The notes: a model not told the origin generated them from the letters alone. A DNA stretch of 64,000 bases from Escherichia phage iGC_PHA_EC001 (OR437326.1); one strand, 5' to 3'. Shown: positions 1 through 64,000, counted from the first letter of the stretch. Numbers and translations: made by a program.

Positions 1-37
1 AATGTGCAAGGTAGTAATCACGGATTTCTTCAGTCAT
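1..37 (-). CDS. partial CDS, 5' end only (gene continues beyond window start)
   Basis: ATG at 35-37 on minus strand preceded by AGGAGA RBS (plus 39-50); only about 12 codons inside window. Confidence 0.3.
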   Translation of the reverse strand, partial: MTEEIRDYYLAH

Positions 38-57
38 TTTATTCTCCTAATAAGAAA

Positions 58-71
58 GGGGCCGAAGCCCC
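58..71 (-). terminator. GC-rich hairpin GGGGCCGAAGCCCC flanked by A/T runs; putative intrinsic terminator downstream of Sir2-like gene
   Basis: perfect palindromic stem with 4-nt loop followed on minus strand by T-rich tract; same hairpin recurs at 12143 and 16428. Confidence 0.5.
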
Positions 72-80
72 TTGAGTGGT

Positions 81-881
81 TTATTTGTTTAAGTGGTCTT
101 CGACCATTTTAATAAAACCTTCATTGCTGAAGGCTGTTGCAGCTTTTTCTCGGTAAACAAAAACTCCACGATCTTCATAGAGAAGTGTTTCTTCGTAATT
201 AACTCCAGGGTTAACTACAACCATTTTTGTCCCGATGTTAAGAGCAGGAAAAAGCTCCCAGTTAAAATTGATAACTTGATTAGAGCAACCCACTACAATC
301 ACCATATCTTGAGCCGTCAAGCCGTCTAAGATGTGGTACATATCGTTATACAATGGGGCAGTTTCCCCAAAGAACACTACATTAGGCTTCACATACTTGT
401 AATCATCTACATCGATAGCAGCATAGCCAACATCTTTGATGATTCTATTGTCTACGATCACTTCAGGCAGGAAGCCGTGAACATGTAGAACATCTTCATG
501 AACAACACCCGCTTGTTCCAGAAGATCATCTACGTTTGTCGTGATGTTGATAACACGATCACAGCCGTACTCTTGAAACCATTCCGCGATCTGGTAATGC
601 GCAGCGTTAGGAGTTACACTATCCATCTCTACGCGACGTTTATTGTAGAAGTCATGAGTTTTACGGTAGAGGTTGTATCCCTCTGCATCTAATCCGCCAA
701 CAGCCCCAGGAACACACTGTTCTTGTTGGTATCCAGCACGGAAGTTGAAAATGTCACACACTTCAGAAAGGTCGTATTCATCCCACAAAGCTTTGCCACT
801 TTCTGTGTCAGTGCGGAAAGTACGAACACCGCTATCGGCGCTTAAGCCAGCGCCGCTGATCACTATTAATCGTCTTGGCAT
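81..881 (-). CDS. Sir2-family NAD-dependent deacetylase/ADP-ribosyltransferase-like protein
   Basis: N-terminal GAGLSADSGVRTFR resembles Sir2 NAD-binding motif (GAGIS..SGIP.FR); RBS GAGGAGG before ATG. Confidence 0.65.
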   Translation of the reverse strand: MPRRLIVISGAGLSADSGVRTFRTDTESGKALWDEYDLSEVCDIFNFRAGYQQEQCVPGAVGGLDAEGYNLYRKTHDFYNKRRVEMDSVTPNAAHYQIAEWFQEYGCDRVINITTNVDDLLEQAGVVHEDVLHVHGFLPEVIVDNRIIKDVGYAAIDVDDYKYVKPNVVFFGETAPLYNDMYHILDGLTAQDMVIVVGCSNQVINFNWELFPALNIGTKMVVVNPGVNYEETLLYEDRGVFVYREKAATAFSNEGFIKMVEDHLNK

Positions 882-1357
882 TCTTCCTCCTCATAATCTT
901 CATCATCCAAATCGTACACTTCGTCTTGAGAATAACTCACTTCAAAGTAAATATCAAACTCTGCAAACAAACGTAGAATGTTGGACATGCTGTAATAGTT
1001 ATCATAAGCTTCCTCTGCTTCATAGTAGAGGCGTAGCAAACGTTCAGCTTCTTCGTCTTCTACCCATTTATGATCAACATAAACAGAAGCGGCATAAATA
1101 TTGTAGGCTTGTTCTCGACTATCAGCAAGATTTCGGCTTAACAGTTCAGGGAAGTCTTTACCATTTACATTTAGTCTTCCGCATAACCACAAAGCAATAT
1201 CATGCCAATCTGCATCCTCTCCGCTGAAGCAGCTTGCGACTTCGCCAAACTTGGCATCGCCTAAGTCTCCGCTAATAGTGATCATGGTTGAACTATTGTA
1301 ACCACAAGTTTCGCAATTTGAACAACTGTTGTGCACATGAATTTCTACTTGAAACAT
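866..1357 (-). CDS. hypothetical acidic Cys-containing protein
   Basis: ORF track 866-1369; start moved to internal ATG (MFQVEIHV) because first ATG lies inside the GGGAGGAAAT RBS; very acidic C-terminus (DLDDEDYEEEECQDD), CxxC pair. Confidence 0.5.
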   Translation of the reverse strand: MFQVEIHVHNSCSNCETCGYNSSTMITISGDLGDAKFGEVASCFSGEDADWHDIALWLCGRLNVNGKDFPELLSRNLADSREQAYNIYAASVYVDHKWVEDEEAERLLRLYYEAEEAYDNYYSMSNILRLFAEFDIYFEVSYSQDEVYDLDDEDYEEEECQDD

Positions 1358-1377
1358 ATTTCCTCCCATAAAAGAAA

Positions 1378-1400
1378 AGCCCCCTGAAACAGGAGGCTTT
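1378..1400 (-). terminator. putative intrinsic terminator
   Basis: minus strand GCCTCCTGTTTCAGGGGGC hairpin followed by TTTTCTTTTAT, located between convergent-ordered genes 1416-2069 and 866-1357. Confidence 0.5.
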
Positions 1401-1415
1401 GTTCAGATTCTGGCA

Positions 1416-2069
1416 CTATACCAGACTTTGTAGGTATTTGTCAAGGGCTTCTTGATCACCTTGACAAACATAGCAACGGAAGTCTTGAGCCGAAGGTTGT
1501 TTATTTTCATCCCAGTCCCAATAAACATTACCCTTATAACGTGAACCAGGAAACTCAAAAGAGGCTATATGTGTAATGTATCCTGGGCCACCAGTGAAAT
1601 CACAGAATGAGAATTGGGGGTATGCCGCCTTTACTGCCTCAATAAACCAAGCTTTACGATCTAAGGCTTCATTGATGCTATACGCATGTCTCTCCATTTC
1701 TTCCCAAGTCTTCCAGACACTTCTCTCATCAGGAGAAAAGACAAGCCATTCTGGAAGGTAGAGAGTGTCATAGTAATCATCATATTCGATCTCGGAGGCG
1801 CACGAAGCTGACTCCTCCAGTTTTGAGTAATCAAAAGCAGAATATACCCACCAACCATCTTCCAGTAAGGCTTTGATAGGGACGAAGCCTTTATCAGCAT
1901 ATTGATCGAATTGTTTGACACGGTGGCTTGTGCAGTCTTCAAACTCACATTCTAAACGATATGCACCTTTTCGACGAGCCTCAAGACCGTGTGTACTGAA
2001 AATAACAACACTTCCTTCACCATCATTACGATCTACTTGATAAGCAACTACTGGTTTTGAATTTGACAT
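1416..2069 (-). CDS. hypothetical protein
   Basis: 217-aa ORF with AAGGAGAAATA RBS. Confidence 0.55.
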   Translation of the reverse strand: MSNSKPVVAYQVDRNDGEGSVVIFSTHGLEARRKGAYRLECEFEDCTSHRVKQFDQYADKGFVPIKALLEDGWWVYSAFDYSKLEESASCASEIEYDDYYDTLYLPEWLVFSPDERSVWKTWEEMERHAYSINEALDRKAWFIEAVKAAYPQFSFCDFTGGPGYITHIASFEFPGSRYKGNVYWDWDENKQPSAQDFRCYVCQGDQEALDKYLQSLV

Positions 2070-2752
2070 TATTTCTCCTTATCTAGAAGATTGTTAGACA
2101 AAAACACGGCACGAGCAAAACCACGTGCGGTTAGGGATCTAAGTTGTTTTGTTTTTGCACTAGCTCCACCTAAGCTTTTCCAACCCCAGAAGCAGCCTAT
2201 ATGATCTACTGGTTTCTTCACTGGTTGAACAAAACCATTGCCGTGCCAAATACAAGTTTTCTTTGTATACCCATCACGGGTAGGCATTTTAGGATGAAAG
2301 CTTCCTTCCTCTTCAAACAAATACCCACCATACTCATAAGGATCAAAGTAAAAATCGGGTTTACGCCATAAGGTTGAAAGTTTACCTACTGGGTTCTCAA
2401 TCATCCAAGGAACATTATATTTGTTACCCAAAGCTTCCACTACACGAATATTAGCTAAAGCTTCATCTAATTCCTCTGTGCTACGTTCGTGTTTGCTACC
2501 ACTACCCGCTAACATAGTGCAAGGTGGAAATCCAAAAATAATATCGGGTTTAGGTATCCCATGATCTTCAGGGTTGAATGTAGAATCTATCCAGGCATTC
2601 ACATAGGTTATGTTTGGGTGCTCCATCCTAACCTCGTATTTACCGTGATCCCCTTCATCAGCGTTTACACAAAAACACTTGTGACCTGCTTCGGCATAAC
2701 GTAACACCATGATCCCAGATCCGTCAAACATAGACAAAACTGTTTTACTCAT
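2069..2752 (-). CDS. C5-cytosine methyltransferase-like protein (short, no obvious target-recognition domain)
   Basis: motif I-like FDGSG, motif IV-like GFPPC (Pro-Cys catalytic dipeptide), motif VI-like ENPVGKL; start set at MSKTVLS after GGAGGGGTA RBS (track ORF starts earlier). Confidence 0.5.
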   Translation of the reverse strand: MSKTVLSMFDGSGIMVLRYAEAGHKCFCVNADEGDHGKYEVRMEHPNITYVNAWIDSTFNPEDHGIPKPDIIFGFPPCTMLAGSGSKHERSTEELDEALANIRVVEALGNKYNVPWMIENPVGKLSTLWRKPDFYFDPYEYGGYLFEEEGSFHPKMPTRDGYTKKTCIWHGNGFVQPVKKPVDHIGCFWGWKSLGGASAKTKQLRSLTARGFARAVFLSNNLLDKEK

Positions 2753-3140
2753 TACCCCTCCATTCAAGACAAGCCATAACTTTACGCCAATCACTTTCTG
2801 TAAGAAAAATCTCGTTTGCTTTCTTCCACAAATCTAAATCGTGAAGGGTTGGAATACGATATGTTAGTTCACAGAATCTATGCTCTTCTTCTGTAATATA
2901 ACCAAAATGCAGAGCCACATCGTGAAACCAACACCAACCATGCATCTCTCGAACAACATGGTCATGCTGAGACATTGTTTTATGCCGTAAACCTAACCAA
3001 CAAGGAACAGATACTTTAGTAGTCTTTAATCTGTGATCAACAGTATTAGAGTATTCAATAATAGCTGTCAGTTTCAATCGTGCTTTTTCTAAATCCTCAT
3101 GGGTCACTTTGAAATAACTTTCTGAAAGATATCCACACAT
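2745..3140 (-). CDS. hypothetical protein
   Basis: ORF with GAAGGAGG RBS before ATG (MCGYLSES); track ORF begins at upstream TTG. Confidence 0.5.
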   Translation of the reverse strand: MCGYLSESYFKVTHEDLEKARLKLTAIIEYSNTVDHRLKTTKVSVPCWLGLRHKTMSQHDHVVREMHGWCWFHDVALHFGYITEEEHRFCELTYRIPTLHDLDLWKKANEIFLTESDWRKVMACLEWRGNE

Positions 3141-3141
3141 A

Positions 3142-4083
3142 TTAATAACCTCCTTCAAAAGGCTTAACTACATGTTGATTAGCTTTAAAACGTTCAACAT
3201 AGTCGTTTTCGCCCATGTTTTCATATAGCTTAGTAACAACATAAAAGTTTTCCCAAGCATATTCCCTAAACCAACCACTAGTGATGGATGTGCAGACTTT
3301 AGATAAAGCCATTATAAAACTTTGCTTAGGGGTTGGACCTCCGATCTCTTCACCGAAAGGAATTTGTGAACGTTCCAAAGCCAAAACACACGCTTCTTCA
3401 TAAACACCTAACAGGCGCACATGTTTTGGTTGAGCAAAAAACTTTTCTTTGCTGGTCATAACTTCACTTCCATCTTTCATATAAGATTTATATGCTGGAG
3501 CATCCATTACCGCGATTGCTTCATGGATAGAATCATGATCATAAACATACGGAACCTCATCCCCTTTAAAGAAGTCTTTACTTTTTACGTTTAAGTTCGG
3601 ATGAGAGTAAGTGTATGTTTCTTTCTCACGCAACTCATAAATACTCTTAAGATTTTCTGGGATCTTTGCACCCAGTGACCGCATGAAATGAATATCTTTC
3701 ATAGTTTTAAAGAAGTGAGGACTATCCTTTTTAAAACGATGACTCATTTTAAGAAGGTAGAGCACATCTAAAGGAGCAACAACATGTCCAGCGTAAGTTC
3801 GACGAACATCATCAGAATCTTCACAATAGCTAATCAAAGCTTCTGTGCTATCTCCTTGAGAAGCAATATCGTATTCCAAATGTGCACCAGCTATCATTTT
3901 GACATGGCCTTTGTTTCCTTTACGTTCTACAAGTTCAACAAACTCCTCTTGAGAGAACATTTTTGATAATTCTTCCCACTCTTGTTCTGTACACAGGTAA
4001 TCTAAATCTACACAAGGGCGATACAAGTCTTTTCCCATGTCCATAGCATGAATTTGCAATGCACGGCTACCAATTAACACCAT
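3142..4083 (-). CDS. hypothetical protein with possible Pol-beta-type nucleotidyltransferase fold
   Basis: N-terminal LIGSRALQIH...CVDLDYL fits hG[GS]...DxD minimal nucleotidyltransferase signature; 313 aa; GAGGAG RBS. Confidence 0.45.
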   Translation of the reverse strand: MVLIGSRALQIHAMDMGKDLYRPCVDLDYLCTEQEWEELSKMFSQEEFVELVERKGNKGHVKMIAGAHLEYDIASQGDSTEALISYCEDSDDVRRTYAGHVVAPLDVLYLLKMSHRFKKDSPHFFKTMKDIHFMRSLGAKIPENLKSIYELREKETYTYSHPNLNVKSKDFFKGDEVPYVYDHDSIHEAIAVMDAPAYKSYMKDGSEVMTSKEKFFAQPKHVRLLGVYEEACVLALERSQIPFGEEIGGPTPKQSFIMALSKVCTSITSGWFREYAWENFYVVTKLYENMGENDYVERFKANQHVVKPFEGGY

Positions 4084-4107
4084 AATATTTCTCCTCTATT
4101 GGTTGAT

Positions 4108-4142
4108 AGGTTAAGTTTATCAAGCTTCCAGATTCCTGTCAA
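4108..4142 (-). promoter_or_regulatory. putative sigma70-like promoter for leftward transcription
   Basis: minus strand TTGACA - 17 nt - TAAACT upstream of RBS of gene 3142-4083. Confidence 0.4.
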
Positions 4143-4149
4143 TAAAAAA

Positions 4150-4163
4150 CCCGCCGAAGCGGG
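4150..4163 (-). terminator. GC hairpin CCCGCCGAAGCGGG with flanking A/T runs, putative (possibly bidirectional) terminator
   Basis: palindromic stem, T-run on minus strand, A-run on plus strand. Confidence 0.5.
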
Positions 4164-4173
4164 TTATTATTTA

Positions 4174-4446
4174 CTAACACATTGAGGAAGAAGAGATCCA
4201 AACACCTCTTGTGGTTAAACCATTTTCATCCAACTCTACACCATAATCTTCACAAATGAAATCAATATAGTGATCTGCGGCTGGCGTTCCTGTAGGGTAA
4301 TAAGTTTCTCCGTTACCGTAGTCACCTATCCAAGCTTGTTCCTGAAACTGTTCACAAAGTTCTTCAATTTCCTTACGAAACTTTCTTTGTGCTTGTTCCA
4401 TCTCTTTAACTTTCTTTTTTATCAGCAGTTCGCCTTCAGACTCCAC
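4174..4446 (-). CDS. small acidic protein, paralog family member A (C-terminal W-I-SSSS-M-C)
   Basis: GTG start with AAGGAGAG RBS; C-terminus GVWISSSSMC shared with two neighbouring ORFs. Confidence 0.5.
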   Translation of the reverse strand: MESEGELLIKKKVKEMEQAQRKFRKEIEELCEQFQEQAWIGDYGNGETYYPTGTPAADHYIDFICEDYGVELDENGLTTRGVWISSSSMC

Positions 4447-4455
4447 AATCTCTCC

Positions 4456-4674
4456 TTAACAGCTACTACTGTGCCAAACGCCTTGAGAATTAACGACGAA
4501 ACCATCATCACCTTCACCATAACAAGAAGAGGATTGCCAATCTTCAAAACAGATTGCGTCATCTTCTAAACTAAGACCAAAACCAGCATCTTCAGCTTCT
4601 TTTGTAAGTTCGTCCACTAAAGCCATAATAGCTTGGGCTTTTTCAGTTAATTCTTCAACATTACGATAACTCAT
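4456..4674 (-). CDS. small acidic protein, paralog family member B (two W-x-SSS-C motifs)
   Basis: start at MSYRNVEEL after GAGGAGAAATACTA RBS; internal WQSSSC and C-terminal WHSSSC. Confidence 0.5.
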   Translation of the reverse strand: MSYRNVEELTEKAQAIMALVDELTKEAEDAGFGLSLEDDAICFEDWQSSSCYGEGDDGFVVNSQGVWHSSSC

Positions 4675-4943
4675 TAGTATTTCTCCTCTGGTTGGAAAAC
4701 GGAACGACAGGCCCACATAGAAGCTTCTTTCAACTTAGTCTTTGCTATTGAAATTTGGTCAAGGCGGGTGGATATATTGGTAGACTCTTCCAAATCTTCA
4801 CAATCATCCAGTTCAGTCCACAATTCAGACATTAGAGCATCAAAGATTAAGCCTAATCGAACTTCAGCATCTTTAATAGCATTCACTTTACCAATTTTGT
4901 CATCGGTATGCGGTTTATAACCTTTGATATCTTCGATTCCCAC
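4674..4943 (-). CDS. hypothetical protein
   Basis: ORF track 4674-4982; preferred start GTG after AGGAGGTAAA RBS, which avoids overlap with upstream gene. Confidence 0.4.
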   Translation of the reverse strand: MGIEDIKGYKPHTDDKIGKVNAIKDAEVRLGLIFDALMSELWTELDDCEDLEESTNISTRLDQISIAKTKLKEASMWACRSVFQPEEKY

Positions 4944-4954
4944 TTTACCTCCTA

Positions 4955-5152
4955 TTAACAACTTAAAGAAGATGGATGCCAATTTGTTCCAGTATTCTCA
5001 TTTTCATCTTCTGGATCATAATAACCACCCATCCCATATTCAGGGGAGAAACTGAAACCTTCACCAGTCTCGTCTGCTAACTGCTCTGCTTCCGCTAAAG
5101 CCTCATAAGCTGCTTTTACGGCTTCTTCTACTGTTTTAAACTTGGTCGTCAT
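4955..5152 (-). CDS. small acidic protein, paralog family member C (C-terminal W-H-PSSLS-C)
   Basis: RBS GGAGAGGAGAAATTTT before ATG; C-terminus NWHPSSLSC. Confidence 0.5.
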   Translation of the reverse strand: MTTKFKTVEEAVKAAYEALAEAEQLADETGEGFSFSPEYGMGGYYDPEDENENTGTNWHPSSLSC

Positions 5153-5426
5153 AAAATTTCTCCTCTCCTAAAGACATGTTGACATGAAATGCGCGGTATG
5201 TAAATTCGTTGTCCGTTGTGTTAGAATAAAACTCAAATTGAACAACACCATCTTGAGAAGACAGATACATGCCAATTTGAACTGTTCCTTCTGGTACCAG
5301 GTAAGCATACTCTGGGCGTAGTGTTACATTGTAAAAATAAAGTTCCCCAACACCCATTTCATCCCAAGCTTCCCAAGCGGTAACGAAGTTACTTTCAAAA
5401 CTTGTTACTGATCCGAACTCTGCCAT
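5136..5426 (-). CDS. hypothetical protein
   Basis: RBS GAGGAGG; 96 aa. Confidence 0.5.
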   Translation of the reverse strand: MAEFGSVTSFESNFVTAWEAWDEMGVGELYFYNVTLRPEYAYLVPEGTVQIGMYLSSQDGVVQFEFYSNTTDNEFTYRAFHVNMSLGEEKFYDDQV

Positions 5427-5917
5427 AAAACCTCCTCAATCTTGTAGTTTGACTCCATCTCCAACACATTTCCACGAACGTCTCTCCGAAGAAAGGCATA
5501 AGCTTTATTAGGTATTGTAGACTCATATTTAACCATATCTGGCACAGCAAAAGATACTACTACTCCTGCTGGGCTTCTGTCAAGAGCCTTATTAATATTT
5601 CTAAGGATATCGTTAGCCAAGATTTCTGCCAATTCTCCAAGAACGGTTTCGGTTATATCTTTATATCCCATTAAGTATTTGTTGATATCTTTCATCTCTG
5701 TATTGTTCAGAGTATAATCCAAAGGATAGAAATTCAAAGCGGAGTCACTTTTATGTGTCCACATGAAATGCACCCGATCCGAGCAGAATCGTAACCCTCT
5801 TTGAAGAATATCTTCTACAACAGGCAGAATTTCTTTTGTCACATCATTAACCATGTTGTAATCTAAGATTTCTGCCAAGTTTGTTCTTTGTTCACCACGT
5901 TTACGTTTAGGAATCAC
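5405..5917 (-). CDS. hypothetical protein
   Basis: GTG start with GAGGG RBS; 170 aa. Confidence 0.45.
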   Translation of the reverse strand: MIPKRKRGEQRTNLAEILDYNMVNDVTKEILPVVEDILQRGLRFCSDRVHFMWTHKSDSALNFYPLDYTLNNTEMKDINKYLMGYKDITETVLGELAEILANDILRNINKALDRSPAGVVVSFAVPDMVKYESTIPNKAYAFLRRDVRGNVLEMESNYKIEEVLWQSSDQ

Positions 5918-6488
5918 TTGTTATTGCCCTCATTACCAAAGGTCGTAGAAAATCGTAAATCTCTTGTTTTGTTTTCCCACGAATGTTTAAACAAGGAACA
6001 TTATTGGCTTTAGCTATCTTCCAAGCCGTAGCTGTTCCACCTTTTGCATCTCCATGTTTATCAGTATTAGCACAAGCCAACAAGAAACATGATGGAGCAG
6101 GATTCTCCAAATCTCTACCTAACACTTGATGCACATTACGTTGGTGCAATTTTCTAGCACCCTGCTTAAGCTTTTCATAGGCTGGGTGAACATCTTTGAT
6201 CCATTGCACAGAGATAGCATAGTTCATTGTATCTGGTTTTGCAAGAACAATAACATCCCCTGGAATCTGATTACCTTTGAAATTTTCCCAAGGAACATAA
6301 ATCTCCTTGTTAGTAGGATTTTCAGACTCTTGGACACCTGTTTCAAAAGCAGAATCACTACCCTCTGCCTTCCCAGACCTTAATTTAAACCCAAGGTTTG
6401 AAAGCCATTTCCCTATGCCTACCATCAAAGCCCACTCTTCTTCGGATATGTCTCTACTTCCAACTCCCGTATAGAACAGTTCTGCCAT
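5907..6488 (-). CDS. DprA/SLOG-like Rossmann-fold protein (putative nucleotide-binding)
   Basis: TGVGSRD ... SGKAEGSDSA resembles DprA/Smf motif (GSR ... SGxAxGID); start at MAELFY after GAGGTG RBS. Confidence 0.4.
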   Translation of the reverse strand: MAELFYTGVGSRDISEEEWALMVGIGKWLSNLGFKLRSGKAEGSDSAFETGVQESENPTNKEIYVPWENFKGNQIPGDVIVLAKPDTMNYAISVQWIKDVHPAYEKLKQGARKLHQRNVHQVLGRDLENPAPSCFLLACANTDKHGDAKGGTATAWKIAKANNVPCLNIRGKTKQEIYDFLRPLVMRAITSDS

Positions 6489-6495
6489 AATCACC

Positions 6496-6804
6496 TCAAC
6501 AAGTAATTTCAAAAGGTGTATACGGTTCCGTATTTCTCATGATCCAAGGACTGCTAGGATTGCTCGGATCATAAGGACCAAAAGGTTTTATGGTCGGTTG
6601 TGTTTCTTTCTTCTGAATCTCTTCAAAAATACGACGAAGTTCAGAATATTCTTGATCCACCATAAGATTCGGTGCATCTGATTCTACAGCTTGCAGGTTA
6701 TCTTCCTTAAGAACAATCTCACGAACAAGATTAACATCTTCTGTTTCTAAGATAACTTCTTTACGGATATTACCTACACTTTGAATAATTGTAATCTTAT
6801 ACAT
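6496..6804 (-). CDS. hypothetical protein
   Basis: RBS GAGGAGG; 102 aa. Confidence 0.5.
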   Translation of the reverse strand: MYKITIIQSVGNIRKEVILETEDVNLVREIVLKEDNLQAVESDAPNLMVDQEYSELRRIFEEIQKKETQPTIKPFGPYDPSNPSSPWIMRNTEPYTPFEITC

Positions 6805-7547
6805 TAATCCTCCTCAAGAGTTGAATAAAATTGAAGACCACCGTCCATATCGAAATAAGCAAATGTTAAGTTATTGTTGAACACAGATCCAGTATCCATA
6901 TAAACACGATTCGCATTGATAATAGGTGTTTTTACATAAGAGTGTCCATGAAACACATAATCCACACCCATCACAACAGGAAGTTTCATTCCCTCTTTAG
7001 CACAGTCTACCATATCTCTGTCCCACATAAGTGCTTCAGCAAAACGGTTTTCCTGTGTTTTTGTCATCTTCGAAATGTATTCTGGAATATCTGTTACAGG
7101 GAGATATTCCAAAGAAGATGGATACCCACCATGAATAAACGCAAGTTTCATGCCTCTGTAGTTAACAATGAGAACAACAGGTAAATCTTCTGTCATCATT
7201 GCTAAGGCTGTAGCTCCTTCTTCACCACATTCTTCAAAGACCGTATATCCTCCATTTTGATACCAACACTCGTAGTAGCTACGATCTCCTTCCAGCATAC
7301 CTTTAATCATCATGTCTTCATGATTACCACGAATAGCGTAGCGATTGTGTTTACGAGTAAATTCTAAAACACAACGAAAGTTTTGCTTTCCACGGTCAGT
7401 AAGATCTCCTAGAGATACAACCACATCTGTATCTCGGATACCTAACTTTGCCTTTCCTTTTTCATACAAATTATAACAACCGTGTAGATCTCCAATTATA
7501 AAAAGATCTTGATCGCTTTTAACAGTAATTTCTCTGTGTATGATCAC
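6804..7547 (-). CDS. Ser/Thr protein phosphatase (calcineurin-like metallophosphoesterase, PP-lambda type)
   Basis: motifs GDLHG, GDLTDRG, GNHE in canonical order; GTG start after GAGGAGG RBS. Confidence 0.75.
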   Translation of the reverse strand: MIIHREITVKSDQDLFIIGDLHGCYNLYEKGKAKLGIRDTDVVVSLGDLTDRGKQNFRCVLEFTRKHNRYAIRGNHEDMMIKGMLEGDRSYYECWYQNGGYTVFEECGEEGATALAMMTEDLPVVLIVNYRGMKLAFIHGGYPSSLEYLPVTDIPEYISKMTKTQENRFAEALMWDRDMVDCAKEGMKLPVVMGVDYVFHGHSYVKTPIINANRVYMDTGSVFNNNLTFAYFDMDGGLQFYSTLEED

Positions 7548-7873
7548 TTATCCTCCTCAAAATCTAAGAAAATAAAAATATTCACCTTTCCTTCAATCTC
7601 TTGTTCTAAAACAAGATCGGCAAATTCTGCATAAGCTTTCTCTTCAACTTTTTCAATATGTTCTGCGGCATCTTTAAAAGGCGTATCCCCATCCACCTTT
7701 ACTAATAAGAAAAGAGATCGCATTTCGACGTTTTTACTGTTACGAGGAAGGAAATCTACAGCTTCAACAATTCTCCAACCCAAATAGCCAGGGGTTTTAT
7801 GAATCTCCCCTAAATACTTTTCTAAGATTTTACGACCCTCGTCGATAAGGGCTTGTTCTGTAGTAATTTCCAT
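7544..7873 (-). CDS. hypothetical protein
   Basis: RBS GAGGAGGAAGGA; 109 aa. Confidence 0.5.
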   Translation of the reverse strand: MEITTEQALIDEGRKILEKYLGEIHKTPGYLGWRIVEAVDFLPRNSKNVEMRSLFLLVKVDGDTPFKDAAEHIEKVEEKAYAEFADLVLEQEIEGKVNIFIFLDFEEDK

Positions 7874-7883
7874 TCCTTCCTCC

Positions 7884-8456
7884 TCAAATTATTAACGAAA
7901 CCGCATGACTAAATCTTGGTTCAGATATAACCTCTGCTACAGTCACATATGTATCGTGCAGCCAAAAAGATTCTACTCTACAAACACAAATACCGTTGAT
8001 AATGAAATCTACACAGGCTTTATTATTTTCGCACACTTGTTGACTATAAACAACCCCTAAAGAGTCATAAAGTGATCTCACTGTTGCTACCATTTCATCT
8101 GTTTCGTCTTCCTGTGAAACAAAGAAAACGAATACAGACAAGTTATTAGCGAAAGTATTGCTATTCTCTACTTCAACCGACTTACAAGGTAAAAAGGAGT
8201 AATATTTACCGTTAGGTATCAATTTCGCCTCAACCTGGTTAAGTATGCTTTGAGATGGTTTTGTTACATAAAAAAGATTTTCTGTTGGGTTTTCAACATT
8301 GCTCCTTACTATGCAACGAGTGGGGTTCGAAGGATCAAAAACATGATCGAAATCGACACACACAGGTAAGTTAACAACTTTAAACTTTTTGCTAAGAATG
8401 CTTACTGCTGTAAAAATCAAACCAGCATTTATTTTGCCAGTGAAAGTTGAACGCAT
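7884..8456 (-). CDS. hypothetical protein
   Basis: start set at MRSTFTGK after CGAGGAG RBS; track ORF 7884-8474. Confidence 0.5.
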   Translation of the reverse strand: MRSTFTGKINAGLIFTAVSILSKKFKVVNLPVCVDFDHVFDPSNPTRCIVRSNVENPTENLFYVTKPSQSILNQVEAKLIPNGKYYSFLPCKSVEVENSNTFANNLSVFVFFVSQEDETDEMVATVRSLYDSLGVVYSQQVCENNKACVDFIINGICVCRVESFWLHDTYVTVAEVISEPRFSHAVSLII

Positions 8457-8470
8457 AACTACTCCTCGGA

Positions 8471-8665
8471 TCATTCTACCAAAGAGAATTCCGCCTCTTC
8501 CAGGTAGATTACAGACCTTGTTGCATGATATTTAACGCTCCAGAAATTACCTTCGCGCCGTAAAAGTATCTCATTCACATCAAGATTGCTTAGAAAAACC
8601 ATATAACTTAAAGCTTGTTGACGCGTTGAGAATTGTTTCTCTAAAAGTTCTTCTCCGCTCTGCAT
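8471..8665 (-). CDS. hypothetical small protein
   Basis: RBS AAGGAGGG; 64 aa. Confidence 0.4.
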   Translation of the reverse strand: MQSGEELLEKQFSTRQQALSYMVFLSNLDVNEILLRREGNFWSVKYHATRSVIYLEEAEFSLVE

Positions 8666-8682
8666 AATCCCTCCTTAAAATA

Positions 8683-8704
8683 CTCCCTCCGAAAAGGGAG
8701 TATA
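8683..8704 (-). terminator. putative intrinsic terminator/stem-loop
   Basis: inverted repeat TACTCCC ... GGGAGTA with T-run on minus strand immediately before RBS of next gene. Confidence 0.45.
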
Positions 8705-8710
8705 AGTATA

Positions 8711-8890
8711 TCACGTAGTTGTTATGTTGTCTTCTTGGATACTAGAATCCACTTCTGCAAACATATCTTCTGCACTGTAATTATTTCCAGTCCAGCGTGA
8801 TAAAAGGATAGCACCAATCTCTTTTGCATGAGATTCGGACTCCGCATAAACGTTAGTCCCAGTGTCACCTTTTTTTCTTTTCATGTGCAT
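8711..8890 (-). CDS. hypothetical small protein (59 aa, below ORF-track cutoff)
   Basis: open frame MHMKRKKGDTGTNVYAESE... found by manual translation of minus strand; no clear RBS. Confidence 0.3.
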   Translation of the reverse strand: MHMKRKKGDTGTNVYAESESHAKEIGAILLSRWTGNNYSAEDMFAEVDSSIQEDNITTT

Positions 8891-8914
8891 AAATGCAGTA
8901 ATAATTGTAAGCCA

Positions 8915-9151
8915 TTAATCTTCCCAGTCATTGCCCTCGGTAGAGTGAACTAAAGCTCGCACGATACCACCGTAATCTACTGCCTGATTTGCAGCATGTT
9001 CGGCATAAACTTCAATGGCTTTTTTGAAGAAAAGAGCAGTAGCTGCTTCAATATTATCCATTTCGCCATCTACGTCAGTAGAAAGTGAAAGGTTGAGGCT
9101 TTCATCTACTTCATCAAAATCAATAGCCACCGTCATAATTAGTTTACCCAT
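8915..9151 (-). CDS. hypothetical protein
   Basis: RBS AAGGAG; 78 aa, acidic. Confidence 0.45.
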   Translation of the reverse strand: MGKLIMTVAIDFDEVDESLNLSLSTDVDGEMDNIEAATALFFKKAIEVYAEHAANQAVDYGGIVRALVHSTEGNDWED

Positions 9152-9163
9152 AGTTCACACTCC

Positions 9164-9673
9164 TTAAACAAAATAAAATGGTTGAGAGAGGCCCAAACGA
9201 TTCTTTGGGTCGTATACATACCAAGCGTATGCTGTCTTATCTGTTCCACCTGCAACAAACGAAGGCCGTTCTGAAAGGACTATAAGGTTTGTTGGTGGAC
9301 TCTTTTGATGGAACTCTCGTCGTTTCTTTGACTCCAAGAAGCCCAACCTAAGAAGATAAATACAAACATCCGCCTCTTTTAAGCTCTTTTCCAAGAACTC
9401 CATTGCCAACTTAAATGGAGGATTTGTGATTATAATGTCGGGACGATTTTCCCATTCATGACTAAAATAATCTTTACCTTCTTCAAGTTCGCAATATTCT
9501 GAACCTTCAGGAAAATGGCGATAAATCGCTTCAGCTTCACCTCTGCAAGGTTCTGCAAAAACCCAACCTTCTTCCTTTAAATTTTTGAAATCTATAACAC
9601 TAAACAAACTATTGATTGCTTTTTGCGGTGTCGGATAATAATCGCTCGTTGGGCGATCATAATCTAATGCCAT
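9164..9673 (-). CDS. small DNA N6-adenine methyltransferase-like protein
   Basis: DYYPTP motif plus IIITNPPF (motif IV NPPF); GAGGAG RBS. Confidence 0.5.
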   Translation of the reverse strand: MALDYDRPTSDYYPTPQKAINSLFSVIDFKNLKEEGWVFAEPCRGEAEAIYRHFPEGSEYCELEEGKDYFSHEWENRPDIIITNPPFKLAMEFLEKSLKEADVCIYLLRLGFLESKKRREFHQKSPPTNLIVLSERPSFVAGGTDKTAYAWYVYDPKNRLGLSQPFYFV

Positions 9674-10091
9674 CTAAAATCTCCTCTTTTGTAATATTAT
9701 CCAACTCTTTAAAGGATGAAATCTCGTTTAATAATCCTATTTGATCAGCTTCTAGAGGATAAGTGTTTTTATCTGTTTTTCTAGACAGAATATCTTCAAC
9801 AAACTTATCAATAGCCAAAGAAGAATCATAAAATTTTAAAAGTTGGTAATCCATAGGAGATATTTTGTCATCTCTTAGAAATATTTCTAACATGTTTTCA
9901 GGAGTATCGTGGTTTAGTTTATGTTCACCAAAAATATTAACTTCGTAAACATCTTTGCCAAACCAACGTTTCTTCTTTTCAACAGTATAGGTTTTTGCCA
10001 CCAGACCATCTAAACAGTTTCTTGCCCTCTTACATGTTTGACGGTAAGAGTGGATAGCGCCTTCAACAAACTTAGCAGGAACTTGTAACAT
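9657..10091 (-). CDS. hypothetical protein
   Basis: RBS TAGGAG; 144 aa. Confidence 0.5.
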   Translation of the reverse strand: MLQVPAKFVEGAIHSYRQTCKRARNCLDGLVAKTYTVEKKKRWFGKDVYEVNIFGEHKLNHDTPENMLEIFLRDDKISPMDYQLLKFYDSSLAIDKFVEDILSRKTDKNTYPLEADQIGLLNEISSFKELDNITKEEILDGIRL

Positions 10092-10136
10092 TATTAATCT
10101 CCTATGTTTAAGAAATGCCCCCGAAGGGGCAGTTTG

Positions 10137-10829
10137 TTAAATAGCGGTTCCTTCGAAATCCGCCACATTTACGAGATTAATATTTTCAGATTTAGAAGTC
10201 AAGTTGTTTTCTGCAACAGATTTTTCTTCAGTATCCGCCTCGTTACCTGCCACGTTACGAGGTTCTTCTTCACCGTAGGGATTACCGAATTTCAAAAGAT
10301 TGATCAATTCTTCTTTGGAGAAGTTTTCTAAATCATCATCTGTTAATTCAATAATCTCGTCTTGTTCTTCAATAAATGTTTCACCACCAGAAAAAGCATC
10401 TCGCTTTTTAGCTACTTCCATAGCTTGTTCTGGTGTTGCCCCTGCATCAAGAGCAGCTAAAGCAAAATCTGACCCACTCCCTACTGCATAATATTCTTCA
10501 TCAATCGGATATGCACGTGTTGGGTTGTTACCCTCGTGCAGGAAAATACGTCCGTCTGGATGAACAACAAGTGCAATAAACTCTTCATCTTCTTTGTCTG
10601 GATCAGAGTGAATCATCAAACCAGGGACAGCATCACGTGCTGCTTCGCACTGTAGATTTTGTTCAAACCATTGAAAGAAAGAAAGCACGGAGGTCAGACG
10701 ACCAGCACCACCTACAAGGTAATCTCCAATTTTTCGGACCTTTTTGAAATTAATAGAATCTACACGTCCACCAAAAGTTACCTTACCGTCACTCAAAATC
10801 TTATTTTTGGTTGCAATAATTGTCGTCAC
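10137..10829 (-). CDS. HslV-like Ntn-hydrolase peptidase with long acidic C-terminal extension
   Basis: GTG start giving N-terminal TTIIATKNK (catalytic Thr after Met removal); FKKVRKIGDYLVGGAGRLTSVLSFFQWFEQ aligns by eye with E. coli HslV [38 protein letters not shown] RBS. Confidence 0.6.
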   Translation of the reverse strand: MTTIIATKNKILSDGKVTFGGRVDSINFKKVRKIGDYLVGGAGRLTSVLSFFQWFEQNLQCEAARDAVPGLMIHSDPDKEDEEFIALVVHPDGRIFLHEGNNPTRAYPIDEEYYAVGSGSDFALAALDAGATPEQAMEVAKKRDAFSGGETFIEEQDEIIELTDDDLENFSKEELINLLKFGNPYGEEEPRNVAGNEADTEEKSVAENNLTSKSENINLVNVADFEGTAI

Positions 10830-11329
10830 TATTCTTCCTCCTCTGTTAATGTTTTAAGAACCGCTTTCCCGCCATTCACATATTTGCAGATGTATTCTAT
10901 CGCACGTAGTGTTTCTTTGTCAACAAAAATTTGATCAGACGTTGCGAGCGGGTTATTAAGAAGATCACTGCAATCACGAACAAGCAGTGCTTTCTTATTA
11001 AACAAATTACTTAAGAACAGTAACTTCGCCTCTTCTTCTGTTATGTGCAGAAGGCTAGGATCGGAGCCAGCTATTCCTATTATACAATCAAACAAGCTTT
11101 CTTTACTATCAGAAAGTTCTTGAAAATGGTTTAAAAGCCAATCTTCTCCTAGACACCAACATTTAAACATTTCCAGTTTATCTCGGAGGGTCATATTCTC
11201 TAAAGTAAGAGCAATCTCTTTTTCAATATGGTTTACACAAATTTGACGAAATTCGTTAGGTTTTACGAGTCCCGTTTGATAGCACTCATCTATACCGCTT
11301 CTTCCGATAGCTATTGTTGCTACACCCAT
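10829..11329 (-). CDS. hypothetical protein
   Basis: RBS AAGGAGG; 166 aa. Confidence 0.5.
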   Translation of the reverse strand: MGVATIAIGRSGIDECYQTGLVKPNEFRQICVNHIEKEIALTLENMTLRDKLEMFKCWCLGEDWLLNHFQELSDSKESLFDCIIGIAGSDPSLLHITEEEAKLLFLSNLFNKKALLVRDCSDLLNNPLATSDQIFVDKETLRAIEYICKYVNGGKAVLKTLTEEEE

Positions 11330-11364
11330 CAATCCTCCTTATAAATGGCTTCCCTGCCACATTA

Positions 11365-12123
11365 TTAAATAAACACTTCAGTAATCAGTTTAGACAAACG
11401 TCCACGTTTATTATCGTCCGTTGTCAGTTCAACATATCCAATAAAATCTACAATTGGCTCACGAACACCTTCTTCATTTTCTGGATATAAAAGTTCCAGA
11501 ATTTGATGCAGACCATTGCTACGTTTTTTAATTGCATATGTCTGGCGAACATCGCCTAATACAATAACATGCGTATTAATACCTGCACGTTCAATAAGAA
11601 GTTTAAGTGTTTCTGTTGACATAAGTTGTGCTTCGTCAATAATGACGATTGTATTATCCAGGGTAGCCCCCAACAAATAGTTAGGAATATTCAATTCGAT
11701 CTTACCTGATCCAATATCGTTTTCCAATTTGTTGGCTGTCATGAATTGCTGGAAAATACGTTTTGTAGATTCATAGTGTGCTGCTAGTTTATCTGTTTTA
11801 TCCCCAGACAAGAAACCAATCTGGTCATCTCCGACTTCAGTAGGGTTCTTGATAAAAAGTAGTTTACGGAAGTCTCCTGAACGAAGCATCTGCAAAGCTT
11901 TCCATAAAGCAACAGAGGTTTTACCAGTCCCTGCCGGAGCATTTACAACAGTTAGATCATTCCAGATCATGCTTTGAACAATCTTATTTTGGTCCCCTTC
12001 AGGCATAAATTCATCTAAACGGTAATCGTCATTACCTACCGCTTTTGCTGCATAACGGCTTTCAATCTTTGCTGAATTAGCCAGTTTCTGCCGTTGTGTT
12101 TTAGCTGCGGTTTTATTTCCCAT
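11365..12123 (-). CDS. phoH: PhoH-like ATPase
   Basis: Walker A APAGTGKTSVAL and PhoH-like downstream motifs; start at MGNKTAAKT after AAAAGGAG RBS, which follows the terminator hairpin (track ORF begins earlier). Confidence 0.8.
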   Translation of the reverse strand: MGNKTAAKTQRQKLANSAKIESRYAAKAVGNDDYRLDEFMPEGDQNKIVQSMIWNDLTVVNAPAGTGKTSVALWKALQMLRSGDFRKLLFIKNPTEVGDDQIGFLSGDKTDKLAAHYESTKRIFQQFMTANKLENDIGSGKIELNIPNYLLGATLDNTIVIIDEAQLMSTETLKLLIERAGINTHVIVLGDVRQTYAIKKRSNGLHQILELLYPENEEGVREPIVDFIGYVELTTDDNKRGRLSKLITEVFI

Positions 12124-12142
12124 AGTAGCACTCCTTTTAGAA

Positions 12143-12156
12143 GGGGCCGAAGCCCC
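12143..12156 (-). terminator. GGGGCCGAAGCCCC hairpin terminator (second copy)
   Basis: identical to hairpins at 58-71 and 16428-16442; flanked by A/T runs; sits between lysozyme stop and phoH RBS. Confidence 0.5.
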
Positions 12157-12160
12157 TTTA

Positions 12161-12661
12161 TTATTTGTAAGCATCTAAAGTTCCAGAAGTCAGAACTTTA
12201 ATTACTCGTTCAGCACGGTTTGGCGTCTGGCTATACCATCGGCTTTTACGCATGTTTTTACCTGCTTGAGTATAATATGCATTGCTGATTAAAGTCAAGC
12301 TATTTTGAAACCCTTCAGCACCTTTTAACCCCAACTGGAAAACCATGTTAATTATTCCCAATTTACGAGTATCACTAACCTTATCATAGATTGGTGATAA
12401 GATAGTACTGTTTTTTATGTCTCTCTTCACTTTTGCAACATCGTCAGCAAAGATTTGACGGGCTTCTTTTTCTGTGATAACTCCATTAGTCTTACGACCA
12501 AGAAGATTATCTAAGATTTGAATAGCCTTTGCTTTATCTTTTATTTTAGTCAGAAGGTGTCCTATGCCGACTGTCCAATAACCAAGATGGTCTTGATAAA
12601 CAGTAAGCTTCAGTCCTTCATCGACTCGTAGCATATCAAACTCATCTACTACTTTAGCCAT
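12161..12661 (-). CDS. T4-type lysozyme (endolysin, glycoside hydrolase family 24)
   Basis: near-colinear similarity to T4 lysozyme: MLRVDEGLKLTVYQDHLGYWTVGIGHLLTK and C-terminal KSRWYSQTPNRAERVIKVLTSGTLDAYK. Confidence 0.85.
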   Translation of the reverse strand: MAKVVDEFDMLRVDEGLKLTVYQDHLGYWTVGIGHLLTKIKDKAKAIQILDNLLGRKTNGVITEKEARQIFADDVAKVKRDIKNSTILSPIYDKVSDTRKLGIINMVFQLGLKGAEGFQNSLTLISNAYYTQAGKNMRKSRWYSQTPNRAERVIKVLTSGTLDAYK

Positions 12662-12668
12662 TTACTTC

Positions 12669-12818
12669 CTATTCGTCGTCTCCTACTCCGTGATCCAACT
12701 CGTTAAACAACAGATGTTCTGGAGAAGTTTCACGTTTTGGTTTCGTTTTCTTTATGTTGGACTTCAGCTCATTTGCCAAAGCACGAGAAAAGATCTTACG
12801 TTTCTGTTTACTTTTCAT
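12669..12818 (-). CDS. hypothetical small basic protein (49 aa, below ORF-track cutoff)
   Basis: manual translation MKSKQKRKIFSRALANELKS...; RBS GGAGTAACAATT. Confidence 0.35.
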   Translation of the reverse strand: MKSKQKRKIFSRALANELKSNIKKTKPKRETSPEHLLFNELDHGVGDDE

Positions 12819-12823
12819 AATTG

Positions 12824-13084
12824 TTACTCCGCAATTTGAGCCATGAGATCACGCAGTTCGGTAAAACCGCCTACGTATGTTACCTCCCCGTTCACTTCAG
12901 ACAGAATTTGTGGAAATGTGCGTGGAGGAACTCCGGTAAGATCAACAACTGTTTTAGTCATTGATTCTAAATCATAGTCTTGATCAAGACTTAAATATTC
13001 AAACTGTTTATTGCGCATGGTTAATAGTTGTTTTGACATTTCGCAAAATTGACAGTTAGGTTTACCAAAAATTACAAATTCCAT
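12824..13084 (-). CDS. glutaredoxin/NrdH-like thiol-disulfide oxidoreductase
   Basis: N-terminal FGKPNCQFC CxxC active-site motif in an 86-aa protein; RBS AAGGAGAGG; start overlaps rmlD stop. Confidence 0.6.
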   Translation of the reverse strand: MEFVIFGKPNCQFCEMSKQLLTMRNKQFEYLSLDQDYDLESMTKTVVDLTGVPPRTFPQILSEVNGEVTYVGGFTELRDLMAQIAE

Positions 13085-13926
13085 TACCTCTCCTTATTAA
13101 GTAATACTGCTAAAGACTGTTCAATACCTTTATTTAAATCTGATTTTGTAAGATAGTGACTGGTTACTAGTTGTGACTTCACCGGACGTGCTGCTGGAGC
13201 ATTATAGGTTGAAGCTGATACCGCCGATATCTTAACAGGTTCTGGCATCTGTGTCAAGATCTTTTCCGCAAACTCCGCCCAAGAAATAAGATGGCTTCCT
13301 GCAAAATGGTAAGTCTTAACAGACCTTGACCAACCTGTTTTTAATACTTCAAAAATAGCTTCTGCTAAATCTGGAGCATATGTTGGACAAGAGAACTGAT
13401 CAGCAACAATAATAAAATCACGTTGTCCATCATTATAGCGAGACAACATGGTTTTTAGAAAGTTATTTCCAAATTCGCTATATACCGAGGCTGTTCGAAT
13501 AATATATGTATTTGGGTTAACTCCTCGCACCATTTTTTCACCAAGTTCTTTCGTATACCCATAATTGTTTATTGGGTTAGGTGTAGTATCTTCAAAAATA
13601 GGATGAGAATAATTAAAAATATAATCTGTAGAAATATGCACAAAATCAATTTTAAGTTTGCTGCACACTGCCGCAATATTTGCAGGTCCATACGCATTAA
13701 CAGCCAAAGCAGTAGCAAAATCATGTTCTGCTTTATCTACAGCCGTATAAGCGGCGCAATTAATAACCCCATCTACATAATCTTCAAGAATAGCGTTTCG
13801 CACAGCTTCAAAATTTGTAATATCTACACGTTCTTTAGGATAAGTTAAAGATACATTTGAAGGAGCCACTTTACGTAAAGCTTGTCCCAGTTGTCCATTA
13901 CCGCCCAATACCAGATATGTTAGCAT
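13084..13926 (-). CDS. rmlD: dTDP-4-dehydrorhamnose reductase (RmlD-like)
   Basis: Rossmann LGGNGQLG; INCAAYTAVDKAE and HISTDYIF match RmlD signature blocks; 280 aa. Confidence 0.8.
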   Translation of the reverse strand: MLTYLVLGGNGQLGQALRKVAPSNVSLTYPKERVDITNFEAVRNAILEDYVDGVINCAAYTAVDKAEHDFATALAVNAYGPANIAAVCSKLKIDFVHISTDYIFNYSHPIFEDTTPNPINNYGYTKELGEKMVRGVNPNTYIIRTASVYSEFGNNFLKTMLSRYNDGQRDFIIVADQFSCPTYAPDLAEAIFEVLKTGWSRSVKTYHFAGSHLISWAEFAEKILTQMPEPVKISAVSASTYNAPAARPVKSQLVTSHYLTKSDLNKGIEQSLAVLLNKER

Positions 13927-14486
13927 ACACCCTCGCTACGTAACTGTTGAAAAGATTTAGCCATTGCATCTTTTGTTGATAAGATAGGTTTAAAACCTTC
14001 GTCAAAAATCATATCGAAGCCCCAATCGATCCCTATGTCAGGATCATCCCAACGTAAACTTTGTTCACTAGAAGGGTCGTATGGAGTTGTGCATTTGTAT
14101 TCAAAGATCGCATCCATACTCAAAACTATAAAACCATGTGCCAAACCAGGAGGAAGCCAAAACTGCGTATGGTGTCGTGCACGAAGAACAACACCGTCCC
14201 AAGCACCGTAAGTTGGACTATCTTTACGTAAATCTACAGCGAAATCCAATACTTCCCCACTTACACAACGAACAAGCTTACCTTGCGGATTATTTGTTTG
14301 AAAGTGCATTCCTCGCAAAACACCGAAGTTTGATTTAGACATATTATCTTGAACGAAAGTTTGTTTACCAATGATATCTTCGTATTTTTGTTCATTGTAT
14401 GTTTCTAAAAAGAAACCACGATCATCTTTATAAACGTCTGGTTTGATAATTACCGCACCTTCAATTTTTGTTTTTTCTACTTTCAT
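13920..14486 (-). CDS. rmlC: dTDP-4-dehydrorhamnose 3,5-epimerase (RmlC-like)
   Basis: DDRGFFLETYN, GVLRGMHFQ, KLVRCVSGEVLDFAVDLRKDSPTYG, PPGLAHGFIVLS align by eye with RmlC/RfbC along whole length. Confidence 0.85.
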   Translation of the reverse strand: MKVEKTKIEGAVIIKPDVYKDDRGFFLETYNEQKYEDIIGKQTFVQDNMSKSNFGVLRGMHFQTNNPQGKLVRCVSGEVLDFAVDLRKDSPTYGAWDGVVLRARHHTQFWLPPGLAHGFIVLSMDAIFEYKCTTPYDPSSEQSLRWDDPDIGIDWGFDMIFDEGFKPILSTKDAMAKSFQQLRSEGVC

Positions 14487-14495
14487 TTTCTCTCC

Positions 14496-14822
14496 TTACC
14501 AGACATGTTGAGAAATAATAGTTTCCGTTTTAATGTTATATTTTTCAAGTAGCTCTGCATAGGCTTCTTTTGCATTCTCATTTACTTGCTCAAGATCTAC
14601 AGCTACGCTTCCTTCTCCGCCTTCTAAATAAATACCATATATGCAATAAGACTCATCAGCATCGTAGAAAGGAGAGATGCGACTTAAGTCAAGACCTTCT
14701 TGTAAGAACCAGTTAAAATCTCCGTCAAATTCTTCTTCAATTCTAGGGTCTTCTCCTACAGCCTCTTCCCATTTATTAAAAGGTGCACCCTGTAACATAC
14801 GCCATTCGATATCAATACCCAT
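14496..14822 (-). CDS. hypothetical protein
   Basis: 108-aa ORF in operon-like arrangement. Confidence 0.5.
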   Translation of the reverse strand: MGIDIEWRMLQGAPFNKWEEAVGEDPRIEEEFDGDFNWFLQEGLDLSRISPFYDADESYCIYGIYLEGGEGSVAVDLEQVNENAKEAYAELLEKYNIKTETIISQHVW

Positions 14823-14976
14823 TTTTCATCTCCTCCTCTTCTTGAACAGCTTTAATAATTGCTTCATAAATATCGTAAGCAATGCCTCCACAGCATCTAG
14901 CTTCGAAAGCTATTGCTTCTGCAATGTGATCTGTTAATTCTCGTGGAATACGGACATACTCTTTTTCATTCTCCAT
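14812..14976 (-). CDS. hypothetical small protein
   Basis: start at ATG (MENEKEY) after GAGGTGG RBS; track ORF uses upstream TTG. Confidence 0.35.
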   Translation of the reverse strand: MENEKEYVRIPRELTDHIAEAIAFEARCCGGIAYDIYEAIIKAVQEEEEMKNGY

Positions 14977-15112
14977 CTTCCACCTCTTCTTTTTCAAAGA
15001 CTACTACTCGTCCCTCACCATGACAATTCAGGCAAGGAAATGTTACCATAATTTCCACTTCCATCTGTCCAGTCCCACCGCACACAGGACAAAAAATAAG
15101 TTTTTCAGCCAT
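14966..15112 (-). CDS. small zinc-ribbon protein (48 aa)
   Basis: manual translation MAEKLIFCPVCGGTGQ...CLNCHGEG with two CxxC pairs; RBS GGAGGAATAAT. Confidence 0.35.
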   Translation of the reverse strand: MAEKLIFCPVCGGTGQMEVEIMVTFPCLNCHGEGRVVVFEKEEVEDGE

Positions 15113-15321
15113 TATTCCTCCTTAATTATTTCAAACTTGGCAACACCATTTACAATAATATGACCACAAGACATAACTCCTAGCCAAGGATCGCCGTTTT
15201 TCTTCAGGCGTTTACCGAATACATCACAAAAACCATTCTTCATTTCGGAGGCTTCATAAGAAGCCCCTTTGTCAAAAACGTCTTTGAATGTGTCGATTAT
15301 ACCAACACATCTCAAAATCAT
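15112..15321 (-). CDS. hypothetical protein
   Basis: 69-aa ORF immediately downstream of nrdB. Confidence 0.4.
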   Translation of the reverse strand: MILRCVGIIDTFKDVFDKGASYEASEMKNGFCDVFGKRLKKNGDPWLGVMSCGHIIVNGVAKFEIIKEE

Positions 15322-16406
15322 TAGAAGTCAAGCTCCTCATCATCAGAGAGATCTTTGTTAGCTGAATTCAATTTGTAATTAGTTAACTGAATCTCTTGGG
15401 CTGCTGACTGAATCAAATCAGGATTCAACCATTTTTCCATCCAAGCTAAAGGACTATGTTTAGGTGCTTTAAACTTGGCTTTCATTTTCAATCGACGATA
15501 AATAGGAGCAGCATTGAAATAAACCCACTGTTTAGACAATTCGGCGTTAAGACCTACAATAAAACGACCTTCACTAAACAGGTAGTCACACCACTGTTCC
15601 TCTTGTTCAACAACAGTGTCGAGGATCAAAGTCAACTCTTCAATATTATCTTCGTAAATTTTACGCCAAATTGGGTCATGCATCAATGCATCAATTACAG
15701 CATAATCCATCTTAACATGCAAGATTTCATCTAGCATAATTTTCTGGATCAGTTTACAAGCCCCAACAAACAGTTGTTGTTCTGCCATAGCAAAAGTAGC
15801 AGAGAAGGAAGATATAAACTGAATACCTTCTAATCCAATCAGGGCTACCATCCCTTTAAGAATCAGCAATCGAAGTTCATCGTTAGCTTCAATCAATCCT
15901 AGAGCATACTTATGACCAGCTTCTTCCAACTGACCCATGATATCAGCAATGATACCCATACGATTGAAAATTTTATCATTAATCATAATCTGATTGATGA
16001 CTTCAATTGGATCTGGAGTACATTGACGGATTATTTCAGAATACGTTAACGCATGGAGAACTTCCATTTCACTCTGCTTCATCATCATAGCACAGGCTTC
16101 ATTGTTACTCAAGAATGGAGAGAACAAAGTGATGATTGATTTTGCAAGAGAATCATTTTCCCATTGGAACGATAAGTTTTTAATCATAACATCATAGTTG
16201 TTTTTAGAACAAGCTACGAAATCTTTACGTGTCTGATCCAGATTAACTTCGTTTTCATCCCAATCTTGTGCTTTTTGAAGTTTGTAGAGTTTGTGCATTT
16301 CTGGATAAGTTACGTTAACAGAATCAAAGATCCCTAATTGCTCCCCCAAAAATACTGGATATTTTCCTGTTTTGTAAACTTCATTGTGTAAATTAATTGC
16401 TGCCAT
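15321..16406 (-). CDS. nrdB: ribonucleotide reductase class Ia small (beta) subunit
   Basis: 361 aa with ferritin-like RNR small-subunit architecture; adjacent to nrdA; RBS GAGGAGAA. Confidence 0.8.
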   Translation of the reverse strand: MAAINLHNEVYKTGKYPVFLGEQLGIFDSVNVTYPEMHKLYKLQKAQDWDENEVNLDQTRKDFVACSKNNYDVMIKNLSFQWENDSLAKSIITLFSPFLSNNEACAMMMKQSEMEVLHALTYSEIIRQCTPDPIEVINQIMINDKIFNRMGIIADIMGQLEEAGHKYALGLIEANDELRLLILKGMVALIGLEGIQFISSFSATFAMAEQQLFVGACKLIQKIMLDEILHVKMDYAVIDALMHDPIWRKIYEDNIEELTLILDTVVEQEEQWCDYLFSEGRFIVGLNAELSKQWVYFNAAPIYRRLKMKAKFKAPKHSPLAWMEKWLNPDLIQSAAQEIQLTNYKLNSANKDLSDDEELDF

Positions 16407-16427
16407 TTAAAATTCTCCTCAATAAAA

Positions 16428-16442
16428 GGGGGCCGAAGCCCC
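16428..16442 (-). terminator. GGGGGCCGAAGCCCC hairpin terminator (third copy)
   Basis: same palindrome as at 58 and 12143, followed on minus strand by TTTTATT and the nrdB RBS. Confidence 0.5.
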
Positions 16443-16449
16443 TTTATAT

Positions 16450-17106
16450 TTAGCCTCGAAATACTGTTTTTGTTTCCGCCAGGTGCCAATAGAAATCAGC
16501 TTTGTTTACAAGAGTGTTGTACACCTCTGGATAAAAATGTTCTTCCTCTTTGTAACGATCTGCTGTTTCCCTGATTGACTTAGCTTTATCCTTTAGCCAA
16601 GCGAAGTGTGCCTCTTCCTCTGTAGAGAAGTAGCCTAAATGCTTTCCTTTACTCCCAGAAGCTTTGGCATAAATCTTACCATCTTTCCTAACATGTGCTC
16701 CTAGTAAGTATTTTCTTTCATACCTCTTAGCATAACTTAAGAGTGTATTTATATAAGGAGGAACAAACCTACAATATTCAGGACAATAAACAGTATTTCC
16801 TTCAAGAACAAGATCTTTATCTAAAACAAAGCCTTCCACATTGTGTTCTTGATACCAGTTATCAAAGTTTGAAAAGGTGAACCAAGCATCACACACAGTA
16901 ACATCTTTATAACCTGGTCTAATGTTTTCCATACGATATGCACGATTAAACATGCCTTTCCAAGCTGCATAGGAAGGGTCTATGAATGTATTAACCCTTT
17001 TCCCATTGATAACACCACCTTCCCACAATCTACGTTCAACATCCACAATCAAGGGGATTTCTCCCCTCTCTGTGAGAACGGTAACTTTACGTTTACCCTT
17101 CTTCAT
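16450..17106 (-). CDS. putative free-standing homing endonuclease (AP2-like DNA-binding domain)
   Basis: sits between nrdA and nrdB, a classic homing-endonuclease site in phages; C-terminal GKHLGYFSTEEEAHFAW resembles AP2 domains of phage HNH/AP2 endonucleases; catalytic motif not confidently seen. Confidence 0.45.
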   Translation of the reverse strand: MKKGKRKVTVLTERGEIPLIVDVERRLWEGGVINGKRVNTFIDPSYAAWKGMFNRAYRMENIRPGYKDVTVCDAWFTFSNFDNWYQEHNVEGFVLDKDLVLEGNTVYCPEYCRFVPPYINTLLSYAKRYERKYLLGAHVRKDGKIYAKASGSKGKHLGYFSTEEEAHFAWLKDKAKSIRETADRYKEEEHFYPEVYNTLVNKADFYWHLAETKTVFRG

Positions 17107-17117
17107 CTGTTCTCCTA

Positions 17118-19361
17118 CTACATTTTACAGGCACTACACCCTTCGTCTTCAGAATCTTCTTGTGCTAAAGAATCTGCTGATTTTGTTCTACTGTTAAGGT
17201 AATACAATGACTTACCACCCAGTCTAGCAAAGTTCAAAATAAATTTCATCTCTTCTTTAACTGATAAACGTCCCCCTACCAATTTAGAATAATCTAGCCA
17301 AGAATCACAAGAAATTCCTTGGTCCGTAAACTTGGTAAAGATACCATACATTTCTGCAAGATCTTTAGCCGGAGTATCCCAGGCAGACTGGTAAAACATT
17401 TTCAGTTTTTCGTAGTCTGGAACAATAAATAATACACTACCTTTCTGACTTTGTTTATACATAATAGTATCACGAACAGGATACAGAGAGTTAGTAGTAT
17501 TGCTTACCAAACTGCTGGACTCATTAGGTGCAATAGCAGCCAAGACACTGTTACGGATACCACCTTGTTCAATGATTTCAGCACGTAAGCCTTCCCAGTC
17601 CATTTTAAGATCAAAATTACCGATACTATCTACTGTTTTAGCATAAGTGTCAATTGGTAGCCAACCTTGAGGCCATTTGGTCTTATCGATCCATTCTGCA
17701 TTACCTTTTTCCTTAGCCAGACGCAGAGAGGCTTTTGCCAACCAAAAGTAATGACGTTCTGCAAGTTCATGCATTAATTTTTTAGCATAAGCATCTGAAT
17801 AATTTACAAAATTACTTGCCAAGTAATGCGCTAAGTTTGTAATGCCTACACCAATAGATCTACGTGCTTTAGCAGTTATTTCGTTATGTTTAAATGGATA
17901 ATCCATTGTTTCAATAACGTTGTCAATTGTCAATACAGTGTAATATGCAACATCCTCATATTCTTCAGGTAAGACACGACCAGCAACAATAGAAGATAAG
18001 AAGCATAAAGCCAATTCTTGATCTTCTGTATTCTCACCAGTAAAGAGATCCGGCATACTGTGGAAAGCTTTAGTTGGTAAGAAGATCTCTTGACACAGGT
18101 TTGATTGATACACCGTATCCAGGAAAGGTGTATGGTTGTTAACGTTGTCAGCAAAGAACATGTAAATACGTCCTGTTTCTGCACGTTGAACAATAATCTC
18201 TGTCAGAAGATCACGAGCCTTAACAAATTTTTTCTTAATGCGACGACGGCTTACTTTGTCATAAACTGCATCAAACTCTTCTTCACTTTTATACAAAGCT
18301 TCATAAAGTTCAGGAGCATCATCACAACTAACTAACATCCAATCTTCGTTTTTTGCTGCTCGACGCAAGAACGAACGGTTAACAACAATAGAATAATCTA
18401 GTTTGTCTACTCGTTTATCTATAGGTGTTGTTGGATTCTTCAGTCGAATTAGATCGTCGAAGTCTGGTTCAAGTATGGTAAAGGTAACTGTAGCACTACC
18501 TCCACGACTTGCTTGCTTCGAAGCTCCAACACTATCTTCCATCCATTTCAGATACGGAAGAAGACCACCATGAATAATACGATTATTCTTAACACCTTGA
18601 CCTGTGGCACGAGTTTGAAGATTAACACCAATACCTGCGTTATTCAACGTATACTCATGAGCTAAGTAATTAGCAATGGCTAAAGATTCTGCCGTATCGT
18701 CTGCACGGAATAAGCAACAAGACGCACTTCCTTTGATTGGAGTTCGTAGAGTTGTCAGATACGGCGATGGCAGATTAATCTTAAGATCGCTAACATAAGT
18801 ATAAAGTTTTTTAATATCTTCTATACGGCGTTCTTTTGGTTGGATCTCCATAACCTTCATTGCGATACCAATGAAAAGAAACTGTGGAGACTCATGCACC
18901 ACATCGTTTACTGCATCTCGAATAAGATATTTATCTACCATCTGACGTAAAACAGAATAACCATAAGTTAGATTTTTATTATGCTTTACAATCTTACCGA
19001 TTTCTTTGATCTCTTCATCAGTATAATCCATTTTATCCCAATGTCCACGTTCTACCATATCATGATAAAAGGTATTCAGTGAAGGGATACTGTGGTATCC
19101 CCCATGAGCCTGTTTGTAAATCATACCCAGAAGAAGTCTTCCTGCCATATCACTGTAAGCTTGTGTTTTCTTGTCAATACACGCTGCAATCATTGCTTTA
19201 TGCAGATCACGTGTAGACACACCGTCATAACACCGCTTCACAGCTTCTAATTCAATTTCAGACCAGTTTAGTTTACCTGCTGCAAATTCAGACCACTTGC
19301 GAAGTTTTTCTGGATTAAACTCCTCTGTCTTACCGTTAGATTTAGTTACAAAACGAATCAA
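17118..19361 (-). CDS. nrdA: ribonucleotide reductase class Ia large (alpha) subunit
   Basis: 747 aa; N-terminal ATP-cone-like region, conserved Cys-containing blocks and C-terminal Cys pair (CSACKM); TTG start after GGGAGGAG RBS. Confidence 0.9.
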   Translation of the reverse strand: MIRFVTKSNGKTEEFNPEKLRKWSEFAAGKLNWSEIELEAVKRCYDGVSTRDLHKAMIAACIDKKTQAYSDMAGRLLLGMIYKQAHGGYHSIPSLNTFYHDMVERGHWDKMDYTDEEIKEIGKIVKHNKNLTYGYSVLRQMVDKYLIRDAVNDVVHESPQFLFIGIAMKVMEIQPKERRIEDIKKLYTYVSDLKINLPSPYLTTLRTPIKGSASCCLFRADDTAESLAIANYLAHEYTLNNAGIGVNLQTRATGQGVKNNRIIHGGLLPYLKWMEDSVGASKQASRGGSATVTFTILEPDFDDLIRLKNPTTPIDKRVDKLDYSIVVNRSFLRRAAKNEDWMLVSCDDAPELYEALYKSEEEFDAVYDKVSRRRIKKKFVKARDLLTEIIVQRAETGRIYMFFADNVNNHTPFLDTVYQSNLCQEIFLPTKAFHSMPDLFTGENTEDQELALCFLSSIVAGRVLPEEYEDVAYYTVLTIDNVIETMDYPFKHNEITAKARRSIGVGITNLAHYLASNFVNYSDAYAKKLMHELAERHYFWLAKASLRLAKEKGNAEWIDKTKWPQGWLPIDTYAKTVDSIGNFDLKMDWEGLRAEIIEQGGIRNSVLAAIAPNESSSLVSNTTNSLYPVRDTIMYKQSQKGSVLFIVPDYEKLKMFYQSAWDTPAKDLAEMYGIFTKFTDQGISCDSWLDYSKLVGGRLSVKEEMKFILNFARLGGKSLYYLNSRTKSADSLAQEDSEDEGCSACKM

Positions 19362-19377
19362 CTTCTCCTCCCTATTA

Positions 19378-19632
19378 TTAATGCATATTCAAAACATCTA
19401 CATCATAACCGAACTTCATTTCATTAAAAAGTCCATTAGCATATAGAAAACCTTCAAAATGAGTTATGTCATCAAACCCTTTTGCTTTTGCTCGACGGTC
19501 TGCTTCTTGTCTTTTAGGAGATAAACGTTTTGAAGTGTCTAGAATTACAGTTACATTACAACCAACAGTTTCATCAAAATAGACTTCGATTTCACAGCCT
19601 TCATATTTATTATCAGTCATTGTCCCTCTCAT
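19378..19632 (-). CDS. hypothetical protein
   Basis: 84-aa ORF. Confidence 0.45.
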   Translation of the reverse strand: MRGTMTDNKYEGCEIEVYFDETVGCNVTVILDTSKRLSPKRQEADRRAKAKGFDDITHFEGFLYANGLFNEMKFGYDVDVLNMH

Positions 19633-20040
19633 TGATTAGTATCATCTGCTTTCGCAGGATCATAAGAGTTACCGAAATCATCCATCTTAATATGTGACGC
19701 ACCCCAACCTGTAAATTCTTCATCACCAAAATGAAAAATATCATTTTCTTGATAGATTCGTTTAAAACCACAATTAGGTGAAACAGGGAAAGTGAAAAGC
19801 GTTGTATTTGCAAACACTACCCGCTTATCGTTATTGCTTCGGATATTCACATTACGCTCAACAGAATAATGTGAATCTTCAGCCATACCCAGCATTACAA
19901 GCGACGCTCTAATAACAGCATTTTGTTTCTCGTGTGGGATATTGCCATTGTGTTTATTTGATTCTAGTTTCCAGATAGGGGTAGACATTACAGTAGACAT
20001 GCTTACGGTAGCCCAAGTTGTAGTATTTACTAATGACATA
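19629..20040 (-). CDS. hypothetical protein
   Basis: start set at MSLVN after GAAGGAGAAAAT RBS; the track's upstream ATG would translate through a GC hairpin. Confidence 0.45.
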
Positions 20041-20056
20041 TTTTCTCCTTCGTTTT

Positions 20057-20080
20057 GAATGGGAGGACTCACCTCCTCCC
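20057..20080 (-). other. perfect inverted repeat GGGAGGA(GG/..)TCCTCCC, stem-loop between ThyX-like gene and next gene
   Basis: plus 20057-20080 gggaggactcacctcctccc; no strong T-run, so regulatory or processing hairpin rather than canonical terminator. Confidence 0.4.
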
Positions 20081-20137
20081 AGTATTGTGCTATATTATAC
20101 TAAAACTAATACTAAAGTCAATAACTATTTAAACAGA

Positions 20138-21136
20138 TCACCATTTAGTATGATTTGTTAAAAGTTGACGATGTTGAATCCAGCCTTTGAAATTGCCAGA
20201 CCAAAACTTACCATTACGATCTACATGGGTAATACCTGGTTCCCAAGAGTTAAAATCCCAAGGAGCATTGATAAACAAATCTTCAAAACAGTTCTCTCCA
20301 TATTGTTCGCATGTTTCTTGCATTGGAGTGGCTTGATGTTCAAACGGAGAAGCATGAACCTTGCGCCCAGTCAGCAAGCGACCATAGATATCTAAAGCTT
20401 TATCTTTAGTTGCATTTAAACGACGATAGCTAACCTGTGCACAACACGAAGCTGAAATAGCTTTGGCTTCTTCCAAAGTAAGCACAACGACTTCTCCAGA
20501 TTCATCTTGAACGTAGTATCCACCAAAAACAAAATGATCGTCACCTTCTGTGCCAATAGTATCATAGAAATGGTCTACATAAGGTGTGTGCCATTGCCCT
20601 GGTTTCAGCACTTCTGGTGTAGATCCTTCATACTCTTTGTGCATCTCTTTAGCCAAAGCTTCGATAGTAGGATCGGCTTCTTTGTCATCACGTAGCCACC
20701 AGAAATTTTCATATTCTGTTGCTGTCAGAACTGTTTTAATTCGTTGGAAAGGTTCCAGAAGACGGTTTGCAACTTGTTTATGGTACCCTGCCAAAGAGAA
20801 TTCTTCTGCAAAACGTGCTGCACTAAGCGCGGCAAGATCCCACCACTCTTGAGCAGTATAACCTGCATCAATAAGAGCGTCATGATCAACACCTTTATCC
20901 TGCATACCAGGCTGGTTAGCCCCAAAACGATAAGGACGAGCAGGTTGATTTCGCACCATTTCAATCAGTGTTTTAACAGGTATAGCACGGCTAGAAGCAG
21001 CATTACGACTGAACAGGCGGTGAGTCATCAATTCTGAATGAATAATACGTGGATATTCTAGTTCAAAAGTTACAATCTCTTTTCCGTCTTCAGTGATGGA
21101 ATGCGCAATAATACTAGCCGAAATCTGTTTTGTCAT
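20138..21136 (-). CDS. thyX: flavin-dependent thymidylate synthase-like protein (ThyX family, variant motif)
   Basis: THRLFSRNAASSR resembles ThyX RHR-x7-S-x-R motif (first Arg replaced by Thr); HASPFEHQ resembles HAQWE block; 332 aa, longer than typical ThyX. Confidence 0.6.
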   Translation of the reverse strand: MTKQISASIIAHSITEDGKEIVTFELEYPRIIHSELMTHRLFSRNAASSRAIPVKTLIEMVRNQPARPYRFGANQPGMQDKGVDHDALIDAGYTAQEWWDLAALSAARFAEEFSLAGYHKQVANRLLEPFQRIKTVLTATEYENFWWLRDDKEADPTIEALAKEMHKEYEGSTPEVLKPGQWHTPYVDHFYDTIGTEGDDHFVFGGYYVQDESGEVVVLTLEEAKAISASCCAQVSYRRLNATKDKALDIYGRLLTGRKVHASPFEHQATPMQETCEQYGENCFEDLFINAPWDFNSWEPGITHVDRNGKFWSGNFKGWIQHRQLLTNHTKW

Positions 21137-21145
21137 TTTTTATCC

Positions 21146-21754
21146 TTAGTTTTTAAAATTGTTCAAAGTGTTAAAAACATCCAAACATGTTAGCCACTGA
21201 TCTTCTAAACCTGTGATCACAACATTTGGTTTTTTCTTTAGTTCTTCTAGATGGTTATCTTTATAAGGCGTATTAAAATATATTTTAACCACTTCATCTG
21301 GAAAATATAGTAGGTTATCAGCCCTGTCATCTATTGCTATATCACAAGGCAATAAGTATTTTTCTTTCGTAGCAAAAAAGCCGTTACCAGATCCTTTGCT
21401 AAAATCAATCGTATCTAATGTTCTTAAAACATGCTTATGTTTAGAACTTAAGTGACCACCTTTTGTCACACTTGCGATCAAAAGATTGCTACCTTTCCTT
21501 GAAACATACTTTAAGAAATCTGGCATACCTGGAACAAAACCCATTGTATCATAGAGATGAGGATTATCCAGAAATCCGTAAGGATCTATATTGAACTCCT
21601 CCCTGAAACCAGGAAAGTAGTTGGTAAGATCATAGTCTGCATTTTTTGTGAATGTGTCTATCTTAACACCAAGTCCACTAATCTTATTCAACCATTCTAA
21701 CCAAGCAACATCTAATGGAGCCACAACTAAATCCCAATCACATACTATCTGCAT
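21146..21754 (-). CDS. HAD-superfamily 5'(3')-deoxyribonucleotidase-like protein
   Basis: N-terminal MQIVCDWDLVV fits HAD motif I DxDxV; size and context with nucleotide metabolism genes. Confidence 0.55.
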   Translation of the reverse strand: MQIVCDWDLVVAPLDVAWLEWLNKISGLGVKIDTFTKNADYDLTNYFPGFREEFNIDPYGFLDNPHLYDTMGFVPGMPDFLKYVSRKGSNLLIASVTKGGHLSSKHKHVLRTLDTIDFSKGSGNGFFATKEKYLLPCDIAIDDRADNLLYFPDEVVKIYFNTPYKDNHLEELKKKPNVVITGLEDQWLTCLDVFNTLNNFKN

Positions 21755-21790
21755 AAAACCTCCTCTCTCTTTTAGTATAGTTATCTTATA

Positions 21791-22366
21791 CTAACTTTCA
21801 ATTTCCTGCAATAGGATTTTGACTATTTGTTTACGGCGTTTTGCTACTGTGCTTTCAGGTTCTATTTTACGCTTCTTCAGCCACGCTTTATCTTTCTTAG
21901 CTCTACACAAAGCTATCGCTTCTTTTTCAGCTTTTGCTTCTTCAAAAGATATGCCTTGCTTGTCTGCATAAGCAAGAATAGAGTTGCACAATTTACAAAC
22001 CATTCGCAAATCTTCTTCTTTCACATAGATCAAACGGAAAACAAAAAGGGGAATATCCTCAAAACATTGAAGTTGTTTTGCTGCGTGAATATGATCCACT
22101 TGGAAGTCTTTCATTCCTCCTCTGTGTCCACATATTTCGCACTCACAATTCCAAACTTGTTTTGGTTTTCCAGTTTTCTTGTCTATCATCACATTGCCGT
22201 CTTTATCTACACGATCAACTTTAAAACGCCTTGCATTGATAACCTTAATTTTATTAGGGTGTCTCATCCATGCTTTTCTAAAACATCCCCTAAGATAAGT
22301 ATAAAATTCAGCTTGTGTTTTCCAGGGTGTTCCTTCACCCCACATTATTTTTGGTTCACCTGCCAA
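21791..22366 (-). CDS. HNH homing endonuclease
   Basis: CECEICGHRG ... FQVDHIH ... CKLCNS HNH/zinc motif; probable TTG start after GGTGAG RBS. Confidence 0.7.
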   Translation of the reverse strand: MAGEPKIMWGEGTPWKTQAEFYTYLRGCFRKAWMRHPNKIKVINARRFKVDRVDKDGNVMIDKKTGKPKQVWNCECEICGHRGGMKDFQVDHIHAAKQLQCFEDIPLFVFRLIYVKEEDLRMVCKLCNSILAYADKQGISFEEAKAEKEAIALCRAKKDKAWLKKRKIEPESTVAKRRKQIVKILLQEIES

Positions 22367-22410
22367 TATTGCTCACCTTTTTAGCTGTATATTCCCCTGG
22401 TGGGATATTG

Positions 22411-22443
22411 TGTTTAAAAAACAAAAGGCGGTCTAACCCCGCC
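22411..22443 (-). terminator. intrinsic terminator
   Basis: minus strand GGCGGGGTTAGACCGCC hairpin followed by TTTTGTTTTTT. Confidence 0.6.
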
Positions 22444-22533
22444 TTGCACATTGTTTCTGGAATAGTCAAAGTTAGTAAAAGTTTATCACCTTTTCGGTTG
22501 AATATTTTATAAACTTCTCCTGCTCCATATTGT

Positions 22534-22935
22534 TTAGTATTGCTCGCCACTAATACGTTCCTTAAGTTGTTTAATAGCTTCGATTGCATCTACATAAGAA
22601 GAGTTATACATGTGTTTCAGTGCTACTCGTATTAAAGGATCTTTTGTGAAGAAATCAATAAGAAGCATAGCTTGATCATGTTTAGCTGCATTTGTCATAG
22701 ATGGATAATTTTCACGAACCATATACGTGTTATTTTGCATAAGGGTTCTTTCTAGTTCAATACAATGAATAGCTTTATCTAGGTTAATCTGACGTTCACC
22801 TTTAATACGTGTTGCATATTTTGCCAATTTGCAAAAACAAGGTGTGCCACCAACCAAATAAGCTAGTTCAATAGGTTGCATTGCCATTTTTGTGTAGTGA
22901 TCACCGTCAACCTGATTATCAAAAGCATTAGACAT
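22534..22935 (-). CDS. hypothetical protein
   Basis: 133-aa ORF containing GDHYTKMAMQPIELAYL; family assignment not attempted. Confidence 0.45.
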   Translation of the reverse strand: MSNAFDNQVDGDHYTKMAMQPIELAYLVGGTPCFCKLAKYATRIKGERQINLDKAIHCIELERTLMQNNTYMVRENYPSMTNAAKHDQAMLLIDFFTKDPLIRVALKHMYNSSYVDAIEAIKQLKERISGEQY

Positions 22936-23191
22936 AATTTTCCTCCTGAATTCCTACTGCGCCTTCTTCTGGGTAGTCTGTATAATAAGCTACCCTACCT
23001 TGATAGATAACATCACCATCATCATTGTAGATTGCTGTATCTTCTTGAATTGTTATTTCAACATCAAGTAAATCTGGGTCTTTCTCGATGGTATAGTTCA
23101 AACCTAACATTTCAAACAGTTCGAAAATTTCGTTACCTGTTAATGTAATGCTCATATTTCCTCCTTTTATTGTGGTTAGCAGAGTATACAC
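22928..23191 (-). CDS. hypothetical protein
   Basis: 87-aa ORF, acidic. Confidence 0.45.
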   Translation of the reverse strand: MYTLLTTIKGGNMSITLTGNEIFELFEMLGLNYTIEKDPDLLDVEITIQEDTAIYNDDGDVIYQGRVAYYTDYPEEGAVGIQEENYV

Positions 23192-23241
23192 TAATATAAA
23201 ATTTTTGTCAATAAAAAAGGGAGCAATAAGCTCCCTGATTA

Positions 23242-24201
23242 TTAGATTCCAATAATAGTTGCTGCTCGTTTATCTTTGGATCTGGTGTTTGCTCTACTAC
23301 GTGACAAACCTCCACAAGATTCACAACGAATGATATCGAAAGAACTTACCGCAGTGTGGTATTGCTTACCAGTAACAACGTGAACATGATCACTGCCGCA
23401 ACGAGAACAACGGACTTTCTCATCTGGGTAATAAGCGGATAAGTTAGGATGCTGTGGAATCCACGGAAGGATTTTCATATACAAATCACGGAGTGAAACA
23501 ACATCGCCATCATTGTAAATCTGCATACGTTCAAAAGCATCACGATCACCTTCACAACATGCTTTCCATAAAGGGAACCCCTCGTTATCCAGTTTTTCAC
23601 TTTCTGTTTCGAAATATGCTCCCATTTCTTTAAGGGAGTTGGAAGGAAGTGCAAATTGTTTCTTAGCTGCCTTCAATGTATCAACAACTACATAATTAGA
23701 AGGAGGAGCCATATCGTGATATGCAAATCGTTGGTTAATGTATGCACGGTCAAACTTATACCCGTTGTGTGCCACAACTACATCTGCCTCGTTCAGAAGG
23801 TTCCAAAGATCTTGGCAAAGCTCCCAATCATCTGTATGATCAATATCAAAAAGAGGATAAGAAGACAAGTTCTTACCTTCTACTTCACCTGTATACAAAT
23901 CAGCAGAAGAGTAAGATAACAAATAACCCCTACGAATTACCTGGTCTGGAGAAATGAAGGCTTTGAATCGACGGAAAGTATATGCAATCTCTGGTGCAGT
24001 TTCAACATCAATAATTTTAATAACTGGTTGTTTCTTTTTAACTGGCTCTTGTTTACTTGCACCGAAACGTGCAAGGAAATCATTTACTGTGCTTTTTCTT
24101 GTTGGACTACCTAAAACAATTGCTGCAATATTACGAGAAGACATACCCTCTGCACTCATACTAAGGATATCTGCTTTCTGCTCTTCTGTTAATCTGCTCA
24201 C
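23242..24201 (-). CDS. DnaQ-like (DEDD) 3'-5' exonuclease with N-terminal HTH and C-terminal Cys-rich zinc-binding region
   Basis: Exo I IIDVETAP, Exo II HNGYKFD, Exo III YNDGD; C-terminal CSRCGS...CESCGG; GTG start after AGGAGG RBS. Confidence 0.55.
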   Translation of the reverse strand: MSRLTEEQKADILSMSAEGMSSRNIAAIVLGSPTRKSTVNDFLARFGASKQEPVKKKQPVIKIIDVETAPEIAYTFRRFKAFISPDQVIRRGYLLSYSSADLYTGEVEGKNLSSYPLFDIDHTDDWELCQDLWNLLNEADVVVAHNGYKFDRAYINQRFAYHDMAPPSNYVVVDTLKAAKKQFALPSNSLKEMGAYFETESEKLDNEGFPLWKACCEGDRDAFERMQIYNDGDVVSLRDLYMKILPWIPQHPNLSAYYPDEKVRCSRCGSDHVHVVTGKQYHTAVSSFDIIRCESCGGLSRSRANTRSKDKRAATIIGI

Positions 24202-25316
24202 TCTGCCTCCTGTTGTGAGATGTATGACTGAAGCATACTCTCAAATGTTGTATCGTCATTATCCCAGCGTTTCATGTATACCAACTGGAAAATTGTTTCT
24301 ATCCATTCATCTGTTGTCATATGGACTTCTTCTCCATCCCAAGAAGTAAAATTAACACCATCTGGGAACCATGAGTAGTAAGTATCTTTAACTGTTTGGA
24401 AAAGTTCTGCTTGAGTTTTACAAGCTGAAAGAAGATTAAAACAAGTAATATCTCCGAACTTAATATCAAAATCTTGATAAGGTCGGATACTATCTGTTTT
24501 ATCCCCCATTAGCATCTGATATGCTAACCAGTAACTGCCCCAACCTTTAACTTCTTTCTTTTTACCTTTATCTACGATCCATATATCGCCAATAGACTCG
24601 TCAATAAGAATTATATCTGGATTTTTAAATACTCCATCCTCTTTGTAGAAATTAAAAAGGATACTAGGAGTATGTAAACTATCTTTATCTATAGACACTA
24701 CGATATAAGAAAATTTACCCGTCCTTTTATAATCTTTATAACCTTGGAAACCATACTTCTCTAACTCATCATCAGCTTCTATTACAGTAACAACATCACC
24801 ATTGTGGAACTCCACAAGATAATCTTTGGTTTCTGAAAGCTGAAGTGGTTTGATATCTAATCGTTCAGATTTATATTCTACAGGCATTTTGAAGGCGTGT
24901 CTGAAAGTTTTTCCTACGCCAATAACTCCGCAATATTTTTCTAAACGTAGATGTTTTAGAATACCTAAGACTTTTGTTTTAGCTGCTTGGAAGGTGTGTC
25001 CGATATCTTCTGGCGGGTATTGCTTATCAATGATTTCGAACTCTTCCTTTGTGAAGGGACGTTTGTTTTTGGAGGCTCTTTCTGCATTTGTATCTCCTAG
25101 CCAACCTCCAATTTTAGTCTTGCTTTTACCCCAAAACTCTGTCTTATTTTTAAATTCCTTTTGAGCACCTGAAGGGATGTGCTTCGCAATGATTGTTCTT
25201 TTCTCTAACGCAGATGCTGCTTGGAAAGCGATCTGATCATAATCAATTGCAGCTATTGTTTCTTCGTTGACATATAAATGAAGATCTTCAGGTTTAATTA
25301 AAATATAACCGCTAAT
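24198..25316 (-). CDS. FEN-family 5'-3' exonuclease / flap endonuclease (T4 RNase H, T5 D15-like); start codon unresolved
   Basis: EADD, DESIGD and LMGDKTDSIRPY blocks match FEN signature; reading frame is open for 147 codons upstream of first ATG (24887) with no ATG/GTG/TTG; candidate ATT start at 25314-25316 after GGGGGA. Confidence 0.5.
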   Translation of the reverse strand: MSGYILIKPEDLHLYVNEETIAAIDYDQIAFQAASALEKRTIIAKHIPSGAQKEFKNKTEFWGKSKTKIGGWLGDTNAERASKNKRPFTKEEFEIIDKQYPPEDIGHTFQAAKTKVLGILKHLRLEKYCGVIGVGKTFRHAFKMPVEYKSERLDIKPLQLSETKDYLVEFHNGDVVTVIEADDELEKYGFQGYKDYKRTGKFSYIVVSIDKDSLHTPSILFNFYKEDGVFKNPDIILIDESIGDIWIVDKGKKKEVKGWGSYWLAYQMLMGDKTDSIRPYQDFDIKFGDITCFNLLSACKTQAELFQTVKDTYYSWFPDGVNFTSWDGEEVHMTTDEWIETIFQLVYMKRWDNDDTTFESMLQSYISQQEAE

Positions 25317-25328
25317 ATTTCCCCCTAA

Positions 25329-25538
25329 TTATTCATCGTCATCCTCTGTTGAGAATGTTTTAGTATACGGACATTGACGACTTTTCGGGATTGCTATAAC
25401 TTCATCTTGGTTAGCGTTAGAATAGTAGCAATATTTTGTGTTGCCATTAACTTCAGAATCAGACAAGATTAAAGTAATTTGACCTGCTGCTACTGTGAAA
25501 CTAAAAGCTAAAAGAACGACTGTCAGAATCTTTTTCAT
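25329..25538 (-). CDS. small secreted/periplasmic protein with N-terminal signal peptide
   Basis: MKKILTVVLLAFSFTVAAGQ signal-like N-terminus, acidic C-terminus; RBS AGGAGGCG. Confidence 0.5.
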   Translation of the reverse strand: MKKILTVVLLAFSFTVAAGQITLILSDSEVNGNTKYCYYSNANQDEVIAIPKSRQCPYTKTFSTEDDDE

Positions 25539-25548
25539 AACGCCTCCT

Positions 25549-25577
25549 AAAAAGCCTACCTCATTAAGTAGGTAGGC
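25549..25577 (-). terminator. intrinsic terminator
   Basis: inverted repeat GCCTACC ... GGTAGGC followed on minus strand by TTTTT directly before RBS of 25329-25538. Confidence 0.55.
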
Positions 25578-25610
25578 ATAATATCATAACTAATCCCGCA
25601 AGTCAAGAAC

Positions 25611-26489
25611 TTATTTAAGGATTGTTGCTTTGGTTAAATCTTCCATCAGACCTCGAATCTCATTGAAGCACAGAAGGACCGAAGCTTCAATACTACCTTC
25701 TTCGTCTGCAAAATATTTCGGAAAACGTAGTTTAGAAAGTTTAAACTCTTTATCCACTACAAAATCTACAACACCGTCATATTCAAGACCGATTGCAACA
25801 ACATCTTTACCATCTTCTTTTAGTTCGACAGCTTTAGACTCGTATAGGGATTCTTTACTCCAAACAACAACGCCCTCGCTATCCTCCATTTTGATATAAT
25901 TTCCGAGAGTAATACGATCTGCTTCGTGATTCTCCAGCAATTCACCAAAACCTTTTACAATAGCTTCTTCATGCACACTAAAACCTACCGAAGGGAAAGT
26001 CCCCAGAACGGAACGGAGGAAAGAAGTAATCTCTTCTGCAACCTTTTTACTTCCATTAAGAACATAAAGAAGATTCGTAGTTTTATCCAAGACAACATAG
26101 TTAAAGAAATCTTCAGGTTCTGTTTCAGGCAATAGTGCAAATTCAATATCTTCCTTCATTGCTTTGACTACTTCTTTATCGACATAAAACTCTTTACCTT
26201 CGCTCTCCATGTCCTGACGCATTTCTTCTAGCCGTTCATTCAGAATACGTTTAACTTTCTTTTTATCTACCTTCTTCACAGATTGACCTACATTAAGCAG
26301 TTCAAGATCTGAGAACTCTTTTACAAATTTAGAGTCATCTTCGAAACGAACAAGACCGATAGTGTGTGACTGGGAGCCTTCTGCTGTTACAAATTCCAGA
26401 GGAATATCTGTAATGCTGTTAAGGGATGCTACAGAAGCATTGTCACCAACAACCATAGGCAGAGCGGATTTAAAAGATTTTACAAACAT
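25611..26489 (-). CDS. RdgC-like recombination-associated protein
   Basis: YVLNGSKKVAEEITSFLRSVLGTFPSVGFSV resembles RdgC block [37 protein letters not shown]; about 290 aa as RdgC. Confidence 0.5.
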   Translation of the reverse strand: MFVKSFKSALPMVVGDNASVASLNSITDIPLEFVTAEGSQSHTIGLVRFEDDSKFVKEFSDLELLNVGQSVKKVDKKKVKRILNERLEEMRQDMESEGKEFYVDKEVVKAMKEDIEFALLPETEPEDFFNYVVLDKTTNLLYVLNGSKKVAEEITSFLRSVLGTFPSVGFSVHEEAIVKGFGELLENHEADRITLGNYIKMEDSEGVVVWSKESLYESKAVELKEDGKDVVAIGLEYDGVVDFVVDKEFKLSKLRFPKYFADEEGSIEASVLLCFNEIRGLMEDLTKATILK

Positions 26490-26545
26490 GTTTCCTCCTA
26501 TTTAATACATCTCACATTACCGCCCGTAAAGGGCGGCTTACAACA

Positions 26546-27271
26546 TTACTTGTTAATAATACCTGCAATATTAGGTTTGACAAAGGTCGATGGTTTCATG
26601 ATCTTACCTTTATCATCAAAGAACACATACACTTTCTGTTTTTCATTATAAACAGCATGAACACCAGTGTATGCCCCTTCTGGACGATTGGCATTTCGTT
26701 CTTCAATTGCAGCGCATTCTTGTGCAATGGCTGAATCGATATCAGAAGTTTTCCAAGTTTTCAGCAACTGTTGTTTAGTTGGATACTTAGAATCATTACT
26801 TTTCAATACCTCTTTAATAACTTTCTTTTCTGGATATTTTGAACGGATTAGAGTGTCACGAGACATACGCATAATACCAGCAGCCATTAGTGCCATTTGA
26901 ACTGGCTCTGTAAATGTTTGTTCCAAAGCATCAAAATCAGTATACACAGTTGGAGTAAAAACATCGCCTACAGCATAGTCCAAGAAATTCATCGTATGTT
27001 CTTCACCAAAGAACATGTAAGTCAGATAACTGGATACTACAAAAATATCCGCCGCTGCATCCAAGAGTTCTACATGATCGTTTACTTTCGCGGCTGTTTC
27101 ATACTCTTTAAGCTCTTCACGAACGAACCCGATTTGGGACATAAATAACTCTTGAGTGAATTCAGGTTGTTCACCACCTCGTGCTTTGGCATTCCAATCA
27201 ATTACGTGCTTTGCTGCATTTTTGAAAAATTCAGTATCGAATTTAATATCTTTAAAAAAATTCTCGATCAT
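26546..27271 (-). CDS. hypothetical protein, possible MazG-like all-alpha NTP pyrophosphohydrolase domain
   Basis: REELKEYETAAKVNDHVELLDAAADIFVV has MazG-like E..E...E/D spacing; weak. Confidence 0.4.
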   Translation of the reverse strand: MIENFFKDIKFDTEFFKNAAKHVIDWNAKARGGEQPEFTQELFMSQIGFVREELKEYETAAKVNDHVELLDAAADIFVVSSYLTYMFFGEEHTMNFLDYAVGDVFTPTVYTDFDALEQTFTEPVQMALMAAGIMRMSRDTLIRSKYPEKKVIKEVLKSNDSKYPTKQQLLKTWKTSDIDSAIAQECAAIEERNANRPEGAYTGVHAVYNEKQKVYVFFDDKGKIMKPSTFVKPNIAGIINK

Positions 27272-27280
27272 TATAACTCC

Positions 27281-27463
27281 TTATTTAAAATAGCTTTCTA
27301 GAAAGTTGCTAATATTTACTACAGTCTCACCCATGTAAATTCCTGCGAAACCGAAAACAAGCATACGTGGAATATTGAAATACCATTTATCTGCCGGAAA
27401 AGATGCCAGAATTACAATAGCAATTGCTATCAACATCATAAGAATTGTTGCTAAAATTATCAT
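27281..27463 (-). CDS. small membrane protein
   Basis: start at MIILATILMMLIAIAIVILASF (hydrophobic helix) after CTGGAGG RBS. Confidence 0.4.
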   Translation of the reverse strand: MIILATILMMLIAIAIVILASFPADKWYFNIPRMLVFGFAGIYMGETVVNISNFLESYFK

Positions 27464-27516
27464 AAAAATGCCTCCAGGTATTTTGCACAATGATAAGCTA
27501 AGAACATTTTTCCTCC

Positions 27517-28632
27517 TTATTCTGCTGGTTCCCAAGTGTCTGGGATCATTTCTCGAATACGAACACCAACAGGTTTTGTTGGAATACCTTCATCTGAAAA
27601 TTCTTCATACTCTATTTCAACGAACTGATTAATCAAGGTAGAAGCATTCTCTGCTTTACGATAATTGATAGTCTCATGAGCATCTTTACGCATTAAGAAT
27701 TCGACTACTTTACCATTTTCCATCTCACCTGTCAACACTCCATCGCCATTTTTATCACTTTTTGAATTTGTTACTTTAACTTCAAGGGTGTGGCGAGGCT
27801 TACGTTTAATAACGTCATAAGAACGTTTATCAAATTCGTAAACTCCGTGAGCATTACGATATACTACACCTTCAGCTTTCTCAAGTAAAGCTTTTTCATA
27901 GAAAGCATCAAACTGTTCTTGGTTTTCAATATACTCTGTATGAACTACGCAAATAAGCTCGTCAAGACCATAATCTTCAACTACTGCCTTAAGAGCAGCA
28001 AGAACATCAACACGTTTTTCAAACGGTAGATCTGGAACTGGAATATCATATACGTAATAATTCAGCAAAGGTGTATTTGCATTATGCTTCTTCCAGGCAC
28101 TGTTAATTTGTTGCAGACTAAGGACACCTAACCCAGCAAACACTTCACCATCAAGAGGATGACCAACAACTTCACTAATAAAGTTTGGAATACCTTTCCA
28201 ATGAGGTGGCAGGTTATACACTTCCCCAGCTTTTGATAAACACTCCCCTTTCATATTAATCATAGAACGTAACCCGTTCAGTTTGTATTGTGCATAACCA
28301 GGGAACACAACCCTTTCAGGATAATCTTTATAATCCTGGCATTTCATTGGTGTAGAAGGAACATGGTTTTCAGCTTCTTCTTTTGTTTTATAATAGCCAT
28401 TCTTTAACTGTTTTGTCCATTTTGCAAAAGCTTCAAGTTCAGCTTGCTCTTCCGGTGTTGTTTCATTGGAACGACCAATGTTTTTTGCTTCTGCTGTATA
28501 AGATTTTTCTGTGATTTTTCCACCTACCCTTCCATGAGCTACAGTAACAACTGCACCATCTGTATACACTGTCCACTGTTTAAGTTTTCCTTTTGAATCT
28601 TTACCATACAGCGTTTGATTTGTTTGTTGCAT
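27517..28632 (-). CDS. ATP-dependent polynucleotide ligase (DNA ligase-like, nucleotidyltransferase superfamily)
   Basis: motif I variant YKLNGLR (KxDG with Asn), motif V-like EGVVYRN and KRKP; start at MQQTNQ after GGGAGGA RBS. Confidence 0.6.
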   Translation of the reverse strand: MQQTNQTLYGKDSKGKLKQWTVYTDGAVVTVAHGRVGGKITEKSYTAEAKNIGRSNETTPEEQAELEAFAKWTKQLKNGYYKTKEEAENHVPSTPMKCQDYKDYPERVVFPGYAQYKLNGLRSMINMKGECLSKAGEVYNLPPHWKGIPNFISEVVGHPLDGEVFAGLGVLSLQQINSAWKKHNANTPLLNYYVYDIPVPDLPFEKRVDVLAALKAVVEDYGLDELICVVHTEYIENQEQFDAFYEKALLEKAEGVVYRNAHGVYEFDKRSYDVIKRKPRHTLEVKVTNSKSDKNGDGVLTGEMENGKVVEFLMRKDAHETINYRKAENASTLINQFVEIEYEEFSDEGIPTKPVGVRIREMIPDTWEPAE

Positions 28633-28853
28633 TAGTCCTCCCATTTAAAAACTGAAATTTTCAATCTGTTACACACTTCATCCAAATCTGCGTCGAGTAA
28701 CGTTGTAGATGTTGCCAACATATAATCAATGCTTGTGAAACCTTGCCCTTTGGCATAGTCAAGCATATCTTCATACATATCTTCAAGATCACCGTCATCA
28801 AAAGTAGCTAGAAAATCCTCGTCCCCGCTACGAACATAAAATGCAGTACTCAT
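28632..28853 (-). CDS. hypothetical protein
   Basis: 73-aa acidic ORF; stop overlaps ligase start (TAATG). Confidence 0.4.
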   Translation of the reverse strand: MSTAFYVRSGDEDFLATFDDGDLEDMYEDMLDYAKGQGFTSIDYMLATSTTLLDADLDEVCNRLKISVFKWED

Positions 28854-29041
28854 TCATCTTCATCCCAAGATTCAAAAGCACAACAATCATCGGTTTCTAT
28901 AATACCGACACGTCCACAGGTATTGCAAGTGATTTTATCCCCGTAGAATAAATAATTTTTATCACCCTCTGTGTTTACAGTTATGTCATTACTACCACAA
29001 GGGCAAGTCAGCCAACCAACAACAACGATATCTTTTTTCAT
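28850..29041 (-). CDS. small Cys-rich zinc-ribbon-like protein
   Basis: CPCGS...CNTCGR...CC; RBS AAGGAGGG. Confidence 0.4.
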   Translation of the reverse strand: MKKDIVVVGWLTCPCGSNDITVNTEGDKNYLFYGDKITCNTCGRVGIIETDDCCAFESWDEDE

Positions 29042-29050
29042 AATCCCTCC

Positions 29051-29377
29051 TTAAGCATTCAGTTCGTTGTTGAGTTCGTAAATCTCTTCTTGAAGAGAAT
29101 CGATCTCTTCCTCCAAACGGGAGATCTCTTCTTTTAGATATACCATTTCAGATTCTTTCTCTTCTAACTCATTTTCAAATTTTACTTTATTCGCCTCATT
29201 TTCATAATGGAGTTCAGCATAATCATCGCGCATTTGTTCAATAAGATGAATCAGAGACAAGATGTAATTATCTCCCGTTTCATCACGCCACTCTTCACCG
29301 TGGCGGAGAATGGTAATTCGTCCAGTATCTTCATCTAAAATTGTCTCATATTTACGATCATCTGTATAAATCTGCAT
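29051..29377 (-). CDS. hypothetical coiled-coil protein
   Basis: heptad-like EISRLEEEIDSLQEEIYELNNEL; RBS AAGGAGAAATA. Confidence 0.45.
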   Translation of the reverse strand: MQIYTDDRKYETILDEDTGRITILRHGEEWRDETGDNYILSLIHLIEQMRDDYAELHYENEANKVKFENELEEKESEMVYLKEEISRLEEEIDSLQEEIYELNNELNA

Positions 29378-29386
29378 TATTTCTCC

Positions 29387-29791
29387 TTATTGAAGTTTAA
29401 GTGAACCACGAAGACGCTTCTCTTGCTGATCACGAATATATTGTGGAACCTCGTGAATTGAATCATTACAGTGCCTATTTTCAACAACTAAAGAGATAAC
29501 TTGATAACCAAACTCTTCAGCAAGAGCTAGATAAGGTTTAAGTTCTTTCTCTGTGGTTGAAGTGTTAGAAACAATAATCTTGTTAAGATTAGATGCCATA
29601 GCATCACGAACAATACTCTGACACCATGCGTGTGCTTTACCTACATTTTCTGGCTTCCAATCGTAAACACCACTTTCTGTGTAATGATATTGATCTGCCT
29701 CACAGATAGGCCAATAACCTTCAGAAATAATTTCTGCTACCGTAGATTTACCAGCACCTGAAACGCCACGTAAAATGATAAGTTGTTTCAT
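29387..29791 (-). CDS. P-loop polynucleotide 5'-kinase-like protein (T4 Pnk kinase-domain-like)
   Basis: Walker A LRGVSGAGKST; overall resemblance to N-terminal kinase domain of T4 Pnk; directly downstream of RNA ligase gene. Confidence 0.55.
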   Translation of the reverse strand: MKQLIILRGVSGAGKSTVAEIISEGYWPICEADQYHYTESGVYDWKPENVGKAHAWCQSIVRDAMASNLNKIIVSNTSTTEKELKPYLALAEEFGYQVISLVVENRHCNDSIHEVPQYIRDQQEKRLRGSLKLQ

Positions 29792-30724
29792 TTATCCTCC
29801 AAAGAAGTTTTCGATTTTTTCACGTCGCTCTTGCTGATTTAAAGCAGCCCATTGAGTCTTCGTAAAATTATTTCGAATCCATTCTAACAAAGCGTAATAT
29901 TCTTCGTCAACAATTTGTTTGGCATTTTTTGGATTATCCCAAATCAGATCCCACTTTTTATCTCCACCGCGCATAAGAAACTTCTTAGTAAGATAGTATG
30001 GTGACTTAATCTTTAAGAGTAAGTTAAACGGATAGTTTGTTTCACGAACTACAAACCCTTCGTGTTTACAATGTTTAGACATTTCAACAACATCTGAAAA
30101 CTTAACCATTGGATGAACTTCAGGACGCTTAAATTTGGTGACAGAAGCAATTCCATCAAGAGCACCTTCAGGTAACATAAAACTTGTCCCATCAGGGTTT
30201 TGAATTCTGGCACCAATTAAGTATGCACCTGGTTCTTCTTCGACAATATGCGGATCAGAAGGATCACAGATTTCAAAAAGGAAAGTTGCTTTTGCACTCT
30301 CTGTCCATTTGATGAAGTGTTCTATGTCATCACACTCTGAAACAATACGATTCTTTGCAATACTTGCAAAATCTGATTCAAGGCTTCCTGTTGTCGATAC
30401 AATAAGTTGACCTTTATATACACCTACAGAGGCCATAAAACCATTTACTTTACGAACCACATCTACAAATTCATCCGCTGGTAGATCTGTGCCATTCTCA
30501 AAACGATTAAAAATCTTAGTGAAAGGCCAAATAACAACATTGTCATCAGCATCAACAACGATTCCGCGACATTCTAGAAGACGAGAATCAATGTTCCATA
30601 GGTTATCCCAGAAAACTTTGTTCTTATACTTAAGAACAGATAGACCAGAATATTCTCCTTCTTTATATGTTTTCTTATGAACTAAACCTTTTTCAACCAA
30701 ATCGTCGCAATTAAATTTAGTCAC
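29792..30724 (-). CDS. RNA ligase (T4 Rnl1/RnlA-like)
   Basis: LLECRGIVVD (T4 Rnl1 LPDALECRGIMFE), nucleotidyl-lysine motif RKVNGFM (T4 KEDGSL), STTGS (T4 SKGS); GTG start after AAAGGAGAG RBS. Confidence 0.65.
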   Translation of the reverse strand: MTKFNCDDLVEKGLVHKKTYKEGEYSGLSVLKYKNKVFWDNLWNIDSRLLECRGIVVDADDNVVIWPFTKIFNRFENGTDLPADEFVDVVRKVNGFMASVGVYKGQLIVSTTGSLESDFASIAKNRIVSECDDIEHFIKWTESAKATFLFEICDPSDPHIVEEEPGAYLIGARIQNPDGTSFMLPEGALDGIASVTKFKRPEVHPMVKFSDVVEMSKHCKHEGFVVRETNYPFNLLLKIKSPYYLTKKFLMRGGDKKWDLIWDNPKNAKQIVDEEYYALLEWIRNNFTKTQWAALNQQERREKIENFFGG

Positions 30725-30725
30725 A

Positions 30726-31277
30726 TTACTCTCCTTTGATTATTTTGTGATGGTCTACAGTTACGATATCTCGTTTACTCATCATAGAAATTATCTCATC
30801 AAAATGTAAGATTTTTCCGTGTGCATCCCAACCCACATCTAACATTTTACCATAAGCTTCATCAGGGAAAGATCCGTGGGAATGCCCGTGTAGCATGATT
30901 GATCCACGACCTTGTTTATTCCAGGAGGCTATAGGGTAATGGCTTAAGACGAAGAACAGCTTCTGATATTTCACTTCGTCATAATACACCACTTCTCCAT
31001 ACTCTGCAAGCACTTCTCGGTGTTTGCTGTAATCATGGTTCCCAACACAATAAGTGATATCCCCTTGGAGGCGGGAAGCAATCTTACGGGTATCTTCTTC
31101 AGTCCCGAAACAGAAGTCACCCAAATGCCACATCTTGACACCTGGACTCGTAGCGCATTTATTCCATGCTTCGATCAGTGCTTCTGTCATGTGGTCCATA
31201 TCTTCCCACGGTCGATATTCAGGAGCAAACTCTCGTATACGTTTGTGCATAAAATGCAAATCACTTGTAATAAACAT
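30726..31277 (-). CDS. calcineurin-like metallophosphoesterase (putative RNA-end phosphatase/phosphodiesterase)
   Basis: motifs SDLHF, GDF, GNHD, HGHSH in order; operon-like with RNA ligase and kinase. Confidence 0.65.
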   Translation of the reverse strand: MFITSDLHFMHKRIREFAPEYRPWEDMDHMTEALIEAWNKCATSPGVKMWHLGDFCFGTEEDTRKIASRLQGDITYCVGNHDYSKHREVLAEYGEVVYYDEVKYQKLFFVLSHYPIASWNKQGRGSIMLHGHSHGSFPDEAYGKMLDVGWDAHGKILHFDEIISMMSKRDIVTVDHHKIIKGE

Positions 31278-31633
31278 TAGTATAATCCCTCGCTAAATAG
31301 GTCACGATCATGACCATTACGTTCGTAGTCAATCTGGTCTGCGTGTTTTGCAATAATGTATGCATCTTCACGACTCCACCAATTGTAGTATTGATCAATA
31401 AAACCTTGATTGTTTGGAAGACAATGCACTTTATCAAGCACACCTGCTTCTTTCAATACATTCAATTGTGCAGATAATACAGGATTTGCATGTCGAACAC
31501 AAGGAATAATTAACTCTTCACCATTATTCAAAATATACTTATTTGCAGCACAGACGATAACACGTTGCGCATAATGACCCTCACCCATCCAGGTAAGAGG
31601 TTGGTAACAAATGTTGTTTTCAATACCACTCAT
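31277..31633 (-). CDS. hypothetical protein
   Basis: 118-aa ORF, RBS GAGAGGAGG. Confidence 0.5.
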   Translation of the reverse strand: MSGIENNICYQPLTWMGEGHYAQRVIVCAANKYILNNGEELIIPCVRHANPVLSAQLNVLKEAGVLDKVHCLPNNQGFIDQYYNWWSREDAYIIAKHADQIDYERNGHDRDLFSEGLY

Positions 31634-31639
31634 TGTTTC

Positions 31640-31783
31640 CTAATCCTCCTCTCTTAAGTTATCCTCGAAAAAACTAGTATCTGGAAGTAAAAGATCATTA
31701 CTTGTGTCGGGCCAATCCTCTTCTTCTCGGTAGATAAAGTAACCTTCGTCCTCTTCTTGTTCCGACCAAACCGAATGATGCAT
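31640..31783 (-). CDS. hypothetical small acidic protein (47 aa, below ORF-track cutoff)
   Basis: manual translation MHHSVWSEQEEDEGYFIYREEEDWPD...; RBS TAAGGAGAGAAC. Confidence 0.35.
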   Translation of the reverse strand: MHHSVWSEQEEDEGYFIYREEEDWPDTSNDLLLPDTSFFEDNLREED

Positions 31784-31792
31784 GTTCTCTCC

Positions 31793-32149
31793 TTAATAGT
31801 GCACACGAATCATTTTAATACCATAACGCAGCATGGATTCTTTTGCAAGCATGAATTTATCCCCAGCAGCGGGATTAGAAGTATGCACGAAAATGGTAGG
31901 TGAACCAAAGCAAGGTTTACCAAACGCCAGAAGTTCTTCCAGGCACAGGAAAACATCATACCCATCTTGGTCAGAATCTTCACCCAAATCGTTGTCAAAA
32001 TGCCACTCGTCTACAAAACGATAACCCTTCTGCACATCATTCATGTAGCGAGAGGCAAGAAGTTCCTGTGATGTTTTAAACCAGATTGCATCTGGACAAC
32101 CATAATCTTTTGGATCACGTAAATCATCAAGCCAAATAATAGTACCCAT
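31793..32149 (-). CDS. hypothetical protein
   Basis: 118-aa ORF. Confidence 0.5.
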   Translation of the reverse strand: MGTIIWLDDLRDPKDYGCPDAIWFKTSQELLASRYMNDVQKGYRFVDEWHFDNDLGEDSDQDGYDVFLCLEELLAFGKPCFGSPTIFVHTSNPAAGDKFMLAKESMLRYGIKMIRVHY

Positions 32150-32159
32150 ATAACCTCCT

Positions 32160-32630
32160 CTAAGCTGGCATGATTAAAAAAGAACTCTCCACTTCAAAAT
32201 GCCAATCATCTACAAGCCCTGATTCCCAATCCTTCTCTTCATGGAAAGAGCAAATCCAACGGTACATACCTGGCGGTGTATTCTCAACATCTTCTGGCAA
32301 CCCGTAATCTAAAGCTGTCAAACCGTTCTCTGTAAAACTAGGATGGAGATTAGGAGCTTTCAATACAGAAACCCTGCCTCCAACATCTACAGCCACAATC
32401 CACTCTGTCATGTATGGGCTGTCATATTGAGGTTCATCAGAACCTACCTCAACAGCCTCTGTGCGTAAGATGATAATAGCCTGCTCTGTGATTGGGGCTT
32501 TGACAATATACCCGTGATCCTCAAAAAGATCGATAACCTCGAACTCATCGCCGTTTTCGACACCATAACTCTTATTCAAAGAGATAAACTTCGGGTTATC
32601 ATCGTAAGCTTTAGTTACTTTAATTCTCAT
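32160..32630 (-). CDS. hypothetical protein
   Basis: 156-aa ORF. Confidence 0.5.
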   Translation of the reverse strand: MRIKVTKAYDDNPKFISLNKSYGVENGDEFEVIDLFEDHGYIVKAPITEQAIIILRTEAVEVGSDEPQYDSPYMTEWIVAVDVGGRVSVLKAPNLHPSFTENGLTALDYGLPEDVENTPPGMYRWICSFHEEKDWESGLVDDWHFEVESSFLIMPA

Positions 32631-32851
32631 TTTTCCTCCTTCACTTTAACCTCAAATTCTACAGGCTTACCCTCAATGTAAAAACACTGATACTCTGCCT
32701 TATCATCCTCATCACGAGGCCAAGTTACCAAGGAGTTATAGCAATCTTCTGGTGCTTTGAAGATGGTTTTAGTCTCCACAGTAACATTCCCATTAAGTGT
32801 TGCCAATACCACCCACCCAGCTACAGGGATCATAGTGCCTCCACTTTCCAC
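32627..32851 (-). CDS. hypothetical protein
   Basis: 74-aa ORF with overlapping start/stop. Confidence 0.4.
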   Translation of the reverse strand: MESGGTMIPVAGWVVLATLNGNVTVETKTIFKAPEDCYNSLVTWPRDEDDKAEYQCFYIEGKPVEFEVKVKEEK

Positions 32852-33012
32852 GTTTTACCCTTATCAACCAAGGTCTTTGCTACAGCATACTCCTTCCCAT
32901 TAACAAGGAAATAATAAACGATAAAAGATTTCCCGATTGTTACTGTCTTAGTAACCTCTACACGTTTAACACCTTGCATGTATTTTGCCTTACCGGAATA
33001 GAGTAAAATCAT
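32830..33012 (-). CDS. hypothetical protein
   Basis: 60-aa ORF. Confidence 0.35.
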   Translation of the reverse strand: MILLYSGKAKYMQGVKRVEVTKTVTIGKSFIVYYFLVNGKEYAVAKTLVDKGKTWKVEAL

Positions 33013-33290
33013 TTTGCATTCCTCTTGTTGTTGATAACATCCATAGCAGTATATGGTTTATTAGTGCCATGATACTCCAGAATCATTGGAGAGCCTTCTT
33101 GCACTACTTCAAAGATACCATAAACAGAACTTTCAGCAAATACCATTTGCTTCGTGCCTTCATCGTTTACAACGAGAGAAAACTTCTTGCCTGTCCCGTT
33201 GAGGATCTCGTATTTCTTGCCAGCAGTGAATAATCCAGAGTACCACTCATTATCTGTTGCTTTTACACACTTCAGGAAAGTCTTGATCAT
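33009..33290 (-). CDS. hypothetical protein
   Basis: 93-aa ORF. Confidence 0.45.
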   Translation of the reverse strand: MIKTFLKCVKATDNEWYSGLFTAGKKYEILNGTGKKFSLVVNDEGTKQMVFAESSVYGIFEVVQEGSPMILEYHGTNKPYTAMDVINNKRNAK

Positions 33291-33640
33291 TTCTTTTTGC
33301 TCCTCTTTTTAGATTTCTCATACAAACCTAACACAGCCGCTTCTTTTGCACAAGTAGGAACTGAAGTCATCCCTCTTCTTTTTGCTTCTGGTAGTTGCAA
33401 AGTCCATATTCCCCACCAATAAATTTGGTCTGCCGTGAGTGGTTCAGCCATTGGATCTGCCTCCTGCTCCTCAAGACGTTGCAACGCTTCTTCAATCTTC
33501 TCGATTGGTGTGTCAAAGACGAATGCCTCCGTATCAAATTTATCTTTCTTAGGAACTGATTTGGCTACTTTGAGAACCTCGTTTTTCGGTTTCTTAGTAA
33601 CGTTCTTTGGCTTTGATAACTTCTTCGGTGTTTTCGCCAC
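33287..33640 (-). CDS. lysine-rich basic protein (possible nucleic-acid-binding)
   Basis: N-terminal AKTPKKLSKPKNVTKKPKNEVLKVAKSVPKK and C-terminal KSKKRSKKK. Confidence 0.45.
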   Translation of the reverse strand: MAKTPKKLSKPKNVTKKPKNEVLKVAKSVPKKDKFDTEAFVFDTPIEKIEEALQRLEEQEADPMAEPLTADQIYWWGIWTLQLPEAKRRGMTSVPTCAKEAAVLGLYEKSKKRSKKK

Positions 33641-33833
33641 TTACTACCTCCATACGATCTAAAAAGTCATTCACAAATCTCCAGTAACGTTGACCTGTTC
33701 TAAGATCTTCATAGATAACCACAGGATCAAACACTTTAGATATTCCGGCAGGTTTTGGAAATTCCACTACCGTATATAAACCACCTTTTGCTACACAAGA
33801 ATAGGTTACGCCTGTAATTGGATAGTTGCTCAT
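33594..33833 (-). CDS. hypothetical protein
   Basis: 79-aa ORF. Confidence 0.4.
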   Translation of the reverse strand: MSNYPITGVTYSCVAKGGLYTVVEFPKPAGISKVFDPVVIYEDLRTGQRYWRFVNDFLDRMEVVSGENTEEVIKAKERY

Positions 33834-34024
33834 TTCTTTACGTACTCCATGATTGGGGTATGGTCGCCAGTAAGCGTAACACGGCTGTAGGACACATCTT
33901 GTGTCCTCAGTGTATCAATCCACTCTAAGAAGTGTTCTTTCGCTTCTGTGTAGTTCTGTGTGCCTTTAACAACGTGTATACCATCTAGAGTTACACGGAA
34001 TACCATTTGAATAACGTCTTTCAT
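33830..34024 (-). CDS. hypothetical protein
   Basis: 64-aa ORF. Confidence 0.4.
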   Translation of the reverse strand: MKDVIQMVFRVTLDGIHVVKGTQNYTEAKEHFLEWIDTLRTQDVSYSRVTLTGDHTPIMEYVKK

Positions 34025-34137
34025 TTCTTACCTCCTTTGTTGTCAAAATAACTTACCAGAACATCGTGAACCACACACATGGCAAAAATCAGAACAATTG
34101 TTGTCAGGACCGGATTCTCACTAATTAGTGCTATCAT
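34021..34137 (-). CDS. small hydrophobic (membrane) protein
   Basis: start at MIALISENPVLTTIVLIFAMCVV after GGAGGTGG RBS; track ORF begins earlier. Confidence 0.35.
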   Translation of the reverse strand: MIALISENPVLTTIVLIFAMCVVHDVLVSYFDNKGGKK

Positions 34138-34444
34138 CTTTAACCACCTCCAATTGCCTTTCGAGTTTGACTTTGTTTGAGAACTGATAATGACACAACT
34201 TACATTGCATGTCAACAATCTGATCGTGATTTAACCCTACAATTTTAACTTCCTTTGCACCATCCCATTCCAAATACTCAAAGCCATCCAAATGAGTACT
34301 CTTGTCCAACAAAAATGCTATCTGCTGCCATTCGATCTGAATGTCATTTAAATGATATGCTGCACAGAAGATATCCTCGTAGTAAAAGACGATCATTGTC
34401 ATTGCTTCGTCCAGCACAACTACCTCTTGTCTTGTAAATCTCAT
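34121..34444 (-). CDS. hypothetical protein (first gene of leftward block)
   Basis: RBS TAGGAGG; 107 aa. Confidence 0.5.
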   Translation of the reverse strand: MRFTRQEVVVLDEAMTMIVFYYEDIFCAAYHLNDIQIEWQQIAFLLDKSTHLDGFEYLEWDGAKEVKIVGLNHDQIVDMQCKLCHYQFSNKVKLERQLEVVKDDSTN

Positions 34445-34687
34445 TCTAGCCTCCTAAACGCGTCTCTGACGCACTTTTTATATATAAGATGATAAATCAC
34501 CTTACCTAGTAAGTGAACTTGCTCTACGAGCCTCTTATGAAGCTTATGTTATAGGCTATACTATTGCTACCTGTTTAAGCAAGGTTTTTGCACACAGAAA
34601 ATAATTTTAATAAAACTCTTGACTTTTGTGTTCGAAGTATGCTACCCTAGAAATCTATTAACGAGCGCAGCGAGTTAAGGTTTTAGG

Positions 34688-34905
34688 TTGTTGATGTAGT
34701 ACTCTGTACTCAAGTACTGTACTCCGTACTAGATTAATAATTATTAAATATTAATAATAAATAATTATTAGATCTAACAAACAGGTACAGTGTATCAGAA
34801 CTGGTACGTACAGATCAACTTCTATCAATTAAAAATAAAATAATAAATTATTATAAATAATACTTGATCTATAGATCAGTATGAAGTACAGTACGGAACA
34901 TCTTA
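34688..34905. repeat. strand-switch region with clustered GTAC(T) repeats, AT-rich palindromes (TAATAATTATTA x2) and GATCTATAGATC palindrome
   Basis: five GTACT within 34697-34730 (gtagtactctgtactcaagtactgtactccgtact), further GTAC copies at about 34784-34815 and 34884-34895; no ORFs; lies between divergent gene blocks. Confidence 0.6.
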
Positions 34906-34923
34906 ACAAGATGGAGGTGTGCA

Positions 34924-35109
34924 ATGATTAGCGAGAATCCGTGCAAATGGCATCATGTACCTATTAAAGATTGTATGTCTTGTAATCCACGTTCTATTTA
35001 TAACATTGCATCTTATGACGATGACATTGTGTTAGACGATGATGAAGGCTGGGAGGATTTAGATTGGACTGGTTATGAAACCAAAAAGGATAAAATTATT
35101 CCTAGTTGA
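34924..35109 (+). CDS. hypothetical small Cys-containing protein
   Basis: RBS GGAGGTGTGCA; 61 aa. Confidence 0.4.
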   Translation: MISENPCKWHHVPIKDCMSCNPRSIYNIASYDDDIVLDDDEGWEDLDWTGYETKKDKIIPS

Positions 35110-35146
35110 CTTAAGATATCCTTCGTGCTAAACTAGAAGTGAGGAG

Positions 35147-35398
35147 ATGCCGATCACTCCCCATTTGGGGTTCGAAGGATATATGCAAAATAGTTTTTAT
35201 TTTAGGTGCCGTGCTTGTAATAGGCATTTGACAAACCACTCCAGACGTGATAAAAATGGAGTCATCAAGGAATCAGACCTCTGTTCTATTTGCACAGGTT
35301 TGGCTTTTGATGATAGTCTCGAAAGGGTTTATCAGCATCAATGTATAACAGACGTTCTCGTGTCAAACTTGGTAGAGGACGAACAACTAACAGATTAG
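35147..35398 (+). CDS. hypothetical small zinc-finger-like protein
   Basis: CRACNRH ... CSICTG Cys pairs; RBS GAGGAG. Confidence 0.4.
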   Translation: MPITPHLGFEGYMQNSFYFRCRACNRHLTNHSRRDKNGVIKESDLCSICTGLAFDDSLERVYQHQCITDVLVSNLVEDEQLTD

Positions 35399-35406
35399 GA
35401 GGAACA

Positions 35407-35655
35407 ATGTCTCTATTAGAAAAACACGTGTTTGAAGATGGTAACGGCAATGCAGTTTTTCTTTTCCATCCAGAAAAATACACATCTGAAAACAATGGTA
35501 CAACTTCTATTGTAATCACTAAAGATGTTAAAGTTATTGATTTCTTGGCTCTGATGCGAGAGATGGATCTTGAAATTAACACTTTTAACGCAGAAGCTTT
35601 GGTTGTTGCTCTTCTGGAAAAGAAAGATAGTGAAGAAGTAGCAGAATATGCTTAA
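35407..35655 (+). CDS. hypothetical protein
   Basis: start at MSLLEKHVF after AGGAGGAACA RBS (track ORF 35341-35655). Confidence 0.4.
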   Translation: MSLLEKHVFEDGNGNAVFLFHPEKYTSENNGTTSIVITKDVKVIDFLALMREMDLEINTFNAEALVVALLEKKDSEEVAEYA

Positions 35656-35662
35656 ATAACTA

Positions 35663-35693
35663 TTGACAAACGTATCCTTCATATGTTAGGATA
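35663..35693 (+). promoter_or_regulatory. sigma70-like promoter (AACTATTGACAA family, copy 1)
   Basis: TTGACA at 35663-35668, TAGGAT 18 nt downstream; same -35 context repeated at 36250 and 37212. Confidence 0.45.
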
Positions 35694-35901
35694 CGTTCAT
35701 CAAGTGTGGTAACAGGGTCGTTGACTTTTGTTAAGAGGGGCTTGCACTGCGGTAGTGTTAGAGACTACTTCTTCAGAGGTTAGCTACCAAAGAGGAAAAG
35801 GAATAGTCTCGGCTCAAGAACTTTTACGCTGAAAGTTGGGCTTGGTCTTAGAGAATGTAGCGGTTCTCTACAATCGTCAGCGTCTCTGTTACCACATTTA
35901 T

Positions 35902-35976
35902 GGCCCTGTAGCTCAATGGGAGAGCTGTCGGCTCATAACCGATAGGTAGCTGGATCGAAACCAGCCAGGGCCACCA
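35902..35976 (+). tRNA. tRNA-Met (anticodon CAT; could alternatively be Ile2/lysidine)
   Basis: acceptor GGCCCTG/CAGGGCC, D-arm TAGCTCAATGGGAGAGC, anticodon loop CTCATAA, T-arm GCTGGATCGAAACCAGC, encoded CCA. Confidence 0.7.
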
Positions 35977-35978
35977 AA

Positions 35979-36053
35979 GTCTTTATGGTGTAATGGATAG
36001 CACAGGAGTCTTCTAAACTCTTAGTCAAGGTTCGATTCCTTGTAAAGACACCA
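35979..36053 (+). tRNA. tRNA-Arg (anticodon TCT)
   Basis: acceptor GTCTTTA/TAAAGAC, anticodon loop CTTCTAA, T-arm CAAGGTTCGATTCCTTG, CCA encoded. Confidence 0.7.
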
Positions 36054-36249
36054 GAACATTTTAACATGAATTAGCTCAAGTGATTTGAACCCACTACTGA
36101 TCATGGTGGCAGAGAATGAGGCAAGTATGTCAGACATTATAAACAAAGGCCACGGTTATATTAGAAGACATAAATGCTCGAAGAGCACCGTTCGTGGAGA
36201 ACGGGGGTTGGTGGAGTCACCATTCATGGTAAAATGTTTTAAAAAACTA

Positions 36250-36280
36250 TTGACAACAAACATTATTTTATGTTAGATTA
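36250..36280 (+). promoter_or_regulatory. sigma70-like promoter (AACTATTGACAA family, copy 2)
   Basis: TTGACA at 36250-36255, TAGATT 18 nt downstream, immediately upstream of tRNA-Ser. Confidence 0.45.
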
Positions 36281-36287
36281 TAAGTAT

Positions 36288-36378
36288 GGAAGGGCAAATC
36301 GATGTGGCGACGAAAACGGTCTTGAAAACCGCCGAGCTTGAAAGAGCCTTGGGAGTTCGACTCTCCCTCCTTCCGCCA
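36288..36378 (+). tRNA. tRNA-Ser (anticodon TGA), type II with long variable arm
   Basis: acceptor GGAAGGG/TCCTTCC, anticodon arm CGGTCTTGAAAACCG, T-arm GGGAGTTCGACTCTCCC, CCA. Confidence 0.65.
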
Positions 36379-36383
36379 GATTA

Positions 36384-36469
36384 GGTAGATTGGTGAAATG
36401 GTAGCCACGACAGTTTGCTAAACTGTAGTCGGAAACGGCGTGTAGGTTCGAGTCCTACATCTACCGCCA
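36384..36469 (+). tRNA. tRNA-Ser (anticodon GCT), type II
   Basis: acceptor GGTAGAT/ATCTACC, anticodon arm ACAGTTTGCTAAACTGT, T-arm GTAGGTTCGAGTCCTAC, CCA. Confidence 0.65.
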
Positions 36470-36599
36470 AGTTCTTTTTAATGTAGCTTACTTTAGCAGA
36501 GTAAATCTTCGGCAAGTGGCGGTAACCACTTTACCGATACCTCATAGTTAGTGGTCTGAACACTGGCTATTTTAAAAAGAATTTAAATATTAGTATTTA

Positions 36600-36687
36600 G
36601 GTGAGTTAATTCCGTAGGGGTAGCGGGGCAGACTGTAAATCTGTTATCATTGCGATTCGGGTGGTTCGACTCCATCACTCACCACCA
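36600..36687 (+). tRNA. tRNA-Tyr (anticodon GTA), type II
   Basis: acceptor GGTGAGT/ACTCACC, anticodon arm GCAGACTGTAAATCTGT (near identical to E. coli tRNA-Tyr), T-arm GGTGGTTCGACTCCATC, CCA. Confidence 0.65.
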
Positions 36688-36693
36688 AATTAA

Positions 36694-36779
36694 GATGAGT
36701 TGGCTGAATGGTTTAAGCGGCGGACTGTTAATCCGTGTTCGAAAGAACAATATAGGTTCGAATCCTATACTCATCGCCA
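36694..36779 (+). tRNA. tRNA with anticodon GTT (Asn by anticodon) but atypical long variable arm
   Basis: acceptor GATGAGT/ACTCATC, anticodon stem-loop GCGGA-CTGTTAA-TCCGT at positions 27-43, extra hairpin GTTCGAAAGAAC, T-arm ATAGGTTCGAATCCTAT, CCA. Confidence 0.45.
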
Positions 36780-36786
36780 GAATTAT

Positions 36787-36862
36787 GGACTTGTAGAGTT
36801 AAGGTAAACCCCAGTAGCCAAGAGGCTTCTGGAATTGCAGGTATCGAATCCTGCCGAGTCCC
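36787..36862 (+). ncRNA. tRNA-like element without canonical anticodon arm (possible pseudo-tRNA or small RNA)
   Basis: acceptor pairing GGACTTG/CGAGTCC and T-arm-like GCAGGTATCGAATCCTGC, but central region folds as CCAG-T-AGCC-AAGA-GGCT-T-CTGG hairpin. Confidence 0.3.
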
Positions 36863-36868
36863 AGCTTT

Positions 36869-36943
36869 GCTCCTATAGTATAATGGCTATTACAACGGTT
36901 TTGTAATCCGTGGATCTCTGTTCGATTCAGAGTGGGAGCACCA
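36869..36943 (+). tRNA. tRNA-Thr (anticodon TGT)
   Basis: acceptor GCTCCTA/TGGGAGC, anticodon loop TTTGTAA, T-arm CTCTGTTCGATTCAGAG, CCA. Confidence 0.7.
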
Positions 36944-37211
36944 ACACAACATTAAGGGCACTGTGATTGATCGTCGTATCCTGTGCACAAGGTCTGTTCG
37001 AAAGACAGTGTTCTTAGTATTGTGTTGATCACAAAAAGAGTCACCTGAAACTTGACCGGAGTAGGGTTGGATGGGGTAAAGAAGAAGCGGATTCTCCCAT
37101 CGACGTGATAGTTTTCCAGTGTTGCAAGCGACACCCAGGAGGTTAATCACAACCGAACGTAGGGCTAGTCACCCAAAGGGATACTCGTCACTGTCCCACT
37201 CAATAAAACTA

Positions 37212-37242
37212 TTGACAACCAATAGTAAAATGTAGTATAGTA
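37212..37242 (+). promoter_or_regulatory. sigma70-like promoter (AACTATTGACAA family, copy 3)
   Basis: TTGACA at 37212-37217, TATAGT 18 nt downstream, upstream of tRNA-Gly. Confidence 0.45.
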
Positions 37243-37252
37243 AATATGTAGG

Positions 37253-37326
37253 GCGTTCTTGGTGTAGCGGTAGCATTCCGTCCTTCCAAGTCGGCGGCAC
37301 GAGTTCGATCCTCGTAGAACGCTCCA
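37253..37326 (+). tRNA. tRNA-Gly (anticodon TCC)
   Basis: acceptor GCGTTCT/AGAACGC, anticodon loop CTTCCAA, T-arm ACGAGTTCGATCCTCGT, CCA. Confidence 0.65.
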
Positions 37327-37424
37327 AATTATTTAATAAAGGGTTGCCAGAAAACTTTCTCTTTTACTCATGGTTTTCTCCTTCTCTCACACTTCTTCTG
37401 GTTGCCCTTCATTAAATGATTTAT

Positions 37425-37500
37425 TGGTTTGTAGTGTAGTCAGGTAGCACACGACACTTTGACTGTCGTAGGTTTGGTTCAAATCCAGACAGACCAGCCA
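37425..37500 (+). tRNA. tRNA-Gln (anticodon TTG)
   Basis: acceptor TGGTTTG/CAGACCA, anticodon arm CGACACTTTGACTGTCG, T-arm TTTGGTTCAAATCCAGA, CCA. Confidence 0.7.
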
Positions 37501-37505
37501 TATAA

Positions 37506-37582
37506 CGGAATTTAGCTCAGTTTGGTAGAGCATACGCTTTGGGAGCGTAGGGTCGCAGGTTCGAATCCTGCAATTCCGACCA
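37506..37582 (+). tRNA. tRNA-Pro (anticodon TGG)
   Basis: acceptor CGGAATT/AATTCCG, D-arm GCTCAGTTTGGTAGAGC, anticodon arm TACGCTTTGGGAGCGTA, T-arm GCAGGTTCGAATCCTGC, CCA. Confidence 0.75.
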
Positions 37583-37588
37583 ATTTAA

Positions 37589-37662
37589 TGTTTCGTAGTT
37601 CAATGGTAGAACCCACGACTGATAATCGTGAGATACAAGTTCGATTCTTGTCGAAACAACCA
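37589..37662 (+). tRNA. tRNA-Ile (anticodon GAT)
   Basis: acceptor TGTTTCG/CGAAACA, anticodon arm CACGACTGATAATCGTG, T-arm ACAAGTTCGATTCTTGT, CCA. Confidence 0.75.
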
Positions 37663-37664
37663 GT

Positions 37665-37734
37665 TTCCCGTTAGACTTACAGGATAAGAGTTCCACAACT
37701 TATTGTGATGCTGGTTCGAATCCAGCACGGGATA
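37665..37734 (+). ncRNA. tRNA-like element, anticodon not assignable
   Basis: acceptor TTCCCGT/ACGGGAT (1:72 mismatch) and canonical T-arm GCTGGTTCGAATCCAGC, but no 5-bp/7-nt anticodon stem-loop could be folded (CACAA-CTTA-TTGTG tetraloop hairpin instead); no encoded CCA. Confidence 0.3.
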
Positions 37735-37740
37735 CCTAAT

Positions 37741-37819
37741 AGCGGGATAGAGGAGTCTGGTCGTCCTCGCCAGTTTCATATGCTGGAGATCATCGGTTCA
37801 AATCCGATTCCCGCCTCCA
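37741..37819 (+). tRNA. tRNA-Met-like (anticodon CAT) with unpaired 1:72 and TTCAAAT T-loop (possible initiator-type)
   Basis: acceptor AGCGGGA/TCCCGCC (A1 x C72), anticodon arm CCAGT-TTCATAT-GCTGG, T-arm ATCGGTTCAAATCCGAT, CCA. Confidence 0.5.
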
Positions 37820-37934
37820 AATATCGCTTGCCAGCGGTATCTTTGAAGACCTTGCCTGGTTCCTTCTAAGATGGAGGGGTGCGACTCCTTAACGCACAAT
37901 TATAATAAAGCATTTCAAATTAACAGTGTTTATT

Positions 37935-37957
37935 AGCCTCCTTATTGGAGGCTTTTT
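37935..37957 (+). terminator. rho-independent terminator at end of tRNA cluster
   Basis: AGCCTCC TTATT GGAGGCT hairpin followed by TTTTT. Confidence 0.7.
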
Positions 37958-37976
37958 GCTATCTATTGAATAAAAC

Positions 37977-38005
37977 TTGACTTATTATTTTTTATATGTT
38001 AAGAT
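37977..38005 (+). promoter_or_regulatory. sigma70-like promoter
   Basis: TTGACT - 17 nt - TAAGAT, upstream of RBS AGGAGG of gene 38027. Confidence 0.45.
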
Positions 38006-38026
38006 AAAGTTTAGGAGGATTTTATT

Positions 38027-38323
38027 ATGCCTAAACTAAAACGTGGTCGTGGAAGACCAACAGCCGAAATGCAACAGATTTACGCAATGGATGCGGCGCA
38101 AGCAAGTGTAAAAGAATTATTTGCAGAGCATTATTTAGAAGCTATGCGGTATATTGTTGAACTTGTTAATGATAAGGATGCAGCAAAACCTCTCCGCTTC
38201 CAAGCAGCTAAAGCTATTAAAGAGCAAGTAGAAGAATGGTTAGAAGAACATTATGAAGCTATGGAAGAAGAAACCCCTGCCGTGCAGAATACAGATGACG
38301 TTCCTAAAAAGATCGTAATCTAA
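38027..38323 (+). CDS. hypothetical protein (possible DNA-binding protein / small terminase subunit candidate)
   Basis: 98 aa, basic N-terminus MPKLKRGRGRPT, acidic C-terminus; first gene of rightward module; function is inference. Confidence 0.45.
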   Translation: MPKLKRGRGRPTAEMQQIYAMDAAQASVKELFAEHYLEAMRYIVELVNDKDAAKPLRFQAAKAIKEQVEEWLEEHYEAMEEETPAVQNTDDVPKKIVI

Positions 38324-38338
38324 TCCCTCTCCTCTCTT

Positions 38339-38405
38339 GGGGCTTTGCCCCTCCTCCTTGTTATTTTTAACACCCCTCTCCGAAAGGTTAGGGGCTTTTT
38401 TATTT
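38339..38405 (+). terminator. tandem GC hairpins with T-runs (terminator region)
   Basis: GGGGCTTTGCCCC at 38339-38351 and CCCCTCTCCGAAAGGTTAGGGG followed by CTTTTTTATTTTT. Confidence 0.6.
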
Positions 38406-38412
38406 TTAATGC

Positions 38413-38442
38413 TTGCAATTATATATCATTTTGTGATAAGAT
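38413..38442 (+). promoter_or_regulatory. sigma70-like promoter
   Basis: TTGCAA - 18 nt - TAAGAT. Confidence 0.4.
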
Positions 38443-38463
38443 CAGATATGAGGAGGATAAAAT

Positions 38464-38619
38464 ATGCGCAATTTTGTAGTTAAAAATGATTTTAACCGTT
38501 CTTCTTATCATAAAGATAAAAAGAATGATTACACACGGGCTTGGAACTTGGAGGAAGAACTTTATGATGACAGAGAAGACTTGGGAAGAGATCCTAGCGG
38601 AGGCTCAACCAATGGAAGT
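38464..38619 (+). CDS. hypothetical small protein (51 aa)
   Basis: strong RBS GAGGAGGATAAAAT before ATG; overlapping alternative small ORFs (38486-38701 in track; 38564-38701 with RBS GGAGGAAG) make this region ambiguous. Confidence 0.35.
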
Positions 38620-38684
38620 GAAGAAGATAGTTAACAACACCCCTTCTCTTCCTAAAATAAAATTTTATGAGGAAGTAGAAGATA

Positions 38685-39077
38685 ATGAATCTAAAGACTA
38701 AAACTGTATTGAGTTTTGTTTTAATTGTTGTTCTTATTCTTGCCGGAATGTTTGCTTATAACAAGATACGTGAGTCTGGCTACAAAGATGGTGTTGCCTA
38801 TCAAACGCAAGTATATCAAACAGCCCAAGCAAAAGCAAAACAAGATTTTGATGTTCTTCAAAAAAGAGCAGATGAAGAAAGAGCATTATTAAATACTCAA
38901 ATAAACAACTTGTCTAAAAACAATGCACAATTAAAAGCAGATTTAGAGAAGAAGAAACAAACGATCAATGAGGATACAACGAATTATGCAAAAACTAATT
39001 CTGGCAGTATGTCTTGCTTTGCCCCTAATGATGACGGGTTGTTCATCATCAACAAAAGTTTCCCCAGTTCTTATTGA
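38685..39077 (+). CDS. i-spanin (Rz-like inner-membrane spanin)
   Basis: N-terminal TM helix VLSFVLIVVLILAGMFAY, then coiled-coil-rich periplasmic domain; o-spanin gene is embedded in its 3' end in another frame. Confidence 0.55.
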   Translation: MNLKTKTVLSFVLIVVLILAGMFAYNKIRESGYKDGVAYQTQVYQTAQAKAKQDFDVLQKRADEERALLNTQINNLSKNNAQLKADLEKKKQTINEDTTNYAKTNSGSMSCFAPNDDGLFIINKSFPSSY

Positions 39078-39312
39078 TGAGTGTAAGGCTGTAGCCATAG
39101 AAAAGGTTAAAGGTCCAGATTCGGACTTGATGGATAAAGTATCGACACCTGTGCCATACACTAAAAATCAAATTGCAAAAGGGGTTAGTAGATCTGAAGT
39201 TGTTAACAACCAAACTCAAAACAATGCTCTTTGGGAGCAAGATAGACGAAAGGTTCTAGGTTTACAAACATATATTAAAACACTGCAAGAAAAAGGTATT
39301 ATTGCTGAATAA
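38986..39312 (+). CDS. o-spanin (Rz1-like outer-membrane lipoprotein), overlapping i-spanin
   Basis: start set at MQKLILAVCLALPLMMTGCSSS (signal peptide plus lipobox-like MTGC); track ORF 38968-39312; classic overlapping spanin architecture. Confidence 0.55.
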   Translation: MQKLILAVCLALPLMMTGCSSSTKVSPVLIDECKAVAIEKVKGPDSDLMDKVSTPVPYTKNQIAKGVSRSEVVNNQTQNNALWEQDRRKVLGLQTYIKTLQEKGIIAE

Positions 39313-39321
39313 GGAGGGAAT

Positions 39322-41397
39322 GTGGCAAAGAAAAAGGCAGCAGGTAGTTTAGCTGGAGTAGATATTGAAGTAAAGGCTCAACCAGGTAAACAGACTCTTG
39401 CAATGGATTTAATGCCAGAAGTTATGATTTATGGTGGTGCCGCTGGATGTGTTTCTGCTGAAACGGAATATCTTACAAAAGATGGTTGGAGGCAGATTAG
39501 TGAATATTCGGGAGAGGATATTTACCAATACAATCCTAAGAATAAGCGTTTAGAATTGGTAACACCTTATTTTGTAGAATACGATTTAAATGGAGATAAC
39601 CTATACAGAATAACAAATGGTGTAGGATTATTCCAAGAACTTAGTATGGAACACCGTTTTGTATTCTATAAGAAAAAGAAATCAAAGAAACATTTCGAGA
39701 TTCTTGTAGGAGATCTTATTGCATTACAGCAAATAGGAAAACCCCTGCAAGGTTATGTAGAAAATCCATTCGGTAAACGTGTTCCTTTTAACATACCTGG
39801 TAAAAAGAGCACTTACTTAAAAATACACGAGGTTATTTCAACAGATGATAAGAAATATTGTTTTGAGACTCCAAGCAGCTATATTGTCTTTAGACGTGGC
39901 GATCACTGCTTCGTTACTGGGAATAGCGGCAAGTCTCGTCTGCTATTGCTGAAAGCTTTAAAATACGCCTACAAAGACCCTTTGTTTGGTGGAATACTTT
40001 TCCGTAAGAACACCACTGCTCACCGTAAACCAGGTGGTCTGTTTACAGAAGCAAAACGTTTGTATCTTCCTTTACAACCACACGTAAAAGAAAGTACAAT
40101 GGATATCATTTTTGAAGCCACTGGTGGTGGAACCCTCAAATTTGACCATTTGGAAAATGATAACGTAACAGCAGAAACAAACCATCAGGGTACACAGTAT
40201 TCAATGGTAGGTTTTGACGAGTTAACCCACTTCACACAATATGAAATGCTCTATCTTCTGGGACGTATGCGTTCAGAGTCAGAAACAAGTTTCATGTTGT
40301 GCACATGTAACCCTGACGCAGATAGTTGGGTTTTGAATTGGGTGTTACCTTATCTTGATGAGGGTGGTTATCCTAGAGAAGATATGTGTGGTAAACAAAA
40401 ATATTTCATCATTGTTAACGATGAACCTGTTTTTGCTGACACACCTGAAGAACTGAAAGAAAAATATCCAGAAAACTGTTTCATGGAAAACCCTAATACA
40501 GGGGAGACAGTTGTTATTGAACCACAAACTTTCGTATTTATTGGTGGGACAATATTTGATAACCCAGAACTCATTAGGCTTAACCCTAATTACTTAGCAC
40601 AGCTTAAATCACAAACAGCTATCAAAAGAGCACAGCTTCTGGACGGTTGTTGGTTTGCACGTATCCAGAAAGAATCTTTCTTTCAACGTGAATGGTTACA
40701 TAAAATATCTTATAAAGATGTTCCTAACAATCTTAAACTAATGCGAGCATGGGATAAAGCTGTTTCAGTTCCTACAGAAACTTACCGTTATCCAGACTAT
40801 ACAACATCTGTCAAAATGGGTAAAGATCAAGATGGTAATATCTACATCTTTGGCGACTATGATTATGATGCTGTGGATGAGAAAAGTAAAATTTTCGGAA
40901 GGTTTCGAAGACTACCTGGGGAAAGGGATAACCTGATTCTAAATCAATGTAAGATTGATGGACCAGAAGTTACAGTAGTGCTTCCTAAAGACCCATCTGG
41001 TGCTGGGACAATAGAATACACAGAGTCTGCAAAGAAACTTATTCTAGAAGGTTTTGTTGTTAAACCAGATGCTATGCCAGGTAACAAGAAAAAGCTTCAG
41101 CGTTTTATGCCTTTTAGTAGTGCGTGTCAAAACGGTTTTGTTTATATTGTTGAAGATTCTTTCCCTAATGTGGAAACTTTAACCCACTTTTATAAAGAAT
41201 TGGAATCTTTCAATGGTGAAAGATCTACAGCCACTATTAAAGATGACATTCCCGATGCTGCTGCCTCTTGTTTTAATACTCTGTCAAAAGAGAATACTTT
41301 CAAAGCAGTAGCTATCCCTACAACAACAAATGCTCCTACAGGATACAGTAGAATGAACAGCGGATTTCACCAACCGTATAGTGTCCGTAAAAGATAA
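39322..41397 (+). CDS. terL: terminase large subunit, interrupted by a mini-intein in the Walker A motif
   Basis: Walker A GGAAG/SGKS split by the insertion; Walker B MVGFDELTHF; C-terminal nuclease-type acidic motifs LPKDPSGAG and IKDDIPDAAA; 691 aa. Confidence 0.8.
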   Translation: MAKKKAAGSLAGVDIEVKAQPGKQTLAMDLMPEVMIYGGAAGCVSAETEYLTKDGWRQISEYSGEDIYQYNPKNKRLELVTPYFVEYDLNGDNLYRITNGVGLFQELSMEHRFVFYKKKKSKKHFEILVGDLIALQQIGKPLQGYVENPFGKRVPFNIPGKKSTYLKIHEVISTDDKKYCFETPSSYIVFRRGDHCFVTGNSGKSRLLLLKALKYAYKDPLFGGILFRKNTTAHRKPGGLFTEAKRLYLPLQPHVKESTMDIIFEATGGGTLKFDHLENDNVTAETNHQGTQYSMVGFDELTHFTQYEMLYLLGRMRSESETSFMLCTCNPDADSWVLNWVLPYLDEGGYPREDMCGKQKYFIIVNDEPVFADTPEELKEKYPENCFMENPNTGETVVIEPQTFVFIGGTIFDNPELIRLNPNYLAQLKSQTAIKRAQLLDGCWFARIQKESFFQREWLHKISYKDVPNNLKLMRAWDKAVSVPTETYRYPDYTTSVKMGKDQDGNIYIFGDYDYDAVDEKSKIFGRFRRLPGERDNLILNQCKIDGPEVTVVLPKDPSGAGTIEYTESAKKLILEGFVVKPDAMPGNKKKLQRFMPFSSACQNGFVYIVEDSFPNVETLTHFYKELESFNGERSTATIKDDIPDAAASCFNTLSKENTFKAVAIPTTTNAPTGYSRMNSGFHQPYSVRKR
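39448..39924 (+). mobile_element. mini-intein (about 159 aa, Hint domain only) inserted in terL P-loop
   Basis: begins with Cys (CVSAETEY) right after GGAAG; ends ...HCFVTGN followed by +1 Ser (SGKS); excision reconstitutes GGAAGSGKS; TxxH-like block SMEHRF; no endonuclease-sized insert. Confidence 0.65.
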
Positions 41398-41400
41398 TTG

Positions 41401-41429
41401 TTGACAAAAGTCACTTTAAAGTGTATTAT
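41401..41429 (+). promoter_or_regulatory. sigma70-like promoter
   Basis: TTGACA - 17 nt - TATTAT upstream of portal gene. Confidence 0.5.
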
Positions 41430-41498
41430 AACTAGATAGGTGAGGTTGTATATAATACAGCCTTGCCTTAACGATTTTATACCTGACTGGAGGAACAA

Positions 41499-43064
41499 GT
41501 GTCAACAGGAAAAAGAACGTACACTAAAAAGTCAGAATACTGGGACAAAGGTGCTGCAAATAAAGCTGCTCTCTCTCCAACAAAAGAGGCAGAGAAAGAG
41601 AAAACGTTACTCCTGTCACCTGAAATAGGAACGATCGGATTAAACTCAATCAAAGCATTTACGAATTTCATGCAACCTTATGAGACTCGTTTCCCAGAAT
41701 GTATTCGCACTTTTAAAGAGATGGGTGAAGACCCTGATGTAGCTACTGCTCTTGACGCTACATATATCTTTGTAGATAGAGCATTCTTTGATTTCAAGAT
41801 AAAATACAATGTAAACTCGGCAAAGTCAAGAAAAGCTGCTAAGTTTATTGATTACATGTTACGCAATATGCAAGCCCCTCTACGTCAATATGTTAGATCA
41901 CTTTTGACATATAAGCAATATGGTTTTGCATTTGCAGAGAAAGTTTATGAGTTGGATGAAGATCCTAAAAGTCCTTACTTTGGGTATTGGCGATTAACCA
42001 AACTGGCTTTTAGACCACAAGACACTCTTCACATGGCTCAACCTTTTACATATTCGGCAGACGGACGTTCTATTCTATCTGTTAACCAGAATATCACCAA
42101 TACGATGTTAGCTCCAGGCAATACAACTTTAGAAACTGGTATTAAAGAAATTCCTTTCAGTAAAGTTTTATTTGTTGGTAGCAACATTACAGAGAATAAC
42201 CCACTAGGAGTTAGTCCGCTTTTAGCTGTATATCGTAGCTGGCGTGAAAAATCTCTTATTCAGGAATTTGAGGTTATTGGGGTATCTAAAGATTTAGGTG
42301 GTATGCCAGTTCTTAAGGTTCCAAGTGACATTCTAAACAGGGCATCTTTAGATCCTGCTGGGGATGAAGCACAATCTCTTCGAGTTCTCCAAGCCAACAT
42401 CGCTAACCTGCACTCTGGTGAGCAAGCCTACATGGTATTGCCTTCAGACGTTTATGAAGGCACAGTGATGCGTCAATACGATCTTGTATTCCAAGGTGTT
42501 GATGGCACGGGTAAACAGTTTGACACTCAAGCACTAATCAAACAACGCAAGCTAGATATTTATAACCGCTTTGGTGCGGGTGTGTTGATTATGGGTGATG
42601 GTGATGCAGGAAGTTTTGCGCTTTCTGACAACAAACAAACACTATTGTCTCATTTTATTGAGCGAGATGTAGATATTGTTGTAGAAGCTATAAACTCTCA
42701 ACTGATCCCTCAAACACTACGACTAAACAATATCTTCCTTTCTGATGAAGATATGCCTAAGTTTGTCAGTGGTGAAATGGGTGATCCTGATATTGAAGTA
42801 AATGCTAAAGCTATTCAGCAGTTGGTAGCCTCTGGTGCAATACCTTTAACCCCAGAAGTTATTAACGAGTTCCTTGAAAAAATTGGTTTTGAATATCGCA
42901 TCCCTGACGATATTGTTGCCAATAAAGAGAAATTCTTTGAATTCATGGATAACTATATGCCTGACAAAACTTCACGATCAGGAGATGGTTTAGCTACAGC
43001 GGGAACTGGAACATCTGATACTGTTTCTGCTTTAGATCCTTCAGCACAAAACCTGTCGAATTAA
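41499..43064 (+). CDS. portal protein
   Basis: 521 aa directly downstream of terL; GTG start after GGAGGAACAA RBS; size and position typical of portal. Confidence 0.7.
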   Translation: MSTGKRTYTKKSEYWDKGAANKAALSPTKEAEKEKTLLLSPEIGTIGLNSIKAFTNFMQPYETRFPECIRTFKEMGEDPDVATALDATYIFVDRAFFDFKIKYNVNSAKSRKAAKFIDYMLRNMQAPLRQYVRSLLTYKQYGFAFAEKVYELDEDPKSPYFGYWRLTKLAFRPQDTLHMAQPFTYSADGRSILSVNQNITNTMLAPGNTTLETGIKEIPFSKVLFVGSNITENNPLGVSPLLAVYRSWREKSLIQEFEVIGVSKDLGGMPVLKVPSDILNRASLDPAGDEAQSLRVLQANIANLHSGEQAYMVLPSDVYEGTVMRQYDLVFQGVDGTGKQFDTQALIKQRKLDIYNRFGAGVLIMGDGDAGSFALSDNKQTLLSHFIERDVDIVVEAINSQLIPQTLRLNNIFLSDEDMPKFVSGEMGDPDIEVNAKAIQQLVASGAIPLTPEVINEFLEKIGFEYRIPDDIVANKEKFFEFMDNYMPDKTSRSGDGLATAGTGTSDTVSALDPSAQNLSN

Positions 43065-43091
43065 AAATATTTAATATTTTTTAATTTTTCT

Positions 43092-43120
43092 ATTGACAAA
43101 ACAACAAATATCCTGTAGAC
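43092..43120 (+). promoter_or_regulatory. sigma70-like promoter
   Basis: TTGACA - 17 nt - TAGACT. Confidence 0.5.
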
Positions 43121-43157
43121 TAAGATTTATGGGATATCTGTTTTTAAGAGGTTTCAA

Positions 43158-43637
43158 ATGGAACTCAATAAAGATACACTGTGGGAACTCTTCAAAACCT
43201 TCGCTGGTTTTAAAGAGAATTCTGAATCCCAACAAGATTCTATACCATCTCAAAAACCTGAAACTCTAGTCAAACAAAATAAATTTGATGAAGAAAAGAT
43301 GCAGGTTATTGAGGTCTTGTATTGTCCACCTGAAGAAGACGATCTCCACGGAGAGCGCATGTCTGATTTGGAAATCAGGAAGATGGTTGACAACTTCAAT
43401 GAGAATATTACCAACATTAGTGGTAATCTTGGTCACATGAAGAACACCGATAAGTTTTCTCCAATTAAAGCTTGGGTAAATGAAGTCGATTGTTACATTG
43501 GTGACGAACTCGTTGTGGAAGGAACTCCCCTCGTTAAAATCCAATTCAACGACCCTGAATTATATCAAGCTCGTAAAGACGGCGTTCTTAAAGGTTTGAG
43601 TATAGGCGCAATGGGCGTTAAAGTCAAGAAGGACTAA
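43158..43637 (+). CDS. head morphogenesis protein (function uncertain; possible prohead protease/processing factor)
   Basis: 159 aa between portal and scaffold genes; RBS AAGAGG. Confidence 0.4.
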   Translation: MELNKDTLWELFKTFAGFKENSESQQDSIPSQKPETLVKQNKFDEEKMQVIEVLYCPPEEDDLHGERMSDLEIRKMVDNFNENITNISGNLGHMKNTDKFSPIKAWVNEVDCYIGDELVVEGTPLVKIQFNDPELYQARKDGVLKGLSIGAMGVKVKKD

Positions 43638-43639
43638 TC

Positions 43640-44755
43640 GTGGCAAATACATATTTAACTAATGTAGACTTTTCTGGAAAAGCTACGGAAGAGTCACTAG
43701 GTGCTCATATTGCTTACACTTTTGATTTTCAAGGTGGAGCGGCATCTGGTTATAATACCCCCCTTTTATTTAAGTCAGACGGATCTCCAGACATAACTTT
43801 TGAAAAGTTAGAAGCTCTCACTAAAATGGGAGAAGATGTTACAGAGTTACGTAAAAGCTATATTCAACAAGTGATGGATCGCATTTCTGAAAAAGTGCGT
43901 GAAAAATTTGAAGCTGGTTGGGATTGGGTTTACGTTATTGATGCTGACTTCGATGCGAACGTTGCAATTTTCTGTTCAGATAACGGTATGTTCTCTGTTG
44001 GCTTTAAAGTTGACGGACTGAATGTTGAAGTTGAAGAGGTTGCTAAACCTGTTGTTCGTGTTACTGATTATCAAGTTGTTGATGGTGATGTAATGATCTC
44101 CATTGATTTCTTTGAGGACGTTTTAGACGATGCTTTGAGTAATCTCGTTAAGAGTTCCTTGAAACAAAGTCAAGTTAAAGATTATTTAGTGAAAGCTCAC
44201 GCTAAAGCTAATACAAACTCTGTGGATGCAGAGGCTAACCCCGCAGGTGATAAATCTGCAAACACAACTGGAATCAATAAAGGAGAAACCCCTTTGGAAA
44301 ATATCAACAAAGAAGAATTCCTGAAATCTGCTGAATTCCAAGAACTGATGAAAGCACAGATCGCTGAAGCTGTAGAAAAAGCAGCCGCAGATGCACGTGC
44401 AGCCGCAGAACTTGAAGCACAGGAAAAAATCGCTAAGGCAGAACAGGAAGCAGAAGAACTTCGTAAAGCTGAACAAGCTCGTATCGAAGAAGAATATACA
44501 ACTGTTGTTAAATCCTATTCTTTCGTAGAAGAAGACAAAGTTGAAGCTCTCGTTAAATATCTGGTAGACAATAAAGATATCGCTGAAACTATCGTCAAAG
44601 CATTCGAAAAAGCACGTGCAGAAGTGGACGCAGTTAAGAAAGAATTTGGAACAGAACGTGGTGTTGACGTGATCAATACTCAACCTGTAGCTAAATCTTC
44701 TTCTGAACTGATTAGTCAGAAAGCTGCTGAACTTAAAAAAGCCCAGAAACAATAA
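43640..44755 (+). CDS. scaffolding protein
   Basis: position before decoration and capsid genes; C-terminal Ala/Glu/Lys-rich coiled coil (AAELEAQEKIAKAEQEAEELRKAEQ); GTG start. Confidence 0.55.
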   Translation: MANTYLTNVDFSGKATEESLGAHIAYTFDFQGGAASGYNTPLLFKSDGSPDITFEKLEALTKMGEDVTELRKSYIQQVMDRISEKVREKFEAGWDWVYVIDADFDANVAIFCSDNGMFSVGFKVDGLNVEVEEVAKPVVRVTDYQVVDGDVMISIDFFEDVLDDALSNLVKSSLKQSQVKDYLVKAHAKANTNSVDAEANPAGDKSANTTGINKGETPLENINKEEFLKSAEFQELMKAQIAEAVEKAAADARAAAELEAQEKIAKAEQEAEELRKAEQARIEEEYTTVVKSYSFVEEDKVEALVKYLVDNKDIAETIVKAFEKARAEVDAVKKEFGTERGVDVINTQPVAKSSSELISQKAAELKKAQKQ

Positions 44756-44774
44756 TCTTAGGAGATTAAATTAA

Positions 44775-45173
44775 ATGGCTAAAGGAATTACTTTATCTAA
44801 CTCTCGCCAGGAATTCGGACACCTGGTTCTGGGTGGAGTGTTTAGCTCTGACCTTGGACACTGTGTACGTGAAGTTAACCTGGTTAAAACAGCAACCATG
44901 AAAATTGGTTCTATCCTGAAAGCTGACAACACTGAAGCTGCTAAAGCTGAAGCTGCCGATGCTGCTAAAGTTCTGATTTGGACTGATGCTCTGTTCGGTA
45001 TTGACGATGTAGCAGTAGGTGATACTTTCACCGCAGTTGTTGGCGTACGTGATCTTACTCTGAACCGCTTTGCAGTATACTACAAAGATGGCTCCCTGGT
45101 AGATGACGCTGGCGTAGCAGCACTGGAAACACATGATCTGAAACTGACCGAAAAAGTCGTTTTCACTTCTTAA
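44775..45173 (+). CDS. head decoration protein (lambda gpD-like position)
   Basis: 132 aa immediately upstream of major capsid gene; strong RBS TAGGAGATTAAA. Confidence 0.5.
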   Translation: MAKGITLSNSRQEFGHLVLGGVFSSDLGHCVREVNLVKTATMKIGSILKADNTEAAKAEAADAAKVLIWTDALFGIDDVAVGDTFTAVVGVRDLTLNRFAVYYKDGSLVDDAGVAALETHDLKLTEKVVFTS

Positions 45174-45194
45174 TTTTAATAGGAGATTAATATA

Positions 45195-46196
45195 ATGCCA
45201 GCAGTAATTTTAGATCAGGTTGTAGATTTCAGCCCTATGATCGAACTTCAGGATTCCCCTGATACACTGATTGCCAGCCTGAATCTGTTCAGTGTTGACT
45301 ATCATTCAACTACCGCTATTGAAATCGGTAAAGAAAAAGCTGAAGATGCTCTGATCTCCGCTCGTGAGCGTGGTGGTGAGCGTAACTTCCTGACCATGAA
45401 AAATACAGAACTGAAAGCGTTCCGCATTCCGTTCTTCCCTCTGGATAAAAACATCAAAGCTCAAGATATTCAATCTTTCCGTAGCTTTGCAATGGCAGGA
45501 ATCAATGACTCTCTGCGCACAGACGCTGAAGTTGTTAACCGCTATATGTCCCAGATTCTGCGTGACGTAGCAAAAACCAAAGAGAAAATCTTTGCAGAAG
45601 CAGTTATGGGTCGTGCCTATAACGGCGTAGGTGGTGCAGCTAACTCTGCATACAACTGGTATACCGAATGGGGTGCTACCCAGAAATCTGTTGCTGTAGA
45701 CTTTGCTTCTACCACTGTTTCTCCAGCAGCCACTATCGAACAAGAAGCTCGTGCTTACATCATCGATACTAAACAAGATGGCTCTACCGCTACCCGTATC
45801 GTAGCTCTGTGTTCTCGTGAGTTTTTCGCATCTCTGGTTAACTCTCCATTTGTTCGCCAGGCATATCAGTATTTCCAGGGAACTCCTAACCTTCTGCGTG
45901 ACCGCCTTAGCGGTAACATGGATGTTCAGGTGTTCGAATGGAACGGTGTAACTTACATTGAAGATATCCACGGTAACATCCCTGCTGGTGAAGCATATGT
46001 TCTGCCTATGGGTATCGAAGGTATGTTCCAGGCGCACTACGCTCCTGCGGATACTCCAGAACTGGCTAACACCCAGGCTCGTGAACTGTATACCTTCATG
46101 ATCAGCCAGCACCGCACTATTCAGCTTCAGTCTGAATTCTCGCTGCTCGCAGTTAACACCCGTCCAGAACTGGTAGTTAAACTGACTACGGCTTAA
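45195..46196 (+). CDS. major capsid protein (lambda gpE-like family)
   Basis: 333 aa; LANTQARELYTFMISQH resembles lambda E LGNTQARGLRTYGCIQD; strong RBS; followed by terminator. Confidence 0.75.
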   Translation: MPAVILDQVVDFSPMIELQDSPDTLIASLNLFSVDYHSTTAIEIGKEKAEDALISARERGGERNFLTMKNTELKAFRIPFFPLDKNIKAQDIQSFRSFAMAGINDSLRTDAEVVNRYMSQILRDVAKTKEKIFAEAVMGRAYNGVGGAANSAYNWYTEWGATQKSVAVDFASTTVSPAATIEQEARAYIIDTKQDGSTATRIVALCSREFFASLVNSPFVRQAYQYFQGTPNLLRDRLSGNMDVQVFEWNGVTYIEDIHGNIPAGEAYVLPMGIEGMFQAHYAPADTPELANTQARELYTFMISQHRTIQLQSEFSLLAVNTRPELVVKLTTA

Positions 46197-46216
46197 TAGA
46201 ACTCTGTTAATATTAG

Positions 46217-46248
46217 AGGCTCGTCCGTGATGGGCGAGCCTTTTCTGT
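46217..46248 (+). terminator. rho-independent terminator after capsid gene
   Basis: AGGCTCGTCC GTGATG GGCGAGCC hairpin followed by TTTTCTGTTT. Confidence 0.65.
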
Positions 46249-46280
46249 TTACAATAAGAGTTTACAACGAGGAGATTGAT

Positions 46281-46625
46281 ATGTCAAACCCAGAATTGAA
46301 ACGTTACTTTAGTTATCACGAAATGATTCGTGATTTCGAATCGCTTTCACCACTGATCGATGCTGATAAAACATTAGTATCTGCGCCACCAATGTCTTTC
46401 TATCTGAAAGATGGTCGTATTGCATTAGGTGGAAACTTCATTCACTTCCTCACGCGTTTGAGAGAAGAAACAGGTATTCTTGTGCATCCTTTTGCAAGTG
46501 AAGAACACATGGGTTACTATCTTGTAAGTTACGAAGACTATTCACCTGTAAAAATCAAAGAAGAAGTTTTAAAAGTAGAAGCGGTAGACACTCCAGCTAA
46601 AAAACGTTCCCTTCGTAAAAAATAA
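46281..46625 (+). CDS. hypothetical protein
   Basis: start at MSNPELKRYF after GAGGAG RBS (track ORF starts inside terminator). Confidence 0.45.
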   Translation: MSNPELKRYFSYHEMIRDFESLSPLIDADKTLVSAPPMSFYLKDGRIALGGNFIHFLTRLREETGILVHPFASEEHMGYYLVSYEDYSPVKIKEEVLKVEAVDTPAKKRSLRKK

Positions 46626-46634
46626 GGTGGGCTT

Positions 46635-47183
46635 ATGCTGAATGCGGTAGAGTTGGCACCACTGATCCGAATTCTTGTTTATAACCCTTCTCAAGAAGTA
46701 TTGCCAGATGCAATGCTGATTCAGATCATCCAAACTTGGATTGATATTATAGGGAATGAAGATAAGGATAAGTGTGCAGTATTGTGGAACAGCTTGATTT
46801 CTGTTTTAGAGTATCTATGGAACAACGATGTTCTTAACAACAGTACTCAAACAGGAGGAGCTATGTCCCGCAGAGAAAAGATGGGTGAAGTCGAAGTTGA
46901 AGTTAAATTTAACAACGGTCAAGTAACTTATAAGTCTCCGTGGGAAGATATTTATCATAACTATTTAAATGGTCTTATGGTCATTCCTGGGTGCACGGCA
47001 GGACGAGGAGCAACCAGTAAAGTTCTTATTGGCGGTGTGGATGCTCGTGAGATTGATCGAGTAAACAGCGATCCTAACTCTGTGAATGGTCTTGGTAATG
47101 TTGCAAGTGTTGATCGTAATACACGCAACGTTAATTATTTGCGAAATTACGGACCTGTTTCTTTTTATCGTAGGGACAAATAA
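46635..47183 (+). CDS. putative head-tail joining/completion protein
   Basis: position between capsid and tail genes; 182 aa; function by synteny only. Confidence 0.4.
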   Translation: MLNAVELAPLIRILVYNPSQEVLPDAMLIQIIQTWIDIIGNEDKDKCAVLWNSLISVLEYLWNNDVLNNSTQTGGAMSRREKMGEVEVEVKFNNGQVTYKSPWEDIYHNYLNGLMVIPGCTAGRGATSKVLIGGVDAREIDRVNSDPNSVNGLGNVASVDRNTRNVNYLRNYGPVSFYRRDK

Positions 47184-47671
47184 TGGAAAGTGAGATCTTA
47201 CCAGGTGATGATACAGATTGGGAAACCATTATCAAAAAGATGATGGACCTTGAACAAGTTCAAATCGAAGCTGGTTTTTTAACAAACAAAAGGCATCCTG
47301 AATCAGATCTCACTATTCCTGCAATAGCAGCTATTCAACAATATGGTAATGAAACAAATAACATACCTGCTCGCCCTTTTATAACAGATGGTGCTGTTAT
47401 CTCACAGAACAATATCGCTAAAAAGATGAAGCAGGTGTTTGCAAATTACTTACTGAATAATGTCGGGTTAGCTGTTTTTGAGCCTATAGCGAGAGCCTCT
47501 AGAGAAGGAATAGCTCAAGCGATTGCAATGCAACGTTATCGTCCTTTATCTCCTGTGACAATTAAGATACGACAAGATAAAGGCAACTATTCTAATCATA
47601 TCTTAATAGATACGGCACACATGATAAATGCAATCGAAACAAAAATCACAAAAAGCAAGTCTAAAAAATAA
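47183..47671 (+). CDS. putative head-tail joining/tail completion protein
   Basis: 162 aa; synteny only. Confidence 0.4.
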   Translation: MESEILPGDDTDWETIIKKMMDLEQVQIEAGFLTNKRHPESDLTIPAIAAIQQYGNETNNIPARPFITDGAVISQNNIAKKMKQVFANYLLNNVGLAVFEPIARASREGIAQAIAMQRYRPLSPVTIKIRQDKGNYSNHILIDTAHMINAIETKITKSKSKK

Positions 47672-47672
47672 C

Positions 47673-47701
47673 TTGCATAAACTTTGTTTTTGATGTATAC
47701 T
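47673..47701 (+). promoter_or_regulatory. sigma70-like promoter
   Basis: TTGCAT - 17 nt - TATACT followed by AAGGAG RBS. Confidence 0.45.
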
Positions 47702-47726
47702 AAAAAGGAGATACAAGTGTTACTAG

Positions 47727-48133
47727 ATCAATTTACTCTCCTTGATCTAACTGAATACCAAGGTCGTAGACGAGTCTACAAAGAGGCCGTTGGTTCAGTT
47801 ATTGCTAACTTAGAAAGTAGTGTAGAATATGAACCATTTACTATTGAAGCGGCAAGCTTACAACCGATATCTGGTAAAACACTGAATGCACTACCCGAAG
47901 GTTACAGATCTAAGGCTCAATATAGTTTCTGGACTAAAACAGAAATGAAGGGGTTACAACAAGGAACAGAACAGTTATCAGATCAAATATTGATAGATGG
48001 TAAATGGTATTCTGTTTATTCCCTTAAAGATTGGACCAGAACATCTTTCTTAGTCCATCATCACTGTGTTGCAATATTAGACGATCAAAACAACTCCTGG
48101 TCTTATGGAACAGAAGGAGGAAACTTTGGCTAA
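47727..48133 (+). CDS. hypothetical structural protein
   Basis: GTG start after AAAAGGAGATACAA; track ORF 47684-48133 would begin inside the promoter -10. Confidence 0.45.
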
Positions 48134-48764
48134 TATTTACCAACAAATAGAAGCATACGAAAATGCCATCTACTTAAATATAGGTGGCTTCCTTCAAGAA
48201 TTAGTGGGGTTGCCAGTCTATGTTATGGATAAGCCATTCATTAAACCGGATACTCCTTACCTAGCACTACGTATTATCACTTCCAGCGATTCTGGAGGTT
48301 GGTCTTACCGAAGCTCTATTCAAAATGATATGTATTCCTACGAGATGGATAATACCTACGAGATTGAACTTGTAGCCTATCGTGGAAGACCTACCACTTT
48401 GATGAGCTATGTTCTGGCTGCTCTCCGTGGTGCAGAGGAATTAAAATACAAACATCTCTATTCTAAAGGTCTTGGTTTTTTAGGAGCCTCCAATATAGCT
48501 CAAGCCAATACAATTGTAGACGGAGATAAGACTGAATTAAGAGCGCGTATGGTTATGACGTTCAACACTCGTATGAGTATTGAAGATATTGCTACTACAC
48601 CAATAGAAGCAATCAACATGCACATCCGTTCATTCAGAGATAGTTACAATGATCCTATCCCTTTAGATTTAATTCTAAACAGGGTTTATGCAATTACTTT
48701 GGTTCCAGGCGAATACTCGTCAGTCAATCAAAATGGATCATTATTTAACAACCCTACCGAATAA
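48105..48764 (+). CDS. hypothetical structural protein (start ambiguous: ATG 48105 or TTG 48126 after AAGGAGG)
   Basis: 219-aa ORF overlapping upstream gene. Confidence 0.45.
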   Translation: MEQKEETLANIYQQIEAYENAIYLNIGGFLQELVGLPVYVMDKPFIKPDTPYLALRIITSSDSGGWSYRSSIQNDMYSYEMDNTYEIELVAYRGRPTTLMSYVLAALRGAEELKYKHLYSKGLGFLGASNIAQANTIVDGDKTELRARMVMTFNTRMSIEDIATTPIEAINMHIRSFRDSYNDPIPLDLILNRVYAITLVPGEYSSVNQNGSLFNNPTE

Positions 48765-48798
48765 ACTCATTGGAATTAAGTTTCTAACAGGAGCATAA

Positions 48799-50172
48799 AT
48801 GGCAACTTTTCGTGAAAAGGTAGCAACCGTAACTTTACTGTATGGTGCTACATCAATTCGTGAAACCCAGTTCGATATTCCCCTGATCCTTACAGGTCAG
48901 AACGTAACTGGCGAAGCGATTCAATATTACTCTTCTTCCGATGCACTTTTGGAAGCAGGTTATGGATTAAATGATCCAGCGTATATTATGGCAGTCAAAC
49001 TGTTTAACGGTTTGTTCCCACCAGATCAAGTCATGGTTGGTAAGCGTGAAGTTACAAACTTTACTCTAACTCCAATCGTAGAAGATAGTGCAACTTACAC
49101 AATTACCATCAAAAATGGTACCAAGAAAAAAGAATTTAAATTCATTGCTGATGACACTGCAACTGCACAAGAGATTGTAGTTGGTCTGACTGAAATGATC
49201 AATGCAGATCTTGTTTATGGCCCACTGTTTACAGTAGCTAACAACGGCGCTGCAATGACTTTCACTCCAGTAGAAGGTAAGTTTGGTTCTATTGACAGCA
49301 CAGGTTTCACTCAAGAAACTGTCTATGCTAATGCTATTACGGAAGATATCGCTGCTCTGCATGATATTGATAGTAGCTGGTTCTGGACCCTTTCAGATTC
49401 CCATGAAACAGAAGATGTTCTAGCTTTGGCTGCATGGGTAGAAGAGAATGATAAAGTTTACTTCTTCTCTAGCTCTGAACCTGGAATTAAAACGAAAGCA
49501 GAAGATAACGTTCTGGAACGACTGAATGACCTCGGTTATAATAACACTTGCTTTGCTTTGTGGATGACCGATGCAGATTCTGTATTCCCAGAAGCGGCAG
49601 TTGTTGGTGCAATCTGTTCTCGTCAACCTGGTTTAACTACTCTTCACGGTAAAACACTGGTAGGTGTAGAGATCGAGAAACTGGATCAGACTTCGGAAAA
49701 CAATATTGTTCAACAGAACGGTAACATCTATCGTAAAGAGCATGGAACTCTGTTCTATCGTGATGGATTGATGGTTAGCGGTTTCTTTGTTGACTATGTT
49801 GTTCATGCTTTGTGGTTTAAAGCTCGCACAGAAGAATCACTGTTTACACTGTTTAAACAACAGTCTATGCTGGGTGGCGGTGTTCGTGCTACTTCAAACG
49901 GTCTGGCTTTGATTCGACAAGCTGTTCTGGCTAACCCGATCCAAGTAGGTATCCTCAACGGTTCCATCGCTAATGAAGTTGTTACTTCTGAAGAGACTGG
50001 TTTGCGTGTCGATCTGAAACCTATTGTTTATATTCCTTCTCGTGCCGATATGACTGATGCGCAAATCAATGCTCGTCTGGTAGATGGGATGAAGATTGAA
50101 TATGTTTACGCTGGCTTCTTCCATTACGTTAAAGTTCAGGTCAACGTCCTGACTAACCGTACTGCAAACTAA
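48799..50172 (+). CDS. tail sheath protein
   Basis: 457 aa immediately followed by a 159-aa tube-like gene, each with its own terminator; typical sheath size and order for contractile tails. Confidence 0.7.
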   Translation: MATFREKVATVTLLYGATSIRETQFDIPLILTGQNVTGEAIQYYSSSDALLEAGYGLNDPAYIMAVKLFNGLFPPDQVMVGKREVTNFTLTPIVEDSATYTITIKNGTKKKEFKFIADDTATAQEIVVGLTEMINADLVYGPLFTVANNGAAMTFTPVEGKFGSIDSTGFTQETVYANAITEDIAALHDIDSSWFWTLSDSHETEDVLALAAWVEENDKVYFFSSSEPGIKTKAEDNVLERLNDLGYNNTCFALWMTDADSVFPEAAVVGAICSRQPGLTTLHGKTLVGVEIEKLDQTSENNIVQQNGNIYRKEHGTLFYRDGLMVSGFFVDYVVHALWFKARTEESLFTLFKQQSMLGGGVRATSNGLALIRQAVLANPIQVGILNGSIANEVVTSEETGLRVDLKPIVYIPSRADMTDAQINARLVDGMKIEYVYAGFFHYVKVQVNVLTNRTAN

Positions 50173-50173
50173 T

Positions 50174-50195
50174 ACGGCGGGGGTTAAGCCCCCGT
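50174..50195 (+). terminator. stem-loop/terminator after sheath gene
   Basis: CGGCGGGGG TTAAG CCCCCG hairpin; weak T tract. Confidence 0.45.
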
Positions 50196-50218
50196 TATCA
50201 AAATAAAGAGGATCTATA

Positions 50219-50698
50219 ATGGATAAAATGCTTACTGGCGTAATGGCCTACGACCCATCTCAAGTTATCCTTTCATTAGGTGGTTGGGAACCGTGGGGTT
50301 TTGCGGCTGATACTAAAATCGTTATTGCTAAATCTAACGATATTATCAACCCTTATGCAGGGACTGATGGCGACGTTTCACTAGCTTTGAGTCGTAACCG
50401 TTTGGGAACACTCACAATGTCTTTGCAACGCACATCTCCAGCTAACGAAGTACTTGCAACATATGCACAAACAATGTATTCTACTCGTCAAGTAGCATTC
50501 AGCGTTTACTTGGAAGACCCACGTGGCTATTACATTAGCACGATTGGATGGATTCAAAGTCAGCCTGAAGATACTATTGGCGAAATGATTACAGAGAACC
50601 AATGGGTTATTGGTCTTAAAGATGCAAGCCTTCTGCGTAATGAAGTTGGTGTAGGTTTGAGCACCCTTAACTCAATCTCTGCTCTGACAATTCAATAA
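50219..50698 (+). CDS. tail tube protein
   Basis: 159 aa, follows sheath gene; strong terminator downstream. Confidence 0.65.
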   Translation: MDKMLTGVMAYDPSQVILSLGGWEPWGFAADTKIVIAKSNDIINPYAGTDGDVSLALSRNRLGTLTMSLQRTSPANEVLATYAQTMYSTRQVAFSVYLEDPRGYYISTIGWIQSQPEDTIGEMITENQWVIGLKDASLLRNEVGVGLSTLNSISALTIQ

Positions 50699-50705
50699 TA
50701 AATAA

Positions 50706-50725
50706 AGGGCAGAAATGCCCTTTTT
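50706..50725 (+). terminator. rho-independent terminator after tube gene
   Basis: GGGCA GAAA TGCCC hairpin followed by TTTTT. Confidence 0.7.
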
Positions 50726-50743
50726 ATCATTAGAGAGGAAAAT

Positions 50744-51226
50744 ATGTCACAAGAACAAGATAACACAATTCAAAAATATGCTCGACCAGAAGAAGTAGTT
50801 GAGATTCCGTTAGATGGAAACAGATCTGTTACTTTCCGTATTATGAAGTGGAGTCCATCTAAAGTGTTTGACAGGATTCCAGAATTAGGTAGTGTTCTGG
50901 TTGTTCCTATGACTATGTATAGCACAGCAACAATGTCCGCAGACGAAGACCTTGAGTCGCGTATTGCTATGGCACTGATCCAACTTTTTGCAGGTTTGGA
51001 AGAAAAGAATTTAACTGTCTTTTTGCGTAAAATTTTAGATGAGGTTTATACTCAAGACGGTTATAACGTTGCAGAAAATTTTGATGAATTATTTATGGCT
51101 CACCCAGAACTAGTGTTAGATCTTACTGCTAAAGTTCTGGAGGTAAACTACGGCCCTTTTTTCAAACGAGGTTTCGGAAAACTGTTCACACAGCTTCAGG
51201 CGATGACGAGTTTAGCAGCAAATTAA
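50744..51226 (+). CDS. tail assembly chaperone (gpG-like, unshifted product)
   Basis: 160 aa between tube and tape-measure genes; contains slippery site near 3' end. Confidence 0.55.
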   Translation: MSQEQDNTIQKYARPEEVVEIPLDGNRSVTFRIMKWSPSKVFDRIPELGSVLVVPMTMYSTATMSADEDLESRIAMALIQLFAGLEEKNLTVFLRKILDEVYTQDGYNVAENFDELFMAHPELVLDLTAKVLEVNYGPFFKRGFGKLFTQLQAMTSLAAN

Positions 51227-51492
51227 CACCTGCGATTGAACATGCTATCGACATAGCAACGAAAACCCTTACTTTGAAGTGGTATGAGGTTATTCTTTGC
51301 AAAGTCGTTAAAGATACCTCGGAAACACTGAAAACATTGGATAACTACGGTGTAGATTATCTTTTAAAACTATATGAGTATTTAACATACGAAGAGTATG
51401 TTGAAGCCATGTATGTTAAAGACACTTCAATAAAGAGAAAACATCAAAACCAGACAAATAAAATGTCAGATTTGTTTAAGAAACTTGTTTAA
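50744..51492 (+). CDS. tail assembly chaperone frameshift fusion product (gpGT-like), via -1 shift at 51157-51163
   Basis: inference from frame continuity and conserved G/GT architecture upstream of tape-measure genes. Confidence 0.45.
51157..51163 (+). promoter_or_regulatory. candidate -1 programmed ribosomal frameshift slippery heptamer T TTT TTC
   Basis: heptamer in zero frame of 50744-51226 (cct ttt ttc); -1 frame is open from 51133 to 51492 and contains the track ORF 51274-51492. Confidence 0.5.
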
Positions 51493-51512
51493 TCCAACAC
51501 GAGGAACATACT

Positions 51513-53501
51513 TTGTTAGAAATTAACGCCTCCAGAATTAGTAACGTGGTTACGTTTAAGGTGGACAAGAACAGTCTCAAGGAAGCAAAAGATGCCGTGT
51601 TGAGTGTTCAGAAGTTTGCAAATAAAATGCAACCCACTATGAACATGACCAAGTTTAGACAACAAATGAAAGAGATTGAGCGTGAACTTAAGAAAGCTCA
51701 AACTCAAAGTCAAAAACCTATGCGAGCACCTACTCCCGCTGGAGCGGGTGCTCCTGTAGGCGGATCTGGTAGACCTAGAACTCCTAAAACCCCGCAAGGA
51801 AGAGAAGAAGAAAAAGCTCGTAAAGCTGCTGAACGCGAAGCTAAAGCAGCAGCACGTAGGGAAGATTTAGGTAATCTTCGTTTGCAGAACTTTAACTATC
51901 GAGCAAGAGCATTTAGTAAAGCTAGTCCTGGCGCTATGCAAGAAGCTAGAGACGTTATGGGTAAAGCTGTAGAGCAATACAAAAAGGGTGAAATAACTCT
52001 TCAACGTATGAACCAAGCTCTTGCTCACCAGTTGGATGCTTTACGCAGATCTCATCGTGAAAAGAATGCTGAAATAGAAGACGAGGTTCGCGGTCGTCGC
52101 CGTATTCGTAGAGAGCTAGAAGCAGAAGCTAAAATGCGTATACGTATGCGAAATCGTGAACTTAGAGATATAGAACGCAACCGTAAGCGTGAATTAGCTC
52201 AACAAAAACGTGATCGTGATCGTCGATATGGACAATTAAAAGAAGGTGCAGCAGGTCTTAATCCACGCATGATTGCATCCTCTTTGATCGGTGCTGGACT
52301 GTTTGCAGGTGGTTCTGTAGTTGGTAACACTTTGATGAATACTAACGAAAGAATTAAACTTGTAAGCCGTGGCGCTGAAAACGTTCAGACAAACGCCAAC
52401 TCTATTTTAACGATGACAGCTTGGGGTGAACAGAACGGTGTAGACTCTGCAAATATTATTAAGTCAATAGATAATATTAAAGACGTTCGTGAACGTCTTG
52501 GTAATACAGTTTTAGCCTCAAAATGGAATGAGAAAGAAGGGAAGTGGAAAGGCGGTGATAATGGCATAAATGACATTATGAACTTGTTTGGATGGAATCC
52601 AGAACAGCTTAAACCTTTACAGAACGATCCTTTAGCTTTTATTCAGGCTACTGTTAATGAGGGTGAGCGTCGAGGTATGAACTCTGCTCAAATCGGGCGA
52701 CTTCTTGAAAACCTTGGTGACGACCTTATGCACTACCAACGAATGTTTAGTAAAAACGGCGAAGGATACAATGAAACATTGAAAATGCTTCAAAGAACAG
52801 GTGCAACATTAACTCAAGAACAAATAGACGCTTCTAAAGAGTTTACTCGTTTTGCTGCAACAGTTCAACTTGTAGGTCAAGGTATGCAGAACCATTTCTT
52901 AGAAGGTTTTGTAAAAGCTTTACCTAAAGATGATTCTTGGTTGGATAACGTTAAAGTGCTAGATCAGTTTGCCAAAGATTTAGGTGAAGAACTCGGTAAG
53001 ACAACAGTTCAATTAGGAGGTTTTGCTAAAGAATTGGGAGATGGTTTCGGATCTTTTACCAATTGGCTTAAAGAAACATTCCCAGATACATTCGGAGACA
53101 ACACAGATCCTAATAAATCCCTGGCCCAAAAAGCATACGAGGCAACGCAAAGTGGAGACAGCAATCCTGTAGCAGATTGGTTGTACAATTTAACAGGTAT
53201 TGATACACAAGATATTGGTCGTATGTGGAGAGGAGAACAAACAAGGACACGTGCTTTTGGATTTGGTAATCCTCTTGAAGATTTACGTGAATCAGCCTAT
53301 ACACCTAACGTAAGTTTGGCTCGTAATCAACCTGTTGTTGAGAATACGGTAGCAATACCAAGTGATCTTATCAAAGTTACGATCAGCCCTTCTTCAGAGT
53401 TTGGAAATATTCTTGATGCAAGAATTCAAAATAGCGGAAATAGCATTTTCCAACGTTTATCTCTTTCAACTCTAAGTGGACAATCTAACACTGGTGGTTA
53501 A
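51513..53501 (+). CDS. tail tape measure protein
   Basis: 662 aa; long Arg/Glu/Lys-rich coiled-coil segment, Gly-rich hydrophobic segment (LIGAGLFAGGSVVG); position after chaperones; probable TTG start. Confidence 0.7.
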   Translation: MLEINASRISNVVTFKVDKNSLKEAKDAVLSVQKFANKMQPTMNMTKFRQQMKEIERELKKAQTQSQKPMRAPTPAGAGAPVGGSGRPRTPKTPQGREEEKARKAAEREAKAAARREDLGNLRLQNFNYRARAFSKASPGAMQEARDVMGKAVEQYKKGEITLQRMNQALAHQLDALRRSHREKNAEIEDEVRGRRRIRRELEAEAKMRIRMRNRELRDIERNRKRELAQQKRDRDRRYGQLKEGAAGLNPRMIASSLIGAGLFAGGSVVGNTLMNTNERIKLVSRGAENVQTNANSILTMTAWGEQNGVDSANIIKSIDNIKDVRERLGNTVLASKWNEKEGKWKGGDNGINDIMNLFGWNPEQLKPLQNDPLAFIQATVNEGERRGMNSAQIGRLLENLGDDLMHYQRMFSKNGEGYNETLKMLQRTGATLTQEQIDASKEFTRFAATVQLVGQGMQNHFLEGFVKALPKDDSWLDNVKVLDQFAKDLGEELGKTTVQLGGFAKELGDGFGSFTNWLKETFPDTFGDNTDPNKSLAQKAYEATQSGDSNPVADWLYNLTGIDTQDIGRMWRGEQTRTRAFGFGNPLEDLRESAYTPNVSLARNQPVVENTVAIPSDLIKVTISPSSEFGNILDARIQNSGNSIFQRLSLSTLSGQSNTGG

Positions 53502-53509
53502 TAAAATAC

Positions 53510-53530
53510 CTCGCTTCGGCGGGGTTTTTT
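53510..53530 (+). terminator. rho-independent terminator after tape-measure gene
   Basis: CTCGC TTCG GCGGG hairpin followed by GTTTTTT. Confidence 0.6.
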
Positions 53531-53558
53531 CGTTTCCCTTGACACGAAGTTTCTATAT
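53529..53558 (+). promoter_or_regulatory. sigma70-like promoter for baseplate operon
   Basis: TTGACA - 18 nt - TACAAT. Confidence 0.5.
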
Positions 53559-53568
53559 GTGTTACAAT

Positions 53569-53593
53569 AATCAATATGGGAAGATCTTGCATC
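53569..53593 (+). other. leader stem-loop between promoter and first baseplate gene
   Basis: GGAAGAT CTTGC ATCTTCC inverted repeat followed by TTTT, located in 5' UTR. Confidence 0.4.
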
Positions 53594-53627
53594 TTCCTTT
53601 TGGCATTATCATTACTACGAGGTTATC

Positions 53628-54329
53628 ATGGCAGCAATGACTCCACAACAGTCGGTGAGAGCCGTCTATAAGGCAGAACAGGAAATCAACTCTACCGAGA
53701 ATAAAAATACCTCGGCATCTACTGTAAAGGGTGATAATGGTTTCTGCATTTTAGCAAGTGTTTATAATAGTTCAAGTGATCAATACATTCAAAACTTTAA
53801 AGCAATTACTTTCGATTCAGTCCCTGAAATAGGTGTAACTCGTGAGGCAGATGTTACAAGTTTTCCAGTAGAATCAGGATCGGATGTAAGTGACCACGTT
53901 CAAATAAAAAACAACAGATTTAAACTTTCAGGTATAATTACCGAAACACCAATTCGGCTTATGCGAGATCAATTATACAGTGCAGGTGTAAATGGTGCAA
54001 GGATTTCTCAAGCAATAGAATATCTAGATCAAATATTTGAGTCAAGACAACCAATAGTTCTTTTGACAGAACACAGAACTTTTGAAAATGTTATCCTCAA
54101 AGGTTATTCGTATGATTATAAATCTGAATTTGCTATGCAATTTGATTTAGAGTTTGAACAAATCCGCCTCGTTTCTAAGGCCACTACTAACGCTATTGCT
54201 GTAAAAACAGCACCAAATAAGTCAACTGGTGGTGATGTGAAAGGTCAAGTTTCTTCGGATGGTCCTAAGTCAGATATTACAGTAAGAACTGGCAAAGCTA
54301 CTAATACCCCAACAAACAACGGAGGTTAA
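53628..54329 (+). CDS. putative baseplate/tail protein
   Basis: 233 aa, first gene after tape measure; synteny only. Confidence 0.45.
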   Translation: MAAMTPQQSVRAVYKAEQEINSTENKNTSASTVKGDNGFCILASVYNSSSDQYIQNFKAITFDSVPEIGVTREADVTSFPVESGSDVSDHVQIKNNRFKLSGIITETPIRLMRDQLYSAGVNGARISQAIEYLDQIFESRQPIVLLTEHRTFENVILKGYSYDYKSEFAMQFDLEFEQIRLVSKATTNAIAVKTAPNKSTGGDVKGQVSSDGPKSDITVRTGKATNTPTNNGG

Positions 54330-54331
54330 TA

Positions 54332-54745
54332 GTGACAACTTATTCTAAAACAACAAGGTCTACAAGTAACACTGGCTACAGTGCAGTTTATCTGGAGGAC
54401 CATTCTACTTATTTTGCATGGTACCTGAAAACTGAAGAGTATCCTGATCAAACATATACAGTTACATTGGATGGAGTTGATTATGACATTCGTTTAAGGT
54501 GGAACACTAGGGACGAGTCTTGGCAATGTCAGATTGGATTATCTGGAGATGATCCAAGTATAAGTTTCAAAGTTACAAATGGTTTAGATCTTCTTAAACC
54601 TTATAAATATCTTGAAAGTGTGCCAGATGGTCAATTGTATATAGTAGATACAGTCAAGATTAATGGTCGTCCTGGGTATACAACTACAGGTCGAGATAAA
54701 CGTTTTGTATTGGTTTATATTGATAACAAACCTAATCAGGCGTAA
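54332..54745 (+). CDS. putative baseplate/tail protein
   Basis: GTG start after GGAGGTTAATA; 137 aa. Confidence 0.45.
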   Translation: MTTYSKTTRSTSNTGYSAVYLEDHSTYFAWYLKTEEYPDQTYTVTLDGVDYDIRLRWNTRDESWQCQIGLSGDDPSISFKVTNGLDLLKPYKYLESVPDGQLYIVDTVKINGRPGYTTTGRDKRFVLVYIDNKPNQA

Positions 54746-54754
54746 GGAGATAAT

Positions 54755-55765
54755 ATGGCAGAAAGAGAGTATACAAAAGCTCCTGCCCCTAATTTAAACA
54801 GGGCATACAAATTATTAATTGGTTCTGCCACAAACACAATACAGAAGAGAACTAAGAACTCGGCATTTAAATCTACAGTAGATTTGGATACCAAGTTAGG
54901 GACAACAGAAAAATCCTCTTCTAATTTGTATTTGTTGCAAGACCATCAAATAACCTTCAGTATTAAGAAAGATAATAACAAAGATCCTAACCAAGCAGAG
55001 ATTGTAGTTTATAACCTTTCGGATGATACTGTTAACTATATAAACCGTGGTATCCGAAATAACTTGGCTGTTGCTTTAGCGGTAGGATACGAAGGTGAAG
55101 AGTTGGTTATGATCTTCAAAGGAACTATCCAGTGGGTTAGTGATACTTTTGACTCGGTAGACAGGAAAACCACTTTACACTGTTTGGATGGCGGTATTAA
55201 CATTGCAGAAGCAAGAACAAGCCGCAGTTATCCAAAAGGAACTAAAATCAAACGTGTTGTGACAGATTTGGTAAAGGATTTAGGAACTACAGAAGGTAAT
55301 ATACACGTAGATAATGATCAAACCTTATCTTCAGCAACAGCTATGTGTGGAAACACTTCACATTACCTAGAACATATTTGTAAAAGTATTGATCACAATG
55401 TGTCAATACAAGATGGGTCTGTTTATGTCACTCCTCGTTCACAAATGTCTAGTGCACGTAGCGCCTATATTAGCCCTGAAACTGGTCTGATAGGAAGTCC
55501 AGAACCATTCCACAACGATATAAAACCTACTAAAAAAGTTACCAAATCCTCTAAGAAGGCAAAGAAACCTACAGATGGTGTTAAATTCAAATGCCAAATG
55601 AATGGTGCAATATTACCAGAAAAAACAATCTGGTTAAAAAGCCGAGATTATGATGGTCCATTTAAAGTAGTTTCTGTTTCTCACAACGGAGATAAAGAAG
55701 GTAAAGAGTGGGTTACTGAAGTGGAATGTGTATCCGTGTCTGAAATAATGACTAAGGAGAAATAA
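54755..55765 (+). CDS. putative baseplate hub protein
   Basis: 336 aa upstream of spike-like gene; synteny only. Confidence 0.45.
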   Translation: MAEREYTKAPAPNLNRAYKLLIGSATNTIQKRTKNSAFKSTVDLDTKLGTTEKSSSNLYLLQDHQITFSIKKDNNKDPNQAEIVVYNLSDDTVNYINRGIRNNLAVALAVGYEGEELVMIFKGTIQWVSDTFDSVDRKTTLHCLDGGINIAEARTSRSYPKGTKIKRVVTDLVKDLGTTEGNIHVDNDQTLSSATAMCGNTSHYLEHICKSIDHNVSIQDGSVYVTPRSQMSSARSAYISPETGLIGSPEPFHNDIKPTKKVTKSSKKAKKPTDGVKFKCQMNGAILPEKTIWLKSRDYDGPFKVVSVSHNGDKEGKEWVTEVECVSVSEIMTKEK

Positions 55766-56499
55766 TGGATGCATTGAATTTTGTCACAGCAATGCGTGGC
55801 TTAATGACAGAACAATTAGCAGAAGTCCATACAGCCTTGCCAGTCCGTGTGACTGGCGTTAATTATGGTGCTAAAACTGTCACCTTAGAATCTATTGTTA
55901 AAAACACACGATCTAGTGAAGATGAAATAGATTATCCTACTTTTGAAGATGTTCCTTTTATGGTTAATGGTGGTGGGACAGGAAGAATCTCATTCCCTAT
56001 TAAAGCTGGCGATTTAGGAACTGTTATATTTTCTGAAAGAGATCCTTCTAATGCACTGCAAACTAGTGGAGAAACCTCTTCATCATCCACTTTTATGCAG
56101 CCTTGTGGATTATACCCTATTTGTTTTATTCCCAAAATAGCTACAGGAACAGATTCAACAGAAGCTGTAGATTCTGAAAAGGTAGTTATTTCTAATAACA
56201 AAAACACGTACGCTTCTTTCGACCCTACAGGTAATATTTCAATATGGAATAGTCAAGGGATGAAAATAGATATTACTACCTCTGGTATTACTATTACAGA
56301 TGGCACAGGGACTTTGGATCTAAAAGGTGGTAATTTAACTTTCAAAGGCGGCGTGGCAGATATCAATGGTCTTAAAATAGATCAGAACGGTTTGATGACA
56401 GATGGTAATGGCATCGGATTCCATACTCACACGCACACGGTTCGTAACATTCAGAGCGGTAGCTCAAGTGCCGAGTCCTTAAAACCAACAGGAGCCTAA
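55765..56499 (+). CDS. putative baseplate spike (gpV/gp5-like) with C-terminal HTHTHT motif
   Basis: C-terminal GIGFHTHTHTV resembles metal-binding HxH repeats at spike tips; precedes gpW/gp25-like gene. Confidence 0.5.
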   Translation: MDALNFVTAMRGLMTEQLAEVHTALPVRVTGVNYGAKTVTLESIVKNTRSSEDEIDYPTFEDVPFMVNGGGTGRISFPIKAGDLGTVIFSERDPSNALQTSGETSSSSTFMQPCGLYPICFIPKIATGTDSTEAVDSEKVVISNNKNTYASFDPTGNISIWNSQGMKIDITTSGITITDGTGTLDLKGGNLTFKGGVADINGLKIDQNGLMTDGNGIGFHTHTHTVRNIQSGSSSAESLKPTGA

Positions 56500-56500
56500 C

Positions 56501-57127
56501 ATGGGAATCCCTTTTGACTTAAAACTTGGACCAAACAACGACCTCATCATGGATGATGGGGATTTGGTCCTCACTACAACCAGAACAGAAATTGCAGCAC
56601 AAACTCTTGGGATAACTCTGAACACGTATCGTGGGGAGTGGTTTTTAAATACTAACTTCGGTGTTCCTTACTTACAAGAGATTATTGGTGTTGCCAGAAA
56701 GAAAGATATTGTAGACAGAATATTTTTAGCAGAGATTGCCAAAAACGTTTACATAGATACAATAAACAGTTATAAATCTGCTTATGACATGGACCAACGT
56801 TATTATTCAATGACAGTTATGGTCACAGTTGGAGCAGATACAGTAACATCTATATTCAATACTCAACCTTCTGAAGAGTTTATTTACCCTGAAGCTGGTG
56901 AAGACAATGCAGCGATCATTTGTGAAGCTTACAGTATTGTTGAGAATTCGAATAGACTTTATCGCTTTATCAACTTTGTTGGTTTGCCACGTGATACCTA
57001 CTCTACTTGGTGGAATGAATGGTCTACAGAGTCAGCAGTGGAAAGAATCATGGTTAACGAAAAAGGTGATGCATTAGCTACAAACAATGACTTCGGTATA
57101 ACAGCTATGACAGGAGTAGAAGAGTAA
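56501..57127 (+). CDS. baseplate wedge protein (GPW/gp25-like)
   Basis: N-terminal MGIPFDLKLGPNNDLIMDDGDLVLTTTRTEIAAQTLGITLNTYRGEWFLNTNFGVPY matches GPW/gp25 pattern. Confidence 0.55.
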   Translation: MGIPFDLKLGPNNDLIMDDGDLVLTTTRTEIAAQTLGITLNTYRGEWFLNTNFGVPYLQEIIGVARKKDIVDRIFLAEIAKNVYIDTINSYKSAYDMDQRYYSMTVMVTVGADTVTSIFNTQPSEEFIYPEAGEDNAAIICEAYSIVENSNRLYRFINFVGLPRDTYSTWWNEWSTESAVERIMVNEKGDALATNNDFGITAMTGVEE

Positions 57128-57600
57128 TGGCAGATTTAACTACGATCAAAATTTCTGATCTTACACAAACAACCTCTGTGTCTGATACAGATTTCTTTGT
57201 AACAGATCAGGCTGGAATAACAAAGAAAACTTCTTTGAAAGTGCTGTTGAGTGGTGCAGGGGTAACTAGAAACCGTCTGAATGCACGGGGAACAGTAACT
57301 AGCACCTTGGCATTAGATATTAGTTCAGCAGAATATTTTTCTGCAACTTTATCTTCTGCAACGTGCACAATTAGTTTTACTAATATTCCAGTAGCAACAA
57401 ATGCAGTTTTAAACTTTACTTTAGCTTTGCGTCAAGGAAGTGGTGCAAATAAAGTCGTATGGCCTTCTTCTGTAAAATGGAGTTTTGGTCGTTCCCCAGT
57501 TTTGAGTTATCGTCAAGGTGCAACAGACACTTTTGAGTTTATCAGTTATGATAATGGAGCAACTTGGACAGGTAGCTTAGTTTTAGCAGGAGTTATTTAA
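57127..57600 (+). CDS. putative baseplate/tail protein
   Basis: 157 aa, ATGA start/stop overlaps with neighbours. Confidence 0.45.
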   Translation: MADLTTIKISDLTQTTSVSDTDFFVTDQAGITKKTSLKVLLSGAGVTRNRLNARGTVTSTLALDISSAEYFSATLSSATCTISFTNIPVATNAVLNFTLALRQGSGANKVVWPSSVKWSFGRSPVLSYRQGATDTFEFISYDNGATWTGSLVLAGVI

Positions 57601-60476
57601 TGTCAAGAGTTAAGCACAATATTGACAACACGTTTCAGTTGATTGAAGGGTTGGTTCAGTTTTTGGAAAGAAATACTGGGCTTACCATAGATCCTACGGT
57701 TCAGCATTACATTATCAACCCACAAAACGTATTGGCGAACAACAGACACTTTATTAACTGGACAGCGCAGGAAGGGCAACCAAACGGTGACGCTACTACC
57801 GAAGGTCAATCTGTGCTTATCACTGGTTTTGCTTATGCATATTTGGCTACAGGGGATAAAAAATATCTTGAATCTGCCGAGAAGTATTGGCAAGCCTATA
57901 TAGATCACTTCTTCGGGGGCCAACCTATTCCTGATCCTCCAGCTAAATATCGTCCCAACTGGATCATCAATGGTAAAGAACCACGTTTAGCACATTACCC
58001 TCTCACAGATGATGGGTATCCTACGCACGGCGGGTTCAAAGGTAGCATGATGACTTGGATTAACGGAAGGACTGTTATTCCTAAAGGTGCGCCACATTGG
58101 GGAGAATACTTAGATAAAGCTTGGTTTGCTTTCAATGGTAATCTTGGTTGGAACTCTGTTAACGCAACAGTGTATGCAACTAACCCAGATGGTTCAACCA
58201 ACTGGAAAGAATATGGAGATCAGTGGGACGTTGAATGGATTATAGATCGTCTAGGACGTAAAGTTGATTGGGATGGTAATATTTTATCCACTGGGCATAG
58301 CTTTGCAGAATATGGAACAGTGCAACTTAAAAACGCTTCTGTGAACGGTGACTATAAATTCAACTACGCTACATGCAACCCTGTAGAACACGGTGGATAT
58401 CTGCTTAAGCGTAATGAGATGTGGCATAACCGTCCTGTAAACGTTCCGGTAGAGTTAGGTTATCAAGACAATGCTTCCGATGCTGAAACGTGGTGGTGTG
58501 ATGCAAACTACTTGATGTATCAGATCACAGGAGAGAGAAAATACTGGCTTTGCTGGCAATCTTCTTTATTGTTGTGTCAAGACTACTCAAACATCGATAT
58601 GTTTGATAAATTCTTCCGTAGATCTACGACAGCAATAATTCCTTTTACAGATGGTATCTCGTATGATTACTCATACCCATCTACAGCAATACCTAAATAT
58701 TCTCGTGACGAATTAGGATACACAGTAATTCGCCAAGATGTTTCAGCACAAACAACTCTAGAACAACAGGCAGTTTGGTTCAGAGTAGATCAGAATTCAA
58801 AACTGCGTATTGAGTTTCAAGGTGTAGATGATGCAGGGGAAGGTGTTCTTTTCCGTCCAGAGCTAGAATTAAGCAAAACTAAGAGTGAAACAGACACAGT
58901 GACATATCGTTGTGGCTTACCTCTTGGTGCAGCTAATATGACTAAGATGGATATACCTTTATCTAGTTTTATGCGCACCGAACCTCCTGGAGGTGGTGTA
59001 TATATTATTGCTGAACCCAGAATTATTGTTGACTGGGGAAGCAATACTGTGATACAATATAAATATGCAACTGGTATTGCTGGGACAAATAGTGATCAGA
59101 TAGTTTCTGCTAATATGGATTCAGATGGTGGTTTTACTGTTGGGTTTTGGTTAACACCAACTAAAACAGCCAATTTAAAATCTATTACGTATCGTTCATA
59201 CGCAGATGATTTTAACATCACTATTACGGATTCCGCAGGTTGGAGATGGTGGGCCATGTTAGAAAAAACAAATTCTGCATGGGTTACTAAAGCTTTAAGT
59301 CCTGCCGATTTCAAATTAAGTACTTGGCAACCTAATCACGAAGACACAGAGGCAAAACCTTCGTCAATAAACCTGACTGCTGTTGATCAGATCAATATTG
59401 CATTGGATTCTGAACCTGCAAATGGCTTGACAGGGGCAATCGACTTTTATTGCGTTAACGATATCCCATCTTTGTATTCTTCAGCCGCTGGCGATGATTA
59501 CACAATGTATTTCAGGGTTACAGTTTCATCTGAAAATCCTTATACAGCAAAACTTGGAGATTGTACAATACTGGACTACAAACTTGACAGTTTGAATTAT
59601 ACTCCAGGAATCATTCCATTTTCCAATATTAGTGATCCTAACACAGCATTATATGACGGTTGGCGTGGTATTCCTTACCCAGGTTATCAATACCCATCCT
59701 TATATTGTTTTAAAGGGAGAGATATTGACTGGGTTCGTATGAACAACAGTATAGACTTTTTATATGATTCACAAATGTGGTTTTATAATAAGTTTGCCCC
59801 TGTAATGCCTGGGCCAATGGCACAAGCTTATGTTTGGGATCGTTGGGATGCTCATAAATATGGAAACAAAAATGAGTTCACAATGTATCATTGGAACGAT
59901 AAAGCTTGGGATGGTTATGAAGCACGAGCATTCTTCTGTGCGTGTCATACGGTATACGAACTAAAGCGACGAGGAGCCGAAGTTCCTGAAAAACTTTTAA
60001 CAGTTTGTAAAAACTGGATCAACTACCTGAAGTGGTTCCAAGATAACAACGAAGGAAGAACACCAACAATATTTTATCCCAACGGAGAAGTGGCTGCGCC
60101 TGTAGATGACTTTACAAGTCACATGTCTGCGCTCTTTATGGCGGGATGTGCTATAATGGGGATGGCTGGATATGATTCAGAAATTCCTAACATTAAAATA
60201 GTAGCAGACCGCTGTTTTGAACTTATTCAGGAAAACTATATTGTTCTTGGTCCTAATCACGTTATGAATGGTTGTTGGAGTGCTGCTCCTAGACCAGACA
60301 GTGATAACGGAGTCTTCTTTGGCTTCCACGCTGGAGAGTTGTTACGTGGTTTTGGGTTGTATGCTTTATACAAAAAACTTAATCCCCAAAATGCATTACC
60401 TGTTTTGGATTCGAGCAATATTCCTGCACTTACTGTTTTGACAATGGCAAACATTAGTGTGGACGTTACCGAGTAA
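57600..60476 (+). CDS. large tail/baseplate structural protein (958 aa)
   Basis: long ORF in baseplate-fibre region; Trp/Tyr-rich, no motif assigned. Confidence 0.5.
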   Translation: MSRVKHNIDNTFQLIEGLVQFLERNTGLTIDPTVQHYIINPQNVLANNRHFINWTAQEGQPNGDATTEGQSVLITGFAYAYLATGDKKYLESAEKYWQAYIDHFFGGQPIPDPPAKYRPNWIINGKEPRLAHYPLTDDGYPTHGGFKGSMMTWINGRTVIPKGAPHWGEYLDKAWFAFNGNLGWNSVNATVYATNPDGSTNWKEYGDQWDVEWIIDRLGRKVDWDGNILSTGHSFAEYGTVQLKNASVNGDYKFNYATCNPVEHGGYLLKRNEMWHNRPVNVPVELGYQDNASDAETWWCDANYLMYQITGERKYWLCWQSSLLLCQDYSNIDMFDKFFRRSTTAIIPFTDGISYDYSYPSTAIPKYSRDELGYTVIRQDVSAQTTLEQQAVWFRVDQNSKLRIEFQGVDDAGEGVLFRPELELSKTKSETDTVTYRCGLPLGAANMTKMDIPLSSFMRTEPPGGGVYIIAEPRIIVDWGSNTVIQYKYATGIAGTNSDQIVSANMDSDGGFTVGFWLTPTKTANLKSITYRSYADDFNITITDSAGWRWWAMLEKTNSAWVTKALSPADFKLSTWQPNHEDTEAKPSSINLTAVDQINIALDSEPANGLTGAIDFYCVNDIPSLYSSAAGDDYTMYFRVTVSSENPYTAKLGDCTILDYKLDSLNYTPGIIPFSNISDPNTALYDGWRGIPYPGYQYPSLYCFKGRDIDWVRMNNSIDFLYDSQMWFYNKFAPVMPGPMAQAYVWDRWDAHKYGNKNEFTMYHWNDKAWDGYEARAFFCACHTVYELKRRGAEVPEKLLTVCKNWINYLKWFQDNNEGRTPTIFYPNGEVAAPVDDFTSHMSALFMAGCAIMGMAGYDSEIPNIKIVADRCFELIQENYIVLGPNHVMNGCWSAAPRPDSDNGVFFGFHAGELLRGFGLYALYKKLNPQNALPVLDSSNIPALTVLTMANISVDVTE

Positions 60477-60484
60477 GGGGTAAA

Positions 60485-62638
60485 ATGAAACAAGCTATAT
60501 TTACTGTCACGCGAGACAAGAGAGTAAATGCGAGTTCATTTAACTACACGACTGTTGACGGAACAGCAGTCGCTGGTAGAGATTATATTGCAAAATCGGG
60601 AACACTTGTGTTCCCTGATGATGCTGATTCTGCTACTATTGTGGTTGAAGTATTTGAACGACCAAAGAACTCAATAGATCTTAACTTCTCCCTCCAAGTT
60701 TCAGGGATTAGTCAAAATAACATGATGGTTGAAACAACCATCAATTGTATTATAACTACTATCCAAGAAAATACTACTCCAATAACTTGGACTACAAAAG
60801 ACGTTAAAATGTTCTCTCCTATGTATTGGACAATAGATTCTCAAGCAACGGAAAGTTGTTCTATTGTATCTCATGGAGGCTCTTTTACTGCAAGATTTGT
60901 AAACAGAACAACAGCAGGTTTGGCAGGGGTTATCTGGAGCACAGTTGACAAATATGACCATAAAGGTGTTGGGTATTTACCCCACACAGATTTAAGTTCA
61001 GAGAAACTTTGGTTTAAAATGGAAATTAGTCAAAACATGCCAGGTTTTAAAGAAGAACCTTTGGTGCCGACTTTGACTGTAACTCTCCTGGATAAAAGTG
61101 TTCATTATGTCAGTTTAGGATTCTATGCTTCAGATATTTCAGAAGATGGTAAAACAGCCACAATCAAGCTAGATTTTGGTAATATCTTTTCTGGCCCTAA
61201 TAATGATATTCCTTTGGATATGAGTGCCGTAGACAATATTTTCTTCTCTTTGATTACAGCAAGGTATGAAGAAATAGAGGAGATTGTACCTATTGATAGT
61301 CAAGAGGCTTGGTTTACTTTCACTCTTCTTGAACCTACTTCTGGTTACAGTATGATGAAAGTCAGCAACCTTGTCCAGCCTGAACATGATATTCGCATGT
61401 GCACATCTTATGATGATATGTATAACCTGACTCCAGAGAGAGTTATTTATAATACATATGCACTAGGTTATCGTGGGATGATTAACCATTATAACGGAAT
61501 GTCTCACTATTATGAGTTCTCATGGAATGGAACATCTTGGGCTTTAAATAAATCTGTTTTCCTGAATCCGGCTACAGAAGCTTGGCTTAACAGCTTCCAT
61601 TCTATAGCAAACGAGAAGGGCTACACAATAATGAACTCTTTAAGTTTTGAATTGATGAGCACAGTTTGTCCTGTAGAATGGGTCCAGCATGATTGGAACG
61701 ATGCTCTTGCAGCAACAGGGTATAAACCTCCTAGTTATGTGTTGTCTCCAACTATTGACGAAGGTATGGAATATTTGCAAAATGTTATTAATAAAATAGC
61801 ATCTATTTCGCAAGCTAATAATATTCCAGTTGTCATTCAAATTGGTGAGCCTTGGTGGTGGTATAATACAGCAAGTAAAATGCCTTGCATATATGATTAC
61901 ACTACCAAACTGGCATTCAACACAGAAACAGGTTTATTTGCACAAGATGCAGGAACAATAGATAATTATAAAACAGGAACGCCGTTTGACGAATACTATG
62001 CATTTTTGTCTCGTAAACTAGGATTAAGAGTTACAAAGTTTGCAACAGACACTAGAGCAACCTATCCAGGAGCTAAAGTAACATTGCTTCCGTTCTTACC
62101 GTCAATTATTGGCAACGGTTTGATGGAGAAAGTTAACTTTCCGTCTGATTACTACATTCCTGAAACTTTTGATTTTTACTGTTCAGAGTGTTACGACTGG
62201 CTTCTGGAAGGTAAAATGATGAAAGCATTCGATGCAATTACCATACCACATGAAAAATTAGGTTTTGAATATTCTGATATTCACTATCTTTCGGGTTTTG
62301 TTCCAGATGCTACTCTTGCACCTTTGTATGGCTTCGATCCTGAATCAAACTACCGCACGTATCTTTGGAAAATGATTATAGGTAATATAGTGTTGAACGC
62401 CAATAAGTTCAATGGGCTTACACAATATATATGGGCCTATCCTCAAATAATGCATGATTCCATCACGGTAGTTAATTCTCAATCCCAAGTTTTCTATATG
62501 GGTAATGTGCCTTTGAATTGTTATTTGCAAGATATCACTCTTAAACAAGCAAATGTTGAGATTGCTACCATAAGTGGAATTACATTAGCTACTAAATCTG
62601 GAGAAGATTTAGTAACAACACAAAAATTTTATATATAG
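60485..62638 (+). CDS. tail protein with N-terminal Calx-beta-like domain
   Basis: FNYTTVDGTAVAGRDYIAKSGTLVFPDDADSATIVVEVFE resembles Calx-beta consensus. Confidence 0.5.
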   Translation: MKQAIFTVTRDKRVNASSFNYTTVDGTAVAGRDYIAKSGTLVFPDDADSATIVVEVFERPKNSIDLNFSLQVSGISQNNMMVETTINCIITTIQENTTPITWTTKDVKMFSPMYWTIDSQATESCSIVSHGGSFTARFVNRTTAGLAGVIWSTVDKYDHKGVGYLPHTDLSSEKLWFKMEISQNMPGFKEEPLVPTLTVTLLDKSVHYVSLGFYASDISEDGKTATIKLDFGNIFSGPNNDIPLDMSAVDNIFFSLITARYEEIEEIVPIDSQEAWFTFTLLEPTSGYSMMKVSNLVQPEHDIRMCTSYDDMYNLTPERVIYNTYALGYRGMINHYNGMSHYYEFSWNGTSWALNKSVFLNPATEAWLNSFHSIANEKGYTIMNSLSFELMSTVCPVEWVQHDWNDALAATGYKPPSYVLSPTIDEGMEYLQNVINKIASISQANNIPVVIQIGEPWWWYNTASKMPCIYDYTTKLAFNTETGLFAQDAGTIDNYKTGTPFDEYYAFLSRKLGLRVTKFATDTRATYPGAKVTLLPFLPSIIGNGLMEKVNFPSDYYIPETFDFYCSECYDWLLEGKMMKAFDAITIPHEKLGFEYSDIHYLSGFVPDATLAPLYGFDPESNYRTYLWKMIIGNIVLNANKFNGLTQYIWAYPQIMHDSITVVNSQSQVFYMGNVPLNCYLQDITLKQANVEIATISGITLATKSGEDLVTTQKFYI

Positions 62639-62646
62639 GAGTAAAA

Positions 62647-64000
62647 ATGTCAACTACAATTACTAATTTACCCGAAACATCAAAAGTTAATGATTCTGAT
62701 TACCTGGTTTTAGACCAACCTGATAAGACTGTTAAAAGCACAGTTTCCAACTTTCTTACTGACACTGGGGTGGTTTTAGCCACCCAGTTGAAAGATACAG
62801 ATGGAGCAGATTTAATACAATCCTCAAATGGTAATACTGTTCAGGAAGAGTTGAATAACAATCTTCTTAATGATCGTGAACAGTGGCGTCGTAGTCTTGC
62901 CGAGGCTGGGTTAACTCTTGTTGATGGTAGTTTTGAAGAAGGGGCTACAGTGGGCAGTGTAACTGATGCTGTCTGGTACATAGCGGGTGCTCAGTGCTAC
63001 ACATGGGGGTCTGGTTTCCCTAAAGATGTACCACCTAAATCAACCCCGACATCAACCGGTGGAGTAGGTGTAGGGGCGTGGATATCAGTTGGGGATGCAT
63101 CGCTGCGCAGCCAGCTACACAGCCCATCGCTACCAGGAACATCGCTAATCAAACACTCTGACGGCAAGACTGTTCAGCAGGAACTCAACAGCATTCTTTC
63201 CGTCCATTCGCGCGTTTTCAGCGTTGATGACCCGCAGTTTGCTGGCGGTGCAAAAGGTGACAGCAACGGCACGGCAGGTAATGGTACAGACGATACGGCA
63301 GCTATTTATGCTTGCTTCCAGGCTGCAATTGCTGCTGGTGGTGGGAAGATTGTCTTCTCCCCTGGTAAGATATATCGGACGACATACACCGTCTTATACG
63401 GCAGCAACATGGTTATCGATATGCAGGGAGCGTCAATTTTCTTTGATGTCAAGCCGAATGACGGCTCTGTGTTCATGCCAGACTCCTTCCAGTCTTACAC
63501 CAAATTCACGACCGATGTGATTTTTATGAACGGCCAGATTAACGGCAGAACCGGTGCCGGTAACGGTATCGGTGCTAACCGTGCTCGCCGCCTCACATTG
63601 TTTAACATTGGTAGTAAATATCTACATTGGCACCTGTTTGACGGTGCTGGCGCACAGCAGGTTAAAATCATTAATTGCTGGTGTGAGGGGACTAACTCTA
63701 CTCCTTTCCAGGTTGATAACGCCACTTATGATAAGGCATCGTGGGGTATAGACGCATCGGGAAATGTACTTCCCATATCATTCGACGCAACAGGGGTCGG
63801 AGGATGGTCTAACTGTCGTGACGTGCTGATTATGGGATGCACTGTAAGGAATGCCCTTTATTCATGTGTGCATATTCATAATACCAATAACCAAAATATT
63901 CAGGTTATTAACTGTCATTTTGAAAATTCTAAGGCAGGTGTCTTTGCAGATAACAACGCAACATTTATAACCACTAATACATTAATTCAGGGGTGTACCT
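62647..64000 (+). CDS. tailspike/tail fibre protein with pectate-lyase-like beta-helix (partial, runs off window end)
   Basis: RBS ATAGGAGTAAAA; frame open from 62647 to window end; NGTAGNGTDDTAAIYACFQAAIAAGGGKIVF resembles pectin-lyase-fold tailspike motif. Confidence 0.6.
   Translation, partial: MSTTITNLPETSKVNDSDYLVLDQPDKTVKSTVSNFLTDTGVVLATQLKDTDGADLIQSSNGNTVQEELNNNLLNDREQWRRSLAEAGLTLVDGSFEEGATVGSVTDAVWYIAGAQCYTWGSGFPKDVPPKSTPTSTGGVGVGAWISVGDASLRSQLHSPSLPGTSLIKHSDGKTVQQELNSILSVHSRVFSVDDPQFAGGAKGDSNGTAGNGTDDTAAIYACFQAAIAAGGGKIVFSPGKIYRTTYTVLYGSNMVIDMQGASIFFDVKPNDGSVFMPDSFQSYTKFTTDVIFMNGQINGRTGAGNGIGANRARRLTLFNIGSKYLHWHLFDGAGAQQVKIINCWCEGTNSTPFQVDNATYDKASWGIDASGNVLPISFDATGVGGWSNCRDVLIMGCTVRNALYSCVHIHNTNNQNIQVINCHFENSKAGVFADNNATFITTNTLIQGCT

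Follow-up and report, generated by a model that had tools for sequence, protein, structure and literature searches.

The spikes of phages phi92 and P2 each carry one Fe ion that is octahedrally bound by six histidines of the trimer (PMC13450770; bioRxiv 10.1101/2023.02.25.529910). Cryo-EM and crystal structures of the phi92 spike show the Fe held by three HxH motifs (PMC13450770), and Fe is also coordinated by HxH at the apex of the P2 spike, gpV (bioRxiv 10.1101/2023.02.25.529910). N4, Vequintavirinae and phi92-like phages have a tail protein in common and require wecB/nfrB (NGR glycan) (PMC8594841, PMC8669472). In Vequintavirinae and relatives this protein, phi92 gp142 or rV5 gp034, is known as the "glycan deacetylase" lateral tail fiber (Maffei 2021, S5F Fig). 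In chaperone-usher pili (donor-strand complementation) and in beta-strand augmentation during virion assembly, an Ig-like sandwich receives an edge strand from a neighbor, an arrangement that we propose here for a phage baseplate.

We compared these systems with a stretch of 64,000 nucleotides from Escherichia phage iGC_PHA_EC001 (OR437326.1), hereafter the window. With 98.9% nucleotide identity to known Phapecoctavirus isolates, the window is assigned by its sequence to this genus, as a phAPEC8-like E. coli phage. Its genome codes for a contractile sheath (phrog_205, DUF3383) and a myophage baseplate. We consider it rather probable that the interval described below codes for the central part of a phAPEC8-like myophage baseplate together with some of its periphery, which is the best joint explanation of its spike, its receptor-binding module, a split connector and a C-terminal extension.

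Baseplate genes and the central spike

The interval comprises the following features:

55765-56499, + strand: central baseplate spike, 244 aa (Pfam PF18352, PF21930; PDB 3pqi_A, 21vq_t)
56422-56436, + strand: HTHTH of the spike, residues 220-224, with His220/222/224 in two overlapping HxH motifs (alignment to the phi92 spike HTHTH)
56501-57127, + strand: sheath initiator, 208 aa, phi92 gp139 orthologue (PDB 21vq_L Phi92_gp139, E 3.5e-101)
57127-57600, + strand: small fiber-like protein, 157 aa, phi92 gp140 orthologue (phrog_9017 tail fiber protein, E 2.7e-68)
57600-60476, + strand: tail protein, 958 aa, phi92 gp141 orthologue, proposed carrier or scaffold (phrog_2871, E 0)
60485-62638, + strand: receptor-binding-type protein, 717 aa, phi92 gp142 / rV5 gp034 orthologue (Pfam, AlphaFold2, Foldseek)
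62647-64000, + strand: tailspike gene, 5' part only, exiting the window (translation and BLASTP)

The spike matches PDB 3pqi_A and 21vq_t over residues 1-243 (E 5e-117) and has the same order of OB fold, triple beta-helix and apex as the phi92 spike (gene 138; PDB 3PQI, 3PQH, 21vq chain t) and P2 gpV, its gene being likewise placed after the hub gene. The OB-fold N-domain, of a type that docks to the hub, spans residues 25-106 (PF18352, E 8e-11), the beta-helical trimerization domain residues 140-216 (PF21930, E 8.5e-32; PDB 3pqh_A for this region, E 5.3e-45) and the apex about residues 217-244. Each residue of HTHTH has its aligned counterpart in the HTHTH of the solved phi92 spike, from which the window spike differs by substitutions only, such as F in place of L ahead of the His repeat and T in place of P behind it. 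A first-pass annotation of the window had proposed a spike protein with a metal-coordinating His repeat; the Pfam and PDB matches support its identity as the central spike of a contractile tail, and the repeat is the same HxH motif as in the Fe-binding apex of phi92 and P2. The annotation had also let the protein end with GIGFHTHTHTV. This motif is present, but the protein continues for 20 residues after HTHTH.

From the 72.5% identity to the phi92 gene 138 product, we predict that HTHTH is the Fe-binding histidine cage of a trimeric apex. As judged by homology to the solved structures, the 244-aa protein would trimerize into a membrane-piercing central spike, in which His220/222/224 would build an HxH cage around a single Fe ion, making the tip stiffer. 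The spike and its Fe-binding HxH type are already known, and nothing in the sequence points to a function that differs from that of the phi92 spike. Neither the repeat nor the Calx-beta signature described below is due to chance. Within window ORFs of at least 100 aa, HxHxH was found 2 times (0.13 expected); the second occurrence, LHGHSHG on the minus strand (30876-30890), is unrelated.

The genes that follow are ordinary baseplate genes for a phAPEC8-like phage. The sheath initiator (73% identity to phi92 gene 139) also matches sheath initiators of other myophages in the PDB search, while for the fiber-like protein (83% identity to phi92 gene 140) a PDB sequence search gave no match, and neither Pfam nor PDB searches gave a match for the 958-aa protein (83% identity to phi92 gene 141). 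The N-terminal ~52 residues of the tailspike are nearly identical to those of the phi92 endosialidase gp143, and the remainder differs (BLASTP).

The 717-aa protein and its host-facing module

The 717-aa protein is composed, in this order, of a Calx-beta domain, an NCTSP_N domain, a TIM barrel and a C-terminal extension:

60485-60769, + strand: incomplete Calx-beta sandwich, residues 1-95, strands B-G (Pfam, AlphaFold2, CBD alignments)
60803-61360, + strand: NCTSP_N beta-sandwich, residues 107-292 (PF23844, E 1.3e-15)
61379-62458, + strand: TIM barrel of the N4 gp64/gp65 type, residues 299-658 (PF23845, E 1.1e-78)
62546-62635, + strand: 30-residue C-terminal extension, residues 688-717, ending in ATKSGEDLVTTQKFYI, predicted to be disordered

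Its orthologues phi92 gp142 (76.5% identity to gene 142) and rV5 gp034 (about 43%) have the same three domains. In rV5-like phages the gene is placed after the wedge genes, and the text of the rV5 virion proteomics does not list gp34 among the proteins detected. The AlphaFold2 model of the 717-aa protein (mean pLDDT 90.8, pTM 0.87) was matched by Foldseek to N4 gp64 (E 8.8e-21) with a target TM of 0.64-0.65 (9yf5_SA, 9lc0_M, E about 1e-20). The NCTSP_N domain matches residues 51-114 and 343-416 of N4 gp65, and the barrel matches Gp64 (PDB 9lc0_M, E 1.8e-30). Sandwich and barrel, with their invariant acidic and aromatic residues, are those of N4 gp64/gp65 (PDB 9LC0, 9YF4/5; PF23844, PF23845). 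In a 43-sequence alignment, D310, D311, E389, E455 (QIGEPWWW) and D471 of the barrel are invariant columns and E568 is near-invariant. Below the N4 chains, the Foldseek list contains GH31, GH36, GH2 and GH50 enzymes and Cwp19; the whole-chain matches to GH31/36/2/50 have a low TM (0.23-0.27 on the query) and did not place the protein in a CAZy family.

NCTSP_N and TIM barrel constitute a receptor-binding module ("NGR-glycan") that is conserved in N4, rV5-like and phi92-like phages and that the earlier annotation did not recognize. The proposed target, the NGR glycan/NfrA pathway, is the same, and we infer it for Phapecoctavirus from genetic evidence that covers N4, Vequintavirinae and phi92-like phages. 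The module is likely the host-binding part: the beta-sandwich and glycosidase-like barrel would bind the host and probably process a glycan, a putative activity. N4 differs in being a podovirus whose gp64 and gp65 pair into heterodimers that surround the tail tube as a six-fold collar, whereas a single protein serves a contractile-tail baseplate here, with an additional N-terminal Calx-beta half-domain and without domains D3-D10 of gp65. A collar or "non-contractile tail sheath" role for the 717-aa protein is ruled out by the contractile sheath and myophage baseplate genes, and this GenBank name is a misnomer for the present phage.

A Calx-beta domain that begins at strand B

The Calx-beta signature, TVDGTAVAGRDYIAKSGTLVFPDDADSATIVVEVFE, occupies residues 22-57. 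The claim that the 717-aa protein begins with such a fold holds: Pfam PF03160 matches residues 4-82 at 42.2 bits (curated threshold 27; E 9.2e-11), PDB matches to the CBD domains of Na/Ca exchangers reach E 1.3e-7, and profile searches of spike and 717-aa protein thus recovered both spike-family and Calx-beta matches. One GenBank record already names the gene "Calx-beta domain protein". For strands B-G, sequence and predicted fold agree with exchanger CBD1/CBD2 and the Calx-beta domain of integrin beta4, and the window domain differs from the exchanger CBDs in having no A/A' in its polypeptide and most Ca2+ ligands replaced. The PF03160 match spans profile positions 24-104 of 119, the alignment to our own full-domain HMM begins at position 26, and the AlphaFold2 model contains only six strands (3-9, 17-25, 38-43, 49-56, 66-73 and 85-90). 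All homologues (9/9 clusters at 90% identity) begin at strand B, at the same point M..A.F..R, and a complete seven-strand sandwich (A/A'-G) in one polypeptide was found neither in the window protein nor in any homologue.

The domain had been read as a Ca2+-binding module adhering to the host surface. In support of this, the PF03160 match is genuine, some family members retain one or two acidic residues where the exchanger has its C-terminal DDD, and the version of an Erwinia phage retains a DD..E.E cluster. Against it, the ligands IDDDxFEEDE of the exchanger E-F loop align to FERPKNSIDL, and the canonical positions (E-F loop DDDxxExxE and C-terminal DDD) are occupied here by E57, R58, P59, S62 and L65 and by I93, Q94 and E95. 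The family consensus of the E-F loop is likewise non-acidic, and by alignment no acidic Ca2+-coordinating cluster like that of exchanger CBD1 was found in the 717-aa protein. The strand that bears the first Glu ligand lies outside this polypeptide. Further, the domain is N-terminal, and fused or otherwise anchored homologues (P0218, Acinetobacter, N4) do without it; it moves with a partner-encoded peptide and not with host range. Because most ligand positions are non-acidic, strands A/A' are missing and the domain is absent where the module is fused to a carrier, we do not read it as a Ca2+ adhesin, a role that we regard as highly improbable. The notion that Calx-beta domains are uncommon in phage tail proteins was also overstated, since every orthologue in Stephanstirmvirinae and Vequintavirus carries one.

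The virion anchor of tail fibers is normally N-terminal, and the Calx-beta domain of integrin beta4 is not known to bind Ca2+, a point in which the window domain would resemble it. The window's Calx-beta domain appears to be half of a two-part connector joining a sugar-targeting receptor protein to the tail.

The upstream tail and the connector it may complete

The other half would be provided by the protein encoded directly upstream:

60378-60473, + strand: C-terminal extension of the 958-aa protein, residues 927-958 (comparison with shorter homologues)
60420-60473, + strand: proposed donated strands A/A', the last 18 residues, IPALTVLTMANISVDVTE (profile fit, co-occurrence)

The protein encoded just upstream of the Calx-beta gene invariably has a conserved strand-like tail at its end. 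This is the 958-aa protein in the window, phi92, L003, L005, L009, L011, L012 and L016-19 (compared lineages are numbered with L), and a non-homologous small wedge subunit in rV5 L002, L006, L007, L008, L010, L020-23 and L028; as the lineages are related, these counts are not independent events and perhaps represent 4-6 independent contrasts. Homologues of the 958-aa protein without a Calx-beta gene next to them (rV5, 865 aa; L008, 935 aa) end about 30 residues sooner, and small wedge subunits without one have 203-215 aa and no tail, a comparison that covered the window type, phiTE (PDB 9mjn), KPP-1 and 48 database clusters. NISVD(V/A)TE is encoded as AACATTAGTGTGGACGTTACCGAG in the window and as AATATTTCTGTAGATGCAACAGAG in L006 and is thus conserved as protein. 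In L027, which keeps a remnant, and in L030, the Calx-beta gene is deleted and the tail has decayed with loss of its hydrophobic positions (53-63% identity, vs 88% for the body). Elsewhere, homologues of the 958-aa protein are covalently fused to other C-terminal modules or, in P0218, to NCTSP_N and TIM barrel with neither tail nor Calx-beta domain, a Rosetta stone arrangement. In Erwinia phage pEa_SNUABM_56 the wedge subunit retains the motif, and the next gene encodes a strand-B-first Calx-beta head with a GH48 payload.

The tail profile aligns to the canonical strand A' and the conserved Glu, and the Glu-to-Arg spacing equals the canonical spacing. With the tail included, the score against a full-domain HMM gained 1.1 to 6.0 bits in 9/9 lineages, with modest per-lineage P-values (0.02-0.3) apart from the window's own sequence, and the score of the window tail was matched by 0/290 background tails; the motif had been defined after the sequences were seen. 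An hhalign alignment extends in register into the tail (127.5 vs 123.2, equaled by 1/200 column permutations), and with Pfam's own model the fusion of the tail adds only about 1 bit. When the tail, a 26-residue linker and the 717-aa protein were modeled as one construct (AlphaFold2, no alignment depth for the tail), TVLTMAN (tail residues 17-23) formed a strand at a pLDDT of about 50-60 and ISVDVTE remained below 50, which is weakly supportive of a pairing. A natural unsplit fusion of wedge subunit and Calx-beta domain was looked for and none was found.

Could the shared tail be a recombination scar, left by a mobile cassette starting a few codons ahead of the Calx-beta gene and implying no physical interaction? 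The evidence for coupling is entirely adjacency-based, the AlphaFold2 support is weak and mosaic phages often have module boundaries within upstream genes. Against a scar, the amino acid sequence of the peptide is kept although its codons have turned over synonymously, even between Ser codon families, and it is kept in lineages with 30-40% identity between their Calx-beta domains. Once the partner gene is lost, the peptide degenerates more quickly than the remainder of the protein; its profile is in register with strand A' and the conserved Glu, and it is lacking precisely where the connection is a covalent one. We therefore consider the scar unlikely. Frameshifting or readthrough that joins both ORFs and completes the domain in cis would be consistent with a gene boundary lying exactly in the A'-B loop, where direct fusion gives the canonical loop length. 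We judge this extremely improbable: the second gene is in the -1 frame, which TAG at 60455-60457 closes, the stretch from this codon to TAA at 60474-60476 contains no slippery heptamer, readthrough of TAA reaches TGA 9 nt on, and the second gene has its own AAGGGG Shine-Dalgarno and ATG. Moreover, the junction varies (ATGA overlap in rV5, spacers of 1-12 nt elsewhere) and all lineages are split. In every lineage the stop codon lies 8 nt from the start codon or overlaps it, which would also suit a nucleotide signal for the Calx-beta gene, through translational coupling or RBS context, at the conserved 3' end of the gene before it. It is the amino acids that are conserved and not the nucleotides, the conserved stretch of about 18 codons goes far beyond an RBS, and in the Erwinia phage the motif lies inside its gene, with about 500 codons separating it from the following start; such a signal is almost certainly not the explanation.

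A connector split over two proteins is thus a plausible reading, as far as comparative genomics and profile matching can tell. Two hallmarks of donor-strand complementation are found, an acceptor without an edge strand and a partner peptide which matches the absent strand and occurs together with the acceptor. The Calx-beta domain would be a six-strand sandwich (B-G), completed in trans by the last ~18 residues of the carrier with A/A' and the conserved Glu; the partner would be the 958-aa protein directly upstream here and the small wedge subunit, as carrier of the tail peptide, in rV5-like phages. There is no homology to pilins, whose sandwich lacks a C-terminal strand (G) and is completed by an N-terminal donor strand, whereas the strands missing in the window are N-terminal (A/A') and the donor of the proposed interaction is a C-terminal tail.

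The last 30 residues of the 717-aa protein (residues 695-717: pLDDT below 50) form an extension that occurs only where a tailspike gene is next (window, L001, L003, phi92); L005, L009, ESCO13 and Eryne, which have no such gene at this place, lack it. It is possibly a docking peptide for the downstream tailspike and, by a weaker inference, may do for the tailspike what the tail of the 958-aa protein would do for the 717-aa protein, resulting in a chain from the 958-aa protein over the 717-aa protein to the tailspike.

We give roughly even chances to the full proposal that rV5-, phi92- and phAPEC8-like phages mount an NGR-type receptor-binding enzyme via a Calx-beta domain split over two polypeptides, with the ~18-residue carrier tag (A/A') and the B-G-headed cargo moving between carriers as one cassette, other cargos such as GH48 being possible and a second tag, ...GEDL....Y, at the C-terminus of the cargo itself recruiting the next tailspike. 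The split domain would then act as a portable plug and socket that sets where a glycan-targeting module is mounted on the baseplate. If this is true, the arm of phi92 fiber I would be gp141-gp142, bearing the endosialidase gp143, and these phages would provide a rule for re-plugging receptor-binding proteins.

Baseplate interval and spike tip

The interval 55765-62638 shares 98.3-98.9% nucleotide identity with many Phapecoctavirus genomes (phAPEC8-like, Stephanstirmvirinae) and 60-80% with phi92-like and rV5-like phages. Genes 138-143 of phi92 match the genes here one for one and in order, with protein identities, in gene order, of 72.5% (spike), 73%, 83%, 83% and 76.5%. Genes for sheath, tube, tape measure, Dit-like tube initiator, plug and hub lie 5' of the interval. 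The GC skew flips near 34 kb of the window, from negative over 1-34 kb to positive beyond, consistent with a switch from minus- to plus-strand genes where the structural module begins. The features considered here are:

55765-56499 (+), 244-aa spike protein
57600-60476 (+), 958-aa tail protein, orthologue of phi92 gp141
60485-62638 (+), 717-aa Calx-beta/TIM-barrel protein, orthologue of phi92 gp142 and rV5 gp034
62647-64000 (+), 5' part of a tailspike gene that continues past the window edge

Both strings quoted in the first-pass annotation, GIGFHTHTHTV and a Calx-beta-like string, were found in translated ORFs. The former was said to end the spike; it does lie in this region (about residues 214-226 of 244), but 20 residues follow the histidine repeat. 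HxHxH is expected 0.13 times by chance in the long ORFs of the window, and the spike motif is therefore not a chance occurrence. The spike matched PF18352 (N-terminal OB-fold family) and PF21930 (beta-helical trimerisation family) in Pfam, and phmmer against the PDB matched it at E 5e-117 both to 3PQI and to the phi92 baseplate entry 21vq (chain t), with HTHTH aligned on HTHTH. In the phi92 cryo-EM structure (2026), the apex of the spike trimer holds an iron ion via three HxH motifs, matching an earlier crystal structure (PMC13450770). A study of P2 gpV calls HxH the only feature conserved in all spikes and shows that the apex is dispensable under laboratory conditions (bioRxiv 10.1101/2023.02.25.529910). 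The proposal of a metal-binding tip was thus very probably right. Such a tip is already textbook for the spike family, and the spike, for which the structure of a close orthologue has been solved, offers nothing new. The only other HxHxH in the long ORFs of the window is LHGHSHG (30876-30890) in a 183-aa protein (30726-31277, -), which we take to resemble a metallophosphoesterase-type motif; this protein is unrelated to the spike.

Domains of the 717-aa protein

Pfam domains of the 717-aa protein
Residues 4-82, Calx-beta, E 9.2e-11 (above the Pfam threshold)
Residues 107-292, NCTSP_N, E 1.3e-15
Residues 299-658, TIM-barrel_NCTSP, E 1.1e-78

In the PDB, the 717-aa protein matched Gp64 of N4 at E 1.8e-30 and also gp65, the "non-contractile tail sheath" of N4. 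An AlphaFold2 model built from 43 homologues (mean pLDDT 90.8, pTM 0.87) showed disorder confined to residues 695-717. Foldseek with this model returned N4 gp64 on top (E about 1e-20, TM 0.64-0.65 on target) and gp65 next, followed at low TM by "sandwich plus TIM barrel" glycoside hydrolases and Cwp19. In the TIM barrel, D310, D311, E389, E455 (in QIGEPWWW) and D471 are invariant in 43 sequences and E568 is nearly invariant, a pattern compatible with an active site and proof of nothing. According to Maffei et al., a predicted glycan-deacetylase domain occurs both in Gp64 of N4 and in a lateral tail fibre that is conserved among Vequintavirinae and related phages (PMC8594841). Sellner et al. 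found that wecB and nfrB, and hence the NGR surface glycan, are required by N4, Vequintavirinae and phi92-like phages (PMC8669472), and gp64-gp65 was described as a receptor-binding collar in the N4 structure (PMC13434306). Judged by homology, it is the N4-type NCTSP module, and not the Calx-beta domain, that would face the host in the 717-aa protein. Orthologues are labelled in GenBank as "non-contractile tail sheath", "capsid protein", "capsid and scaffold", "tail fiber", "Calx-beta domain protein" or "baseplate protein with EPS depolymerase activity"; of these, the names that refer to a sheath or a capsid are misnomers passed on between records. Literature searches for "non-contractile tail sheath" and for Calx-beta in phage tail fibres returned nothing relevant.

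The Calx-beta-like signature (residues 22-57) is not due to chance, given the Pfam E value, and searches of Pfam and the PDB recovered both Calx-beta and spike-family matches. The observation is ordinary, and the label already exists in GenBank. The accompanying reading of the domain as a Ca2+-binding adhesion module is most likely wrong. In alignments to CALX and NCX1 CBD1, the E-F loop with most of the Ca2+ ligands (IDDDxFEEDE) corresponds to FERPKNSIDL, and the C-terminal DDD of the exchangers to IQE. The ligand positions are not kept as acids in nine homologue clusters, where the Asp of "TVDGTA" is variable as well. Acinetobacter prophage homologues and N4 lack the domain, as do proteins in which the module is preceded by a Dit-like (DUF2460) domain.

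The phage domain also appears to be incomplete. Its Pfam match opens at profile position 24 of 119, and it aligned from position 26 only to a full-length Calx-beta HMM that we built from 106 repeats of cellular proteins (consensus ...LSLSISDASVTEGGTLTFTVTRSG...). The AlphaFold2 model contains six strands within residues 1-95, and every homologue shares the start M-x-x-A-x-F-x-x-x-R. The late profile start, the six strands and the common start together indicate that the 717-aa polypeptide contains neither strands A/A' nor the conserved Glu after them.

Tails of the upstream proteins as candidate strand donors

The 958-aa protein, encoded directly 5' of the Calx-beta gene, ends in ...IPALTVLTMANISVDVTE, and this type of tail also occurs in phi92 and three further Stephanstirmvirinae lineages. 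In the rV5-like gene order, the Calx-beta gene follows a small baseplate wedge subunit that is unrelated to the 958-aa protein and ends in ...ILIYVDNISVDATE, ...TTIYCESITVNATRQEG, ...TTIYCDSISIDVTAEG, ...TLVKVSVLDTTVNFS or ...TTVWCESIVVDATIVTEA. The 958-aa homologues of rV5-type genomes (865 and 935 aa) align over residues 3-927 and then stop. Wedge subunits with a tail measure 223-230 aa; those without a Calx-beta gene after them (window type, phi92 gp146, phiTE (PDB 9mjn), KPP-1 and 48 database clusters) measure 203-215 aa and end directly past ...Y(V/T)SD(E/D)EN.... Wedge 1 of phiTE (PDB 9mjn) lacks the tail, and the Calx-beta gene is likewise absent. All loci together contain 301 distinct ORFs with a length of 100 aa or more, and the C-terminal motif was confined to the 18 proteins encoded 5' of a Calx-beta gene, a count that is descriptive only because the motif was defined post hoc. 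A 223-aa wedge subunit (P0264, locus L029) that ends in GYIMTISDAVISMV lacks the motif and is not accompanied by a Calx-beta gene; it looks like a deletion derivative of an Erwinia-type fusion (described below). No solved complex of a carrier with Calx-beta was found in the PDB, the phi92 model 21vq containing neither gp141 nor gp142, and none of 64 matches was a natural unsplit fusion of wedge subunit and Calx-beta. The main text of the rV5 proteomics report does not list gp34 among the proteins named as detected.

We compared these tails with the canonical strands A/A'. Fusing the true tail to the Calx-beta half-domain (strands B-G, the head) raised the full-domain HMM score by 1.1 to 6.0 bits, and did so in 9/9 lineages. 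The window sequence rose from 67.0 to 73.0, which was equalled by 0/290 background C-termini and 1/500 shuffles; in the other lineages, a fraction of 0.02-0.3 of the background tails equalled the true one. When the profile of the nine fused sequences was aligned locally to that of the canonical repeats with hhalign, the alignment ran into the tail in register, placing VTE on v-E-g, and scored 127.5 with the tail versus 123.2 without it (column-permuted tails, 123.1 +/- 0.6, with 1/200 reaching the true value; reversed tails, 123.3). The Glu and the conserved strand-B Arg are as many residues apart as in canonical domains. With Pfam's own model, the fusion gained about 1 bit over shuffled, reversed and foreign tails, which is too weak alone. 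In an AlphaFold2 construct of the 30-aa tail, a 26-aa Pro/Gly-rich linker (from the window tape measure) and the complete 717-aa protein, TVLTMAN was predicted as a beta strand at a pLDDT of about 50-60, while ISVDVTE and the linker remained below 50; this model lends weak, non-decisive support to tail-head pairing.

Several lineages serve as natural experiments. In L027 the Calx-beta gene is deleted, and a 212-nt gap encodes its residues 538-589 at 71% identity. The wedge tail of L027 (TTTCCDPTSTDVTENG) retains 53% identity to the intact L008 type versus 88% for the body, and its losses are concentrated on hydrophobic positions. The tail of P0275 is degenerate in a similar way, and absence of the Calx-beta gene was predicted there beforehand and then confirmed. 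The deletions affect two metagenomic rV5-like lineages (L027, 4690-4902; L030, 4690-4913), both with degenerate wedge tails, and the L027 remnant comprises 52 codons, in frame and with a stop.

In an SU10-like podophage contig, a 1557-aa fusion protein (P0218; L014, 6691-11364) joins a 958-like protein directly to NCTSP_N and the TIM barrel and lacks both the tail motif and the Calx-beta domain; where the link is covalent, the connector vanishes. Members of the 958-aa family (P0207-P0225) also occur as 1.4-1.66 kaa fusions to other C-terminal modules, e.g. repeat/coiled regions and a Gly_rich_2 domain, and the family seems to serve quite generally to carry distal modules. In the Erwinia phage pEa_SNUABM_56 (L024, 5001-9622), the wedge subunit contains ...GYIMTVSVEDITVDASE internally, followed by an Ig domain of the ASH/TMEM131-like type and then by a GH5 cellulase, and the next gene (MRQATFKTTL...) encodes a strand-B-first Calx-beta head on a GH48 enzyme. 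This baseplate would thus carry two cellulase-family enzymes. Unlike in the E. coli phages, the Erwinia head retains a DD..E.E acidic cluster.

Taken together, the evidence points to a split Calx-beta domain serving as a portable connector, and we lean slightly towards the proposed interaction of tail and head. The main rival, in which the tail is purely a scar of recombination, is improbable in our judgement: it leaves unexplained the purifying selection on the tail, its decay after loss of the partner and the in-register profile match. A nucleotide-level signal in the conserved 3' end of the upstream gene does not fit either, as the tail peptide is kept at the amino-acid level despite synonymous turnover of its codons (e.g. 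Ser AGT versus TCT), and it does not agree with the pEa_SNUABM_56 case. Fusion of the 958-aa and 717-aa ORFs by frameshift or readthrough was ruled out by sequence.

Second putative tag and implications of the proposed split connector

Residues 688-717 of the 717-aa protein (window 62546-62635; ...ATKSGEDLVTTQKFYI) are disordered in the AlphaFold2 model. This extension is present only where a tailspike gene follows (window, 3A1, PHB05 and phi92) and absent where none does (L005, L009, ESCO13 and Eryne), so that four genomes have both and four have neither. The tailspikes are alike only over their first ~52-61 residues (MSTTITNLPETSKVN.SDYLVLDQ...). The 958-like protein P0129 (L015) ends in ...VTQAGEDLGGYWYTM, a similar ...GEDL....Y tail, and the protein after it has a tailspike-type N-terminus as in the window. 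From its sequence context, the extension may be a second docking tag. Its co-occurrence with the tailspike and the P0129 case suggest a chain from the 958-aa protein via the 717-aa protein to the tailspike, in phi92 gp141-gp142-gp143, which we regard as a lead and not a result. In the phi92 study, the "arm-like scaffold" of the L-shaped fibre I is unassigned, and gp141 and gp142 are unmentioned (PMC13450770). The tailspike of the window is mosaic: residues 1-61 are 95% identical to isolate 3A1 and residues 1-161 88% identical to the phi92-like PHB05, and the remainder matches neither. G+C rises to 0.424 in this region. The tailspike has the look of a conserved anchor whose receptor-binding part has been exchanged.

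We rate the split connector as a variant of a known principle, beta-strand complementation. No earlier description of a split Calx-beta connector was found in the searchable literature, and a search for strand complementation in tail fibres or baseplates returned nothing relevant. The possible importance lies in how the 717-aa protein is attached and not in the two features originally highlighted. If true, the split connector would account for one conserved glycan-targeting module at differing baseplate positions in related phages, and would provide a sequence rule, a tag on the carrier and a head on the cargo, by which the architecture of branched fibres in broad-host-range phages of the phi92/rV5 type would be predictable from the genome alone. 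It would also offer a testable assignment for the unidentified densities of the 2026 phi92 cryo-EM study and a compact handle to engineer receptor-binding proteins onto therapeutic phages.
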